Counted from the first letter of the stretch, positions 1 through 64,000 are shown. The stretch is DNA of 64,000 bases from an uncultured Chloroflexia bacterium (GCA_963845925.1 CAWJUA010000013.1:33507-97506); one strand, 5' to 3'. The notes: a model not told the origin generated them from the sequence alone. Made by a program: numbers and translations.

Positions 1-259
1 CTTGCGGGCAGGCGGCGTGAGGAGCCCCCTGCCCATGACGGGTTGGCTCAGCGTCGTCGATGCGGGCAAGGGAGTCGCGGGGCCCGAACGGGTGACGCCG
101 TTCTTCGCTGATCAAACGGCTACGCGGCGCCGACAGATACCGGCCGGGGGGACCAGCGGCGGCGGTACCTTCGTCATGTCCGGTCTGGTGCGGTAGGGAT
201 CGGAGGGCTCCGGTTCGAGCTGCAGGGTCGCGTGGACCCGGGCGCACCGCCGCCGGGAC

Positions 260-1111
260 CTAGCCGGACGAGCCCTCCGCGGGCGGTTCCGCGTGCCGGC
301 CGGCGTCCCGCAGCCGCTCGTCGTAGCGGGCATCGCGCCAGGCGAGCGCCGCCTTGAGGCCGTCGCGGCGGACGATCTCGTCAAACGCCCGCGACGTCTC
401 CGAGAGGTTGATGAACGACTGGACGTCGAGGCCCATCTCGACGGCCTGCGCGAACCCCGCCGCGTCCATCGCCCGGTTCAGCATCTGCTTCGTCGGGGCC
501 ATGACGTCGGGCTCGACGCGGGCGAGGCGGTCGGCGAGGGCGTCGACCTCGGCGGCGAGGCGGTCCGCCGGCACGACGCGGTTGACGAGGCCGATCCGCT
601 CCGCCTCCCGGGCGTCGATCAGGTCGCCGGTCAGCAACAGCTCGCGGGTCTTCTTCTGGCCGATGACGAACGGCATGAGCAGCGTCACCGGCGCCGAGCC
701 GAACCGGATCTCGGGCTCGCCGAGCCGGGCGTCCTCCGCGGCCACGATCAGGTCGCAGGCCATCGCCAGCTCGAGCCCGCCGGCAATCGCGTAGCCGTGG
801 ACCTGGGCGATGACCGGTTTGGGGCAATGGAGGACCGCGAGCGTCGCCGCCACGTCGCGGCCGAGCACGTCGCGCCAGCCGAGCGCGGTCGCGGGCTGCT
901 CCTCGGACAGGTCGTAGCCGGAGCAGAACGCCCGGCCGGCGCCGGCGATCGCGATGACCCGGACGCGCTCGTCCGCGGCGGCGTCGGCGATCGCGGCGGT
1001 GAGCGCGTCGCGGAGCTCCGCGTTGAGCGCGTTCAGCTTGTCGGGACGGTTGAGCGTCAGCCGGACGCCCCACGGCGTCGGATCGCGCAGGACGAGCGGC
1101 TCGCCGCTCAC
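260..1111 (-). CDS. Enoyl-CoA hydratase/isomerase (crotonase) family protein
   Basis: Motifs LNRPDKLNAL, FCSGYDL, GYAIAGGLELAMACD and PEIRFG. Confidence 0.93.
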   Translation of the reverse strand: MSGEPLVLRDPTPWGVRLTLNRPDKLNALNAELRDALTAAIADAAADERVRVIAIAGAGRAFCSGYDLSEEQPATALGWRDVLGRDVAATLAVLHCPKPVIAQVHGYAIAGGLELAMACDLIVAAEDARLGEPEIRFGSAPVTLLMPFVIGQKKTRELLLTGDLIDAREAERIGLVNRVVPADRLAAEVDALADRLARVEPDVMAPTKQMLNRAMDAAGFAQAVEMGLDVQSFINLSETSRAFDEIVRRDGLKAALAWRDARYDERLRDAGRHAEPPAEGSSG

Positions 1112-3349
1112 GGTGCGGCGAGGACGACGAGGGCGTCGACCGCAACGGCCCCGGACGGGCCGGCAATCAGCGGGTTGAGGTCGATCGCGGCGATGTCCGG
1201 GCGTTCGAACCCGAGCCGGCTGACGGCGGCGACGACCTCGGCGACGGCGGCGCGATCGACGGCCAGCGCGCCTCGGACGCCGTCGAGCAGCCGGGCGCCG
1301 CGCAGCCGGGCGAGCATCGCCAGCGCCTCTTCGCGGTCGAGTGGCGCGAGCCCCACGACGACGTCGTCGAGCGCCTCGGCGAGGGTCCCGCCGAGCCCGA
1401 CGAGGACGACCGGTCCCACCTGGGGGTCGCGGGCGAGCCCGACGATCAGCTCGAGGCCCGGCGGCGCCATCGGCTCGACGACGAGCCCGCGGACGTCAGC
1501 GCCGCCGATCCGCAGCCCGGCGCCGATCGCGAGCAGGTCCGCGGCGGCGCGACGGACCGTTGCCGCGTCCGGCAGGTTGAGCCTGACGCCGCCGACGTCC
1601 GTCTTGTGGGCGAGGCCCGCGGCGTCGAGCTTCAGCGCCACCGGGAACCCGAGCTCTCCGGCGGCGGCCACGGCGCTGTCGGCGTCGATCGCGGGCAGCG
1701 CCTTCGTCACGGACACGCCCGCCGCCGCGAGCAGCGCGAGGCTGTCCCGTTCGGAGAGCGCCGCGCCACGGGGCGCCGGCACCTCGGCCGCCGAAGCCGG
1801 CACGGCCCCGGCCTCATGGGCCCACCGGGTCCGGTCGGCCGCCAGGTCCGGCCAGCCCGGTCGGCGAGGTCCCTCGCGCAGGCGCCGCGCCCGCGCAGCC
1901 TCCCAGCGCGCGATCGAGGCGATCGCCCGGAACGCCTCGACGGTCCCGCGCAGCATCGGGATGCCGCCGGCCGCGTCGAGCTGGGCCTTCGTCTCGGGTG
2001 TCGGCGCCCCCGACGTCAACGAGACGTACACCGGCAGCAGCGCAGGCTTGCCCGCCGTCGCCCGGATCAGCTCCGCGGTCACCTCGCGGGCCGTCTCGAC
2101 CTCCGAGGCCAGCGACCGGTACGGGAAGTCGTGGACGAGGGCGATGACGTCGTACGCGCCCGATTCGGCGAACGTGTCGAAGGCCGCGCCGTAGGCCGTC
2201 GTCGGGTCGGTCGCGCCCCACGGATCGAGCGGGTTGCCGATGTAGCCGAGCGTCGGCAGGCGCTCGAGCAGCGCAGCCCGGGCTTCGTCCGGGACCGGCG
2301 GCAGGTCGACCCCGGTCCGCGGCGCGAGGTCCGCGATCAGCGAGGCCTCGCCGGTCGAGACCGTCGACGACGCCGGTCCGGCCGCGCCCGACGCGCCGGC
2401 CCAGCCGCCGCGCGCCCTCGACCAGCTCGGCCGTCTCGAGCAGCTCGTCGAGGTCGTCGCAGCGGATCACGCCGGCCGCCCGCAGCGCGGCGTCGGTCGC
2501 CCGGTCCTCGCCGGCGAGCGACCCGGAATGGGCGATCGCCGCGGCCTGGGCCTGCGGGCTGCGCCCGACCTTGACGACCATGACCGGCTTGTCGAGCTCG
2601 AGCGCGCGGTCGGCGAGCGCGAGGAACCGCTCCGGGCGCTTGAAGCCCTCGAGGAACAGGATCACGGCGTGCGTCTCGGGGTCGTCGAGGCAGTAGGCGA
2701 GGAAGTCGCACGCGTCGAGGACGACCTCGCTGCCGCAGCCGATGATCCGCGAGAAGCCGATCCGGTTGCCGGCGTGGATGAACGCGTCGGTGACCGAGCC
2801 CGACTGGGCGATCCCGGCGACGCCGCCGCGCGGCTGCCACGGGTTGACGTCGCCGATGTAGGTCGCGGCGTTCGTGGTCCGGTCGACCATGCCCATGCAG
2901 TTGGGTCCGAGGAGCGCGATCCCGTGGTCGCGGGCGATCGCGGCGACCTCGCGCTGCATCCGGGCCGCGGCCTCGCCGCCCTCGACGACGCCGCCGCCGG
3001 GGATGACGACGCTCGGCACGCCGGCGCGGGCCGCGTCCTCGACGACCGTGGTCGCGCGCAGCGGGTTGACCGCGACCAGGACGCTGTCCGGGACCTCCGG
3101 CAGCGCGGCGAGCGACGGGTAGCAGGGCTGGCCGTGGAGCTCCTCGTAGCGCGGGTTCACGAAGTGGCAGCGGGTCGCGCTGCCCATCACCCGGAGGTTG
3201 TTCGCGACGGTCTCGGCGATCCCGCCGCGGGCGGACGCACCGACGACGGCGATCGAACGCGGGGCGAACAGCGGCCGGAGGTCGATCGGCGGGAGGCCAT
3301 GCTCCGCGCTCGCCGGAGCGGCGTCGCTCGTCGTCGCCTCAGGGCTCAT
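1108..3349 (-). CDS. ADP-forming acyl-CoA synthetase (CoA-binding, ligase and ATP-grasp domains); frameshift near 2365
   Basis: N-terminal part PRSIAVVGAS, LGPNCMG, QSGS, HSGSLAG from ATG 3349; C-terminal part HKTDVGGV and IDLNPL in ORF 1108..2082. Removing one base near 2365 restores GVVTVSTGEASLIAD. Confidence 0.85.
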
Positions 3350-4524
3350 CCGACGACCCGCGCGACGCCTCGCCGCTCGAGGGCCCGGGCGATGATCAGC
3401 CGCTGGATCTCCGACGTGCCCTCCCAGATCCGGTCGACGCGGAGCTCGCGGAAGAAGCGCTCGGCGGCGTTCTCCCGCATGTAGCCGCGGCCACCGAAGA
3501 CCTGGACGACGCGGTCGGCGCAGCGGAACGCGGCCTCGCTGGCGAACAGCTTCGCGAGCGACGACTTGGCGTGGACGACCTTCGGGTCGGCGGCCGCGTC
3601 CTGGAGGGCGGCCGCCTCGCGCGTCAGCAGCCGGGCGGCCGCCGCATCCGCCGCCGAATCGGCCAGCGGGAACGAGACGCCCTGGAAGTCGTAGATCCGC
3701 TCGCCGAACTGCTCCCGCCCGGTGGCCCACTCGACGGCCATCGTCAGCAGCCGCTCCATCGCCCCGGCGCAGCGCGCCCCGATGTGGATCCGCTCCTCGA
3801 CGAACCACTCGTTCGTCAGCTCGTCGGCCCTGCCCACCCCGCCGAGGACCGCCGACGTCGGCACGCGCACGTCCTCGAGGACGAACTGCGGATGGCGGTC
3901 GGCGAACGTGTGCGTGTAGTCGGGGTCGTGCTTGAGCGTCACGCCCGGCGTGTCGTAGTCGACGAGGAACAGCGTCGGGTGCTGGGTGTCGGCCGGCTCG
4001 ATGACGTTGCAGTGGAAGATCATGAAGTCCGTGTCCGGGGCGCCGGTCACGAACCACTTCTCACCGTTGAGGACGTACTCGCCCGTGGCGGCGTCGCGCG
4101 TCGCGGTCGCGGCGAGGGTCCGTGCGTCGGAGCCGGCGCCAGGCTCGGTGATCGCGTAGCTGCCGTTGCGCTCGCCGCGGAGCGATGGGTCGAGATAGCG
4201 CCGGCGCTGGTCGGCGTCGCAGTGGATGAGCGCGTTGTAGGCGCCGGGGATGAGCCCCCAGAGGCCGCCGGTCACCTGGCCGAGCTGTTCCTGGACGACG
4301 ACCTGGTCGAGGGCTCCCCAGCCCTGGCCGCCCAGGCTCGTCGGGAAGCTGCCGCCATGGAGGTTCGCGGCGATGGCCGCTCGCTTGACGTCGCCGGCGA
4401 CGGCGTCGTCGAGATGTCCGCCGGCCGCCTCGAACGGCTCCTCGAGCGGCTGGAGCACGTCCCGGGCGAACGCCCGCGCCCGCGTCTGGAGCTCGAGCTG
4501 GGCCGGGCTGAGCGTCAGATCCAC
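3346..4524 (-). CDS. Acyl-CoA dehydrogenase family protein
   Basis: Motifs AITEPGAGSD, LNGEKWFVT, REQFG, QVFGGRGY and IWEGTSEIQR. Confidence 0.95.
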   Translation of the reverse strand: MDLTLSPAQLELQTRARAFARDVLQPLEEPFEAAGGHLDDAVAGDVKRAAIAANLHGGSFPTSLGGQGWGALDQVVVQEQLGQVTGGLWGLIPGAYNALIHCDADQRRRYLDPSLRGERNGSYAITEPGAGSDARTLAATATRDAATGEYVLNGEKWFVTGAPDTDFMIFHCNVIEPADTQHPTLFLVDYDTPGVTLKHDPDYTHTFADRHPQFVLEDVRVPTSAVLGGVGRADELTNEWFVEERIHIGARCAGAMERLLTMAVEWATGREQFGERIYDFQGVSFPLADSAADAAAARLLTREAAALQDAAADPKVVHAKSSLAKLFASEAAFRCADRVVQVFGGRGYMRENAAERFFRELRVDRIWEGTSEIQRLIIARALERRGVARVVG

Positions 4525-4604
4525 GCCCGGAGTGTGACCCCGGCCCGTCGCGCCGCGGCCTGCCGGTTCCGTCAGGCGGCGCGAGCGGCGGCCGCGATCG
4601 GTCG

Positions 4605-5804
4605 TCAGTCCCCGCGAACGACGTCCTGGCGGTTGCTGGTCTGGCCCGCCGTGTAGGAATCGATGACAAGATCGGCGATCCGTGGCCAGCCAAGCGGCCC
4701 GGCTCGGACCGCGGCGACGCCCCGGTCGAGCCGCGAGCGCGACGGCGGGTCGGTCAGCACCCGGACGATCGCCTCGGCCAGGGCGGCGCCGTCGCCCGGC
4801 GGGACCAGCAGCCCGGTCGTCCCATCATCGACGTACTCGGGCAGGCCACCGACTGCGCTCGCCACGACCGGCGTCCCGAACGCATAGGCGGTCATGATCA
4901 CGCCGCTCTGGGTCGAATCGAGATAGGGACACGCGACAAGCGTCGCCTCGGCCATGAGCCGAGCCAAGCGATCGGGGGCCACATGACCTTCGATGACCTC
5001 CATCCGCCCACCGTTCCCGAGGGCTGGCGGGCGCGGCGGCTGGTAGCCGGCGATCGCGCGGCCGGCGACGACGAATGTGACATCGGGGACGCGCTCGGCC
5101 ACACGCGGCGCGGCGGCGTAGAGCACGTCGAGGCCCTTGTATGGGGCGATCCTGCCGGCGAACAGCACCGTCTTCGGGGCTCGCTCCACCGGCCCGGCGA
5201 GCCACTCCCGGGCGACGTCGTAGACACCGAGGGGCGCCACGTCGATCCGGCCGGGCGCGATGCCGTACCGCGCGGCGAACGGAGCGCGCATCGCCTCGCT
5301 GTGCAGGCGATAGCGAGAAACGCGGCGGGAGGCAAGCCGCCTGCCGAGCTCGATCCGCCGGTTGGCGTCACCGGCGTGGGGCACCGGGTCGTGGACGTTC
5401 ATCAGATCGATCCTGGGCAGCCGCGGGAGCGCCATGGCGAGGCGCAGTGAGCCGTCGTCGAAGTGGACGACGTCCGGCTCGAGTTGATCGATCGCACGCA
5501 GCACGCGGAGACTGGTCGGAACCGTGGCCGGATGGACGGTGCGGGCGTTGTCAAAGACCGCGAGGCGGAAGGTGCCCGCATCCTTCCAGTACTCCCGGAC
5601 GCCGGCCGGGACGGTCGGTCCGAGGACTGGGTCTGCGTCGATGACTCCGCTCGGGATCGCGGCCGACGTCAGGGCCAGCATTGAGCCGAGCGACTTCGGC
5701 GTGACCTCCATCATGAGATGGAACTCGCACCGGCGAGACATCTCCCGGGCGAACTCGAGCGCCGGCTCGGCGAAGAACGGGTGCGTGTAGAACAGGACGC
5801 GCAT
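4605..5804 (-). CDS. Glycosyltransferase family 4 (GT-B)
   Basis: FAGRIAPYKG, PYLDSTQSGV and PVVASAVGGLPE motifs. Confidence 0.9.
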   Translation of the reverse strand: MRVLFYTHPFFAEPALEFAREMSRRCEFHLMMEVTPKSLGSMLALTSAAIPSGVIDADPVLGPTVPAGVREYWKDAGTFRLAVFDNARTVHPATVPTSLRVLRAIDQLEPDVVHFDDGSLRLAMALPRLPRIDLMNVHDPVPHAGDANRRIELGRRLASRRVSRYRLHSEAMRAPFAARYGIAPGRIDVAPLGVYDVAREWLAGPVERAPKTVLFAGRIAPYKGLDVLYAAAPRVAERVPDVTFVVAGRAIAGYQPPRPPALGNGGRMEVIEGHVAPDRLARLMAEATLVACPYLDSTQSGVIMTAYAFGTPVVASAVGGLPEYVDDGTTGLLVPPGDGAALAEAIVRVLTDPPSRSRLDRGVAAVRAGPLGWPRIADLVIDSYTAGQTSNRQDVVRGD

Positions 5805-5807
5805 GGC

Positions 5808-7334
5808 TCAGCGGACGCCCGCTCCGTGGACCCACCGGACGGTGGCCAGGGCCACGGAGCGGACCATCTCCCGCTCGGGGCGCGTCGCGTCCAGGAGCGG
5901 GTAGAGCCCGGCGTAGACGGCGAGGCCGACTGCGGCAGGGATCAGGAAGTCGAGTCCGGTCGGTGCCAGCCATTCGCGCATGCCCAGGAGCACCAGCGCC
6001 ATCGGGAGGGCCGGAAGGAGCGGCGGGAGGATCATCTCGCGGAGCCCGACACCCTGGTCGATCCTGACGACGCGAAGCCCGTAGGGCAGCACGAGCATCG
6101 CCTCGATCGCCGTCGGGATGAGCGTCCCGTAGGCGACTCCCGTCACGCCGAGGACCTGGACGAGGACGATGGAGAGCCCGATATTGGCCAGCCCGCTCGC
6201 GATCGACAGGACTGCGATCCGGTGGTGTCGGTCCATGCCCTGCAGCAACGTCGCCGCCGGCCAGGACACGCCCCGGAACAACGCTGCGACGGCAAGAATG
6301 GTGACGAGCGGGGCCGCTGCCGCATAGGCCGGACCGACCCAGGCAGTCAGGACGGGCGCGGCGAAGATCACGAGGATCAGCGAGCTCGGCACCAGAACCG
6401 CGAGCGTGAGCCGCGTCGAGACGATGTAGACGGCACGCAGCCGGACGGCATCCTGGGTGGCGACGAGCTCGGACGACACGGGCAGGAGGACCTTGATGAA
6501 CTGGTCCGCAACCAGCAGGGCGATCTCGGACAGCCGGCGGGCCAGCGCGTAGGGGGTGACCAGGGCGATCGGGAGGAACGCTGCGATGACCACCTCGTCG
6601 GTCCGGGTCTGCAGGGTCGCCGACGCGTTCAGGGCGAATGAGGCACCACCGAACTTCGTGATCCGCGAGAGCTGCCCGCGCCAGGGTCCGGCCCAGCCGA
6701 AGTCGAGCTCTGGAGCGGTCCGCCGGACCAGCGCGACGCTGACGAGCTGCATGAGCACCGTGACCGGCACGCTGGCCGCGACCATGCCGACGAGCCCGGC
6801 GCCGGCGAGGAGGGCCACGACGGTCACGGCGGCCGTGAGCAGCGTTCCGGTCGTGACGACGAGGTTGTAGAGATCGAACCGCTGGAGGCCGCGCAGGACG
6901 GCCGTCGCCGGCATGAACGCGAGCGACACGCCGATGCTGAGGCCGGTCAGGAAGATCGCCCAGCCCGTCGAGGGCTGGTCGGCCGGCGGGATGTTGAGAA
7001 GGGTCGGAGCCACGAAAGCAACGCACGTACCCAGGGCGACCGCGATGAGCCCCAGGACCAGGTAGACGCGGAGGGCCGCGGCCACCAGGGCGTGCGCCTC
7101 GTCCCATTCGCCACGCGCCCGGAACTCGGCGACGTACTTGACGACTGCCCCGGCGACTCCGAGGTCGAGGAGGTAGCCATACGCCCCGATCGAGCCGACA
7201 AGCACCCAGACGCCGTAGGCAACGGGGCCGAGCCTGCCGAGGATGAACGGCGTCAGCAGGAACCACGTCCCGAGCGCGATCGCCTTCCCGGCGAAGTTGG
7301 TGGCGCCCCCGATCGCGACCCGGCGGGCGATCAC
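5808..7334 (-). CDS. Polysaccharide flippase (Wzx/MOP superfamily)
   Basis: Many hydrophobic segments and LGPVAYGVW..LDLG. GTG at 7334 overlaps the upstream stop (GTGA). The longer ORF to 8294 results from an upstream frameshift. Confidence 0.85.
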   Translation of the reverse strand: MIARRVAIGGATNFAGKAIALGTWFLLTPFILGRLGPVAYGVWVLVGSIGAYGYLLDLGVAGAVVKYVAEFRARGEWDEAHALVAAALRVYLVLGLIAVALGTCVAFVAPTLLNIPPADQPSTGWAIFLTGLSIGVSLAFMPATAVLRGLQRFDLYNLVVTTGTLLTAAVTVVALLAGAGLVGMVAASVPVTVLMQLVSVALVRRTAPELDFGWAGPWRGQLSRITKFGGASFALNASATLQTRTDEVVIAAFLPIALVTPYALARRLSEIALLVADQFIKVLLPVSSELVATQDAVRLRAVYIVSTRLTLAVLVPSSLILVIFAAPVLTAWVGPAYAAAAPLVTILAVAALFRGVSWPAATLLQGMDRHHRIAVLSIASGLANIGLSIVLVQVLGVTGVAYGTLIPTAIEAMLVLPYGLRVVRIDQGVGLREMILPPLLPALPMALVLLGMREWLAPTGLDFLIPAAVGLAVYAGLYPLLDATRPEREMVRSVALATVRWVHGAGVR

Positions 7335-8294
7335 CGGAAGCGACGGTTGGAGACCAGCCACTCGAACATTCCGGAAAGGAAACCGCCGATCCAGGCAAGC
7401 TCGGCGCGAGCGAGGTTGGGCGAGCGGGCGGAGCGGCGCACGCTCCGCCAGTACTCGGGCTGCGAATCGGCGAGCGACGCGTGAATGTCGATCCAGGCCG
7501 CCCGCGGCAGTCGCCTCACATGGTTGACGAGCGTCCCGATCATCCGCCGGAGCATGTACCGGTCCTCGAACGAGAGGTGCTTCGCGTAGAAGGCTCCCTG
7601 GCCACGGCCGTAGCCATGCCTGAGGGCCACGTACGATCGATCGTCCCGCCAGGCCCGATGGTAGACGACGGATTCCGGGTCGAACACGATCCGGTATCCG
7701 GCCTCGAGGCAGCCTGAACCCGAAATCATTGTCCTCGGCCGCCGGGAATGGCGTCCCCGGGCCGAGTCTGACGTCAAATCCCCCGATCTCGGCGTGGGCC
7801 GATCGCGGGAAGGCCACGTTGAACGTTGCCAGCGGATCCTGGTAGACGCGGCCCTCGTATTCGACGCGTTCCGTTCCGGGATGGAGGGATGGCGCGAAGC
7901 CCCCGTCGATCTCGGCATCCGTCGCCAGCACCCGACCGGTGACGACGGCCCGCGGCCCGGCAGCGCGGAGCGACCGCACGATCGTGCCGAACCACTCGGG
8001 CGGAACGAGGACGTCGTCGTCCGTGAAGACGATCGTGGGGTGGCTCGCCGCCCTGACCGCGACGTTCCGGCTGCGGCTGAGCCCGACGGTCGCGGAGTGG
8101 AGATAGCGGAACGCGCAGCGTGGAGTCGAAAAGCCGGCCAGGCCGGGGTGTGGCTCGACGCTCTGATCGACGATGAGGAGCTCGTCCGGGACCTCCGCGC
8201 CCTCGAGGACGGACGCGACGACGCGAGACAGGAACTCCGGCCGGTCGCGCGAGCACACGATCAGCGTGGTCCCGGTCGCGTCGTCCCCGATCAC
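7331..8294 (-). CDS. Glycosyltransferase family 2; frameshift near 7708
   Basis: IVDQS, GLSRSRN, FTDDD, GGFD and AEDNDF, continuing as LEAGYRIVFDPESVVYH in ORF 7331..7918 once one base is removed. Confidence 0.85.
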
Positions 8295-9391
8295 ATCAGC
8301 CCAAGCGTTGCGAGCTGGGCCGTGAGCTGTTCGACGGCCCGTTCCCAGGTGAACTCGATCCCCACCATCGACCGACCGCGCGGACCGACTCCCCTGGCCT
8401 CGTCGAATCGCAGCAGCGCCGCGGCCAGGCTCGTTGCGTCAGGCGTCGCCAGGACCGCGGCGTCGTAGCGTTGCAGCACCGGTGCCACGTGGAGCACGCT
8501 CGAGACGATGCTCGGGATCCCCAGCGAGAGGACCTCGAGCAGGGCCACGCTGTGGCTCTCCCAGCGCGAAGGCAGCACGAAGCCCTCAGCGTCGAGCAGG
8601 AAGCGCCGTTTCTCCATGCCGCTGATCGGGCCCCCGATGCGGACCGATCTGTAGAGGTCCGGCCGGCGGGCGAGCTGCTCTCGAAGGCTCGCGAGTCCGC
8701 CGCGGTAGTCATAGCCCCGGAGCATGATCGTCGGCCGCCGATCGGGCGGAATGTGGCCGAGCGCGTCCAGCAGCACGTCGAGGCCTTTGTGCGTGGGATC
8801 GTACCGACCAACCCAGGCGAGGTAGCCGCCGCCACCGCGCCACTCCTGATCCGGGATCTCGACGCCCGTCGGTGCCACGACGGTCTTCGCCTGCGGAGCG
8901 AGGGCCATGACCGACGGCGACTCGGATTGGAAGAACAGGTGCACCGCCGCCGCTCGACTGAGCACCCGTCGCTCGACGGCCTCGCGAACCGCGAGCGGTG
9001 GCCGCAGGTAGCGGCGCCAGGCCGGCTCGTACACGCCGTGCGGCATCACCACGTACGGCACGCCGGCCCGCGACGCGCTCTCGGCGGCGATGGTGTTGCT
9101 TGACACCCAGCCCTCGTGGAGGACGAGGATGTCGCCCGGCTGCAGATGGCGCGCGAGGTCGACCGGGTGCCGGGTGAGTCTGCCCCGGCCGCGATGGGCG
9201 ATGCGCTGATGCTTGACGGTGGCACCCCGCGAGCTGACGAACGGCTCGGCGGCCTGTCGGCTGGCGCGACCGTCGGCGTGGAGCACGACCGACTCGAACC
9301 CGGCCGCGGCGAGGGCCGTGGCCCAGCCCCAGAGGGCCACGGTGACGCCTGAGTCACCCATCGCGTCCGGGTAGTAGTGGACGAAACGCAT
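8291..9391 (-). CDS. Glycosyltransferase family 4
   Basis: VGRYDPTHKGLD and PSRWESHSVALLE; ATG 9391 overlaps the upstream stop. Confidence 0.88.
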   Translation of the reverse strand: MRFVHYYPDAMGDSGVTVALWGWATALAAAGFESVVLHADGRASRQAAEPFVSSRGATVKHQRIAHRGRGRLTRHPVDLARHLQPGDILVLHEGWVSSNTIAAESASRAGVPYVVMPHGVYEPAWRRYLRPPLAVREAVERRVLSRAAAVHLFFQSESPSVMALAPQAKTVVAPTGVEIPDQEWRGGGGYLAWVGRYDPTHKGLDVLLDALGHIPPDRRPTIMLRGYDYRGGLASLREQLARRPDLYRSVRIGGPISGMEKRRFLLDAEGFVLPSRWESHSVALLEVLSLGIPSIVSSVLHVAPVLQRYDAAVLATPDATSLAAALLRFDEARGVGPRGRSMVGIEFTWERAVEQLTAQLATLGLM

Positions 9392-11028
9392 CAGCGCGGA
9401 CCCATGAAGCGCATTGGATTTGTCAGCCAGTCGGGATCGAACGTCGCGATCTCGGCGACATAACCGGCGTATCGGTTCTGTGCCCACGGGTCGCGGTCCC
9501 GCATTGCGAGCTGCTGCAGCCGGTCGAATCGATCGAGGGCCTGCTCGACAACCGTCAGCACGACGAGCGCGGGGACGAGGCGCAGGTCGACCTGCAGCGC
9601 CTCGCTGTACCGATGGATCGCCCCTCGGATGGCCGATTGGCCCGGGTCGTCCTCCAGGGACTCCGTCAGGAGGCGACGAAGCTGGTATCGGCGCGCAGGC
9701 TCGCTCGCCCGGCCGTCATGAGCGAAGCTCCAGTGGAGCGACGCGTACACGAGATCCGTGACGGCGGGCCCGTCCCGAGCCACTTCCCAATCGATCACCC
9801 GAACGGTGTTTCCGTCGACGAGGACGTTCCACGGGCCCAGGTCTCGATGACACAGGACAACGGCGAGCTCGGCGCCGACGGCGGTCGTGTAGTCACGGAG
9901 GCGGCCGAACAGGCGATCCACCTCCGCTCGCGGTCCGAAAGCCCGGGCGAAGCGGGCCAGTGGCTCGTCGACATGTCGTGACCAGCCGGGACTGCCCGGC
10001 GCAGCCGGCGACCGGCTGGTCTGCCGGCCGAGCGAGATCAACCACTCGGCGGTGAGGTCGAGGTCCATCCATGGCCCGTGACCGTGATGCCGGCCGGGCA
10101 TCCTTGCGAGCGCCGACGAGCCACGTGCGGCACCCTGGACGATCGCGGGCCTCCCGCCGACGTCGATGAGCGCGATCGGATCGGGGACCGTCGACCGCGT
10201 GGCGGTATCCAACCGGTCCCGCAGATCGACGAGCACCTCGTGCTCGTGGCGGTTCGCCTCGTCGAACTCCGCGTGGCGGCCGATCTTCACGACGACCGCC
10301 GGTGCGGACCCTTCCTCGTCGAAGGCAAGCAGCGTCATGCGGCCCCACGGCTCGACGCCCGCCGCGACCAGGATCGGCGGGATCGACGACGTGCGGACCG
10401 AGGCGGGAACGTCGGGGTGGCCGAGGGCCGCGGGAATGCACAGGGTGGGCCGCCGGCCCGACGTCGCCACGACCGCGAACCTCGGCACGAGCAGGCTGGC
10501 GATCCGAGGCCACCTCACAAGCCGGCCGGCGAGGCGTCGCAGCGCCCCTCGGACGGGGCTTCGATCGGCGTTCGATGTCGAGAGATACCAGGCGATGGGC
10601 CCGGGGGGGTCGACCGGCAGGAAGCGGCTGGGGCGGGACCATCCGGGGCCAACCCAGTACACGGTCAGCGGTATGAGGCCGGCGGCCCGGATCCGGCTCA
10701 GAGCCCGACCCGGGGTGACGACGCTTCGCCTGATGGATCGGCGGTCGATCTCCCAGTACAGGATCCCGCCCGGCGCGAGTGCGTCGACGGCGCGGCCGAG
10801 GGGTTCGCGTGAGCCATGGAGCAGCGCGACAACGTCGGCAGGCCCGTCGACGCTTTCCTCGGTTGTTGCGGACCCGGCCAGGCCCAGGTCGACCGCGAGC
10901 CGGGGAAGATCCAGCCCGCCGCCGAGCAGCAACCAGTGCCCGGGCGTGTCCGATTGGCGCCGGGGCAGCAGAACGTGCCAATCGAGTCGACGGGCGTTGC
11001 CGGTGGCTACGTCGGGTCCCTCCGCCAT
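9391..11028 (-). CDS. Aminoglycoside-phosphotransferase-like kinase with an extra N-terminal domain
   Basis: Kinase motifs VVKI, HRDLGPWNV and IDWE. The N-terminus (LLLGGG..LAPGG.LY.E) resembles a degenerate methyltransferase. Confidence 0.7.
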   Translation of the reverse strand: MAEGPDVATGNARRLDWHVLLPRRQSDTPGHWLLLGGGLDLPRLAVDLGLAGSATTEESVDGPADVVALLHGSREPLGRAVDALAPGGILYWEIDRRSIRRSVVTPGRALSRIRAAGLIPLTVYWVGPGWSRPSRFLPVDPPGPIAWYLSTSNADRSPVRGALRRLAGRLVRWPRIASLLVPRFAVVATSGRRPTLCIPAALGHPDVPASVRTSSIPPILVAAGVEPWGRMTLLAFDEEGSAPAVVVKIGRHAEFDEANRHEHEVLVDLRDRLDTATRSTVPDPIALIDVGGRPAIVQGAARGSSALARMPGRHHGHGPWMDLDLTAEWLISLGRQTSRSPAAPGSPGWSRHVDEPLARFARAFGPRAEVDRLFGRLRDYTTAVGAELAVVLCHRDLGPWNVLVDGNTVRVIDWEVARDGPAVTDLVYASLHWSFAHDGRASEPARRYQLRRLLTESLEDDPGQSAIRGAIHRYSEALQVDLRLVPALVVLTVVEQALDRFDRLQQLAMRDRDPWAQNRYAGYVAEIATFDPDWLTNPMRFMGPR

Positions 11029-11262
11029 GACTGTCCATCCGGACCGTTGGGCTGTGCCGGGCAGTGTAGGGTCGGCTCGTCTGTCGGATGACCCGCCAGA
11101 CGAGCCATTCCACGTGTCCCCGAAGGTCAGGCTGGCCACGGCCAACACCGATGGGCTAGGATCGGCTCCTCAACCCGGCCGCCCGGGCCAGCTCACCTGG
11201 CCCCGTCTCCCCCCAGTAGTCCGGTCGGGCTCGGCGCGCACAGCGTGCCGAGGGAGGACAGC

Positions 11263-13194
11263 ATGGCACTGCACCCGTTGTCCCTGCGCGCGCGTTCCCG
11301 TCGCACGTCCCCCCTCCGTCGGTCGGGCCGCAAGCGAGCTGTCGCTCTGCTTTGCGCGGTGATGACCACGGTCCCGGCGATCCTCTGGTCGCCGGCGGTC
11401 CGGCTGGGGTCCGGAGGCGCCACAGCCGCGACCTGCCCGTCGTTCCAGGCGCTCGTCAATGCCGCCCCGACCGGCAGCACGCTCACCGTTCCTGCATGCA
11501 CCTATCACGAGACGGTGACCATCAGCAAGAAACTGACGGTCAACGCGAAGGGCGCCGTGATCGACGGCGACAACGTCAGGACCAAGGGCCTCGAGATCAA
11601 GGCCAACGACGTCGTCGTCGATGGCCTCACCGTCAAGCGAATCCTCAATGGAGCGCACGTCGGCGCCGTCCAGGCGACCAGCGTCTCGCGGTTCACGTTC
11701 AAGAACGGCGTTGCCCGCGACAGCGCGACGGTTTGCATCGTGCTGGGCGGCGGCTACGGGTTCCAGATCTTGAACTCCGAGTTCACGGGCTGCGGCCAGG
11801 AGGGCTACTTCCTGAACAACGTCACGGACAGCGTGTTCAGCGGGAACCGGATCCACCACAACAACATGCAGCTCGCGTTCTCCGGCGCCGAGTCTGGCGG
11901 AGGCAAGACGATGGCGAGCAGCCGGATCACGTTCGACCGTAACGAGGTCGCGTACAACCGAGGTCCGGGCATCTGGTTCGACAACGGCGTTCGCGATGTC
12001 GAAGCGACGAACAACCGCGTCCACGACAACGACGACGAGGGGATCTTCTTCGAGATCAGCGACGGCGCGAGGATCGCCGGCAACGCGGTGTGGAACAACG
12101 GGTTCGCGAACCCGCGCTGGGCGTACGGCGCGGGCATCACGATCAGCTCGTCGAACAACGCCGAGGTCGATCACAACACCGTCGCCTGGAACGCTCGCGG
12201 CATCAGCGTCATCAGCCAGAATCGAGGATCACAGCCGCACCACGGCATTCGGGTCTACGCGAACACCGTCATCGGCTCCGCCGGGGACAAGGTCGCGGGC
12301 TGGTACGACGACCACGGCGGCACGCTCTACAACGCCGCCAATGGCAACGGCGGGTGGGGTGGTCGCTACTGGGTGGGCGTCCCGGAGCCCACGAGCTATC
12401 GCTATGAGTGGGCGGGCAGCCGCTCGACCGTTGCTGGATACAACGCGACGCCCGGCGAGGAAGGCGCCGTCAACCTGACGACCGCCCAACGCGACGCTGC
12501 GCTCACTGCCGCGGGGATTCCCACCGGAGCCCTGCCGGCAGTCATCCCCGGCGTGCCCGCCTCGCCGCCGGCGATCTCGTTCCGCGGCGGCACCGTGGGG
12601 ACGACGGTCCCCGGCAGGTATAGCTGGCCGGCCAGCGCCGGTGCCGTGGCGTACCGCCTCCAGGTCCAAGTGGACGGCGGTGCGTGGCAGAACATCGCGC
12701 TGCCCACCCCTACCGCGACCTCGGTCGATGCGTACTTCGCCGTTGGACACACGTACCGGATCCGGGTCGGATTGGCCGTGATCGCGAACCTGTGGAGCCG
12801 ATGGCGGTACTCCGGGTCCCTGCCTGTGAAGCTCTACCAGGAGACGGATTCCCTCCTGGGTTATTCCGGCACATGGGCGCGGGTCGCCCGGACGGGTGCC
12901 TCCGGCGGGTACCTGCGTTACGCCACGGGATCGACGGCCATCGCGAAGGTGACGTTCACCGGTCGCGCCGTCGGGTGGGTCTCGCCGCTGGGGCCCACGC
13001 TCGGTTCAGCCCGGATCTACCTCGACGGGACGAACGTCGCGACGGTCAACCTCAATCGCACGACTGCGTATGTGCGCCAGATCGTCTACGCGATGTCGTG
13101 GCCGGTCGCAGGCGCGCACGTCCTCGAGATCCGAGTCGCCGCCACGCCCGGTCACCCGGAGGTCGACGTCGACGGGATCGCAATCGCGCCCTGA
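11263..13194 (+). CDS. Secreted right-handed parallel beta-helix protein with C-terminal beta-sandwich domains
   Basis: GGGAGG RBS before ATG 11263; signal-like N-terminus; Asn-ladder repeats (NRIHHN, NEVAYN, GIWFD, NRVHDN, GIFFEIS); C-terminal FTG..V..YLDG module. Confidence 0.8.
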   Translation: MALHPLSLRARSRRTSPLRRSGRKRAVALLCAVMTTVPAILWSPAVRLGSGGATAATCPSFQALVNAAPTGSTLTVPACTYHETVTISKKLTVNAKGAVIDGDNVRTKGLEIKANDVVVDGLTVKRILNGAHVGAVQATSVSRFTFKNGVARDSATVCIVLGGGYGFQILNSEFTGCGQEGYFLNNVTDSVFSGNRIHHNNMQLAFSGAESGGGKTMASSRITFDRNEVAYNRGPGIWFDNGVRDVEATNNRVHDNDDEGIFFEISDGARIAGNAVWNNGFANPRWAYGAGITISSSNNAEVDHNTVAWNARGISVISQNRGSQPHHGIRVYANTVIGSAGDKVAGWYDDHGGTLYNAANGNGGWGGRYWVGVPEPTSYRYEWAGSRSTVAGYNATPGEEGAVNLTTAQRDAALTAAGIPTGALPAVIPGVPASPPAISFRGGTVGTTVPGRYSWPASAGAVAYRLQVQVDGGAWQNIALPTPTATSVDAYFAVGHTYRIRVGLAVIANLWSRWRYSGSLPVKLYQETDSLLGYSGTWARVARTGASGGYLRYATGSTAIAKVTFTGRAVGWVSPLGPTLGSARIYLDGTNVATVNLNRTTAYVRQIVYAMSWPVAGAHVLEIRVAATPGHPEVDVDGIAIAP

Positions 13195-13227
13195 GGCCGG
13201 TTCCGGAGCGAGCCGAGCTGACCGGGC

Positions 13228-14673
13228 CTACTGCGGCTGGGCGAGCACCATGATCCGGACCTCGGTCATGTCGTCGATCGCCCAGCGCAGGCCCTCGCGG
13301 CCGAGGCCGCTGTCCTTCACGCCGCCGTACGGCATGTGGTCGATCCGGTAGGTCGGGACGTCGTTGACGATCACGCCGCCGACTTCCAGCTCGCCGAAGC
13401 CCTGCCACGCGTGCGACAGGTCGTTCGTGAAGACGCCGGTCTGGAGCCCGAACATCGAGTCGTTCACCTCGCGGACCGCGTCGCCGAAGTCGCGGAACGG
13501 GAACGCGACGACGAGCGGGGCGAAGGCCTCGTTCGAGCAGACCTGAGCCGTCACCGGGACGTCGGTCAGGATCGTCGGCGGGAAGAACGAGCCGTCGGCC
13601 TTGCCGCCGAGCAGGAGCTTGCCGCCCATCGCGACCGCCTCGTCGACCCAGCGCTGCGTCCGCGACGCCGCGGCGACGTCGACCATCGGGCCCATCTCGG
13701 TCTGGGGATCGAGCGGGTCGCCAACCTTGATCCCCCGGGCACCCTCGACGAAGCGGTCCATGAACGCGTCCCAGATGTCCTCATGCACGAACATCCGCTG
13801 GACGCTGATGCAGACCTGGCCGGAATACGTGAACGCCCCGACGAGCGTCCGCTTGACCGCCCAGTCGAGGTCCGCGGTCTTGTCGACGATCACGCCGGCG
13901 TTGCCGCCCAGCTCGAGCACGACCTTCTTCTTGCCGGCCCGGTCCTTCATCCGCCAGCCGACCGAGGGGCTGCCCGTGAACGTCAGCAGCTTGAAACGCT
14001 CGTCGCTGACCATCCGGTCACCCAGCTCGCGGCTCATCGGGAGGACGCTGACGCTGCCCGCCGGCGCGCCGGCTTCCTCGATGATCTCGGCGACCGTCAG
14101 CATCGTGAGCGGGTCCTTGGACGGCGGCTTGAGGACGATCGGGTTGCCCGATGCGATCGCCGGCGCGACCTTGTGGGCGGCGAGGTTCAGCGGGAAGTTG
14201 AACGGGCTGATGCCGGCGATCGGGCCGATCGGGAAGCGGCGGGTGATCCCGATCCGGCCCTTCGACGCGGGCATCAGGTCGAGCGGGATCGTCTCGCCGA
14301 CCATCCGTTCCGCCTCCTCTGCGCCGAGGCGGAACGTGAGCGTCGCCCGGTCGACCTCGACGAGCGAGTCCCGGATCGGCTTGCCGGCCTCGAGCGCGAT
14401 GAGCCGGCCCAGCTCCTCGCGGCGGGCCTTGATCCCGGCGCTGATGTTCCGGAGGATCGCGCCCCGCTCGTAGGCCGGCAGCGTCCGGGTCACCTCGAAC
14501 GCCGCGACGGCCGCCTCGACCGCCTCCTCGTACTGCGCCTCGGTCGCGTGGAACGTCGCCCCGGCGGGCTGGTCGGGGTGGGCCGGGTTGCTGACCTCGA
14601 GCAGATCGTCGGACTCGACCCAGCGGCCGGCGAGGTAGATCGGGTGGGGCTTCGTGCCGGCGGTCGTGGTCAT
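13228..14673 (-). CDS. Aldehyde dehydrogenase family protein
   Basis: PFNFP, FTGS, LELGG (catalytic Glu), GQVCIS (catalytic Cys), EAFAP and PYGGVKDSG. Confidence 0.95.
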   Translation of the reverse strand: MTTTAGTKPHPIYLAGRWVESDDLLEVSNPAHPDQPAGATFHATEAQYEEAVEAAVAAFEVTRTLPAYERGAILRNISAGIKARREELGRLIALEAGKPIRDSLVEVDRATLTFRLGAEEAERMVGETIPLDLMPASKGRIGITRRFPIGPIAGISPFNFPLNLAAHKVAPAIASGNPIVLKPPSKDPLTMLTVAEIIEEAGAPAGSVSVLPMSRELGDRMVSDERFKLLTFTGSPSVGWRMKDRAGKKKVVLELGGNAGVIVDKTADLDWAVKRTLVGAFTYSGQVCISVQRMFVHEDIWDAFMDRFVEGARGIKVGDPLDPQTEMGPMVDVAAASRTQRWVDEAVAMGGKLLLGGKADGSFFPPTILTDVPVTAQVCSNEAFAPLVVAFPFRDFGDAVREVNDSMFGLQTGVFTNDLSHAWQGFGELEVGGVIVNDVPTYRIDHMPYGGVKDSGLGREGLRWAIDDMTEVRIMVLAQPQ

Positions 14674-14715
14674 CGGGCGGCTCCTTCGGGTGGACGTCAT
14701 GTCATCCTACCGCCG

Positions 14716-15537
14716 ATGGCCCGACAAACCCGCAACCTGCGCACCGCCCTCCGCGTCCGTCCCGGCTCGCGTGTCGATCTCGCGAAGGTCGACCCGGCGG
14801 CGACGCACGGTCACACGAAACAGAGGTCCGAGGCGGAGCTGGCGGCGGGGGTCGAGCGGCTGACCGACCTCCAGGACCGGATCTGGGCCGAGGGCCGCCA
14901 GAAGATCCTCGTCGTCCTCCAGGGGATCGACGCCGCCGGCAAGGACGGCACCGTCCGCCACGTGATGTCGGCGTTCAACCCCCAGGGCTGCTCGGTGACG
15001 CCGTTCAAGGCGCCCTCCGCCGACGAGCTCGCCCACGACTACCTCTGGCGGATCCACCGTGCCATGCCCGGGAAGGGCGAGATCGTCGTCTTCAACCGGT
15101 CCCACTACGAGGACGTGCTCGTGGTCCGGGTCCACGACCTCGTCCCGAAGGCGGTCTGGTCGCGGCGGTACGACCAGATCAACGCGTTCGAGCGGCTCCT
15201 CGTCGAGGAGGGGACGACGATCCTCAAGTTCTTCCTGTACATCGACCGCGACGAACAGCGGGCACGGCTCCAGGCCCGGCTCGACGACCCGTCGAAGCGC
15301 TGGAAGTTCCGCCTCGGCGACCTCGAGGAGCGCAAGCGCTGGGACGACTACACGGCGGCGTACGAGGACATGCTCGACCGCTGCTCGACCGACGACGCGC
15401 CGTGGTACGTGATCCCGGCCAACCGCAAGTGGTTCCGGAACCTCGCGGTCGCAGAGATCCTGGCCGACACGCTCGACGACCTGAAGCCGCGCTATCCCGA
15501 GCCCGCGGAGGACCTCAAGGGCGTCACGGTCGAGTAG
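14716..15537 (+). CDS. ppk2: Polyphosphate kinase 2 family phosphotransferase (class III-like)
   Basis: QGIDAAGKDG Walker A, FNRSHYEDV and APWYVIPANRKW; ATG 14716. Confidence 0.92.
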   Translation: MARQTRNLRTALRVRPGSRVDLAKVDPAATHGHTKQRSEAELAAGVERLTDLQDRIWAEGRQKILVVLQGIDAAGKDGTVRHVMSAFNPQGCSVTPFKAPSADELAHDYLWRIHRAMPGKGEIVVFNRSHYEDVLVVRVHDLVPKAVWSRRYDQINAFERLLVEEGTTILKFFLYIDRDEQRARLQARLDDPSKRWKFRLGDLEERKRWDDYTAAYEDMLDRCSTDDAPWYVIPANRKWFRNLAVAEILADTLDDLKPRYPEPAEDLKGVTVE

Positions 15538-15931
15538 CGGCGGGCGGACGCCGGCCCGCCCGCGAGGACGTTCGCGAGCGGCCTACGGGACCATCGAGAG
15601 CGCCGCGTCCGCCTGGATGAGGCCCGACCCGGTCGCGTCGCTGCCCCAGCTGTACGTCGCGAACTGCGGGCCGCCGGCATTGAACGGATCCCAGACCTGG
15701 GCGCTGCCCGGCGGGATCGGCTGTGCCCGCTGCGACCGCCGCCACCCGATCCGGTCCGGGAGAGACCGGAAGCGCGGCCGGCAAGCCGCGGACGGGTCCG
15801 CGGCCGGCGTGGCCGCCGGGCAGGCGCCGGGAGGTCCGGAGCGCCCCAGCGAGGCGACGGCGGTCGGCGGTGCGGTAACGTTCGACGAACCGGGCGTCGA
15901 TGATGCCCGGGCAAGACGAATACTGTCAACG

Positions 15932-15951
15932 CTGTCGATAAGTTTCGACAG
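15932..15951. promoter_or_regulatory. Palindrome CTGTCGA-N6-TCGACAG, probable operator of the ArsR-family gene
   Basis: Perfect 7-bp inverted repeat between a TACTGT -10-like hexamer (15921-15926) and ATG 15958. Confidence 0.6.
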
Positions 15952-15957
15952 GTCGCG

Positions 15958-17016
15958 ATGCGGAGACCTGTGTTGCATACCGGCACCACGCCCCATGTCA
16001 GCCTGTCCATCGAGGCCTGGCCCGCGGCCGATCTCTCGATGAGCATGCTGGACGTCGTCGAGAAGTCCGCCCATCGCCGGCTCGACGCCGGATCGAGCTG
16101 GCGCGACCTCGCCGCTCCCCTGCCCGACGACTTCCTGCGGCGGGTCGATCGCTACACGAAGGAGGTCTGGATCAACCTTCTCGGGCTGCCGTACGACCAC
16201 CCGGACGGCCGGACCGGGGCGGGCCTCCTCGAGACAATCCGGTCGCTCCCCGCGGATGAGGTCCTGCGCTACGTCACCGGCTACTACCGGCGCGTCTTCC
16301 GGCGCGAGACGCCGCCGGCCGTCATGGACGACGCGATCGCCGGCGACCGGGCGGCCCGGCGCGAGTTCCGCCGGACGTCGTTCCCCGAGACGGCGCCGTG
16401 GCGCGACGCGCTGCGGCACCTGCTCAGCGCGCCCGCGGCGGAGATCCGGGACGAGTTCGCGGGCCTCGTCGCGGAGTGGCTGGAGCACGTCTACGGCGAA
16501 CGCGAGGCGGACCTCCTGGCGCTGACGGAGGCCGACGCCGCGGCGCTCCGCGCATCCGCCGACGGCGAGCGCATCGAGACGGTCGTCGAGCGGGCGGTGC
16601 CGGGCGTCACGTTCGTCCCGGAGGCCGGCCAGACGAGCGTCGTCCTCGTCTCGTCATGGACGATCCGGCCGCTCTGGGCAGTCACCGACCATCGCGCCGC
16701 GAACGTCTTCGCCTACCCGGCCGCGACGCGCTCGGGTGCGGCCTCGCCGCCCGCCCGCCTCGTCGCGCTGGGCAAGGCGATCGGCGACGAGACGCGGCTG
16801 CGGATCCTGCGCGAGCTCGCCACGGAGCCGGCGACGCCGCCGGACCTCGCCGACCGGATGGGCATCCCCCGGACGACGCTCCTCCACCACCTCGCGATCC
16901 TGCGCAAGGCGGACCTGATCAGCGTCCAGGTCCACGACTCCGCGTACCACACCTACGTGGTCCGGGACGAGCACCTCGGCGAGGTGTCGCGGCTGCTGGA
17001 GCAGTTCCTGGGCTGA
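15958..17016 (+). CDS. ArsR-family transcriptional regulator (C-terminal wHTH, long N-terminal domain)
   Basis: KAIGDETRLRIL...TLLHHLAILRKADLI. Confidence 0.85.
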   Translation: MRRPVLHTGTTPHVSLSIEAWPAADLSMSMLDVVEKSAHRRLDAGSSWRDLAAPLPDDFLRRVDRYTKEVWINLLGLPYDHPDGRTGAGLLETIRSLPADEVLRYVTGYYRRVFRRETPPAVMDDAIAGDRAARREFRRTSFPETAPWRDALRHLLSAPAAEIRDEFAGLVAEWLEHVYGEREADLLALTEADAAALRASADGERIETVVERAVPGVTFVPEAGQTSVVLVSSWTIRPLWAVTDHRAANVFAYPAATRSGAASPPARLVALGKAIGDETRLRILRELATEPATPPDLADRMGIPRTTLLHHLAILRKADLISVQVHDSAYHTYVVRDEHLGEVSRLLEQFLG

Positions 17017-17058
17017 GGCGGCACCCGGGCCGCGCCCGCGGGGCCCGTCGCCGGGCGG

Positions 17059-18747
17059 TCAGCGGCCGCTGAACAGCGTCCCGAACACCCCTCGGATGAT
17101 CTCCTGGCCCGTCCTCGACGTCAGGACCTTGCCGCCGGTCCGGATCGCCGTCTCCACCTGGCGGGCCTGGCGCTTCTCGGCCGCGATCCGCTCCCGCTCG
17201 AGCGCAGCCTGCTGGCGGGCCTCGGCCTTGCGCTCGCGCTCGGCGGCCTTCTGGGCCGCGGCGATCTCGCGCGCCTGGCGCTGGATCTCGCGCTGCTGCT
17301 GGGCCGGCGTCATCGTGTTGAGCCCGCCGGCCGTCGTCGGTGGCACGCCGGCCCGCATCGCCTGGTCCGCGGCCGCCTGGGAGGCGGTCGCCCGGGCGGC
17401 GGCGATCCGGCCGGTGATGATCTCGTGGGCGCTCTCCCGGTCGATCGCGGTCGCGTACTTCGTGCCGATGAGGCTCGCGGCGACGCGGGCCGCGAGGTCG
17501 GCCGGCGGGAGGGCGGCCATCAGCGAATCGGGCGGCAGGAGGCGCGTCGCTGCGAGCGGCGTCGGGACGCCGCGAGGCGAGAGCACCGTCACGAAGGCCT
17601 CGCCGGTGCCGAGCGACGTGATCGTCTCCTCGACGTCGTAGTGGGTCGTCGTCGGGAACGTCCGGGCGGTCTTGCGAAGCGCGTCGGCGTCGTCGGGCGT
17701 GAACGCCCGGAGCGCGTGCTGGACGCGGTTGCCGAGCTGGGCGAGGACCGACGAGGGGACGTCGGTCGGCGCCTGCGTCACGAAGTACACCCCCACGCCC
17801 TTCGAGCGGATGAGCCGGGCGGTCCGCTCGATCTGCTCCATCAGCGCGTCGGAGGCGTCGTGGAACAGGAGGTGGGCCTCGTCGAAGAAGAAGACCAGCT
17901 TGGGCTGCGGCAGGTCGCCGACCTCGGGCAGCATCTCGTACAGCTGGGCGAGCATCCAGAGCATGAACGTCGAGAAGAGCCGGGGCTGGTCCATCACGTC
18001 GGACAGCTCGAGGATGCTGACGACGCCCTGGCTGTCCTGCGTCGTCCGGAGCAGGTCGACGACCTGGAACTCGGGCTCGCCGAAGAACGCGTCGACGCCG
18101 GCCTGCTGGAGGACGATGATCGAGCGCAGGAGCACGCCGACCGAGGCCGCCGACATCCCGCCGTAGTCCTCGAGGATCGGCTTGCCCTCGTCCGACGACA
18201 GGTACTTGAGCGTCGTCGCGAGGTCGTCGAGGTCGAGCAGCGGCAGGCTGTTGTCGTCGCAGTACTTGAACACGAGGGCGAGGATCGAGGTCTGGGTCTC
18301 GTTCAGGTCGAGGACCTTGCCGAGGAGCAGCGGCCCGAAGGAGTGGACCGTCGCCCGGACCTGGGCGCCCTGTTTGCCCGACAGCGACAGGAACTCGACG
18401 GGGTGGCCGCTCGGCTGGAACGTCCAGTTCAGCGACGCCGCCCGCTCCTGGACCTTCGGGTTGGTCGCGTCGCCCGGCGCGGCCATGCCAGACACGTCGC
18501 CCTTGATGTCGCTGATGAAGACCGGCACCCCGGCCTTCGACAGCTGGCCCGCGAGCAGCTGCAGCGTCTTCGTCTTGCCGGTGCCGGTGGCGCCGGCGAT
18601 CAGCCCGTGGCGGTTGAGCATCGACAGCGCGACCTGGACCCGGGCGTCGTTGTCGACCTCGCCCTCGAGCATCGGGCTGCCGATCACGACCGCGGGCTCG
18701 GTCAGGGCGTAGCCCGCGATCATCTCGTCGCGGAACGACTGGTCCAT
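17059..18747 (-). CDS. HerA-like P-loop ATPase (DUF853/YjgR family)
   Basis: NRHGLIAGATGTGKT, FFFDEAH, RSKGVG and QHALRAFTP. Confidence 0.9.
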   Translation of the reverse strand: MDQSFRDEMIAGYALTEPAVVIGSPMLEGEVDNDARVQVALSMLNRHGLIAGATGTGKTKTLQLLAGQLSKAGVPVFISDIKGDVSGMAAPGDATNPKVQERAASLNWTFQPSGHPVEFLSLSGKQGAQVRATVHSFGPLLLGKVLDLNETQTSILALVFKYCDDNSLPLLDLDDLATTLKYLSSDEGKPILEDYGGMSAASVGVLLRSIIVLQQAGVDAFFGEPEFQVVDLLRTTQDSQGVVSILELSDVMDQPRLFSTFMLWMLAQLYEMLPEVGDLPQPKLVFFFDEAHLLFHDASDALMEQIERTARLIRSKGVGVYFVTQAPTDVPSSVLAQLGNRVQHALRAFTPDDADALRKTARTFPTTTHYDVEETITSLGTGEAFVTVLSPRGVPTPLAATRLLPPDSLMAALPPADLAARVAASLIGTKYATAIDRESAHEIITGRIAAARATASQAAADQAMRAGVPPTTAGGLNTMTPAQQQREIQRQAREIAAAQKAAERERKAEARQQAALERERIAAEKRQARQVETAIRTGGKVLTSRTGQEIIRGVFGTLFSGR

Positions 18748-18848
18748 GGGTCCCTCCAAGGGCACGCTGGAGGCGAGCGGGGATGAGGCCGAAGCGTACA
18801 GCGGCACCCGTCCGGGCCGTCGTCCCCGTGCGGCCGGCGCTCCGGGCG

Positions 18849-18888
18849 CCCGAAGCCGGCGCGGGCCGGGCGCCCGCGCCGGTTCGGG
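18849..18888 (-). terminator. GC-rich stem-loop downstream of the secreted repeat protein
   Basis: cccgaa(g)ccggcgcgggc ... gcccgcgccggttcggg inverted repeat; no clear U-tract. Confidence 0.45.
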
Positions 18889-18906
18889 TTCTGTGCTCTG
18901 CCCGGG

Positions 18907-21732
18907 CTAGTTGAAGTAGCCCGAGACGTCAAGGATCAGGTTGGTCGTCTTGCCCGTGCCCGCCTTGTAGACGAGGAACTCCTTGCCCGTGCCGTTGAGC
19001 GGCAGCGTCACGCCGTTCGCCCGGACGTCACCGAGGGGGAAGTTCAGGACCGACGTGGTCGGGTTGGGGTCCGACGCGAGCGTCGCCGAGACGAAGCCCG
19101 CGGCCGTCTGGCCGACGACCGTCAGGTTGCCCGTAACGGCCTTCGCCGACGCGGGCACGCCCCAATGGCCCGACACCGACAGTTGCCGCGGTGTGCTCGC
19201 CTTGAACGTCCCGGTGAGCCCCGAGAGCGGCACGCCCGGCCGGCTGTCGAGGATCCGGCCCGGGGTCAGCGGGAAGAACTTGAGGCCGGAAGGGTCGTCG
19301 CGGTAGAAGCCGGTGACGTCGAGCAGGACGTTGGTCGTGCCCGCGGTTGTGGCCTTGTAGACGATCGAGAGGTCGCCGCTCGCGTTCAGCGGGAGCGATG
19401 CCCCGTTGGCCCGCGTGTCGCCGAGCGGGAAGTTCAGGATTGACGTGGTCGGGTTGACGACCGGGTTTGGCGTGATCGAGAGGAAGCCGGCCCTCGTCTG
19501 GCCGACGATCGTGACGTTCGCGGTGACCGCCTTCGCGTCAGCCGGGATGCCGTGGGCGCCGGCGATGCTCAGCGTCCGCGGCGTGTTCGTATGGAACACC
19601 CCGGGGAGGCCGATCGAGATGCCAGGCCGCGAGTCGAGGACCCGGACCGGGGTGATCGTCGAGTAGGTCGCGTGGGTGTTGCCGGCAAGGAAGTAGCCGG
19701 TGATGTCGACGATGAGGTGGGTCGAACGGCCTGCCGCGGCCTTGTAGACGGCGGCCAGCTTGCCGTTGCCGGCCAGCGGCGTCGTGACGTTGTTCGCCCG
19801 GGTGTCGCCGAGAGGGAAGTTGAGGGTCGAGCTCTGCGGGTTGATGACCGGCGTCGGGGTGATCGAGAGGAAGCCGCCCGACGTCTGGCCGACGATCGTC
19901 ACGTTGCCGGTGACGGCGACCGCATTGGCCGGGATCCCGAGGGCGCCCGCGACCTGGAAGCTTCGCGGGACGTTCGCGCTGAACACCCCGGACAACCCGG
20001 TCCCGAACCTCGTGTCGAGCACCCGTACCGGGACAATGGGGACGTACGAGTTGCCGCCGGTCTGGAGCTGCGAGACCTCGGTCGCCCAGAGGTTGGCGCC
20101 GGCCGAGAACTCGTTGCCCTGCCAGACCGCGTTGGGGACCTGCGGGTCCTGGGCCACGCCGACGTAGTCACCCCAGCGGGTGCCGGGATAGTTCCCGGTG
20201 CCGGCCGACAGGAGGCCCCGGGCGCTTAGCGAGTTGTTCGCGGCCTTGGCCGATTGGTACGCGCCGTAGCTCGAGGCGTACTGCCCGGCGTCCGCCGACG
20301 ACCGCGTGTAGACGACGTGGAGGTCGTCGTTGAGGGCATAGCCGATGCCGCCCATGTAGAGATCGGCGCCCTCCTCGGCGACGAGGAAGCTCTGGATGAC
20401 GGATGGCGTCGCGTTGGTCGTGTTGAGCTCGCTCACCCGGACGCAGTCGCGGTCCTCGGCGATGGCGCCGGCCGGGTCGCACGGAACCGTCGAGACGAAC
20501 GCGATGCGGTTGTCCTTCCAGATTGCGTCGGTCGGCCGGCCGTCGACCGCGTTCGTGATGGTCGCGGGGCCCGGAACGGGCTGCTGCGGGGCAGGCGGGT
20601 CGCCGAACCCGGTGAGGATCGACGACAGGTTGGCCGGCGTCGAGATCGAGGTCACGCCGCCACCGGCCGGCGTCCCGGTGATCCGGGCGTAGGCCACGTC
20701 GTTCGTGCTCGTCTCGGCGACGACGAAGACCGTCGGCGACGAGGCCGGCGTCTGCAGCGACGGCCGCCACGAGAAGAAGTCGTTGGCGAAGTTGCTGATG
20801 CTGTTGAGGAAGTCGATGTTGATGTTGCCGGTGCCGAGCAGCTCGGACCAGGCCATGACGTCCATCTCGGTGCCGAGGAACGAGGCGTCGTCGGGTGCGC
20901 AGCCCATGCCGCCGCTGGGGACGAGCGCGAAGACATTCGCGCTCACGACGACCTTGTCGGTCGAGGTGCCGATGCCCGGGTAATCGGGCAGCGCGTCGGT
21001 GTAACCGATCGAGAGGACGCCCCAGCCCAGCGTCGGGTCGGGGCCGTCCGAGATCGCGATGTCAATGAAGCCGGTGCCGACGTCCGTCGTGGCGTCGGTG
21101 AAGCAGTCGAAGCTCGCCTCGATCGCGACCCAGCGCTGGTGGAGGCTGTCGTAGATCACATGCGGGTCGAAGAAGGCGACCTCGCCCGGGTCGTAGAACG
21201 CGCCGAGACCGAAGAAGTCGAACATGTCGGTGGTCTTGACCGCGGTGCCCGAACGGTTGTTGAAGCGGAACGCCGTGTTGACGGCTTGAACGACGTGCTC
21301 CGGCCCGGCGGCCACCCACGGGTCGGGCGGCTCGCCGGCGGTGGAGGTCGGGGGCGTGCCGTCGAAGGCGAGACCGGCGTGGGACGTCGCCTCGGTGATC
21401 GCCGGGTCGGCGTTCGTGGTCGCGAACGTCGGCGCGGTGGCGGCGAGGACGCCGATCGGCGCCTTGGTGTGGAATCGGTCCGCCGGTGCGGCGAGGGCCG
21501 GCTCCACCGGCGACGCCTTGCCGGTCGATTCCGGCAGGTTCGACACGTCGACGTGGCGATACGACCGGACGCCGGACTGTTCGCGGCCGGGGTCCTGCCC
21601 GATCCGGATCGAGCGATCCGTGGCCTGACTTCCGGAGCGGGCGTCCGCGGCGGTGGTCCCGACGATCGACGCGGCGAGGGCCGCGAGCGTCGCGAGCGTG
21701 ACGAGGCGCGAGGCGGCGGGGCGCATGGTCAT
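18907..21732 (-). CDS. Secreted protein with a PPDP..RWGDY domain and three C-terminal P-x-R-x-LD-[TS]-R repeats
   Basis: Signal peptide after ATG 21732; three repeats of about 127 aa containing AVT[GA]N[VL]T[IV]VG, LNFPLGD.RAN and D[IV][TS]G[YF][FY]. Confidence 0.8.
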   Translation of the reverse strand: MTMRPAASRLVTLATLAALAASIVGTTAADARSGSQATDRSIRIGQDPGREQSGVRSYRHVDVSNLPESTGKASPVEPALAAPADRFHTKAPIGVLAATAPTFATTNADPAITEATSHAGLAFDGTPPTSTAGEPPDPWVAAGPEHVVQAVNTAFRFNNRSGTAVKTTDMFDFFGLGAFYDPGEVAFFDPHVIYDSLHQRWVAIEASFDCFTDATTDVGTGFIDIAISDGPDPTLGWGVLSIGYTDALPDYPGIGTSTDKVVVSANVFALVPSGGMGCAPDDASFLGTEMDVMAWSELLGTGNINIDFLNSISNFANDFFSWRPSLQTPASSPTVFVVAETSTNDVAYARITGTPAGGGVTSISTPANLSSILTGFGDPPAPQQPVPGPATITNAVDGRPTDAIWKDNRIAFVSTVPCDPAGAIAEDRDCVRVSELNTTNATPSVIQSFLVAEEGADLYMGGIGYALNDDLHVVYTRSSADAGQYASSYGAYQSAKAANNSLSARGLLSAGTGNYPGTRWGDYVGVAQDPQVPNAVWQGNEFSAGANLWATEVSQLQTGGNSYVPIVPVRVLDTRFGTGLSGVFSANVPRSFQVAGALGIPANAVAVTGNVTIVGQTSGGFLSITPTPVINPQSSTLNFPLGDTRANNVTTPLAGNGKLAAVYKAAAGRSTHLIVDITGYFLAGNTHATYSTITPVRVLDSRPGISIGLPGVFHTNTPRTLSIAGAHGIPADAKAVTANVTIVGQTRAGFLSITPNPVVNPTTSILNFPLGDTRANGASLPLNASGDLSIVYKATTAGTTNVLLDVTGFYRDDPSGLKFFPLTPGRILDSRPGVPLSGLTGTFKASTPRQLSVSGHWGVPASAKAVTGNLTVVGQTAAGFVSATLASDPNPTTSVLNFPLGDVRANGVTLPLNGTGKEFLVYKAGTGKTTNLILDVSGYFN

Positions 21733-21835
21733 CGGACCCCTTCGGCTGCGGTAAGCCGGCATCCTCCCTCCGGCGCGACGAGGATACCGGACGCGATAGC
21801 GGCCGGCGTCTCGGTTCGCGGTCCGGATCCGGCGC

Positions 21836-22693
21836 TCAGTCCTCGCGCGCGGCCGGGTACGACCCGAGGACGCGGACCATCTGGGTCTCGGCCCGGAGGT
21901 CGTCGATCGCGGCCGCGCACGTCGGGTCGGCGGCGTCGGCGTCGATGTCGACCCAGAAGTCGTACTCCCAGCGGGCGGTCCGGGCCGGCCGCGACTCGAG
22001 CCGCGAGAGGTTGACGCCGCGGGTCGCGAACGCGCCGAGGCAGCGGTGCAGCGAGCCCGGCACGTTGCGGACGGCGAAGACGAGCGTCGTCTTCCGCGCC
22101 CCGGGGTCGGCGGCTCGGGCGGCGGCGCTCGCACGCTCGAGGGCAAGGACGGCGAAGCGCGTCCGGTTGCCGTCGCCGCTCTGGACGTTGTCGGCGAGGA
22201 CCTCGAGGCCGTAGAGCCCGGCGACGCGCGGTGACGCGATCGCGGCCGCCGCCCGCTCACGGCCGTCGGCGATCATCCGCGCCGCGCCGGCCGTGTTGTA
22301 GGTCGTCATGACCTGCCAGTCCCGGCTGCGGAGGAACGCGTCGGCCTGGGCCAGGGCCTGGGCGTGGCTGTAGACGCGCTCGATCGAGTCAAGCGACTGG
22401 CCGGGCAGCGCGACGAGCGCGAGACGGACCGGGACGCTCACCTCGCCGACGATCCGGACGCCCCGGTCGTAGAACTCGGACAGCAGGTCGTACGTCTCCC
22501 GGATCGAGCCGGCGAGCGAGCTCTCGATCGCGACGACGCCGGCGTCGTCGCCCTCGGAGGCGACCGCCTCGAAGACCGCCCGCCAGGTCGGCACCGGGTG
22601 GGCGGCGACGGCCTCGCCGAAGAACCCGAGCGCCGCCTCCTCGCTGAACGCGCCCGGCTCGCCCTGGAAGGCGACCCTGGGTGCGTCAGTCAT
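21836..22693 (-). CDS. pheA: Prephenate dehydratase
   Basis: FQGEPGAFSE, SHAQALAQ, NRTRF, ACT domain with LESRP, and LGSY. Confidence 0.93.
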   Translation of the reverse strand: MTDAPRVAFQGEPGAFSEEAALGFFGEAVAAHPVPTWRAVFEAVASEGDDAGVVAIESSLAGSIRETYDLLSEFYDRGVRIVGEVSVPVRLALVALPGQSLDSIERVYSHAQALAQADAFLRSRDWQVMTTYNTAGAARMIADGRERAAAAIASPRVAGLYGLEVLADNVQSGDGNRTRFAVLALERASAAARAADPGARKTTLVFAVRNVPGSLHRCLGAFATRGVNLSRLESRPARTARWEYDFWVDIDADAADPTCAAAIDDLRAETQMVRVLGSYPAARED

Positions 22694-24854
22694 CGCCGCC
22701 CCGGTTCAGGAACACCCGGAACAGCACGACGAAGCTGACGAACAGCGTGATGCCGAAGGCGATCATCGCCGCGTAGGCCACGCCCTGGAACTCCGCCAGG
22801 CTGGGCTGGAGCATGATCGCCATCACGATCGCGGTCCCGATCAGCTGGCCGACGACGATCAGCCCGACCGTCGCCTGGCGGCCGACGTCGCCGACCTTGG
22901 CGACCGCACGGTTGAGCTCCGATGTGTCGACCTCGACGACGATCTTGCCCCGATTGAGGACGTCCAGCCACTTGATGATCGAATCGTCGATCGAGGGAGC
23001 CCGACGGGCGAGCTCCTTGCCGATCTTCACGGCACGCGACTGGACCTCCTTCAAGACGAGGTCGGGATCGAGGGCCGCGGCGATGGCCGCTTGCGCCTCT
23101 TCGACGGCGGCCTGTCCCATGTCGAGGTCGTAGGCGAGCCGGCGGGCCGTGTCCTCCGCCTGCACGATCGCCTTGACCGCGAGCGTCAGCTGGCTGTCGA
23201 GGATCAGGCCGTACTCGAACACCGCGCCAATGAAGCCCGACAGGGCCGTCCCGATCGAATCCGCCTGGCCGTAGACCAGGTACTGCCGGGCGAGGCGGTC
23301 GACTGCCTCGCGGAAGCCGGCCTCATCGAAGGTCGAGGTCGGCTCGCCGAGGGCGATCAGGCTGTCGGCGATGCCCGAGATGTCGACTTCCTTGAGCGCG
23401 TAGACCAGCCCGAGGAGGTCGACCCGCTGCTCCGTCTGGAGCCGCCCCATCAACCCCAGGTCGAGGAAGACGATCCGGTTCGCCACCGGATCGGCGAGGA
23501 CGTTGCCCGGATGCGGGTCGGCGTGGAAGAAGCCGTCGATCAGGACCTGCTTGATGATCGCCCGCATGAAGGTCGCGCCGAGCTGGCTCGGGTCGAGGCC
23601 GGCGTCGCGGAGGATGTCGGGATCCTCGATCTTGATCCCCTTGACGAACTCCATCGTCAGCACCCGGCTGGACGACAGCTCCTCGTACACGACCGGGATG
23701 TGGATCTGCTCGAACTTCGACATCGAGTCGGCGAGCCGCCTCGCGTGATACGCCTCGTTCCGGTAGTCGAGCTCCTGGAGGACGCCGGACGCGAACTCGC
23801 CGACGATCTTGCGGATGCCGACCCGGCGGGCGAGGGCGAAGCGCTGCTCGGCGGTCTTCGCCAGCTCCTGCATGACGCCGAGGTCCGCCTTCGTCTTGGC
23901 GACAATCCGCGGCCGCTGGATCTTGACCGCGACGAGTGTCCCGTCGGCGAGCGTGGCCCGGTGGACCTGGGCGGTCGAGGCGGCGGCGAACGGCTCCTGC
24001 TCGATCGACGCGTAGAGCTCCTCCGGCAGCCGGCCGAGCTCCGCCTTGATCACTTCGACGGCGTCGAGCCAGGGGAACGGCGCGGCGTCGGCCTGGAGCC
24101 GGGCGAACTCCGTCGTCCAGTCCATCGGCAGGAGATCCTGGCGGGCGGCCAGCATCTGGCCGATCTTCACGTAGGTCGGCCCCAGCTGCTGGAGGAGGGC
24201 GGCCACCCGTTTGGGCGCGCTCTCGTCCTCCGTCAGGCGGACCTCGCCGAGGATGTGCTGCTGGAACCAGCGACGGGTGCCGCCGACCGGCGTGCCCTCG
24301 AAGGCGATGTCGATGCTCGTCTGGTAGAGCGCCTCGTAGACCTGCTGGAGGCGGAGGTTCTCGATGAACGCGTTGCGGCGCGGCGTCGGCAGCGACTCGA
24401 GCAACGTCCAGACCGAGCGAGGACCCGGCACGCCGACGTCGGGCCGGCTAAGCCCCAGGACGATGTCGGCGACGAGATCGGCGAGCGTGAAGAGCGCCGC
24501 GACCAGCAGGATCCAGAGGGGCTGCGGGTCGGCGACCACCGCGATCTCCACCGGCGACAGCCGCGACGCGAGCCACAGCATGAAGGCCGTGATGACGACG
24601 ACGAACAGCCCCAGCGTCGAGAACAGCCACCGGCCGAACAGCGCGACGAGGGCCGGTCGAACGACGCGGTTGATGAGAGCGAAGACCACGCCCCAGACGA
24701 AGTAGGCCAGGGCGCCATTCCCGGTCGGCTGGACGATCGGAGCCGAGCCGGTTCCGAACGGGAACGGCTGGGCGATGTGGATCAGGCTGAGAACGAAGAC
24801 GATCGCGGCGGCGATCAGCCCGTCGATGACCGCCTGGACGAGGAAACGGCGCAC
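22686..24854 (-). CDS. AarF/UbiB (ABC1) atypical kinase with an N-terminal 4-TM domain
   Basis: LGPTYVKIGQ, AASTAQVH, VAVKIQRP, FHADPHPGN and LDLG; N-terminal membrane region; two C-terminal TM segments. Confidence 0.88.
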   Translation of the reverse strand: MRRFLVQAVIDGLIAAAIVFVLSLIHIAQPFPFGTGSAPIVQPTGNGALAYFVWGVVFALINRVVRPALVALFGRWLFSTLGLFVVVITAFMLWLASRLSPVEIAVVADPQPLWILLVAALFTLADLVADIVLGLSRPDVGVPGPRSVWTLLESLPTPRRNAFIENLRLQQVYEALYQTSIDIAFEGTPVGGTRRWFQQHILGEVRLTEDESAPKRVAALLQQLGPTYVKIGQMLAARQDLLPMDWTTEFARLQADAAPFPWLDAVEVIKAELGRLPEELYASIEQEPFAAASTAQVHRATLADGTLVAVKIQRPRIVAKTKADLGVMQELAKTAEQRFALARRVGIRKIVGEFASGVLQELDYRNEAYHARRLADSMSKFEQIHIPVVYEELSSSRVLTMEFVKGIKIEDPDILRDAGLDPSQLGATFMRAIIKQVLIDGFFHADPHPGNVLADPVANRIVFLDLGLMGRLQTEQRVDLLGLVYALKEVDISGIADSLIALGEPTSTFDEAGFREAVDRLARQYLVYGQADSIGTALSGFIGAVFEYGLILDSQLTLAVKAIVQAEDTARRLAYDLDMGQAAVEEAQAAIAAALDPDLVLKEVQSRAVKIGKELARRAPSIDDSIIKWLDVLNRGKIVVEVDTSELNRAVAKVGDVGRQATVGLIVVGQLIGTAIVMAIMLQPSLAEFQGVAYAAMIAFGITLFVSFVVLFRVFLNRGGDD

Positions 24855-24974
24855 GGCTCTCCCTCTCGACTCCGGAACGGACGTCGCCTGTGCAGCGTAG
24901 TCCCCCGGCAGGGTCGACGAGTCAGCCAGTGCGCACGATCATCACCCCCGCGTGCGCCCCCCAGCGCGCGATGG

Positions 24975-25529
24975 CTACTGGTTGAACCACTCCGTCGTGT
25001 CGATCTTGCCGGCGTCCTCGTCGAGCTCCGCCCGGCGGGCCTTCGCATCCGACGCGCTGACCTTCGCCCGGCGCCGGTTGCCGGCCTCCTCCGCCGCGCC
25101 CGCCCAGTGCTCCTCGGCCAGGAGGACGTTGATCGCCTCGATGTACGCCTCGATCGAGGCCGCGATGATGTTCGTCGACGTCGCCTCGCCCGGGTAGCGG
25201 CCGTCGCCGCGCGGCCCGGACGCGCCCTCCGGCGGCGCCACCGCGACCGTCACGCGGCCCTCCGCGCCTGGCCCCTCGCCGAGCGCGTGGATGTCGTACG
25301 CGAGGAGCCGGGGGTGGCCGGTCAGGACGTCGTGCAGGGCCGTGTCGACGGCCCGGAACAGCGCGTCGATCGGGCCGTTGCCGTCTGCCGACGCCTCCCA
25401 CTGGTGGTCGCCCGACGCGATCACGACCGCGCCGCGGCTGTTCGCGTTCGAGCTCGAGGTGACCGTCCACCGGGCGAGGTGGAGGGTCGGGGTCTGGGCG
25501 GCGGTGTCGGCGGCGGTCGGGGTCGTCAT
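24975..25529 (-). CDS. Stand-alone LeuA/CimA allosteric (regulatory) domain protein
   Basis: GNGPIDALFRA and STNIIAASIEAY, with no catalytic barrel. Confidence 0.8.
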   Translation of the reverse strand: MTTPTAADTAAQTPTLHLARWTVTSSSNANSRGAVVIASGDHQWEASADGNGPIDALFRAVDTALHDVLTGHPRLLAYDIHALGEGPGAEGRVTVAVAPPEGASGPRGDGRYPGEATSTNIIAASIEAYIEAINVLLAEEHWAGAAEEAGNRRRAKVSASDAKARRAELDEDAGKIDTTEWFNQ

Positions 25530-25557
25530 CGGGAGCCTCCGGGTCGGGTTCGCGGGG

Positions 25558-31102
<5,545 letters not shown>

Positions 31103-31208
31103 GGCTTCTCCCCTGCTTCGACCGTGGAACCGGCACCCTCAGTCATCGAGCCGGCGTTCGCTCTCCGAGGTCGGAGGCTGAGCTCCGCGAAGCCATCCGC
31201 CCGAGGAT

Positions 31209-31871
31209 TCATCGCTTGACCGCCTCCTCGATGGATGACGAGCCGCGCGACATGACGACGGCTCCGGTTCGCACCAGCTCCTTGATCCCGTAGCCCCGGA
31301 CGAGCCCGACGAATGTGTCGACGTCGGCCTCCGGCCCGGTCACCTCGGCGACGATCGACTCGTCGGCGACGTCGAGGACCCGCCCCTTCGAGAGCTCGAC
31401 GAGCTTGAGGACCTCGCCTCGCGTCGACTCGGTCGCCCGGATCTTCACGAGCGCCAGCTCCTGGCCGATCGTCGCCTCGGACGTGACGTCCTGGACCTTG
31501 AGGACGTCGATCAGCCGGTAGAGCTGCTTCGCCGCCTGCTCGACCGCGACGTCGTCGCCATGGAGCGTGATCGTCATCCGGCTGACGTCGGGCTGGTCGG
31601 TCCGGCTGACCGCGAGCGAGTCGATGTTGAAGTTGCGGGCTCGCATCAGCGACGACACCCGGTTCAGGACGCCCGGCTTGTCGAGGACGATCGCGATCAG
31701 CGTGTGACGACGCGTCTCGCCGCCACCCGGCAGCGCTCGCGGCGGCGGGTTGACGTGGCCCGTGTGGGCGGGCGGTGTGATGCCGGGGACGGCACCGGAT
31801 GCGGCGCTGGGAGAGGCGCCGGCTCCGGTGCCGCCCGGCACCCTGCCATTCGAACTCGGGTCGGACGTCAC
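31209..31871 (-). CDS. ilvN: Acetolactate synthase small subunit
   Basis: DKPGVLNRV, NIDSL, QLYRLIDV, ELALVK and ELVRTG; GTG 31871 is coupled to the ilvB stop. Confidence 0.93.
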   Translation of the reverse strand: MTSDPSSNGRVPGGTGAGASPSAASGAVPGITPPAHTGHVNPPPRALPGGGETRRHTLIAIVLDKPGVLNRVSSLMRARNFNIDSLAVSRTDQPDVSRMTITLHGDDVAVEQAAKQLYRLIDVLKVQDVTSEATIGQELALVKIRATESTRGEVLKLVELSKGRVLDVADESIVAEVTGPEADVDTFVGLVRGYGIKELVRTGAVVMSRGSSSIEEAVKR

Positions 31872-33745
31872 TCGTCCGCCCCGTCCCACTTCTCGATCAG
31901 GTCGGACAGGCCCTTGCCGGCCGGCATCATCGGGAAGATGTTCTGTTCCTCGGCGATCTCGAACCAGATGAGCGCCGGGCCGTCGACCGCCTGGGCGGCC
32001 CGGATCGCATCGTCGACCTCATCGGGCGCCGTGGCCCGGAACGCCGGGATGCCGTACGCGTCGGCCAGCTTGGCGAAGTCCGGGCCGGGCAGATGGGCGG
32101 AGTGATAGTTCCCGCCGTAGATGATCTCCTGCCACTGCCGGATCATCCCGAGCTTCTTGTTGTCGAGCAGGGCGATCTTCACCGGGATCCGGTCGGCCAC
32201 CAGGGTCATCAGCTCCTGCGACGTCATCTGGAAGCCGCCGTCGCCGGTGATCGCCCACGTCTCGCGGTCGGGCCGGCCGAGGGCCGCGCCCATCGCCGCC
32301 GGGACGCTGAAGCCCATCGTGCCGAGGCCGCCGGAGCTGACGTGCGAGTTCGGCTGGCGGAAGCCGGCGTAGCGGGCGAGCCACATCTGGTTCTGGCCGA
32401 CGTCGGCGACGTACGTGGCCGCGTGGTCCGTCAGCTCGCCGATCCGGCTGACGACGTAGTCGGCCGAGAGGAGGCCGTCCCGCCACGCCCCCGAGCCGTG
32501 CCACGACGAGCCCTCGGACTCGCGCCGCCACTCGGCGAGCTCCGCGAAGTAGTCGGCCCGGGTCGCCGGCTCGACGGCCGCGACCATCGGCGTCAGCGCC
32601 CGCAGGACGCGGCCAGCGTCGCCGACGATCGGGACCTCGACCGCGACGTTCTTGCCGATCTCCGCGGGGTCGATGTCGACGTGGACGATCCGGGCGTACG
32701 GGGCGTACGTCCGGACGTTGCCGGTGACCCGGTCGTCGAAGCGCATCCCGATCGCGAACAGCAGGTCGGCCGACTGGATCGCCCGGTTGACGTGCTTCCA
32801 GCCGTGCATCCCCATGAAGCCGTAGCTCAGCGGGTGGGTCTCGTCGATGACGCCGACACCGAGCAGCGTGTGGGCGACCGGGATCTGGGTCTTCTCGGCG
32901 AACGCGACGAGGTCGTCCCAGGCCTCGGCGTGGAGGACGCCGTGGCCGGCGAGAATCACGGGCCGCTTCGCGTTCGCGATCTCGGCGGCGGCGAGCTTGA
33001 GCTGGCGGCCGTTCGGCTCGACGTTCGGGCGGAAGCCCGGCAGGCCCGCGATGACCTCATCCTCGGTCGGGTGGCCGGCGGTCGTCTCCTGCTGGAGGGC
33101 ATCCTTCGTGATGTCGATGTGGACCGGGCCGGGCCGGCCGGATCGGGCGATGTGGAACGCCTCGGCGATGACCCGCGGCAGCTCGTCGGCGTCGCGGACG
33201 AGGTAGTTGTGCTTCGTCATCGGCAGCGTGATGCCGTTGATGTCGATCTCCTGGAACGCGTCCTTGCCGATGAGCGCGCCCGGGACGTTGCCGGTGATCG
33301 CGACGATCGGGACCGAGTCGAGGAGGGCGGTGCCGATGCCGGTGACGAGGTTCGTGGCGCCCGGGCCGGACGTCCCCATACAGACGCCGACGCGGCCGGT
33401 GACGCGGGCGTAGCCGTCGGCGGCGTGGGCGCCGCCCTGCTCGTGGCGGACGAGGATGTGGCGCAGCTCGGGGTAGTCGCCGAGGACGTCGTAAAGCGGC
33501 AGGATCACGCCGCCGGGGTAGCTGAAGAAGACGTCGACGCCCTGGTGGAGGAGCGCCTCGCAGACGACGTCGGCGCCGATGCGCGTCCGCCGCCGCGGCC
33601 GCGAGTCGTCGAGCATCGACTTGCGGGCCTGTTCGACGGCCGCCGCGCTCGAGGTGCCGTCGCTGGGGACATGGCTCCGGCGCGCGTCAGGGCTCGGCGC
33701 CGTCGGACTCGGCGGCTTCGCCGATGGACCCTTCGTCATCGTCAT
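31868..33745 (-). CDS. ilvB: Acetolactate synthase large subunit
   Basis: YPGG, RHEQG, TSGPGATN, RFDDRV, TPP motif GDGGF..N and MIRQWQ. Confidence 0.96.
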   Translation of the reverse strand: MTMTKGPSAKPPSPTAPSPDARRSHVPSDGTSSAAAVEQARKSMLDDSRPRRRTRIGADVVCEALLHQGVDVFFSYPGGVILPLYDVLGDYPELRHILVRHEQGGAHAADGYARVTGRVGVCMGTSGPGATNLVTGIGTALLDSVPIVAITGNVPGALIGKDAFQEIDINGITLPMTKHNYLVRDADELPRVIAEAFHIARSGRPGPVHIDITKDALQQETTAGHPTEDEVIAGLPGFRPNVEPNGRQLKLAAAEIANAKRPVILAGHGVLHAEAWDDLVAFAEKTQIPVAHTLLGVGVIDETHPLSYGFMGMHGWKHVNRAIQSADLLFAIGMRFDDRVTGNVRTYAPYARIVHVDIDPAEIGKNVAVEVPIVGDAGRVLRALTPMVAAVEPATRADYFAELAEWRRESEGSSWHGSGAWRDGLLSADYVVSRIGELTDHAATYVADVGQNQMWLARYAGFRQPNSHVSSGGLGTMGFSVPAAMGAALGRPDRETWAITGDGGFQMTSQELMTLVADRIPVKIALLDNKKLGMIRQWQEIIYGGNYHSAHLPGPDFAKLADAYGIPAFRATAPDEVDDAIRAAQAVDGPALIWFEIAEEQNIFPMMPAGKGLSDLIEKWDGADE

Positions 33746-33770
33746 CGCAGTCTCCCGATCCCGCTTCAAG

Positions 33771-33802
33771 CAAACAAAAAACCCTCGCCACCCGGCGAGG
33801 GT
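33771..33802 (-). terminator. Attenuator terminator of the ilv-leu operon
   Basis: Minus strand ACCCTCGCC-GGGT-GGCGAGGGT followed by TTTTTGTTTG, just upstream of ilvB. Confidence 0.88.
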
Positions 33803-33828
33803 CCCTTCGGTCTTCGGTGGTGCGGCGC

Positions 33829-34032
33829 CTAGCGTCCGTTCCTCCGAGGTCCTCCGTTCTCCCGCCGGGAGCCGGTAATAAGCCCGAGAAGGCTGTCCAG
33901 CCCAAGAAGGAGCGAGCGAAGAATCCCGATGAGCGACGCGTCGTCGAGGCCGGAGTCCATTGGCACGGTCAGGCGGCGGCCGTCGGCCGTCACGACGACG
34001 GCAACATGGCGGCGATCACGGCCGTTGAACAT
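33829..34032 (-). CDS. ilv-leu attenuator leader peptide (start at 34032 or 33960)
   Basis: MFNGRDRRHVAVVVT...MDSGLDDASLIGILRSLLLGLDSLLGLITG...; Leu/Ile run using CTT and ATT codons; stop lies just before the terminator. Confidence 0.75.
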   Translation of the reverse strand: MFNGRDRRHVAVVVTADGRRLTVPMDSGLDDASLIGILRSLLLGLDSLLGLITGSRRENGGPRRNGR

Positions 34033-34190
34033 GCCCAACATTCTCTCCCACTGACGCCTATGGCCGGTCTCCCGGTCACGTGAGCGGCAGTCTACGAGGC
34101 CGCGCACGATCGCGCAACCTGCCGGACCCTACCGGACGCCACCGTGTGTCCACCACTGGTCACGTGCGCGGCCTGCTGCCTTCGCCGCGG

Positions 34191-34228
34191 AAACGCATGA
34201 GACCGCCGGTTGCCCGGCGGTCTCATGC
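34191..34228 (-). terminator. Terminator hairpin after the two small peptide genes
   Basis: Perfect 15-bp stem (34195-34209 / 34214-34228), GCAA loop on the minus strand, then GTTT. Confidence 0.8.
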
Positions 34229-34252
34229 CTGTCTGGATCCAGATGGACCCAA

Positions 34253-34354
34253 TTACTTCCAGCGCTGACCGGCCTCGATGACGTAAGCCGAGCTTGCGAG
34301 CGCCGAGAGGACGAGGAGGACCCGGAAGGCCTGAGCCTTGAACATGCGGGTCAT
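34253..34354 (-). CDS. Small peptide 2 (33 aa) MTRMFKAQAFRVLLVLSALASSAYVIEAGQRWK
   Basis: Translated by hand; starts 4 nt after the peptide 1 stop; shares LAS.A....AG.RW. with peptide 1. Confidence 0.75.
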   Translation of the reverse strand: MTRMFKAQAFRVLLVLSALASSAYVIEAGQRWK

Positions 34355-34358
34355 CGCG

Positions 34359-34448
34359 TCAGTCCCAGCGCATCCCAGCGCCGACGGTGAGGGCCATTGA
34401 TGCCAGGAGCATCACTGCCCACGTGAAGCGAGCCAGGTACTTCTTCAC
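34359..34448 (-). CDS. Small peptide 1 (29 aa) MKKYLARFTWAVMLLASMALTVGAGMRWD
   Basis: AAGGAG RBS before GTG 34448; basic N-terminus, hydrophobic core and AG-x-RW tail. Confidence 0.8.
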   Translation of the reverse strand: MKKYLARFTWAVMLLASMALTVGAGMRWD

Positions 34449-34483
34449 GATGTGACTCCTTCGAGTCTGCCTGACGTCGTTCC

Positions 34484-34564
34484 CTCGGCGGCCGGGCGGT
34501 CTTCCGTGACGGGAAGATCCCTGGCTTTGCGTCCCCGTCTCACGACGGGTTTGCCCTGGACGAG
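34484..34564 (-). ncRNA. c-di-GMP-I (GEMM) riboswitch aptamer
   Basis: Minus strand CTCGTCCAGGGCAAACCCGTCGTGAGACGGGGACGCAAAGCCAGGGATCTTCCCGTCACGGAAGACCGCCCGGCCGCCGAG: GGGCAAACC, GNRA loop (GTGA), GGACGCAAAGCC, terminal CCGA and CTCG/CGAG P1. Confidence 0.9.
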
Positions 34565-34668
34565 CTCGCGGCGGAGGAGGTAGTCCTCGTCGTGAACGTT
34601 GCGAGTACGGCTGCCGATCCACTATGGGCCATCGGTACCAGTCGGACACGACTTGCGAGTCAGTGCGT

Positions 34669-35226
34669 TCAGTCATCACCCGTCGGGCCGACCACGCCGG
34701 AGCGCGCGCCGCGACGCATCGTCGTGACGATCACGACCACGACGCCGATCGCCAGGATCGCGTCCCCGACGCTGAAGATGTTGTTGAACGGCAGCCACGT
34801 CGGCAGCGCGAAGATGTCGGTCAGCGGCTCCAGCATCGGATGGGCCAGCACGGCACTGTTTGAGTAGATCACGGGGTCTGCCCTGCCGAGTGCGGCCATC
34901 GCGCCGGGCGATGCCGGCATGAAGCCGCCGTTGGCGAGGATCGCGGCGAGGTTGCAGGCGGCCCCGAGCGCGACCAGCGGGATGCCGGGCACGTCGAGGT
35001 TTCGAAGCACGGCGATCACGACCATGAGCGTGCTCCCGACGTACAGGATCGGCCCGAGGCTACCCACCCGCTCCGCGATCGCGTCCTGGAAGAGGACGAC
35101 CTGCACGAGAAAGCCGGCGAACACGAGCGGCCACCAGCGGAACTTGATCTCGCCGAGGCGGGATGGCCTGCCGCCCAGCAGCAGGCCGATGACCAGGCCG
35201 ATCGCGACGGCGTAGAGGATGAACAT
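34669..35226 (-). CDS. DUF5317-like membrane protein
   Basis: Hydrophobic protein with GG..RL, N..AI.ANGG.MP, L.DIF and FSVGD motifs; GGAG RBS. Confidence 0.8.
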   Translation of the reverse strand: MFILYAVAIGLVIGLLLGGRPSRLGEIKFRWWPLVFAGFLVQVVLFQDAIAERVGSLGPILYVGSTLMVVIAVLRNLDVPGIPLVALGAACNLAAILANGGFMPASPGAMAALGRADPVIYSNSAVLAHPMLEPLTDIFALPTWLPFNNIFSVGDAILAIGVVVVIVTTMRRGARSGVVGPTGDD

Positions 35227-35248
35227 CAACTGCTCCGGGACGAGGCGC

Positions 35249-37918
35249 TCAGGCGCTGCGAAGCTTGACCCGCCGCCGGGTCAGCGCCGCCGGCTCGACG
35301 GGTGGCTCGGCCCCTGAGGCTGCGGGCAGCGGGCCAAACGTCTTCGCGGTGAATGTTGCACCGTCGACCGGCCTGGCGAACAGGTATCCCTGGCCGAACT
35401 CGCAGCCCATCTCCCGCAGCCGATCGAGCTGCCCGGCATCCTCGACGCCCTCGGCGACGATCCGCAGGCCGAGCGTCCGGCCGAGGGCGACGATCGAGTG
35501 GGCGAACGCCCAATCGTCGCTCCCGCCGTCGGCGGCGCCGATGAACTCGCGGGCGATCTTGAGGATGTCGACCTGGAACCGGCGAAGGTAGCCCAGCGAG
35601 GAGTAGCCGGTTCCGAAGTCGTCGATCGCGATCCGGATGCCGAGCTGTCGCAGGGCCTGGAGGCGCGCGATCGTCGTATGCGTGTCGTGGAACATCGCCG
35701 TCTCGGTGAGCTCGAGCACCAGCGAGGTCGCCGGGAAGCCGGTCTCGTCGAGGATCCGCCCGATGTCGTCGACGAAGTCCGCGTCCTGGAGCTGGGCGGC
35801 CGACAGGTTGATCGTCAGGACGAGCGGCTCCGGCCGAGGCCATTGCCGCTGCCAGGTGGCCACCTCGCGGCACGCCTCCAGCAGCACCCAGCGGCCGAGG
35901 CCGAGGATCGCCCCGCTCTCTTCGGCGAGGCGGATGAACTCGTCTGGACCGACGATGCCGCGGGTGGGGTGCCGCCAGCGGACGAGCGCCTCGACGCCGT
36001 ACAGTCCGCCGGTCGCGAGGCCGATGATCGGCTGGTAGTACACGGCCAGCTCCCCGCGGACGATGCCGCGGGTCAGCTCGGACGAGAGCGCGTGCCGTTC
36101 GATGATCGCCGCATGCATCGTCGGCTCGAAGACGGCGTACTGGCTCTTGCCCAGGGCTTTGGCCCGGTACATCGCCACGTCCGCGTTGCGGAGCAGGTCG
36201 TCGGCCCGCTCGCGTGGGTCACGCGCGGCGGCGAGCCCGATGCTCGCGCTGATCGAGACCTCCTGGCCCTCGATCGGGAGCGGGACCTTCAGTGCCTCGA
36301 GGAGACGCTGGCACACCGACAGGGACCGGCTCAGATCGGGGACGTCGTCCAGCAGGATGGCGAACTCGTCGCCCCCGAGGCGGGCCGCGACGTCGCCGGC
36401 CCGGACGCAGCTCCGGACGCGGTCGGCAACCGCGACGAGCAGATGGTCGCCGGCGACGTGGCCCATGCTGTCGTTCACGACCTTGAAGTCGTCGAGGTCG
36501 ACGAAGAGGACCACCGGCAGCAGGTCCGGCGTGGGCAGCACGAGGCGCGCGTTGACCTGCTCGGTGAAGAGGTTCCGGTTGCCGAGGCCGGTGAGCGGGT
36601 CGTGGTAGGCCTGGTGGCGCAGCTCCTCCTTGAGCCGCGACAGCTCGGCAAGCGACTGTTCCAGCTGGCCGTTCTCGAGCGCGGTGGCGGCCTGGTTGGC
36701 GAGCGTCTCGAGGAGCCGTAGATCCTCGTCGGTAAACGACGTGGCTTCGGTCAAGCGGTTGGCGATCTGGATCGAGCCGATCGTGCCGGCTTCTCCGCGG
36801 AGTGGCGCCATCATCGCCTGACGGACGCCGTCCGCATGCGGGTCGCCGACTGCGGGAACGTGAAAGAACGCGTGCGGCTCCGACTCGACTCGCATGCGGA
36901 TCGGGTCGTCCGGCGCGAGCCTGACCGGCACCATCGTGGTCGGCGGCTCGGCCTCGGCGGTCCGCGTGAGCAACGCGTCGCCCTCGGCCGAGCGTGGGTA
37001 AAGCACGACCTCTGCCCGTTCAGCGCGGAACATGGTTCGGGCGTGTTCAAGCAACGCCACGATCGCCGAATCCAGCTCGGGCGAGTGCTGCAGGATGCGG
37101 CCGGACTGATAGAGGAACTCGAGACGCTGGCCCTTCTCGCGCTCGGAGAGGTAGGCGCGGTAGGCGAGGAAGACCGTGCCGAGCGGAACGACGAGGAGCC
37201 AGAGCAGGCGGGGCTCGACCCACAGGATCGAGACCGCCAGCAGCGCCAGGCTCGTATTCGCGACAGCCACGAGCGTGCCGAACTGGATCATCTCCGGCAG
37301 CTTCTGGAACTGCGGGGCGCCACCGGACAGCGAGATCGCGGTGGCGATGGCAAAGGCGCTGACGACGGTCGCTGCGAGCGTTCCGGCGAACGCCGCGAGC
37401 CAGTCGCCGCTCGTCGGCTGGCCGGCCGGCGAAGCGAGGAGGTGGAAGACCGTCAGGGACACCGCGGCCGAGATCGCGAAATTGCTGAGGTTGAAGGCGA
37501 ACTTCAACGGAGGCTGGCGGAAGTAGATCAGGGCCGAGCCAGACCCGAGCAGCATTGCCAGGAGGTACTGGTCCGGCGACAGCAGGAAGAGACCGAGAAC
37601 GGCCGGGAACTCGCTCAGGGAGAAGGAGTGCTTCTCCCTCCGGAAATGGACGTCGACGACCTTGAGCTCGGCGAGGAAGAAGCCGATCGCGAGGACGGGC
37701 CAGGGAATGTTGAAGGGCTGGGCCGGCGCCGGCAGTCCCCGGAGCTGCGTCAGGTAGAGCAGCAGGGCGCATGTCGCGATCCCCGCGCTGAAGCTCCAGA
37801 CCCGCACCGTCACCGGGATCGCCGCGAGGGCACGCCGAATCGGGACGCCGGCGGCGGCGACCGGCCAGTTGCGCGAACCGGTTGGCTCGACCCGTTGGGT
37901 TTTGACCCCTCGGGACAT
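35249..37918 (-). CDS. Membrane diguanylate cyclase/phosphodiesterase (multi-TM, GAF, GGDEF, EAL)
   Basis: GGAGG RBS and ATG 37918; about 6-7 hydrophobic segments; GAF (FTDEDLRLLETLANQ); DLDDFK, RAGD I-site, GGDEF, EAL, DDFGTGYSS, AEGVE and QGY. Confidence 0.93.
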   Translation of the reverse strand: MSRGVKTQRVEPTGSRNWPVAAAGVPIRRALAAIPVTVRVWSFSAGIATCALLLYLTQLRGLPAPAQPFNIPWPVLAIGFFLAELKVVDVHFRREKHSFSLSEFPAVLGLFLLSPDQYLLAMLLGSGSALIYFRQPPLKFAFNLSNFAISAAVSLTVFHLLASPAGQPTSGDWLAAFAGTLAATVVSAFAIATAISLSGGAPQFQKLPEMIQFGTLVAVANTSLALLAVSILWVEPRLLWLLVVPLGTVFLAYRAYLSEREKGQRLEFLYQSGRILQHSPELDSAIVALLEHARTMFRAERAEVVLYPRSAEGDALLTRTAEAEPPTTMVPVRLAPDDPIRMRVESEPHAFFHVPAVGDPHADGVRQAMMAPLRGEAGTIGSIQIANRLTEATSFTDEDLRLLETLANQAATALENGQLEQSLAELSRLKEELRHQAYHDPLTGLGNRNLFTEQVNARLVLPTPDLLPVVLFVDLDDFKVVNDSMGHVAGDHLLVAVADRVRSCVRAGDVAARLGGDEFAILLDDVPDLSRSLSVCQRLLEALKVPLPIEGQEVSISASIGLAAARDPRERADDLLRNADVAMYRAKALGKSQYAVFEPTMHAAIIERHALSSELTRGIVRGELAVYYQPIIGLATGGLYGVEALVRWRHPTRGIVGPDEFIRLAEESGAILGLGRWVLLEACREVATWQRQWPRPEPLVLTINLSAAQLQDADFVDDIGRILDETGFPATSLVLELTETAMFHDTHTTIARLQALRQLGIRIAIDDFGTGYSSLGYLRRFQVDILKIAREFIGAADGGSDDWAFAHSIVALGRTLGLRIVAEGVEDAGQLDRLREMGCEFGQGYLFARPVDGATFTAKTFGPLPAASGAEPPVEPAALTRRRVKLRSA

Positions 37919-38141
37919 CAGACCTCCAGAGTTTCGTCTCCGTCCGGGCATTCTGTGGCCGCTTCGGCACATCTGGCCGTTGAACGAAGGTACGGGTCGG
38001 GGCATGACGAAGGTCACCGGACCGCATTCCTCCTGACCAATCCGCACACCGGATATCGCGGATGGGGATCGGACGACGTCGGGATGAACGCGCCCCTGTG
38101 CTAGCCTGAAAGGCCCCATTTCACGCAGGTTTCGAGTCGTC

Positions 38142-39581
38142 ATGAGCCAGCCGCGAACGATCGTCGAGAAGATCTGGGACGACCACGTCGTCGTCCAGGA
38201 GCCGGGTGCCCCGGCGGTCCTCGCGGTCGACCTCCACCTCGTCCACGAGGTCACGTCGCCGCAGGCGTTCTCGGGGCTTCGCGCCCGCGGCCTGCGGGTC
38301 CGCCATCCGGACCGGACCGTCGCCACCGCGGATCACTCGACGCCGACCCACTCGCGCTCCCTGCCAATGGCCGACCCGATGGCGGCGGCCCAGGTCGACC
38401 AGCTGACGCGCAACTGCGAGGAGTTCGGCGTCCCGCTCCATGGCCTCGGCTCGCCGAGCCAGGGGATCGTCCACGTCATCGGCCCCCAGCTGGGCCTGAC
38501 CCAGCCCGGGATGACGATCGTCTGCGGCGACTCCCACACCGCGACCCATGGCGCGTTCGGGGCGCTCGCGTTCGGGATCGGGACGAGCGAGGTCGAGATG
38601 GTCCTCGCGACGCAGACGCTGCTCCAGCGCCAGCCGAAGACCTACGAGGTCCGCGTCGACGGCCGTCTCTCGCCCGGCGTCAGCGCGAAGGACATCATCC
38701 TCGCCCTGATCGCCCGGATCGGGATCGGCGGCGGGACCGGCCACGTGTTCGAGTACACCGGCGACGCGATCCGCGCCCTGACGATGGAACAGCGGATGAC
38801 GATCTGCAACATGAGCATCGAGGGCGGCGCGCGGGCCGGCCTGATCGCCCCGGACGACACGACGTTCGACTACGTTCACGGCCGGGCGCATGCCCCGCAG
38901 GGCGCAGCCTGGGATGCCGCCGTGGAGCGCTGGCGTTCGCTCCCCACCGACGAGGGCGCGAGCTACGACCGGTCGATCACGATCGACGCCGCCGCCCTCG
39001 AGCCGATGGTCACGTACGGCACGAACCCGGGCATGGGCATCCCGATCACGTCGCTCGTCCCGTCGCCTGATGCCCAGCCCGATCCGTCCGCCCGCCGGGC
39101 CCTCGAGCGGGCCCTCGAGTACATGGACCTCCTTCCCGGCCAGCCGATCCTCGGCCAGAAGGTCGACGTGGTCTTCGTCGGCTCGTGCACGAACGGCCGG
39201 ATCAGCGACCTGCGGCTCGCGGCGTCGGTGCTGAAGGACCGCAAGGTCGCCGACGGCGTCCGGGTGATGATCGTCCCGGGCTCCGACGAGGTGAAGCGCG
39301 AGGCCGAGCGCGAGGGACTCCACGAGGTCTTCCGGGCGGCCGGCGCCGAGTGGCGCGAGTCGGGCTGCTCGATGTGCATCGCGATGAACGGCGACCAGCT
39401 GGCGCCCGGCCAGTACGCGATCTCGACGTCGAATCGCAACTTCGAGGGCCGCCAGGGCAAGGGCGGCCGGACGTTCCTCGCCTCGCCGCTGACCGCCGCC
39501 GCGTCGGCGATCGCGGGCGTCGTCGCCGACCCGCGCAGGCTCGCCGGGATCGAGGCGATCGCCCCGGTCGGTGGGCGGTAG
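38142..39581 (+). CDS. leuC: 3-isopropylmalate dehydratase large subunit
   Basis: [24 protein letters not shown] and [12 protein letters not shown]. Confidence 0.97.
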
Positions 39582-39584
39582 CCG

Positions 39585-40205
39585 ATGGCCGAGCCGTTCG
39601 AAACGTTCACGAGCCGCGTCATCGCGCTGCCCGCAGAGAACGTCGACACGGATCAGATCGTCCCCGCCCGCTACCTGAAGGTCACCGACAAGGCCGGCCT
39701 CGCCGAGGCGCTCTTCCGCGACTGGCGCTTCGAGGAGGACGGATCGTTGCGCGAGCCGCGGTTCGTGCTCGACCAGCCGGCGATGGCCGGGCGCCGGATC
39801 CTGCTCGCGGGCGACAACTTCGGCGCCGGATCGTCGCGCGAGCACGCCCCGTGGGCCCTGACCTCGTGGGGGATCCGGGCGATCCTCTCGACGTCGTTCG
39901 CCGACATCTTCCGCAACAACGCCCTGAAGAACGGCCTGCTGCCGATCGTCGTCGAGGCGGACGAGCACAGCCACCTCTTCGAGCTGGTCGAGGCGAATCC
40001 GGCCACGGAGCTGACGGTCGACCTCGAGGCCCAGGTCGTCCACCTCCCGGGCGACGAGGACCTGCCGTTCGACGTCGACCCGTTCGCCCGGGTGATGCTC
40101 CTCGCCGGCACCGACGAGATGGGCTATCTGCTGGGCAAGACGTCCGACATCGACCGCTGGGAGGCGGCCCACCCTGCCCGCGTCGACACGCTGGTCGCCG
40201 GCTGA
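39585..40205 (+). CDS. leuD: 3-isopropylmalate dehydratase small subunit
   Basis: NVDTDQI, NFGAGSSREHA and FADIFRNN. Confidence 0.96.
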   Translation: MAEPFETFTSRVIALPAENVDTDQIVPARYLKVTDKAGLAEALFRDWRFEEDGSLREPRFVLDQPAMAGRRILLAGDNFGAGSSREHAPWALTSWGIRAILSTSFADIFRNNALKNGLLPIVVEADEHSHLFELVEANPATELTVDLEAQVVHLPGDEDLPFDVDPFARVMLLAGTDEMGYLLGKTSDIDRWEAAHPARVDTLVAG

Positions 40206-40255
40206 TCGCCTTGCGGCGCCGGAACCCGTCGCCGACGACGGTCGTCTCCGGGCGC

Positions 40256-40846
40256 ATGACGACAGCTCACCCCGTCCGACCCGTCCGACGCGTCCGTCTC
40301 GCCCTTGCCCTCGCCCTCGCGCTCACGCCGGCCCTCGGGGCCTGCTCGAGCGCGGCCGCTCCGACGGCTCCTCCCTCGGCTCCGGCTGTGACGTCGCCGC
40401 CGTCGCAGCCACCGTCGTCCGGTCCCGCGACCGGCCCCGATGAGCCGGTGACCCAGCCACCCGGCAGCGGCACTGGCAGCGGCAGCGGCTTCAGCGGCAG
40501 CGGTGACGGAGGCGACCTCGTGATCCCCCACCCCGGCACGATCAACCCCCACCCTGTCGCGGTCGAGTCGATCCTCACCAACGTCGACGGCCGGCACGTG
40601 ACCGCGAAGCTGACGTGGACGAGCGGCGTCGAGCCCTGCTACGTGCTGGATTCGATCGTCGTGTCGCGCGACGGCAGCGCGATCGACCTGACGGTCGTCG
40701 AGGGCGCCGCCGACGCCGGCGCGATCTGCATCGAGATCGCCAAGACGAAGTCGACGATCGTCGACCTCGGCGAGCTCGAGCCCGGCACGTACACGATCGC
40801 CGCCACGAACAGCCGGATCCCACCGGTGGCCGTCACGGTGAGTTGA
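40256..40846 (+). CDS. Putative lipoprotein
   Basis: Arg-rich N-terminus, LGAC lipobox, Pro/Gly/Ser linker and a small domain with two Cys. Confidence 0.75.
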   Translation: MTTAHPVRPVRRVRLALALALALTPALGACSSAAAPTAPPSAPAVTSPPSQPPSSGPATGPDEPVTQPPGSGTGSGSGFSGSGDGGDLVIPHPGTINPHPVAVESILTNVDGRHVTAKLTWTSGVEPCYVLDSIVVSRDGSAIDLTVVEGAADAGAICIEIAKTKSTIVDLGELEPGTYTIAATNSRIPPVAVTVS

Positions 40847-40904
40847 CCGGCGCCTCGTCCGGCCCCGGACCGACGGACCGCGGAGCCTCCCCCATACTCG
40901 ACCA

Positions 40905-42086
40905 GTGAACGGGTTCGACCTCGTGATCGTCGTCCTCGTCGTGGTCGCGGTCGCCATCGGCTTCCGATCCGGCGCGCTGCCCCAGCTGGTCGGCCTCGCC
41001 GGCGCGCTCCTCGGAGGCGGCCTCGCGCTCCTCCTCCTGCCCCACCTCGACGGCCCGATCGGCTCGATCCAATCGCCCCAGCTCAGGGCGTTCGTGGTCC
41101 TCGCCGCAATCCTGTTCAGCGTCGGCATCGGCGAGGCGGTCGGGTCGGCCGTCGGGCGGACGGCGGCGGCGATGCTCGGCGAGGGCGTGTTCGGGGCGAT
41201 GGACCGGGTGTTCGGCGGCGTCGTCGGCGGTGCCCAGGCGCTGCTCGTCGTCTGGCTCACCGGCGGCCTCCTCGCCGCCGGCCCCAGCCCGACGCTCGCC
41301 AGCCAGGCCCAGACCTCGCTGTTCGTCCGGACGCTCGGGGCGTACCTGCCGGCGCCGACGGAGCTCGCGGCCGAGCTGTCCCAGATGCTCGACGACACGG
41401 GCCTGCCGGACCTCTTTGTGGGCCTCGAGCCGCTGCCGGCGCCACCGGTCACGCTGCCCGACGACCCGCTCGTCCAGCGGCTGGCCGAGGCCGCGCAACC
41501 CAGCACGGTCAAGGTGACCGCCGGGACCTGCCTCTCGATCTCGTCCGGGACCGGCTTCGTCGTGGAGCGGGACTATGTCGTCACGAATGCTCACGTCGTC
41601 GCCGGCGCGAGCACGATCCGCGTCGCCGCCGCCCGCGGCGAGGTCCACGACGCGGCGCCGGTGCTGTTCGATCCCGATCTCGACATCGCCCTGCTCTACG
41701 TGCCCGGGCTCGCGGCGCCGCCCCTCCACCTCGCGTCGACGGATCCGAGCCGCGGCGCGAGCGGGGCGACGTTCGGGTTCCCGGGCGGGCTCGGGCTCGA
41801 CATCGAGCCGGCAGCGGTCGCGGACGCCTACCCGGCCCGCGGCCGCGACATCTACGGCGACGGCCACGTCACGCGACGGATCCTCGAGCTGCGCTCCAGG
41901 ATCGAGCAGGGCGACAGCGGCGGTCCGCTCGTGCTCTCGGACGGGACCGTCGGCGGCGTCGTGTTCGCCGAAGCCCGGACCGACCGGGAGGTCGGTTACG
42001 CGCTGACCCCGACGAGCGTCCGGTCGGCGATCGCGCCGGCGCTCGGACGGACCGGCGAGGTCCCGGTCGGGAACTGCATCCACTGA
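40905..42086 (+). CDS. MarP-like membrane serine protease (CvpA-like TM region plus trypsin domain)
   Basis: Four N-terminal TM segments; TNAHVV, DIA and GDSGG triad motifs. Confidence 0.9.
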   Translation: MNGFDLVIVVLVVVAVAIGFRSGALPQLVGLAGALLGGGLALLLLPHLDGPIGSIQSPQLRAFVVLAAILFSVGIGEAVGSAVGRTAAAMLGEGVFGAMDRVFGGVVGGAQALLVVWLTGGLLAAGPSPTLASQAQTSLFVRTLGAYLPAPTELAAELSQMLDDTGLPDLFVGLEPLPAPPVTLPDDPLVQRLAEAAQPSTVKVTAGTCLSISSGTGFVVERDYVVTNAHVVAGASTIRVAAARGEVHDAAPVLFDPDLDIALLYVPGLAAPPLHLASTDPSRGASGATFGFPGGLGLDIEPAAVADAYPARGRDIYGDGHVTRRILELRSRIEQGDSGGPLVLSDGTVGGVVFAEARTDREVGYALTPTSVRSAIAPALGRTGEVPVGNCIH

Positions 42087-42132
42087 CGCCGGGCCGGCGG
42101 CGGCGCGGCCCCGCGACCGCTAGAGTCCGCCC

Positions 42133-43848
42133 ATGACCGACACACCCGCCGCCGACGCGGCCGCCGACCTCCTGTCCCTCGCCGACGAGGTCTGGACCGG
42201 GCTGATGGCCGTCCAGCCGATCTACGCGACCGCGATCGGCGACCGCCGGTACCTGGACGGGCTGCCGCCGAACGACGACGGCGCGATCGATCGCGAGCGC
42301 CGGCGCCTGGCCGAGCAACTGGACCGGACGCGCGAGATCCCCCCGGACGGCATGACGCCGGCCGAGCGGGTGACGCGCGACGCGCTCGTCGACACGCTCG
42401 AATTCGAGCTGGGTGTCGTGGAGAGTGGCGTCGCCCGGTGGGCGGTCGACCCGCTCGATGGCCCGCAGGTCACGTTCCTCAATATTCCCAGCTTCCAGCC
42501 GCTCTCGACGGTCGAGGATGGCGCGGCCCTGCTGGCACGCTGGCGGGAGATGGGCCCGTGGATCGATCGCCACGTCGCGGGCCTGCGGGCTGCGGCGCGG
42601 GACGGGCTCGTCGCGCCCCGTGCGCTGGTGGACAGCGTCGTCGCCGAGCTCGACGACCTCCTGGCGAGGCCCGATGACGTGTGGCCGCTGGCCCGGCCGT
42701 CGGCCGCCGATCCTGCCGGCTGGACCGGCGCGGAGCGGGACCGGTTCGCCGCGGCGATCGGAGCTGCCATTCGCGACGGCATCCGCCCGGCGTTCGAACG
42801 GCAGCGGGCCTACCTTGCCGACGAGCTGGCGCCGATCGCCCGTTCCGACGACCGGGCCGGGCTGGGCCACGTCCCGGGCGGCGAGGCCGCGTACGCCCAC
42901 CTCGTCGCCGCGCACACGACGGTCGATCTCGACCCCTCCGCCATCCATGCGATCGGCCTCGAGGAGGTCGACCGGATCGACGCCGAGTTCGCGGAGCTGG
43001 GCGGGCAGCTGCTGGGCACGTCGACTACCGCCGTGACCCTCGACCGGCTGCGCCTCGATCCGTCGCTCCGGTTCACCACCCGCGACGAGGTGCGCGAGAC
43101 CGCGGAGGCGTCGCTGCGACGGGCGAACGAGGCGATCCCGGCCTGGTTCGGGCGGCTGCCCGTCACGCCCTGCGAGGTCGTCGTCATGGGCGACCACGAG
43201 TCGGCCCATTCGACGATCGCCTACTACCGCCAGCCCGCCGCCGACGGCAGCCGCCCGGGCAGCTACTACATCAACACCACGCTGCCCGAGACGCGGCCGC
43301 GCTACGAGGCCGAGGCGCTCGCTTTCCACGAGGCCGTGCCGGGCCATCACCTCCAGCTCGCGATCGCCCAGGAGCTGGACCACCTGCCCGCGTTCCGGCG
43401 GTTCGGCGGACCAACGGCGTTCGTGGAGGGTTGGGGCCTGTACACGGAGCGCCTGGCCGGTGAGATGGGCCTCTACTCCGGGCCGCTCGACCGGTTCGGC
43501 GTCCTCTCGTTCGACGCATGGCGGGCGTGCCGGCTCGTCGTCGACACCGGGATGCACGCGCTGGGCTGGAGCCGCGGCCAGGCGATCGACTTCATGCTCG
43601 CCCATACCGCGCTCGGCGAGAACAACGTCGTCAACGAGGTCGGGCGCTACCTCGCGCTGCCGGGCCAGGCGCTGGCGTACAAGATCGGCCAGCGCGAGTT
43701 CCTCGCGCTCCGGGCGCAGGCCGAAGACGCGCTCGGGAGCGCGTTCGACATCCGGGCGTTCCACGACGCCGCGCTGGGCGAGGGCACCATCGGGTTGCGG
43801 ACGCTCCGCGGCGTCATCGAGGCCTGGATCGCGCGGACGTCCGCCTGA
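42133..43848 (+). CDS. DUF885 family protein (putative metallopeptidase)
   Basis: HEAVPGHH, EGWGLY, RLVVDTGMH and PGQALAYKIG. Confidence 0.9.
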   Translation: MTDTPAADAAADLLSLADEVWTGLMAVQPIYATAIGDRRYLDGLPPNDDGAIDRERRRLAEQLDRTREIPPDGMTPAERVTRDALVDTLEFELGVVESGVARWAVDPLDGPQVTFLNIPSFQPLSTVEDGAALLARWREMGPWIDRHVAGLRAAARDGLVAPRALVDSVVAELDDLLARPDDVWPLARPSAADPAGWTGAERDRFAAAIGAAIRDGIRPAFERQRAYLADELAPIARSDDRAGLGHVPGGEAAYAHLVAAHTTVDLDPSAIHAIGLEEVDRIDAEFAELGGQLLGTSTTAVTLDRLRLDPSLRFTTRDEVRETAEASLRRANEAIPAWFGRLPVTPCEVVVMGDHESAHSTIAYYRQPAADGSRPGSYYINTTLPETRPRYEAEALAFHEAVPGHHLQLAIAQELDHLPAFRRFGGPTAFVEGWGLYTERLAGEMGLYSGPLDRFGVLSFDAWRACRLVVDTGMHALGWSRGQAIDFMLAHTALGENNVVNEVGRYLALPGQALAYKIGQREFLALRAQAEDALGSAFDIRAFHDAALGEGTIGLRTLRGVIEAWIARTSA

Positions 43849-43881
43849 CGTCGGGCTGACGTGGGCGCGGCGCCTCCGCGG

Positions 43882-44307
43882 TCAGTGCGAGAACGAGTGG
43901 TCGACGTTCCGGAGGCGGTCGACGAGACAGTGCAGGACGCTGTGCTCGATTGACGGGTAGGAGTCCATCAGCGAGCGGAACTCGCGCCGGCCAAGGACGA
44001 GCAGCTTGGTCGGGGTCGTGGTCGTGGCCGTCGCCGTCCGCGGGCCGTCGTCGACGAGCGCGATCTCGCCGAGGAAGTCGCCCAATTCCATCGTCCTGAC
44101 GATCTGGCCGTGGACGTCGATCTCCACGGCGCCGTCGACGATCACGAAGAACTCCGAGCCCGGGGCGCCCTCCCGGGTCAGGACCTGGCCGGCCGGCACG
44201 TCGACCTCCTCGGTCAGCTGACCGACTTGTTCGATGTCGTGGCGCGACAGGTCCTTGAACAGCGGGACCTGCTTGAGCAGCTCGAGCTTGTGGTCGATCG
44301 GTGCCAT
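43882..44307 (-). CDS. Stand-alone cyclic nucleotide-binding domain protein
   Basis: VPLF, GDFLGEIAL and PRTAT; purine-rich RBS before ATG 44307. Confidence 0.88.
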   Translation of the reverse strand: MAPIDHKLELLKQVPLFKDLSRHDIEQVGQLTEEVDVPAGQVLTREGAPGSEFFVIVDGAVEIDVHGQIVRTMELGDFLGEIALVDDGPRTATATTTTPTKLLVLGRREFRSLMDSYPSIEHSVLHCLVDRLRNVDHSFSH

Positions 44308-44438
44308 CTCTCCCTCTCGGATGGTCATGACGGCCGTCGGGTTCGCGCAGCATACCGCTCCCGTCTCCCGGCATCGAGACCGGCCTCACGCCTACACTTG
44401 ACTGCGCCCGTTCCGCACGCTCACGAGGACGACGTCCG

Positions 44439-46171
<1,733 letters not shown>

Positions 46172-46179
46172 GGCGGCGC

Positions 46180-47067
46180 GTGGCGGCTGTCTCGATCGGG
46201 TTCAAGACCTCGCCCCAGAACGTCGACTGGCCGACGCTCGACGCGACGTGGGCCCGGGCCGGCGAGCTGGGCGTCTTCGACAGCGCCTGGCTGAACGACC
46301 ACATCACCGACCCCGCGGTCGAGCACGGCGGCCCCAGCTGGGAGTCGCTCACGCTGCTCGCCGCGCTCGCCCACCGGGTGCCCGGTCTCGCCGTCGGCCA
46401 CGGCGTGCTCTCCAACACGTTCCGCCAGCCGGTCCTCGTCGCGAAGGCGGCGACGGTCCTCGACCACGTGACCGGCGGTCGGTTCATCCTCGGCCTCGGG
46501 GCCGGCTGGCACGAGGGCGAGCATGTCCCGTTCGGGATCCCCCTGCCGCCGATCCGGGAGCGGTTCGACCGGTTCGAATCGGCCGTCGGGACGATCAAGG
46601 CGCTGTTCTCCGACGCCGCCGCCCGCGAGCCGGGCGTCGTCCGGCCCGATCCGTTCTATCCCCTCGACGGGGCGACGAACCTGCCGCCGCCGCTCACGCC
46701 GGGCGGCCCACCGATGTGGCTGGGCGGCCAGAAGAAGCGCGGCCTCGCGCTTGTCGCCCGGGAGGGCGCCGGCTGGATGCTGCCGGCGATCCCGACCTAC
46801 GACTACGACTACTTCGCCGACAAGCTGGACCGGATCCATGCCGAGCTCGCGTCGATCGGGCGCGACCCGGCCGGGTTCGCGTTCGCGGCCCAGCTGCCGA
46901 CCGGGAAGAGGGCCGAAGAGCGACGAGCCGCCGTCGCGGCTGGCGCACGGTTCGCGAAGATCGGGGCGACGCACCTGATCCTCGGGATGCCCGCCGGCCT
47001 GGGACCCGCGGGCATCGGCGTCGTCGCGGCCGAGGTCGCGACGCCGATCCGCGAGGCCATCGGGTGA
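46180..47067 (+). CDS. LLM-class flavin/F420-dependent oxidoreductase
   Basis: WLNDH, TVLDHVTGGRFILGLGAGW and PMWLGG. Confidence 0.88.
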   Translation: MAAVSIGFKTSPQNVDWPTLDATWARAGELGVFDSAWLNDHITDPAVEHGGPSWESLTLLAALAHRVPGLAVGHGVLSNTFRQPVLVAKAATVLDHVTGGRFILGLGAGWHEGEHVPFGIPLPPIRERFDRFESAVGTIKALFSDAAAREPGVVRPDPFYPLDGATNLPPPLTPGGPPMWLGGQKKRGLALVAREGAGWMLPAIPTYDYDYFADKLDRIHAELASIGRDPAGFAFAAQLPTGKRAEERRAAVAAGARFAKIGATHLILGMPAGLGPAGIGVVAAEVATPIREAIG

Positions 47068-47113
47068 GCATCGCGCTCACGGGGCCCGTGCCTGCGGCCG
47101 ACGGAGTCCATCC

Positions 47114-47359
47114 GTGACCGACAGGCCCGACGTCCCGCCGGATCCCACCGAGTACGACTCGGAGCGCAACGCCGCCGCCCGGGCCCGGGGCCTCGCCGCC
47201 CCGTACATCGCCGGCGGCCGCGACCCGGATCCCGAGGCCGGGCTGCAGGAGGAGCGGCGCTACCTGCGGCTGCTCCTGATCATGGTCGGCGTGATCATCG
47301 CCGCGGGCTTCGTCCTGGGCATCCTCGTCAACGCGATCTCCGTCATGACCGCCGGCTGA
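47114..47359 (+). CDS. Small hypothetical membrane protein
   Basis: 81 aa with a C-terminal TM helix; fills the gap between co-oriented genes. Confidence 0.65.
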   Translation: MTDRPDVPPDPTEYDSERNAAARARGLAAPYIAGGRDPDPEAGLQEERRYLRLLLIMVGVIIAAGFVLGILVNAISVMTAG

Positions 47360-47371
47360 GGCGCCCCGCCG

Positions 47372-48802
47372 ATGACGACCGCCCTGCCGTCGGCCGCCCT
47401 CGACCCGGCGACGCTCGACGCCGCGAAGGACGAGCTCGTCGCGACGCTCCGCGACCTCATCCGGATCCCGTCGATCAACCCGCCGCCGGACGACGCCCCG
47501 GACGGCGAGCTGCGAGCGGCCGGCTGGATCGGCGATGCGCTCGAGGACGCCGGGATCCCGGCCGAGATCCACGTCCCGGTGCCCGGCCGCGGCTCGGTGA
47601 CCGCGCGGCTTCGCGGCGACGGGACCGGCGGCGAGCCGCTCCTGCTGATGTCGCACCTCGACGTCGTCCCGGCCCCGCCCGACGAGTGGACCCACGACCC
47701 GTTTGCCGGCGACCTCGCCGACGGCTACGTCTGGGGCCGCGGCGCGGTCGACATGAAGCACCTCGTGGCAATGGAGCTCGTCGTCATGCGGATGCTCGCC
47801 GCCGAGGCCCGCGCCGCCGGTCGCAACCCGGCCAGCGACCCCGTCCCGGGCCTGACGCGCGACCTCCTCTTCGCCTCGACCGCCGACGAGGAGGCGGGCG
47901 GCCTCAACGGGATCGCGCCGCTCGTCCTGGACCGGCCGGAGCTGCTGCGGGCCGCCGGCGCGATCAACGAATCGGGCGCGGTCGCGATCACGCTCGGCGA
48001 CCGCCGGTTCTACCCGATCGGCGTCGCGGAGAAGGGCTACGCCGTGTACCGGATCACGGTCCACGGGACGCAGGGCCACGGGTCGATGCCGCGCGACGAC
48101 AACGCGGCTGTGCTCGCGTCGCAGATCGTGACGCGCCTCGCCGTTTCCGGTCCGCCCCGCCTGACGCCGGCGATGGAGCGCTTCCTGGCGGACGTGGGGG
48201 CAACACTCGGCGAGGACCAGCGCCGCCTCGTCGCCGCTCTCGCCGGCCCCGACCCGCGCCCCGCGGAGCTCGCCCTCGAGGCGGTCTGCGACCCGTTCTC
48301 CGCGCGGGTCCTTCGGGCGCTCCTCCGCGACTCGGTCAGCCCCAACATCATCCACGCCGGCGTGAAGTACAACGTGATCCCCGGCGAGGCGACGATCGAG
48401 GTGGACTGCCGGGTCCTGCCCGGGACCTCCGAGGACGACATGCGCCGGACGGTCATCGAGCGCATTGGCCCCGACCTGGCCGCGGTCAGCGACGTCGAGC
48501 TCGTCGTCCACGCCCCGCCGGTCGAGGCGCCGACGTCCGGCCGGCTCTACGACACGATGGTTGACACGCTGCGCGACCACGATCCGGACGGGACCCCGGT
48601 TCCGATCATCGTCCCGTACGCGACCGACGCGAAGCACACCGCCGCGCTCGGCGTCCTGGCGTATGGCTTCTCGCCGCTCCGCCTCGCCCCACGCGAGCCG
48701 TTCCTCGAGCTCTGGCACGGGGTCGACGAGCGCGTCGGCGTCGAAGCGCTCCGCTGGGGCCTGCCGGTCCTCTACGACGTGGTACGCCGCTTCTGCGCCT
48801 GA
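47372..48802 (+). CDS. M20/M25/M40 family metallo-hydrolase
   Basis: SHLDVV, GRGAVDMK, DEE, GHGS, TD and HGVDE. Confidence 0.92.
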   Translation: MTTALPSAALDPATLDAAKDELVATLRDLIRIPSINPPPDDAPDGELRAAGWIGDALEDAGIPAEIHVPVPGRGSVTARLRGDGTGGEPLLLMSHLDVVPAPPDEWTHDPFAGDLADGYVWGRGAVDMKHLVAMELVVMRMLAAEARAAGRNPASDPVPGLTRDLLFASTADEEAGGLNGIAPLVLDRPELLRAAGAINESGAVAITLGDRRFYPIGVAEKGYAVYRITVHGTQGHGSMPRDDNAAVLASQIVTRLAVSGPPRLTPAMERFLADVGATLGEDQRRLVAALAGPDPRPAELALEAVCDPFSARVLRALLRDSVSPNIIHAGVKYNVIPGEATIEVDCRVLPGTSEDDMRRTVIERIGPDLAAVSDVELVVHAPPVEAPTSGRLYDTMVDTLRDHDPDGTPVPIIVPYATDAKHTAALGVLAYGFSPLRLAPREPFLELWHGVDERVGVEALRWGLPVLYDVVRRFCA

Positions 48803-48969
48803 TCCGGGCACGCGCTAAGGCACCGATACGACCGCGCCCCGGACAAATACGGCGCGGCGCTCCCTCCCGCTAAGGCGGCGACCCGATGGCAGCGCGCCCG
48901 TTCGAGCCGAGGATGCGATGCATCGGTGGCCTCTGGGCGGGCCACCAGCGACCAAGGGAGACAGGAACC

Positions 48970-49161
48970 ATGGACAAGTATTCGAGGCGGCAGTACTTCG
49001 ACCGCCTGTGCGAGCTGCGCAACGACTACCGCGGCCTCGGGCCGGACGACGCGACGAGCGTCATCTCGATCGAGGCGATGATCGAGCGGGCGATCGAGCT
49101 CCTCGACCAGCCGGCGTCGCCGCTCATCGCGACGATCGACCAGCGCGACGCAACGAACTGA
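48970..49161 (+). CDS. Small hypothetical protein
   Basis: GGGAG/AGGA RBS before ATG 48970; 63 aa with GC-rich third codon positions. Confidence 0.55.
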   Translation: MDKYSRRQYFDRLCELRNDYRGLGPDDATSVISIEAMIERAIELLDQPASPLIATIDQRDATN

Positions 49162-49209
49162 CCGGCCGACCGTGGGGGCTCGGCCGCGGCCCCGCCCGAC
49201 GCCGACCGA

Positions 49210-49431
49210 CTATTCGGCGTCGGGCGCGGGCGTCTGCCCGGTTGCGTCCTTCCGTGACAGCAGCCGCATGACCTCGCCGCACGAGACGCAGCGGAACGTC
49301 CGCTGCATCCAGCCGCGCTCGGGGTCGTCGCCCGCGGCGTCGTTGTGGGACGCGTCCTCCGCGAGGCCGCTCCATGAGCCGTCGTTGTGCTGGTGCTCGA
49401 CGCGGTACTGGTATTCCTGGAGCATGTCCAT
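49210..49431 (-). CDS. Small HxH/CxxC protein, paralog A
   Basis: GGAGG RBS; similar to the adjacent paralog. Confidence 0.75.
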   Translation of the reverse strand: MDMLQEYQYRVEHQHNDGSWSGLAEDASHNDAAGDDPERGWMQRTFRCVSCGEVMRLLSRKDATGQTPAPDAE

Positions 49432-49455
49432 GACGGGCGCCTCCGATCGAGTTGC

Positions 49456-49674
49456 TTAGCCGGCGTCGGGGGCGACGGCGTCCGGTTCCTGGGTGAGCGT
49501 CACGACGTCGTTGCAGGCTGTGCAGCGGAAGACCCGCCGGAGGGACCAGCCGCGCTCGGGGTCGGTCTCGGCCGTGTCGTGCGGCGGCCGCTCCTCCTCG
49601 ACCATCTGGCCCCAGCTGCCATCGGGGTGCTCGTGCTCGACCCGGTACTGGAGCTCCAGCATTCGCTGGTCCAT
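49456..49674 (-). CDS. Small HxH/CxxC protein, paralog B
   Basis: GGGAG RBS and ATG 49674; QYRVEH.H.DGSW, DPERGW and FRC..C. Confidence 0.75.
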   Translation of the reverse strand: MDQRMLELQYRVEHEHPDGSWGQMVEEERPPHDTAETDPERGWSLRRVFRCTACNDVVTLTQEPDAVAPDAG

Positions 49675-49757
49675 GGCGCACTCCCTCGTGGGCGGTTCGG
49701 TGGTCGCATTCTGACAGCCGCGAGCGTCACGAGTGCCGCCGCTGTCGGCACGCGGTG

Positions 49758-50339
49758 TCAGGCCGGCTCGGAGGTCGCCTTGATCAGCCGGCCGCGGCGC
49801 GAGATCGCGTGCGTCGCCAGGGCCGCCACGCCCATCGCGATCAGGGCCCGTTCGGCGGTCGGCATCGGCCGCACGGCAGACAGGAACTGGTCGGCCCGGG
49901 CCCGGTCGACGACTCGCAGCAGCGCCTTGCCGCGCTGGGTGAGCATGAGCGTGCGCTGACGGCGGTCCTCGGCCTCGATCCGGCGCTCGACGAGCCGCCG
50001 CCGGACGAGCCCGTCGACAAGCCGGCTCGTCGCCGACGGGGAGCGGTTGATCACCTCGGCGAGGTCGCCGATGGTCATCGTCCCGGAGTCCGCCAACACG
50101 TAGAGCGCGGCCAGCTGGGTGAATCCCAGCCGCATCTCGCCCAGCTGCGAGGCGAACCCGATGACAAGCTCGCGCCACAGGGCCCGGCCCATCGCCACCC
50201 GCTCGGAGATCTGGCGGACGTTCTGGATCCGGGTGCCGGCCGCGAGCACCGGCGCCGAAAGGTCCGCTTCGAACCTACGGGCGATCGCCCGCCGCGGCGG
50301 CGGCGTGAGGCGGCGTGGAACGGAGCGCGGCTCGGCCAT
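49758..50339 (-). CDS. MarR-family transcriptional regulator
   Basis: SATSRLVDGLVRRRLVER..EDRRQ..LT..G. Confidence 0.9.
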   Translation of the reverse strand: MAEPRSVPRRLTPPPRRAIARRFEADLSAPVLAAGTRIQNVRQISERVAMGRALWRELVIGFASQLGEMRLGFTQLAALYVLADSGTMTIGDLAEVINRSPSATSRLVDGLVRRRLVERRIEAEDRRQRTLMLTQRGKALLRVVDRARADQFLSAVRPMPTAERALIAMGVAALATHAISRRGRLIKATSEPA

Positions 50340-50428
50340 GCCCGGAATATAGCCCGTTCGGCCCACTTCCGTGCACTCGCGCACAGGCCGCTCCGCGTGA
50401 CGCGAGGGGAGCGGGTACGCTCCGGGCG

Positions 50429-51391
50429 ATGCCTAGCTACGCACTCGTGTTCCCCGGCCAGGGCTCACAGTCGGTCGGGATGGGCCGATCGCTGGCCGCC
50501 GCCAACCCGTCCGCTGCCGCGATCTTCGCCGAGGCCGACGCGGCGCTGCCCGCGCCGATCTCGACGCTCGCCTGGAACGGCCCGGCAGACGAGCTCGACC
50601 GGACCGAGAATGCCCAGCCGGCGCTCCTCGCGACCTCGATCGCCTACCTGATGGCGCTGCGCGACGCGTGGCTCGCGGCCGGCGTCGAGCCGCCCGCGTT
50701 CGCCGCCGGCCACTCGATGGGCCAATACTCGGCGTTCGTCGCCGCCCAGGTAATCTCCCTCGCCGACGGCCTCCGCCTCGTCCGAGAGCGCGGCCGGCTC
50801 ATGCAGGCGTCGGGCCAGGGCCGCGACGGCGCGATGGCCGCGGTCATCGGCCTCGACGACGCCCGGCTGCCGGAGCTCGTCGAGCGGTCTTCGACGCACG
50901 GCGTCTTCGGCGTCGCGAATCGCAACGCGCCCGGCCAGGTCGTCGTCAGCGGCGAGCGCGCGGCGATCGACGCCGCCGCTGAGATCGGCAAGGAGCTGGG
51001 AGCGCGGAAGGTCATCGTCCTCCCGGTCTCGGTCGCGGCCCACTCCCCGCTGATGGCCGGGGCGGCCGACGGGATGCGAGCGGTCCTCGAGGGCGTGACG
51101 TTCAACGATCCCATTGTCCCGCTCATCGCCAACGCCGACGCCCACGAGATCACGACCGCTGGCGACGCCCGCAACGAGCTCGTCGAGCACCTCACGAAGG
51201 GCGTCGACTGGGTCGGCGCCGTCGAGCACATGGCCGCCGAGGGCGTCACGACCTTCGTGGAGGTCGGCCCCGGCCGCGTCCTGACCGGCCTCGTCAAGCA
51301 AATCGCCCCCGACGCGGAGGCCGTCGCCCTCGATCAGGGCGACGCGTCCGGCGAACTCAACGTACCCTTCCGCTCGCCCTCGCCTGCCTGA
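50429..51391 (+). CDS. fabD: Malonyl-CoA:ACP transacylase
   Basis: FPGQGSQ, AQPA, GHSMG, AAHS and EVGPG. Confidence 0.95.
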   Translation: MPSYALVFPGQGSQSVGMGRSLAAANPSAAAIFAEADAALPAPISTLAWNGPADELDRTENAQPALLATSIAYLMALRDAWLAAGVEPPAFAAGHSMGQYSAFVAAQVISLADGLRLVRERGRLMQASGQGRDGAMAAVIGLDDARLPELVERSSTHGVFGVANRNAPGQVVVSGERAAIDAAAEIGKELGARKVIVLPVSVAAHSPLMAGAADGMRAVLEGVTFNDPIVPLIANADAHEITTAGDARNELVEHLTKGVDWVGAVEHMAAEGVTTFVEVGPGRVLTGLVKQIAPDAEAVALDQGDASGELNVPFRSPSPA

Positions 51392-51424
51392 CCGGCCGCC
51401 AGAACTCGAAAGGATCCACCGAGC

Positions 51425-52699
51425 GTGCGCAGACCCGACTACGACCGCCGCGTCGCCATCACCGGCCTGGGTGTCATCAGTCCGATCGGCAACGACATCC
51501 CGACCGTCTGGCACAACCTGTCCCACGGCGTGTCGGGCCTGGCCGAGCTGACCCGCTTCGACGTCAGCCGCTACGAGCACAAGTGGGGCGGCGAGGTCAA
51601 GGACTTCAATGCCACCGACTGGATGGACCCGAAGCATGCTCGGCGGACCGAATCGAGCGTCCACTTCGGCGTCGCCGCGGCGAAGCAGGCCCTGGCCGAC
51701 TCGGGCCTCGAGATCACCGACGAAAACCGCGAGGACGTCGGGGTGATCTTCAGCTCGGGAGCCGGCGGCCAGGGGCTGATGATCGACAGCTGGATCTCGC
51801 TCCACGACAAGGGGCCGCGGAGCGTCGCGCCGACGTTCATCGCGAACGCCCTGGTCGACTCGACCTCGGGACTGATCGCGATCGAAACGGGCGCGATCGG
51901 CCACAACCTCGCGGTCGTCTCGGCCTGCGCCACCGGCACCCACAGCGTGGGCGAGGCGGCGGAGGTGATCCGGCGCGGCGACTGCACCGCGGTCATCGCC
52001 GGCTCGACCGAGGCGCCGCTGCTCGAAGTGGGTCATGCCGGATTCACGAACATGCGCGGGATGGGCAGCCCCCGGCCAGGCGAGCCGGTCCAGACGCTGT
52101 GCCGGCCGTTCGACCTGACACGCAACGGGTTCGTCCTCGGCGAGGGCGCGGGTGGCCTGCTCGTCGAGGACCTCGAGCTCGCCAAGAAGCGTGGCGCGAA
52201 GATCTACGCCGAGGTCGTCGGCTACGGCTCCGCGGCCGACGGCTGGGACATGGTCCAGCCGATCGAGCACGGCATCGGCTCCGCCCGGGCGATGAAGATG
52301 GCCCTCGACCGGTGGGGCGTGCCGGCCGACGAGGTCGACGTCATCAACCCCCACGGGACCTCGACGCCACTCGGCGACAAGCGCGAGTCCGAGGCGATCT
52401 GGAAGGTCTTCGGCGAGCGCTCCGCGGCGAACGCGAAGTCGCTCGCGATCAGCGGCACGAAGTCGATGACCGGCCACATGATGGGCGCGGCCGGCGCGTT
52501 CGAGGCGGTCGCGACGGTGCTCACCGTGAAGGAGCAGTGCATCCCGCCGACCGTGAACTACCGCGACTTCGACCCCGAGTGCGACCTCTGGGTCATCGAT
52601 GAGGCGATGGCCCACCCGGTCCGATACGCGCTGTCGAACAACATCGGCCTGGGCGGCCACAACGGGGCCATCATCTTCAAGCGATATGACGGTGATTGA
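51425..52699 (+). CDS. fabF: Beta-ketoacyl-ACP synthase II
   Basis: SACATG, HGTST and KSMTGH. Confidence 0.9.
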   Translation: MRRPDYDRRVAITGLGVISPIGNDIPTVWHNLSHGVSGLAELTRFDVSRYEHKWGGEVKDFNATDWMDPKHARRTESSVHFGVAAAKQALADSGLEITDENREDVGVIFSSGAGGQGLMIDSWISLHDKGPRSVAPTFIANALVDSTSGLIAIETGAIGHNLAVVSACATGTHSVGEAAEVIRRGDCTAVIAGSTEAPLLEVGHAGFTNMRGMGSPRPGEPVQTLCRPFDLTRNGFVLGEGAGGLLVEDLELAKKRGAKIYAEVVGYGSAADGWDMVQPIEHGIGSARAMKMALDRWGVPADEVDVINPHGTSTPLGDKRESEAIWKVFGERSAANAKSLAISGTKSMTGHMMGAAGAFEAVATVLTVKEQCIPPTVNYRDFDPECDLWVIDEAMAHPVRYALSNNIGLGGHNGAIIFKRYDGD

Positions 52700-52704
52700 C
52701 GGCT

Positions 52705-52819
52705 GTCGCGGCTGAACGAAGCTGGCCGCGTTGGCCACTGCGCTCCGCGCTCGCGGGGCTTCGCACCGGCTCGCTTGCGGTGCTCGCGGCCGCCTTGCCA
52801 GCCTCGCCCAGCCGCGACG
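52705..52819. repeat. Long imperfect intergenic palindrome (REP-like)
   Basis: gtcgcggctg ... cagccgcgac ends with internal gctccgc, gcttcgc and gctcgc motifs. Confidence 0.4.
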
Positions 52820-52884
52820 AACGCAGTCGGGCTCCGTGGCTGATGTCTCTACAATCCCCGCAACTCCTGCCCTGAGGTATCCCG

Positions 52885-54147
52885 TTGCCTGAACTCGATC
52901 CTGCCCGCCGAGCCGTCGTGACCGGCATGGGCGCGGTCATGCCCATCGGGAACGACTTCCCGACGTACTGGGCGAACCTCGTCGCCGGCAAGACCGGCAC
53001 CCGGCGGATCCAGAGCTTCGACCCATCGGGCTTCGAGGTGCAGATCGCCGCCGAGGTCCTCGACTTCGACCCGACGAAGGCCATGGACCCCAAGATGGCC
53101 CGCCGGATGACGCGGTTCATCCACTTCGCGATGGCCGCCGGCAAGGAGGCCGTCGCCGACAGCGGGATCGACTTCGGGGCGATGAGCCAGGAGCAGCGCG
53201 ATCGCGTCGGCGTCGTCGTCAATACCGGCGGCGGGGGGATCGAGGCGATCATCGACGGGACCCACACCCACGACACGAAGGGTCCACGGTTCGTGTCGGC
53301 CTTCGCGATCCCTGCGCTGTCGGGCTCGATGGGCGCCGCACTGCTCTCGATGGAGTGGGGTCTCACCGGGCCGGTCATGACCCAGGTCGCGGCGTGCGCG
53401 ACGTCGGTCATCGCGTTCCACGACGCGCTGCGGCTCATCCGGTCCGGCGAATGCGACGTCGTCCTGACCGGCGGATCCGAGGCGCCGGTCGTGCCGATGG
53501 GCATCGCCGCGCTCGCGAACATGGGCGCCTTGTCGAAGCGCAACGACGACCCCGAGTCCGCCTCGCGGCCGTTCGACGTGACTCGCGACGGATTCGTCCT
53601 GGGCGAAGGCGGCGGCGTCGTCGTGGTCGAGTCCCTTGAGCACGCGCTGAACCGCGGCGCCACGCCAGTCGCGGAGGTCATCGGCGGTGCGCTCACCGCC
53701 GACGCGTTCCACATCAGCGCGCCCGAGCCGTCGGGCCGCGGCCAGGCCCGGGCGATGACGCTGGCCCTGAAGAACGCCCAGGTCGCCCCGGACGAGATCG
53801 ACTACATCGTCGCCCACGGCACCGCGACGCCGCTCAACGACGCGACCGAGACGCGGGCGATCAAGGCCGCCTACGGCGCCCACGCCAAGAAGGTCGCGAT
53901 CAGCTCGCCGAAGTCGATGATCGGCCACCTCGTCGGCGCCGCGGGCATCGCGTCGGCGCTGGCGGGGCTGGGTGCGATCCGCGACCAGGTGATCCCGCCC
54001 ACGGCGAACCTGCGCACGCCGGACCCGGAGTGCGACCTCGACTACGTGCCGCTGACGGCGCGCAAGGCAAAGATCGAGACGGTCGCGATCAACGGCTTCG
54101 GCTTCGGCGGCCAGAACGCCGTCGCGATCTTCCGCCGCCTGGGCTAG
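52885..54147 (+). CDS. fabF: Beta-ketoacyl-ACP synthase II (second copy)
   Basis: AACATS, HGTAT, KSMIGH and FGFGGQN; its own TACAAT -10-like box at 52849. Confidence 0.92.
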
Positions 54148-56831
54148 GGCTCGACGACCAGCGTGCCGGTCATCCCGGCAGCCGCGTGGCCCGGCACCGT
54201 GCAGACGATCCGGTATGTGCCGGGTTGATCGATCCGGAAGCGGAGCGTCGTCGTCTGGCCGGGCCGGGCTGGCACGTCGACGTTCGCGAGGCCCTCGACC
54301 GTCCAGTCGTGGAACACGGGGTCGGCGTTCGTGAACGTCAGGACCGCGAAGCGGTCGGCGGTCACGTGGACCTCGCTGGGGCTGAAGCGGACGTCCTTCG
54401 CGGTGACCGCGAGTGGCGTGGCCGAGGCGTCGATCGCCCGGTCGGCCGCCATCACCGTGCCGGCGACCAACAATGAGGCGGCGGCGACCGCGATCAGGTA
54501 GCGCCCCCGTCGGAGCGTGCCGAGGACGCCGCCCCGCGTCTCGATGTGGCGCCCGCGCCGGAGGTCGAGGCCGCGCAGCCGGAGCGAGTTCGTCACGACC
54601 GCGACCGACGACATCGCCATCGCCCCCGCGGCCAGCGCCGGCCCGATCGTCACGCCGAGCGGCACGAGGAGGCCCATCGCGACCGGAATGAGCAGCAGGT
54701 TGTAGCCGAACGCCCAGAGCAGGTTCTCGCGGACGACGCTCATCGTCGCCAGTGACAGCTCGATCGCGGTCGCCACTCCGCGGGGGTCGCCGCCGACGAG
54801 CGTCACACCGGCGGCCTCGATCGCGACGTCCGCGCCGGTCCCGATCGCGAGCCCGAGATCCGCCGCGGCCAGGGCCGGCGCGTCATTGACCCCGTCGCCG
54901 ACCATCGCCACGCGCCGGCCGCCGGCCCGCAGCCGCTCGATCGCGGCGGCCTTGTCGGCGGGCAGGACGCCGGCCAGAACGTGCTCCGCCGGGATGCCGA
55001 CACGCTCCGCGACGGCGTGGGCCGTCGCCTCGCCGTCGCCGGTGATCAGCCAGCTCTCGAGCCCGGCGTCGGCGAGGCGGCGGATCGCCTCGGCCGCCTC
55101 GGGCTTGACCGGGTCGGCGATCGCGAGGACACCGGCGACGGCGCCGTCGATCGCGACCCAGGCGACGCTCCGGCCCGCGCCGGCGAGGCGCGCCGCGTCG
55201 GCGTCGAGCGGCGTCGTATCGATTCCGCGCTCGGCGAGCAGACGGCCGCTGCCGACGAGCACGTCCTGTCCGTCGACACGCCCCTCGACGCCCAGTCCGG
55301 GCAGGCTCTCGAATGCCTCGACCGCCCGGAACCCCAGCTCGTCGCGCTTCGCCCGGACGACGATCGCCGCCCCGAGCGGATGCTCGCTCGCCCGCTCCAG
55401 CGACGCCGCGAGGTCGATCAGCGCGGCGGGGTCGACGCCCGGCGCCGGCTCGACGGCGACGACCTCCGGGCGGCCCGCGGTCAGCGTGCCGGTCTTGTCG
55501 AATGCGACGATCGAGACGTGCGACGCCGCCTCGAGCGCCTCGCCGCCCCGGAACAGGATGCCGGCCTCGGCGCCGCGGCCGGTGCCGACCATGATCGCGG
55601 TCGGCGTGGCGAGGCCCATCGCGCACGGGCAGGCGACGATGACGACGCCGATGAACGCGGTCAGCGCGAGCGTCACCCGCGGCTCCGGCCCGAACAGCCA
55701 CCAGCCTGTGAACGCGGCGACCGCGAGGATCACGACCGCTGGCACGAACGCCTCGCTGATGCGGTCGGCGAGCCGCTGGATCGGCGGCTTGCTGCCCTGG
55801 GCCTGCTCGACGAGGGCGACGATCCGGGCCAGCGCCGTGTCGGCGCCGACGCGGGTAGCGCGGAACAGGAACGTCCCGGTCGTGTTGACGGTCGCCCCGA
55901 CGATCTCGTCGCCGGGACCCTTCGCGACCGGCCACGCCTCGCCGGTCAGCATCGATTCGTCGACCGCGGACGAGCCGGAGACGACGATGCCGTCGACCGG
56001 CACCCGAGCGCCGGGCCGGACGCGGAGGACGTCGCCGGGCTGGACCTCGCCGACCGGAACCTCGCGATCCTCACCGCCGGCGACGAGCCACGCGGTCTCG
56101 GGCTGGAGCCCGACGAGGCGCCGGATCGCGCCGACCGCCCGGCCCTTCGCCCGGGCCTCGAGCCAGCGACCAAGCAGGACGAGCCCGAGGATGATCGTCG
56201 AGCTGTCGAAGTAGGTCTCGGGGTGGAGGCCGGCCTGGTGGATGACCTCCGGGAACAGGGTCACGAAGACGCTGTACGCCCAGGCCGCGGTCGTGCCGAT
56301 GACGACGAGCGTGTCCATCGTCAGGCTGCCGTGGCGGAGGGCTCGCCAGGCCGCGACGTAGAACCGCCTGCCGGCCCAGACCTGGACGATCGTCGCCGGC
56401 ACGAGGACGAGCCGGTTGATGTCCTCCATCGGGATCAGGGTCTGGGGCCAGAACATCAGGACCATGATCCCGACGGCCACCGTGAGCGCGACGACCGCCT
56501 CGCGCAGGAGCCCGTGCGCGTAGCGGTCTCGTTCGGCCGCGTCGGCGTCCGCGGCTTCGCGCAACGAGCGCGCCGCCGCCGTCTCGCCCGAGGCGCGCTC
56601 GGGCTTCAGGTCGTAGCCGGCCGCGGCGATCGCTGCGACGAGCTCCGCCCGCCCGGCGGTCTCCGGCAGGTAGCGGATCGTCGCGACCTCGGTCGCGAGA
56701 TTGACCGTCGCGTCGGTCACGCCCGGTGTCTTGCGGAGGAAGCGCTCAATCCGGTTGACGCAGCTCGCGCAGGTCATGCCCTCGATCGGGAGGGCGACCG
56801 TGACGAGGGTCGAGGAAGCGGGCTCGTTCAT
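54144..56831 (-). CDS. copA: Cu(I)-translocating P1B ATPase with a C-terminal cupredoxin domain
   Basis: GMTCASC, TGE, CPC, DKTGT, SEHP, GDGVND, YN and MAMSS; tail with H...CTVPGH....M. Confidence 0.92.
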
Positions 56832-56895
56832 ACTCCCTGGGAGTATACCAGCCGCCGTCGCGCGGACGACCCTGCCAGACGGCACACTTTCGTCC

Positions 56896-57450
56896 ATGCC
56901 ATCGGTCCACGTCGCCGCCGTCGACGCCCCGTGGGGCCCGGTCCACCTCGCGGCCGGCGACCGCGGGCTCGTCGCGTGCGAGTCGATGACGCCCTACGAG
57001 CCGTTCGTGGAGCGGCTGGAGTGGCGGTTCCGGTCGGATGTCTCCGCGACCCGTCATCCGGTCCTCGACGAGGCCGTCCGCCAGCTCGAGGACTTCCTCG
57101 CCGATCGACGACGCGCGTTCGACCTGCCGATCGACCTCTCCGACCGGCCGGCGTTCGACCAGGCGGTCCTCCGGGCGGTGAGCGAAGTGCCGTGGGGCCG
57201 CGTGGCGAGCTACGGCCTGATCGCCCGGGCCATCGACCGGGCCGGCGCCGCCCGGGCGGTGGGCGGCGCCGTCGCCCGGAGCCCGATCGGGATCGTCGTC
57301 CCCTGCCACCGGATCGTCGCCGCGGACGGGTCACTGGGTGGGTATGGCGGAGACGGCGGCTGGGGGTTCGGATCGCGCGAGCAGCACCTCCGGCTGAAGC
57401 GCGAGTTGCTGCTCCGCGAGGGCGTCGATATCCCGCTGCCGCGTGGCTGA
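56896..57450 (+). CDS. ogt: Methylated-DNA-protein-cysteine methyltransferase
   Basis: RAVG, VPCHRIV and LGGY. Confidence 0.9.
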
Positions 57451-57567
57451 CACGACCGTCTCGCGGCGGGCCAGCCCGGCCGGTACACTCCGCCGAGCCA
57501 GAGGGGCAGAGGGAGTGTGCAGGAGGGCGCCCATGGCGCGCTGGACCATGTCCGAGGGCGTGCGCCC

Positions 57568-59397
57568 ATGACCGACGAACAGCCCGAGGCGGTCGCACCG
57601 ACCGGACCCGCCCCGTCGATGTTCGCGGTGTTCCGCAACCATGACTTCCGCTACCTCTGGAGCGCGCAGCTCGTCTCGACGATCGGCTCGTCACTGACCG
57701 ATCTCGCCGCGGGCATCCTCATCTTCCAGAAGACCGGTTCCGCGCTGGCCGTCGGGCTGATGCTCATGGCGACCGCGATCCCCAGCCTCTTCGTGGGACT
57801 CCTCGCCGGCGTCTTCGTCGACCGGTTCAGCCGCAAGAAGATCATGATCGCGTCGGACCTGATCCGGTCAGTGCTCGTCTTCAGCATCCCGTTCCTCATC
57901 CAGATCAACATCCTCCTGCTCTACGTGGTCGTGATCCTGGCGAGCAGCGTGAAGCAGTTCTTCGACCCGGCCCAGCAGAGCGTGCTGCCGGACGTCGCGT
58001 CGGAGGAGGAGCTCGCCGCGGCGAATGCATTCCTGTCGATCAGCTCGTTCGGCTCGACCGCGATCGGCTTCGCCGCCGCCGGGTTCCTGGCCTCGACCGG
58101 CGAGATCGCGGTCGCCTTCTACGTGGACGCGCTGACGTTCCTCATCTCGGCGGCGTGCGTCTCGTTCGTGAAAATCGCGCCGATGCTCGTCGAAGAGGAG
58201 ACGAGCGTCAGGGCGGTCGTCGCCAACCTCAAGTCGGGCGTCGGCATGCTCGTCCGAACGCCGATCCTGCGCTCGACGCTGATCGTCTTCGCGCCGGTGC
58301 TCTTCGCGTTTGGCCTGTGGAACGTGCTGCTGCTGCCGTTCGCCGTCGAGACACTCGGCGGCACCGAATTCCAGTACGGGCTCCAGGAGGGCCTGACGTC
58401 GCTCGGCTTCGTCTTCGGCAGCCTGCTGATGGCGAAGTACATCGAGCGGCTGCCCGAGGGCACCTGGATGGTGATCAGCTTCACCGTGATGGGCATCGTC
58501 GGCGTCCTGTACGGGCTCGCCACGAACATCTGGATCGCGATCGTCCTGGTCACGATCTCGGGATTTTCCCAGCCGCCGTCCTCGATCTCCCGGTCGCTTG
58601 TCCTCCAGCGCAACACGCCGCGGGAGTACCGCGGGAGGGTCTTCTCGGCGTTCTTCGTGTCGCGCGACGTGCTGTTCCTGACCGGCATGGCGGTCGCCGG
58701 CCTCGCGGACGTCATCGAGATCCGGGTGCTGATCGTGCTCTCCGCGCTGATCCTCCTCGGCGCGGCGGTGCTGACCCAGTTGATGCCCGGCCTCGGCCGG
58801 CCGGCTGCCGAGTGGCGGCGGGCGATCCAGCTGCTCCGGACCGCGCCCGCGGTGGCCGGTCCGGCAACCGTCCGGCCCGCGACGATGCTCGACTTCGACA
58901 AGCTCGCGATCCGCCTGCCGGCCCTGGCCCTGCTCGAGGAATCGCGGCGTGAGAGCTTCGTCGCCAAGGCCACGGTCCGGGAGGCCGAGGCGGGCTCGAC
59001 GATCGTCAAGCAGGGCGACGCCGGCGACGCCGCGTACTTCATCCTCGGCGGCTCGGTCGTCGCCGGGACGCCCGACGAGGACGGCTCCTACCGCTCGCTG
59101 TCCTCGATGGGCGAGGGCGACTTCTTCGGCGAGATCGCCGCGCTCACCGGCAGCCGCCGGACGGCGAATGTCGTCGCCGACCAGCCCTCGACGCTGCTCG
59201 AGGTCCCGGCCGCGACGCTCCGGAGCGTCATGGACGTCCCGGCGCTCAGCTCGCTCTTCCTGTCGACGCTGACCGAGCGGCTGACCCGGACCCAGAGCAA
59301 CGCCGACCGGCCGCGGCTCGCGAGCAACGACCAGGAGGCGCTGCGCGACCTGCGGACGCCGAAGCCGACCGTCGAGGCGCTGCCGAAGTCGTACTGA
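57568..59397 (+). CDS. MFS transporter fused to a C-terminal cNMP-binding domain
   Basis: About 12 TM segments and GVFVDRFSRK motif A; tail with GDFFGEIA and RRTANV. The start could be 57517. Confidence 0.9.
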   Translation: MTDEQPEAVAPTGPAPSMFAVFRNHDFRYLWSAQLVSTIGSSLTDLAAGILIFQKTGSALAVGLMLMATAIPSLFVGLLAGVFVDRFSRKKIMIASDLIRSVLVFSIPFLIQINILLLYVVVILASSVKQFFDPAQQSVLPDVASEEELAAANAFLSISSFGSTAIGFAAAGFLASTGEIAVAFYVDALTFLISAACVSFVKIAPMLVEEETSVRAVVANLKSGVGMLVRTPILRSTLIVFAPVLFAFGLWNVLLLPFAVETLGGTEFQYGLQEGLTSLGFVFGSLLMAKYIERLPEGTWMVISFTVMGIVGVLYGLATNIWIAIVLVTISGFSQPPSSISRSLVLQRNTPREYRGRVFSAFFVSRDVLFLTGMAVAGLADVIEIRVLIVLSALILLGAAVLTQLMPGLGRPAAEWRRAIQLLRTAPAVAGPATVRPATMLDFDKLAIRLPALALLEESRRESFVAKATVREAEAGSTIVKQGDAGDAAYFILGGSVVAGTPDEDGSYRSLSSMGEGDFFGEIAALTGSRRTANVVADQPSTLLEVPAATLRSVMDVPALSSLFLSTLTERLTRTQSNADRPRLASNDQEALRDLRTPKPTVEALPKSY

Positions 59398-59435
59398 GGC
59401 CCCACCTCGCGACGTCCGGCACCGCGGATGCCGGG

Positions 59436-59451
59436 TGTGTCGCAGTTGACA
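59436..59451 (+). promoter_or_regulatory. Putative CRP-type site TGTGT-N6-TGACA upstream of the repeat peptide gene
   Basis: Two mismatches to TGTGA-N6-TCACA; -10-like TAGGGT at 59497. Confidence 0.45.
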
Positions 59452-59559
59452 ACCCTTCGGTCGCGGGCGGCATCGGCCGCTCGCCTGCGAGTCGCGTAGG
59501 GTACGGAACACAGATCGGCAAAATGGCGAACTGGCGGACGGAAGAGGGAAGGGGCTGAC

Positions 59560-59988
59560 ATGGACATCAACCGTCGCATCCCCCACGAGCAGGCCAAGGT
59601 CACCGACGACGGGCTCCCTGACGACGTGCACGTCGTCGAGGACACCGAGGCCCACGTTCACCTGACGACCGACTCGGCCAAGGTCATGAACCGAGCTCCC
59701 GACGACGTGGGCCCTGACGACGTCCATGTCGTCGAGGACACCGAGGCCCACGTTCACCTGACGACCGACGACCTGACGGTCAACCCCGGCACCGGCGGCG
59801 ACTTCGCCCCGCGCCGGCCGTCGACCGGCGGCGAGCTCATCGACGAGAACGACGTCGAGGCCCACGTTCACCTGACGACCGACGACCTGACCGTCAACCC
59901 CGGCACCGGCGGCGACTTCGCCCCGCGCCGGCCGTCGACCGGCGGCGAATTCATCGACGAGAACGACGTCGAGGGTCACACCCAGTAG
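59560..59988 (+). CDS. Acidic repeat protein with four D-[TV]-E-[AG]-H motifs
   Basis: GAAGGGG RBS; motif spacings of 96, 114 and 114 bp; hairpin downstream. Confidence 0.8.
   Translation: MDINRRIPHEQAKVTDDGLPDDVHVVEDTEAHVHLTTDSAKVMNRAPDDVGPDDVHVVEDTEAHVHLTTDDLTVNPGTGGDFAPRRPSTGGELIDENDVEAHVHLTTDDLTVNPGTGGDFAPRRPSTGGEFIDENDVEGHTQ
59743..59979 (+). repeat. 114-bp near-identical tandem repeat in frame
   Basis: Units begin at 59743 and 59857, and a partial third unit begins at 59971. Confidence 0.9.
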
Positions 59989-60015
59989 GAACGCCTCACG
60001 TCCTTCGCCATATCG

Positions 60016-60046
60016 ACGCCCCGCCGGCCAGCCGACGGGGCGTTTC
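60016..60046 (+). terminator. Terminator-like hairpin between convergent genes
   Basis: ACGCCCCG...CGGGGCGT followed by TTC. Confidence 0.6.
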
Positions 60047-60069
60047 GCTGCCCTGCGGTCGTGGCGCGG

Positions 60070-60930
60070 TCAGCGCGCCGGCCGGTCCGTCCTCGGCTCC
60101 GTGGCCGCGTCGGCCGTCGCCGCGAGGATCGTCTTGACCTCGAACGGGCTGGCGCCGGGGTGGGTCGCCCGAATCCGCGCCGCGTAGCCCGCGATGTGCG
60201 GTGCGGCGAAGCTGTTGCCCGTTGCGACGATCCGGCCGCCGCCCTTCCAGGCGACGTCGACATCGAGCCCGTATGCCCCGAACTCGACCGGCGGCTGCGG
60301 GTTGTAGAACCAGACGCCGGGGTCGCGGACGTCGTGGGCGGCGACCGAGACGACCGCCGCGAACAGCGACGGGTAGCTGGCGACCGCGATGTTGTTCGCG
60401 GCGCAGACGAGCAGCACGCCGGCGAAGTAGGCCCGGTCGGCCAGGTCGTGGAAGACGCCGAACATCGCGTCGCTGCGCGACGACAGGCTGAGGTTGATGA
60501 TGCCGGCCCCCTGGTCGATCGCCCACTCGAGGCCGGCCGCGAACGCGGTGCCCTTGCCCCGGTTGTCGGGGCCGAGCACCCGGACCGAGACGATGTCGGC
60601 GTCCGGCGCCAGGGCATGGACGATCGACGCGACTGCCGTCCCGTGGCCGACGACGTCGACCGCATCGTCGTCGACGACCGTCGCGTCCTCGCCATCGAGC
60701 TCGACGCGGACGCTCTTCCGGAGCGCGCTACCGATCGCCGGGTGGCCGCCCTCGACGCCCGAGTCGACGACCGCGACCGTGATGCCGGCGCCCCGGCCGT
60801 CACCGAACGCCCAGTCGCGATCGAGCCGGCCTAGCGGGGCGAGGCGCTCCAGGCCGGCCCGGTGGTCGGTGGCGAACGGCGCGCTCCATGCCGGAAGCGA
60901 GCCGTCGCCGGAGGGGATCGGGCCGGTCAC
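60070..60930 (-). CDS. S8 (subtilisin-like) serine peptidase without a signal peptide
   Basis: VVDSG (Asp), HGTAV (His), AANN and GNSFAAP (Ser). Confidence 0.92.
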   Translation of the reverse strand: MTGPIPSGDGSLPAWSAPFATDHRAGLERLAPLGRLDRDWAFGDGRGAGITVAVVDSGVEGGHPAIGSALRKSVRVELDGEDATVVDDDAVDVVGHGTAVASIVHALAPDADIVSVRVLGPDNRGKGTAFAAGLEWAIDQGAGIINLSLSSRSDAMFGVFHDLADRAYFAGVLLVCAANNIAVASYPSLFAAVVSVAAHDVRDPGVWFYNPQPPVEFGAYGLDVDVAWKGGGRIVATGNSFAAPHIAGYAARIRATHPGASPFEVKTILAATADAATEPRTDRPAR

Positions 60931-61796
60931 CGCCCGGACCGGCGCCGCGACCGCGCGTCGCCTCGCTCCGCCCGCCGGACGAGGACACCGAGCAGCTCAC
61001 GGACGAGATCGAGCTCACCGGGATCAGCAGCCCGAAGGCGGGCGATCTCGTCGGCGAGGCTCCACAGCGCGCCATCCTCCTCGCGGGCCAGCATCGCGAC
61101 GGCGTCGGCGACGACCGCGTCGACGTCGCGGGCGACATCGCCGGCGCCGGACCCGCTGGCTGCGACGCCGTCCCCGGCGATGGCCGTCAGCGCCGATGCC
61201 AGCAGGCTGGCCGCATCGCGCTCGAGCCGGCTCGCCCGGATCGCGACGGCCGCCTGGCGGGCGAACACCGCGGCGAGCTCGATGTCGCGCAGGTCGAACG
61301 CGGCCTGCGACCGCCGGTCGAGGACCTCGAGCACGCCGATCGAGCCCTCGTCGTCGAGGAGTGGCACGGCGACGACGGACCGCGGCACGTAGCCGGTCTG
61401 CTCGGCGGCCGACCGGCCGAAGCGGGCGTCGTTCGCGACGTCCGAGAGCGCGAGCGGCAGGCCGGTCGAGAACACGTAGCCGGCGATCCCCTGGTCGGGC
61501 CCGATCGCCAGCCCGACGACGCCGTCGCCCTGGCTGCCGGCCGCGACCTGGAACACGAGCCGCCCCGACGCCGGGTCGTAGAGCGCGATCGAGGACGCCT
61601 CGGCGTCGAACAGGGCGACCGTCGCCTCGACGATCGAGCGCAGCAGGAGCGTCGTCGTCGGCGGGGCGAGCCGGCGGCCGGCCTCGAGGCGGAGGGCGAT
61701 CGCGCGAACAGCCTCCAGCGCGCGCGCGGCCGTCGCGTCGTCCATGGATCGCCCCGTCGCGTCGTCGGTCGGGTCGCCGCCGGCCGGACCCGTCAC
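60927..61796 (-). CDS. GAF-domain protein with no output domain
   Basis: QGIAGYV, DARF, VPL, GVLEVLD and F...D.ELA. Confidence 0.88.
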   Translation of the reverse strand: MTGPAGGDPTDDATGRSMDDATAARALEAVRAIALRLEAGRRLAPPTTTLLLRSIVEATVALFDAEASSIALYDPASGRLVFQVAAGSQGDGVVGLAIGPDQGIAGYVFSTGLPLALSDVANDARFGRSAAEQTGYVPRSVVAVPLLDDEGSIGVLEVLDRRSQAAFDLRDIELAAVFARQAAVAIRASRLERDAASLLASALTAIAGDGVAASGSGAGDVARDVDAVVADAVAMLAREEDGALWSLADEIARLRAADPGELDLVRELLGVLVRRAERGDARSRRRSGR

Positions 61797-62497
61797 CGCT
61801 CGACCGTGCGCGCCAGCCGCTCCCGGTCGGTGACGACGAGGACGTCGTGCTCGATCCGGACGAGGCCCTCCTCGGCGAGGTCCGCGAGGAGCCGGTTCAC
61901 GGACTGGCGCGAGCCGCCGATCATGCCCGCCAGCTCGGACTGGGTGTAGGGCCAGCTGATCCGGATCGCGCCGTCGGGGTCGGGCTCACACTCGACTGAG
62001 AGCCGCAGGATCCGCGACGCGAGGCGGCCGGGCAGGTCGAGGAAGTGGAGGTCCTCGACGTGGCCGGTCAGGCGGCGGATCTCCGTCGCGAGGGAGGCCA
62101 GCAGCGCCCGGCGCAGCTCCGGCTCGCTGTCGATGAGGGCGAGGAACGCGTCGCGATGGAGGACGAGCGTCTCGGTCGGCTCGATCGCGACGATCGTGGC
62201 GGAATGCGGCGCGCCGTCGAGGATCGCCAGCTCGCCGAAGAACTCGCCCGCGCCCAGAACGGCGACGATCGCCGGCTCCGCGCCCTCGTCGGACGGCAGC
62301 ACGACCTTGACCGAGCCGCTCGCGACGATGAACAGCGCATCGCCCGGGTCGCCCTGGTGGAAGACCGTCTCGGCCTTGCGGAACCGTCGGATGCGGAGCG
62401 CGGCGGCGAGGGCGTCGAGAGTGGGCTCGTCGGCGTTGCCGAACAGCCCGCAACCGCGGAGAGCCTCTCGCGCGATGGATCCGCCGAGCACGGACAA
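61793..62497 (-). CDS. Crp/Fnr-family transcriptional regulator
   Basis: GEFFGELAIL, HSAT and the HTH TQSELAGMIGGSRQSVNR; start at 62497 or 62491. Confidence 0.93.
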   Translation of the reverse strand: MSVLGGSIAREALRGCGLFGNADEPTLDALAAALRIRRFRKAETVFHQGDPGDALFIVASGSVKVVLPSDEGAEPAIVAVLGAGEFFGELAILDGAPHSATIVAIEPTETLVLHRDAFLALIDSEPELRRALLASLATEIRRLTGHVEDLHFLDLPGRLASRILRLSVECEPDPDGAIRISWPYTQSELAGMIGGSRQSVNRLLADLAEEGLVRIEHDVLVVTDRERLARTVER

Positions 62498-62578
62498 GCG
62501 ACCTCCCCTGTGCCGTTCCAGAATTCCATCCTACGCGGTGCGACGCGTTTCGGCGGACGCCTCCCGTAGACTCCGCTC

Positions 62579-64000
62579 GTGGAGACCGTCGCCTGCCCGT
62601 CATGTGGCGAGGAGAACCCAGCCCGGTTCAAGCTGTGTGGGTTCTGTGGAACCGCGCTCGCCCCGGTCCCCGAGACGGTCTTCTGCTCGAACTGCGGCGA
62701 GGAGAACCCCTCGAAGTTCCGGCTCTGCGGCTTCTGCGGCACCTCGCTCGCGACCGCGACCGCGACGCCGCCCGCAGCGGGCTCGACGATGGTCGCCGCT
62801 CCGCCGGCCGCCGCGCCCGTCGCTCCCCCGCCACCGGTCGCCGCCGCCCTGCCGCCGACCGAGGTCCGCAAGCTCGTCACCCTCGTCTTCACCGACCTCA
62901 AGGACTCGACCGCCCTGACCGCCTCGATCGACGCCGAGGCGATGAACGAGATCAAGGCCCGCTACTTCGCCGCGATGGCCGCCGAGATCGAGCGCTACGG
63001 CGGTAAGGTCGAGAAGAACATCGGCGACGCGATCATGGCGGTCTTCGGTCGCGTCCGGGCCCGCGAGGACGACGCGATCCGGGGCGTCCAGGCCGCGGCC
63101 AGCATGGTCGACACGCTCCACGTCCTCAACGAGGAGTTCGCGAAGTTCTACGGCGTCCAGCTGACGGTCCGGACCGGCGTCAACACCGGCGAGGTCGTCG
63201 CGAACACCGACGAGCACGCGACGATGAACCTCGCGACCGGCGACGCGGTCAACGTCGCCGCCCGGCTCGAGCAGAACGCGCCGGCGAACGAGGTCCTGAT
63301 CGGCGAGGTCACGTACGCGCTGGTCCGCGACTACGTCGAGGCCGAGCGCGTCGAGCTGACGCTCAAGGGCAAGGCCGAGCCGGTGCCCGCGTACCTGCTG
63401 CGGGGCGTCCACGCCACGACCGCGGTGACGGCCCACCAGGACTCGCCGTTCATCGGCCGCGAGTTCGAGATGGACATCCTGAGCGGCGCGTTCGCCGAGT
63501 CGGTCGGGCAGCGCGGAGCCCGGATCGTCACGGTCATCGGCGACGCCGGCGTCGGGAAGTCCCGGCTGATCGGCGACTTCACCCGGCGCAAGGCGAGCGA
63601 GGCGTTGATCCTCCGCGGTCGATGCCTTGCCTACGGCGACGGCATCACGTTCTGGCCGCTGACCGAGATCGTGCGCCAGGCCGCGAAGATCGCGGAGGAC
63701 GACCCGCCCGATGCCGCCCGGACGAAGATCAGCGGCCTGATCGGGGATGCCGCAGATCGTGAGGTGATCGTCGACCGCGTCGCCTCGGCTGTCGGGCTCT
63801 CGACCGGCTCGTTCGCCGTCACCGATCTCTTCTGGGGAGCCCGACGGCTCCTCGAGTCGCTCGCTGCCGGGAAGCCGCTCGTCGTCGTCGTCGACGATAT
63901 CCACTGGGCGGAGGAGACCTTCCTCGACTTCCTCACCCACCTCGCCACGGCAGTCAAGGATCGCCCGATCCTGATCGTCTGCTCGGCGCGGCCGGAGCTC
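62579..64000 (+). CDS. Double zinc ribbon, class III adenylate/guanylate cyclase and P-loop ATPase protein (runs off the window)
   Basis: Hand translation from GTG 62579: four CxxC pairs, FTDLKDST, KNIGDAIM, GVNTG, GDAVNVAARL, FIGRE, GDAGVGKS and VVDDIHWA. Confidence 0.9.
   Translation, partial: METVACPSCGEENPARFKLCGFCGTALAPVPETVFCSNCGEENPSKFRLCGFCGTSLATATATPPAAGSTMVAAPPAAAPVAPPPPVAAALPPTEVRKLVTLVFTDLKDSTALTASIDAEAMNEIKARYFAAMAAEIERYGGKVEKNIGDAIMAVFGRVRAREDDAIRGVQAAASMVDTLHVLNEEFAKFYGVQLTVRTGVNTGEVVANTDEHATMNLATGDAVNVAARLEQNAPANEVLIGEVTYALVRDYVEAERVELTLKGKAEPVPAYLLRGVHATTAVTAHQDSPFIGREFEMDILSGAFAESVGQRGARIVTVIGDAGVGKSRLIGDFTRRKASEALILRGRCLAYGDGITFWPLTEIVRQAAKIAEDDPPDAARTKISGLIGDAADREVIVDRVASAVGLSTGSFAVTDLFWGARRLLESLAAGKPLVVVVDDIHWAEETFLDFLTHLATAVKDRPILIVCSARPEL

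Follow-up and report, generated by a model that had tools for sequence, protein, structure and literature searches.

A conserved candidate module for peptide processing and export linked to cyclic-nucleotide signalling in Chloroflexota and Actinomycetota

Subtilisin-like (S8) proteases act on peptide precursors in several known systems. In the cyanobactin pathway, the multi-cassette precursor PatE is cut by the S8 proteases PatA and PatG, and the cores, which are hypervariable between strains, are each bordered by short, conserved sequences for recognition. The eukaryotic examples, yeast alpha-factor/Kex2 and the prohormone convertases, belong to the secretory pathway and use a dibasic tag. 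Intracellular subtilisins (ISPs) are general stationary-phase proteases. Those of Bacillus are reported to carry an inhibitory N-terminal LIPY/F extension (PMC6220982).

The locus described here lies in a 64,000-nucleotide stretch of DNA from an uncultured Chloroflexia bacterium, referred to as the window. An earlier note had claimed six adjacent genes at its end, and all six were found in place by ORF calls and Pfam searches (Table 1). We propose, with moderate confidence, that they are an instance of a conserved module, as yet undescribed, that processes and exports peptides and is wired to cyclic-nucleotide signalling.

Table 1 Features of the module and their positions in the window
Feature	Position	Strand	Basis and remarks
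MFS gene with C-terminal cNMP_binding domain	57517..59397	+	Pfam; likely start is the ATG at 57568
Crp/FNR-type palindrome	59436..59451	.	Pattern match to TGTSA-N6-TSACA
Repeat-peptide ORF, 142 aa	59560..59988	+	ORF call, motifs, homologues
GC-rich inverted repeat	60016..60043	.	Read directly from sequence
Peptidase_S8 gene, 286 aa	60070..60930	-	Pfam, AF2, Foldseek
Stand-alone GAF gene	60927..61796	-	Pfam, AF2
crp-family gene, first in the Crp-GAF-S8 operon	61793..62497	-	Pfam cNMP_binding and HTH_Crp_2
Double zinc ribbon / class III cyclase / AAA_16 gene, divergent from crp	62579..64000	+	Pfam; N-terminal 474 aa in the window

The Crp/GAF and GAF/S8 junctions are each a GTGA stop/start overlap, and GAF is translationally coupled to S8. 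The convergent peptide and S8 genes are separated by an inverted repeat, ACGCCCCG ... CGGGGCGT, followed by TTT, which is possibly a bidirectional terminator between them. A consensus scan for promoters and terminators found none, and did not call this repeat because the T-run is too short.

The 142-residue protein is acidic and His-bearing. It contains four D-x-E-[AG]-H motifs (DTEAH, DTEAH, DVEAH and DVEGH), each of which closes one unit, the final one ending two residues before the stop. Within the gene a 114-bp unit is repeated twice at 97% identity, the GC3 of 0.92 is like that of the neighbouring genes (0.93–0.95), and a GGAAGAGGGAAGGGG stretch lies directly 5' of the ATG. Only two ORFs of less than 400 residues with at least two motifs were found by a six-frame scan of the 3.98-Mb genome, this one among them. 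The peptide matches no Pfam or NCBIfam family (0 NCBIfam matches at E 0.01 or better), none of its 166 homologues has a Pfam domain, ten other motif peptides had no match in NCBIfam, and no published description of these repeat peptides was found.

The unit LTVNPGTGGDFAPRRPSTGGEFIDENDVEGH is kept in 38 close relatives. Spacers are conserved inside the peptide's own clade and identical in two paralogues of one locus (L010, L026), and are wholly unlike between clades, across which the motif is the sole conserved element of the repeat peptides. Some spacers are His-rich (L075, L297), and the overall composition is of acidic runs with one His per unit. Among 488 motifs, a sample partly chosen by the motif itself, D-V-E-G-H has V in 90% and G in 97%. 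The internal motifs are invariant, and degeneration of the last motif was seen in 9 of 37. The protein is a candidate multi-unit precursor, and this manner of evolution (invariant internal motifs, a decaying terminal motif, and the pattern of spacers) would fit processing sites between the units.

The S8 protein (PF00082, 102.3 bits against a cut-off of 21.8) is proposed as the processing protease for the repeat peptide. Its AF2 model (pLDDT 90.4) has the subtilisin fold, the best Foldseek match being subtilisin BPN' (6ube_S, E 3e-18). The triad is intact: in an alignment that spans both phyla, D56/H96/S240 and the oxyanion N180 are invariant in 23/23 sequences, and an N-terminal LPAWSxPF motif is equally invariant. 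No hydrophobic stretch is seen at the N-terminus of the translation, and the protein is taken to be signal-less. QhpE (NF049966) is among its two best NCBIfam matches (E 2.7e-32) and was rejected as an assignment at 111.9 bits against a cut-off of 165. Mycosin (TIGR03921; 116.5 vs 278.75 bits, with no ESX genes among the conserved neighbours) and PatA/PatG (TIGR03895; 29.8 vs 421.05 bits) were also rejected.

The partner of the protease is a GAF domain (PF01590, 66.3 bits) with C-terminal helices, and the AF2 model (pLDDT 82.5) has the GAF fold. The solved chains nearest to the model include cAMP-bound Lcd1 (5w10; 28% identity, TM 0.70), PDE2A, PDE10A and CyaB2, together with haem-binding and other GAFs. 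We propose that this protein is a sensor or regulator of the S8 protease.

The transporter is EntS/Mef-like (MFS_1 112.5 and MFS_3 91.6 bits, above the Pfam cut-offs), with its cyclic-nucleotide-binding domain at residues 488–573. All 10/10 neighbouring transporters that were tested, taken from the two phyla, have this architecture, including those with an identity of only about 25%. All NCBIfam matches were under the family cut-offs, and the EntS equivalog was rejected (94.5 vs 324 bits). The full product of the cyclase gene, which extends beyond the end of the window, has 1112 residues and is arranged as double zinc ribbon, class III cyclase, AAA_16 STAND and TPR tail; the score of 72.2 bits for PF00211 (cut-off 21.9) identifies it as a class III nucleotide cyclase. 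It was rejected as a TOMM system kinase/cyclase (TIGR03903) at 154 vs 705.75 bits.

The Crp protein has a cNMP_binding domain (PF00027, 93.1 bits) followed by a Crp-type HTH (PF13545, 59.3 bits), and is therefore of the Crp/FNR type; the E. coli CRP equivalog was rejected (102.5 bits vs an NCBIfam cut-off of 266). A paralogue of 55% identity is encoded elsewhere in the same genome. The palindrome TGTGTCGCAGTTGACA has its first base 124 nt before the start codon (ATG) of the peptide gene. This is the only match to TGTSA-N6-TSACA, allowing at most one mismatch, in the window, and there are 41 in the whole genome. In 1.47 Mb of related loci, 58 of 85 such sites lie no more than 400 nt upstream of the first motif in a peptide gene, counts that take in loci fetched twice, so that the sites are not independent. 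Palindromes of this type occur upstream of the peptide gene in both Limnocylindria (Chloroflexota) and Actinomycetota, the actinobacterial versions being perfect TGTCA-N6-TGACA. The earlier note had Crp inducing the peptide. The conserved palindrome supports control of the peptide gene by Crp, which could be positive or negative.

The same note had named a lack of co-conservation in other genomes as the outcome that would count against its proposal. A neighbourhood comparison was run and the genes are co-conserved; on this comparison, the gene set is a conserved module rather than a chance neighbourhood. The core of S8, GAF, motif peptide and MFS-cNMP recurs in Limnocylindria and in Actinomycetota, with differing gene orders. 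Around S8 anchors in Limnocylindria (56 of 80 loci had at least 3.5 kb on each side), GAF adjoins S8 in all 56, and the other genes were found as follows: Crp in 49, MFS-cNMP in 36 by a strict criterion, an ORF with at least two motifs in 37, and an adjoining cyclase in 15. Here the peptide gene may face S8 convergently, precede crp, or stand between the crp and GAF genes (L068, L075), and the MFS gene is on either flank of the operon. For Gaiellaceae, sampled in the same way (57 of 80 loci with enough flank), the counts are GAF 57, again always adjoining S8, MFS-cNMP 54, peptide with at least two motifs 43, cyclase 5 and Crp only 2. The order is S8-GAF, opposite to that in the window, and directly upstream of S8 are an ECF sigma factor (50 loci) and an 85-residue NHLP-clan protein (46 loci). 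The cyclase adjoins in 50 of 52 Streptomyces-type loci; it is the weakest member of the module, an occasional neighbour in Limnocylindria. When 80 loci with 2-kb flanks were instead picked solely by a nucleotide pattern that encodes DVEGH twice, a homologue of S8 or GAF was present inside the 2 kb in 26/40 from Actinomycetota, 22/34 from Chloroflexota and 0/6 others.

No flanking cluster is common to both phyla besides MFS, S8, GAF, Crp and cyclase. A modification-enzyme cluster conserved with the module was found neither in the Limnocylindria nor in the Gaiellaceae loci, and none is common to both phyla; a RiPP in the strict sense was rejected for the window, no dedicated post-translational modification enzyme being found in the cluster, although one encoded elsewhere may act on the peptide. 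The module is patchy: of 23 genomes from one and the same family, 5 carry it. More distant Chloroflexota loci with enough flank have GAF beside S8 in 14/14, with no nearby motif ORF in ten of them. These ten pairs form their own S8 clade (99* in the S8 tree), and five of the ten genomes lack the double-DVEGH pattern anywhere. GAF-S8 can thus occur independently of the repeat peptide. OGT and CopA are also syntenic with the module inside Limnocylindria, so that local conservation there is partly plain synteny.

A related arrangement is found in Streptomyces sp. NBC_00184, where an unbroken series of overlapping genes encodes a radical SAM protein, an iron redox enzyme, a 69-residue 'aroma-sacti cluster domain' protein, a cyclase, S8 and GAF. 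The trio of cyclase, S8 and GAF lies downstream of the radical-SAM RiPP-like precursor in 48 of 52 Streptomyces-type loci, the other four contigs ending too early, and the Streptomyces-type S8s nest among the peptide-associated ones (97* in the S8 tree). In the precursor, P-E-V-Q-A-H is invariant in 13/13 homologues, and the NF045560 domain ends exactly at its His, leaving nine residues. The tail SEIAGGALF is as invariant as the leader, and the leader/core border therefore depends solely on the end of the NCBIfam domain. Since PEVQAH stands at the end of a RiPP-like leader, [DE]-V-[EQ]-[GA]-H is a likely cleavage tag of this S8 clade. This sister clade, in every case operonic with a PEVQAH precursor, and the fact that only the terminal motif decays lend indirect support to the earlier claim that S8 cuts the peptide into units, in which the cut itself is presumed. 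The window peptide has no match to NF045560 (cut-off 30 bits) and was rejected as a member; only the pentapeptide tag is common. NF045560 (aroma_sacti_dom) is related to NF045559, a StsA-related sactipeptide RiPP. No published work on the NCBI-named aroma-sacti cluster was found.

Cleavage and its exact bond, export, the identity of the nucleotide, the role of the GAF protein and the function of the peptides outside the cell are the parts of the pathway that we infer. A cNMP-bound Crp-family regulator would control the repeat-protein gene at the TGTGTCGCAGTTGACA box. The cytoplasmic S8 protease would work with its coupled GAF partner, by which it is probably gated, and would recognise the acidic-D-[VT]-E-[GA]-H tag ending every unit, cutting at or just after the tag and releasing several short linear peptides per precursor. 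The MFS protein would export these, its cytoplasmic cNMP-binding domain tying transport to the same second messenger, which probably comes from the divergent cyclase of STAND type. Candidate roles outside the cell are as a species-specific signal or a metal-binding peptide. We hold more tentatively, and with some doubt, that [DE]-V-[EQ]-[GA]-H is a universal tag of GAF-gated cytoplasmic subtilases, and that by means of it Chloroflexota and Actinomycetota of soil chop precursors resembling polyproteins into a linear, species-specific peptide in many copies, for cNMP-gated MFS export. A bolder version places the cut between V and E, so that the new N-terminus would read E-G-H, which is an ATCUN-type (NH2-X-X-His) Cu/Ni site, and the products would be peptide metallophores.

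It is also conceivable, though we consider it unlikely, that the repeat proteins stay in the cell and regulate GAF-S8 by titration or timing, whether as multivalent pseudo-substrates, as decoys or as carriers of degrons, and that the MFS protein moves something else. The motif as the only element conserved across clades would suit such a role, as would the clade that has GAF-S8 without peptide. The ECF sigma factor and 85-residue protein upstream of S8 in Gaiellaceae suggest a regulatory proteolysis circuit, and the repeat proteins could act on this pair. Against this, MFS-cNMP lies beside the peptide gene in both phyla (54/57 Gaiellaceae, with the architecture in all ten checked), the cluster that the sister clade of S8s serves is of biosynthetic type, and spacers that are conserved within clades and identical between same-genome paralogues are unexpected for mere linkers.

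The exactness of D-V-E-G-H, in a sample partly motif-selected, argues for protein recognition over loose metal binding. It therefore weakens an improbable reading in which the repeat proteins, disordered and rich in acidic residues and His, bind metal or act as hydrophilin-like stress proteins and are simply turned over by S8 within a cAMP-controlled metal or desiccation homeostasis. This idea draws on the acidic runs, the one His per unit and the His-rich spacers, on the CopA gene nearby in Limnocylindria, and on a partner fold with pLDDT <50 in docking runs; the decay of the terminal motif and the presence of the same tag where the leader of a RiPP-like precursor ends count against it, as does the absence of CopA and OGT from actinobacterial loci, where the comparison of flanks found no cluster in common. 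Inherited synteny without functional coupling is very improbable as an explanation of the adjacency. The wider region in Limnocylindria (OGT, CopA and upstream housekeeping genes) is indeed syntenic, but the core set in a second phylum, with another order and other flanks, contradicts this, as do the MFS and peptide genes, which switch sides yet remain attached, and the patchy distribution. That the actinobacterial contigs are mis-binned Limnocylindria DNA is made unlikely by records from cultured Geodermatophilus, Miltoncostaea and Streptomyces.

The preferred reading, a peptide-processing and export module, can be compared with known systems. Closest is the aroma-sacti cluster, which has a homologous zinc-ribbon cyclase-STAND, S8 and GAF trio, there in one operon (S8 43–48%, GAF 37–47% and cyclase 34–41% identical to the window's proteins, with 33% over 953 residues between the full window cyclase and the one preceding S8-GAF in the Streptomyces cluster), and a small precursor with [DE]-V-[EQ]-[GA]-H. 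It differs in its radical SAM and haem-oxygenase-like enzymes and SARP regulator, and in a single motif with a nine-residue tail in place of repeats; no Crp was seen in it, and an MFS match of any kind in only 6/52 loci. The RiPP-context families described by Haft (TIGR03903/TIGR03896) likewise place cyclase-STAND and cNMP-binding domains beside ribosomal-peptide export systems, whereas the window has no kinase domain and its cNMP domain is fused to MFS rather than free-standing; TIGR03896, the cyclic-nucleotide-binding bacteriocin-type transport-associated protein, was rejected (32–34 vs 161 bits). QhpE, likewise small and signal-less, is the subtilase that cleaves the leader of a ribosomal peptide in the cytoplasm during quinohemoprotein amine dehydrogenase maturation, and unlike the window has qhpC/qhpD-type neighbours. 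The ISPs would resemble the window S8 as cytoplasmic subtilases with a short conserved N-terminal extension and no classical prodomain, whereas the window has LPAWSxPF instead of LIPY, and its S8 has a GAF partner and a peptide of its own. Cyanobactins share several cores per precursor with short recognition sequences and subtilisin-like proteases, but have a different motif and no cNMP wiring, and the window lacks their macrocyclase insert, heterocyclase and DUF domains. In Kex2-type processing there are also tandem short peptides, a fixed protease tag between them and release by an S8-family enzyme; here, by contrast, a cytoplasmic protease is paired with an acidic/His tag, and cleavage would come before export. 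If the more tentative proposal of a universal tag is true, the module would be a bacterial counterpart of Kex2/prohormone-convertase processing, yielding pheromone-like signals under second-messenger control.

All six adjacent genes that an earlier note proposed as a peptide processing and export module are present where it placed them, with the contents it gave. The translational coupling it proposed for Crp, GAF and S8 is borne out by GTGA stop/start overlaps at both junctions. A consensus scan of 57000-64000 found no promoter or terminator. Beside the module, the longest ORF of an O6-methylguanine methyltransferase-like gene (OGT; 56701-57450) and the divergent CopA-type ATPase ORF (54144-56897) share about 200 nt at the 5' end of the latter, and the true start of one of the two probably lies further in.

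Genes of the candidate module in the window
Feature	Position	Strand	Basis	Remark
MFS transporter with C-terminal cNMP-binding domain	57517/57568-59397	+	sequence and domain reading	
142-aa motif peptide ORF	59560-59988	+	sequence reading	
Crp-GAF-S8 operon	62497 down to 60070	-	sequence and domain reading	
Double zinc ribbon / class III cyclase / AAA_16 gene, TPR tail				divergent from operon; 1112 aa, past window end

The peptide ORF looks like a genuine gene. Its GC3 is 0.92, against 0.93-0.95 in the neighbouring genes, its ATG is preceded by a purine-rich stretch, and it has 166 database homologues. A 114-bp unit is present twice at 97% identity, and the repeat peptide described in the earlier note is indeed encoded, with four motifs (DTEAH, DTEAH, DVEAH and DVEGH) that each close a unit, the last being two residues from the stop. 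The 3.98-Mb genome, a high-GC soil MAG, contains only two ORFs of fewer than 400 residues with at least two motifs, including this one. No Pfam or NCBIfam family is matched by any of the 11 motif peptides scanned (that of the window and ten more), and a protein atlas search with the window peptide returned unnamed clusters only, all <0.9.

Across 488 motifs in 150 ORFs, a sample partly selected by motif, the consensus is acidic-acidic-D-V/T-E-G-H, with V in 90% and G in 97%, followed by a variable stretch rich in Gly, Arg, Ser, Ala and Lys. The spacers differ wholly between clades (for example GHKVKAVEDE, SKPRATEGISKPRAS and LPGTGGDFRRPSGGGE), and the two paralogous peptide genes of a single locus share the same spacer (L010 and L026; L-numbers denote loci from other genomes). 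In an alignment of 38 sequences from the clade of the window, the unit LTVNPGTGGDFAPRRPSTGGEFIDENDVEGH is kept and the internal motif is invariant, while the terminal motif is intact in 28/37 and degenerate in 9/37, mostly by H to R and then a stop; one sequence was unreadable. On sequence grounds, an invariant internal and a decaying terminal motif fit the pattern expected of processing sites between units. The same comparison disfavours the motif as the functional end-product itself.

The homologues of the window peptide are 101-145 residues long, in line with variation in repeat number. Pieces of the gene occur, with 1-3 differences, in contigs of four soil RNA runs (59516-59666, 59636-59761, 59790-59933 and 59856-60054), two of which, X15 and X16, are apparently one data set filed twice; these contigs are no proof of transcription, because their depth is 2-5 and DNA carry-over is possible. 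One RNA-library contig (X15; X16 apparently the same data) joins 59645 to 59856, skipping 210 nt of the repeat region, which suggests repeat-number variants in natural populations.

Some related sequences lie outside this pattern. A second small ORF in the genome of the window, located outside the window itself (G000:C18:184268-184561), contains DTEAH twice, with RLA[AS]N[DE]NET[TV]V after each copy; no S8 or GAF homologue is present on that contig stretch. The longer motif recurs in L200:253-561 (DVEGHRLAANDNETV). In a class of larger Chloroflexota proteins (L090, L116, L146, L148, L162, L171, L182, L187), DDVEGH occurs twice, and after each copy come hydrophobic, strand-like sequence (DDVEGHALTLHF...) and a predicted membrane segment. 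There is no S8 or GAF gene within 2 kb of these, and they could either be further substrates or use the motif for something unrelated. Peptides encoded upstream of crp (L010:5888-6280, L026:5907-6275 and similar loci) have a conserved basic C-terminal tail of about 40 residues (..NP.L...LARARE.[DE]IQRNL......EA.R.HKK), and those of the convergent type do not, ending in ..SPSSRGE or directly after the last motif.

Conservation was examined at 80 Limnocylindria loci surrounding S8 homologues with 58-80% identity, of which the 56 with at least 3.5 kb on each side were counted, using tblastn because a GC3-based gene caller mis-called some loci. GAF adjoins S8 in all 56 loci, and Crp is found in 49, an MFS whose single alignment reaches the cNMP domain (a strict test) in 36, and a small ORF with at least two [DE]xE[AG]H motifs within 3 kb in 37 (45/80 when all S8 loci are counted). 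The motif ORF is convergent downstream of S8 in 23 of these 37 loci, upstream of crp and co-oriented with it in 19, and in both places in 5. With a Gaiellaceae S8 as query, 80 loci were obtained, 57 of them with enough flank; here GAF is present in 57/57, MFS-cNMP in 54/57, a motif ORF in 43/57 and Crp in 2/57. The earlier note would have been refuted by a lack of co-conservation, but S8, GAF, motif peptide and MFS-cNMP are co-conserved; the cyclase is the weakest member, with 15/56 Limnocylindria and 5/57 Gaiellaceae loci.

A further search started from the motif instead of the protease. Two DVEGH motifs 33-63 nt apart were found in at least 122 DNA stretches, 80 of them with 2-kb flanks. Taking phyla as labelled in the database records, an S8 or GAF homologue lies within 2 kb in 26/40 loci from Actinomycetota, 22/34 from Chloroflexota and 0/6 from other phyla, these last six being mostly out-of-frame chance matches. 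Gaiellaceae loci run S8-GAF, peptide (on the opposite strand), MFS, with S8 and GAF reversed relative to the window. The architecture of MFS plus cNMP-binding domain is shared by all ten neighbouring transporters tested in the two phyla, and persists where identity falls to about 25%. The neighbour clusters common to the Limnocylindria and Gaiellaceae sets are MFS, S8, GAF, Crp-like and cyclase only, with no shared modification enzyme among the called neighbours. From the cross-phylum counts and these common clusters, the core is therefore S8, GAF, motif peptide and MFS-cNMP.

In Gaiellaceae, S8 is preceded by two additional genes, for an ECF sigma factor (50 loci) and for an NHLP-clan protein of 85 residues (46 loci), and the regulators of the module are exchangeable. 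In Gaiellaceae and Miltoncostaea this sigma factor and an NHLP-clan protein of 85-89 residues stand in place of Crp (for example L209:5505-6083 and L206:6084-6341, among L204-L283, and L298:4414-4950 and 6587-6853); the small protein scores 38 bits against NF038399, for which the cut-off is 40. Within Chloroflexota, an S8 match with E of at most 1e-60 occurs in 44 genomes of an even sample of 401 (including that of the window and the unpublished G145), and in 5/23 genomes of the window's own family. The module is accessory, not core, and its carriers are hundreds of soil species from two phyla, mostly uncultured.

The S8 triad D56/H96/S240, together with N180 and an N-terminal LPAWSxPF, does not vary among 23 sequences drawn from the two phyla. 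The structural model (pLDDT 90.4) best matches subtilisin BPN', and no curated S8 subfamily was reached, with mycosin, QhpE and PatA scores all below their cut-offs. The partner is a GAF domain with C-terminal helices and no output domain, and the solved structures closest to it comprise the cAMP-bound GAFs of Lcd1, PDE2A, PDE10A and CyaB2 as well as haem-binding and other GAFs. GAF also adjoins S8 in 14/14 more distant Chloroflexota loci (S8 identity 43-53%), only 3 of which have an ORF with at least two motifs and 1 more a single-motif ORF. In a rapidly built maximum-likelihood tree with 79 S8 sequences (midpoint-rooted, SH-aLRT support only, two long branches flagged), these four fall inside peptide-associated clades, and the ten peptide-less S8s, from other Chloroflexota classes (L286-L293, L295, L296), form a separate clade (support 99). 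This makes the GAF-S8 pair older than the peptide, or of broader occurrence. TRF and composition scans found no other repeat peptide beside these ten pairs, and the double-DVEGH pattern is nowhere in five tested genomes carrying such pairs.

A further, independent argument comes from Streptomyces. A plasmid-record protein search with an actinobacterial S8 matched two records. That of Miltoncostaea oceani has a sigma factor, S8, GAF, an 89-residue protein, an MBL hydrolase and an MFS. That of Streptomyces sp. NBC_00184 has six genes overlapping end to end, for a radical SAM protein, an iron-containing redox enzyme, a 69-residue 'aroma-sacti cluster domain-containing protein', a 1052-residue cyclase, S8 and GAF. 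The C-terminal part of the 69-residue protein reads ...RLDAAEPEVQAH-SEIAGGALF, and its NF045560 domain (73.9 bits, cut-off 30) terminates exactly at the His of RLDAAEPEVQAH; there is a weaker match to StsA-related sactipeptide precursors. P-E-V-Q-A-H is invariant in 13/13 homologues, and cyclase, S8 and GAF lie directly downstream in 48/52 loci encoding this protein, the other 4 being contigs that end too soon. Upstream of the precursor in one locus (L303) are genes for a radical SAM protein, a haem-oxygenase-like protein and a SARP regulator. The Streptomyces cyclase is 33% identical to that of the window over 953 residues, zinc ribbon included, and the S8 is 45% identical. In the tree, the Streptomyces S8s are a single clade (99), nested (97) among Gaiellaceae and Miltoncostaea S8s that have DVEGH-peptide neighbours. 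Thus a close relative of the protease, with GAF and cyclase, serves a biosynthetic-type cluster whose precursor has a similar tag at the leader end. By analogy, the tag would be the recognition site of S8, and the cyclase would belong with the S8-GAF pair; this is the best available argument for both.

The control region also bears on the model. A Crp-type palindrome, TGTGTCGCAGTTGACA, starts 124 nt before the ATG of the peptide gene and is the sole match to TGTSA-N6-TSACA (at most 1 mismatch) in the 64-kb window, the whole genome having 41. The same search of 1.47 Mb of loci gave 85 sites, 58 of them within 400 nt upstream of the first motif of a peptide gene, these counts not being independent because some contigs were entered twice. 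TGTGA-N6-TCACA (at most 2 mismatches) occurs at 0.57 per kb upstream of peptide genes, compared with 0.077 per kb overall, and the actinobacterial sites are perfect TGTCA-N6-TGACA. This placement supports probable control of the peptide gene, activating or repressing, by some Crp-family protein.

It could be argued that the genes are adjacent through synteny alone. OGT and CopA are also syntenic in the Limnocylindria loci, and conservation within the class is therefore weak evidence by itself. The peptide gene, however, occupies three positions among these loci, including one between crp and GAF (L068, L075), and the MFS gene is found on either side of the operon; such rearrangements add to the evidence for linkage. 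We regard mere synteny as highly improbable, and are almost certain that the core genes are functionally linked.

What the linkage means is less secure. The account we find most likely, although we would put it at about evens as a whole, has four steps. A cNMP, probably from the STAND cyclase, would activate Crp at the palindrome; the precursor would be synthesised in the cytoplasm; GAF-gated S8 would cleave at or after each tag; and the units would be exported by the cNMP-gated MFS. That the peptide is the substrate of S8 is probable, and the MFS may or may not be its exporter, the chances being balanced. Sequence reading finds no signal peptide on precursor or S8, and predictions of S8 in complex with peptide residues 66-142 (ipSAE 0.01 in both runs, without controls) speak neither for nor against binding. 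Alternatively, the repeat protein could act inside the cell as a regulator or decoy, which we consider unlikely, or it could be a metal or stress protein, which seems less likely still.

If the four-step model is true, it would describe a new route to secreted bacterial peptides from unmodified multi-copy precursors, in which a cytoplasmic convertase-like protease works with an exporter that a second messenger gates directly. Fusions of MFS and cNMP-binding domains, which are widespread but uncharacterised, would be given a function, as would stand-alone GAF proteins and the cyclase-STAND proteins found beside biosynthetic clusters, and the model would define a portable protease tag. Direct testing is possible in cultured carriers, namely Geodermatophilus sp. 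CPCC 205761, Miltoncostaea oceani SCSIO 61214 and many Streptomyces.

Our literature search, which did not extend to subscription journals or supplements, yielded no publication dealing with the motif, with the peptides or with the aroma-sacti cluster, and for Rv3239c and Rv3728 it gave no account of what MFS-cNMP proteins do. In kind, the combination of a ribosomal-peptide precursor with an S8 protease and an exporter is a known theme. What is new here is the peptide family, the tag, the absence of modification enzymes, and the three or four layers of cyclic-nucleotide control.
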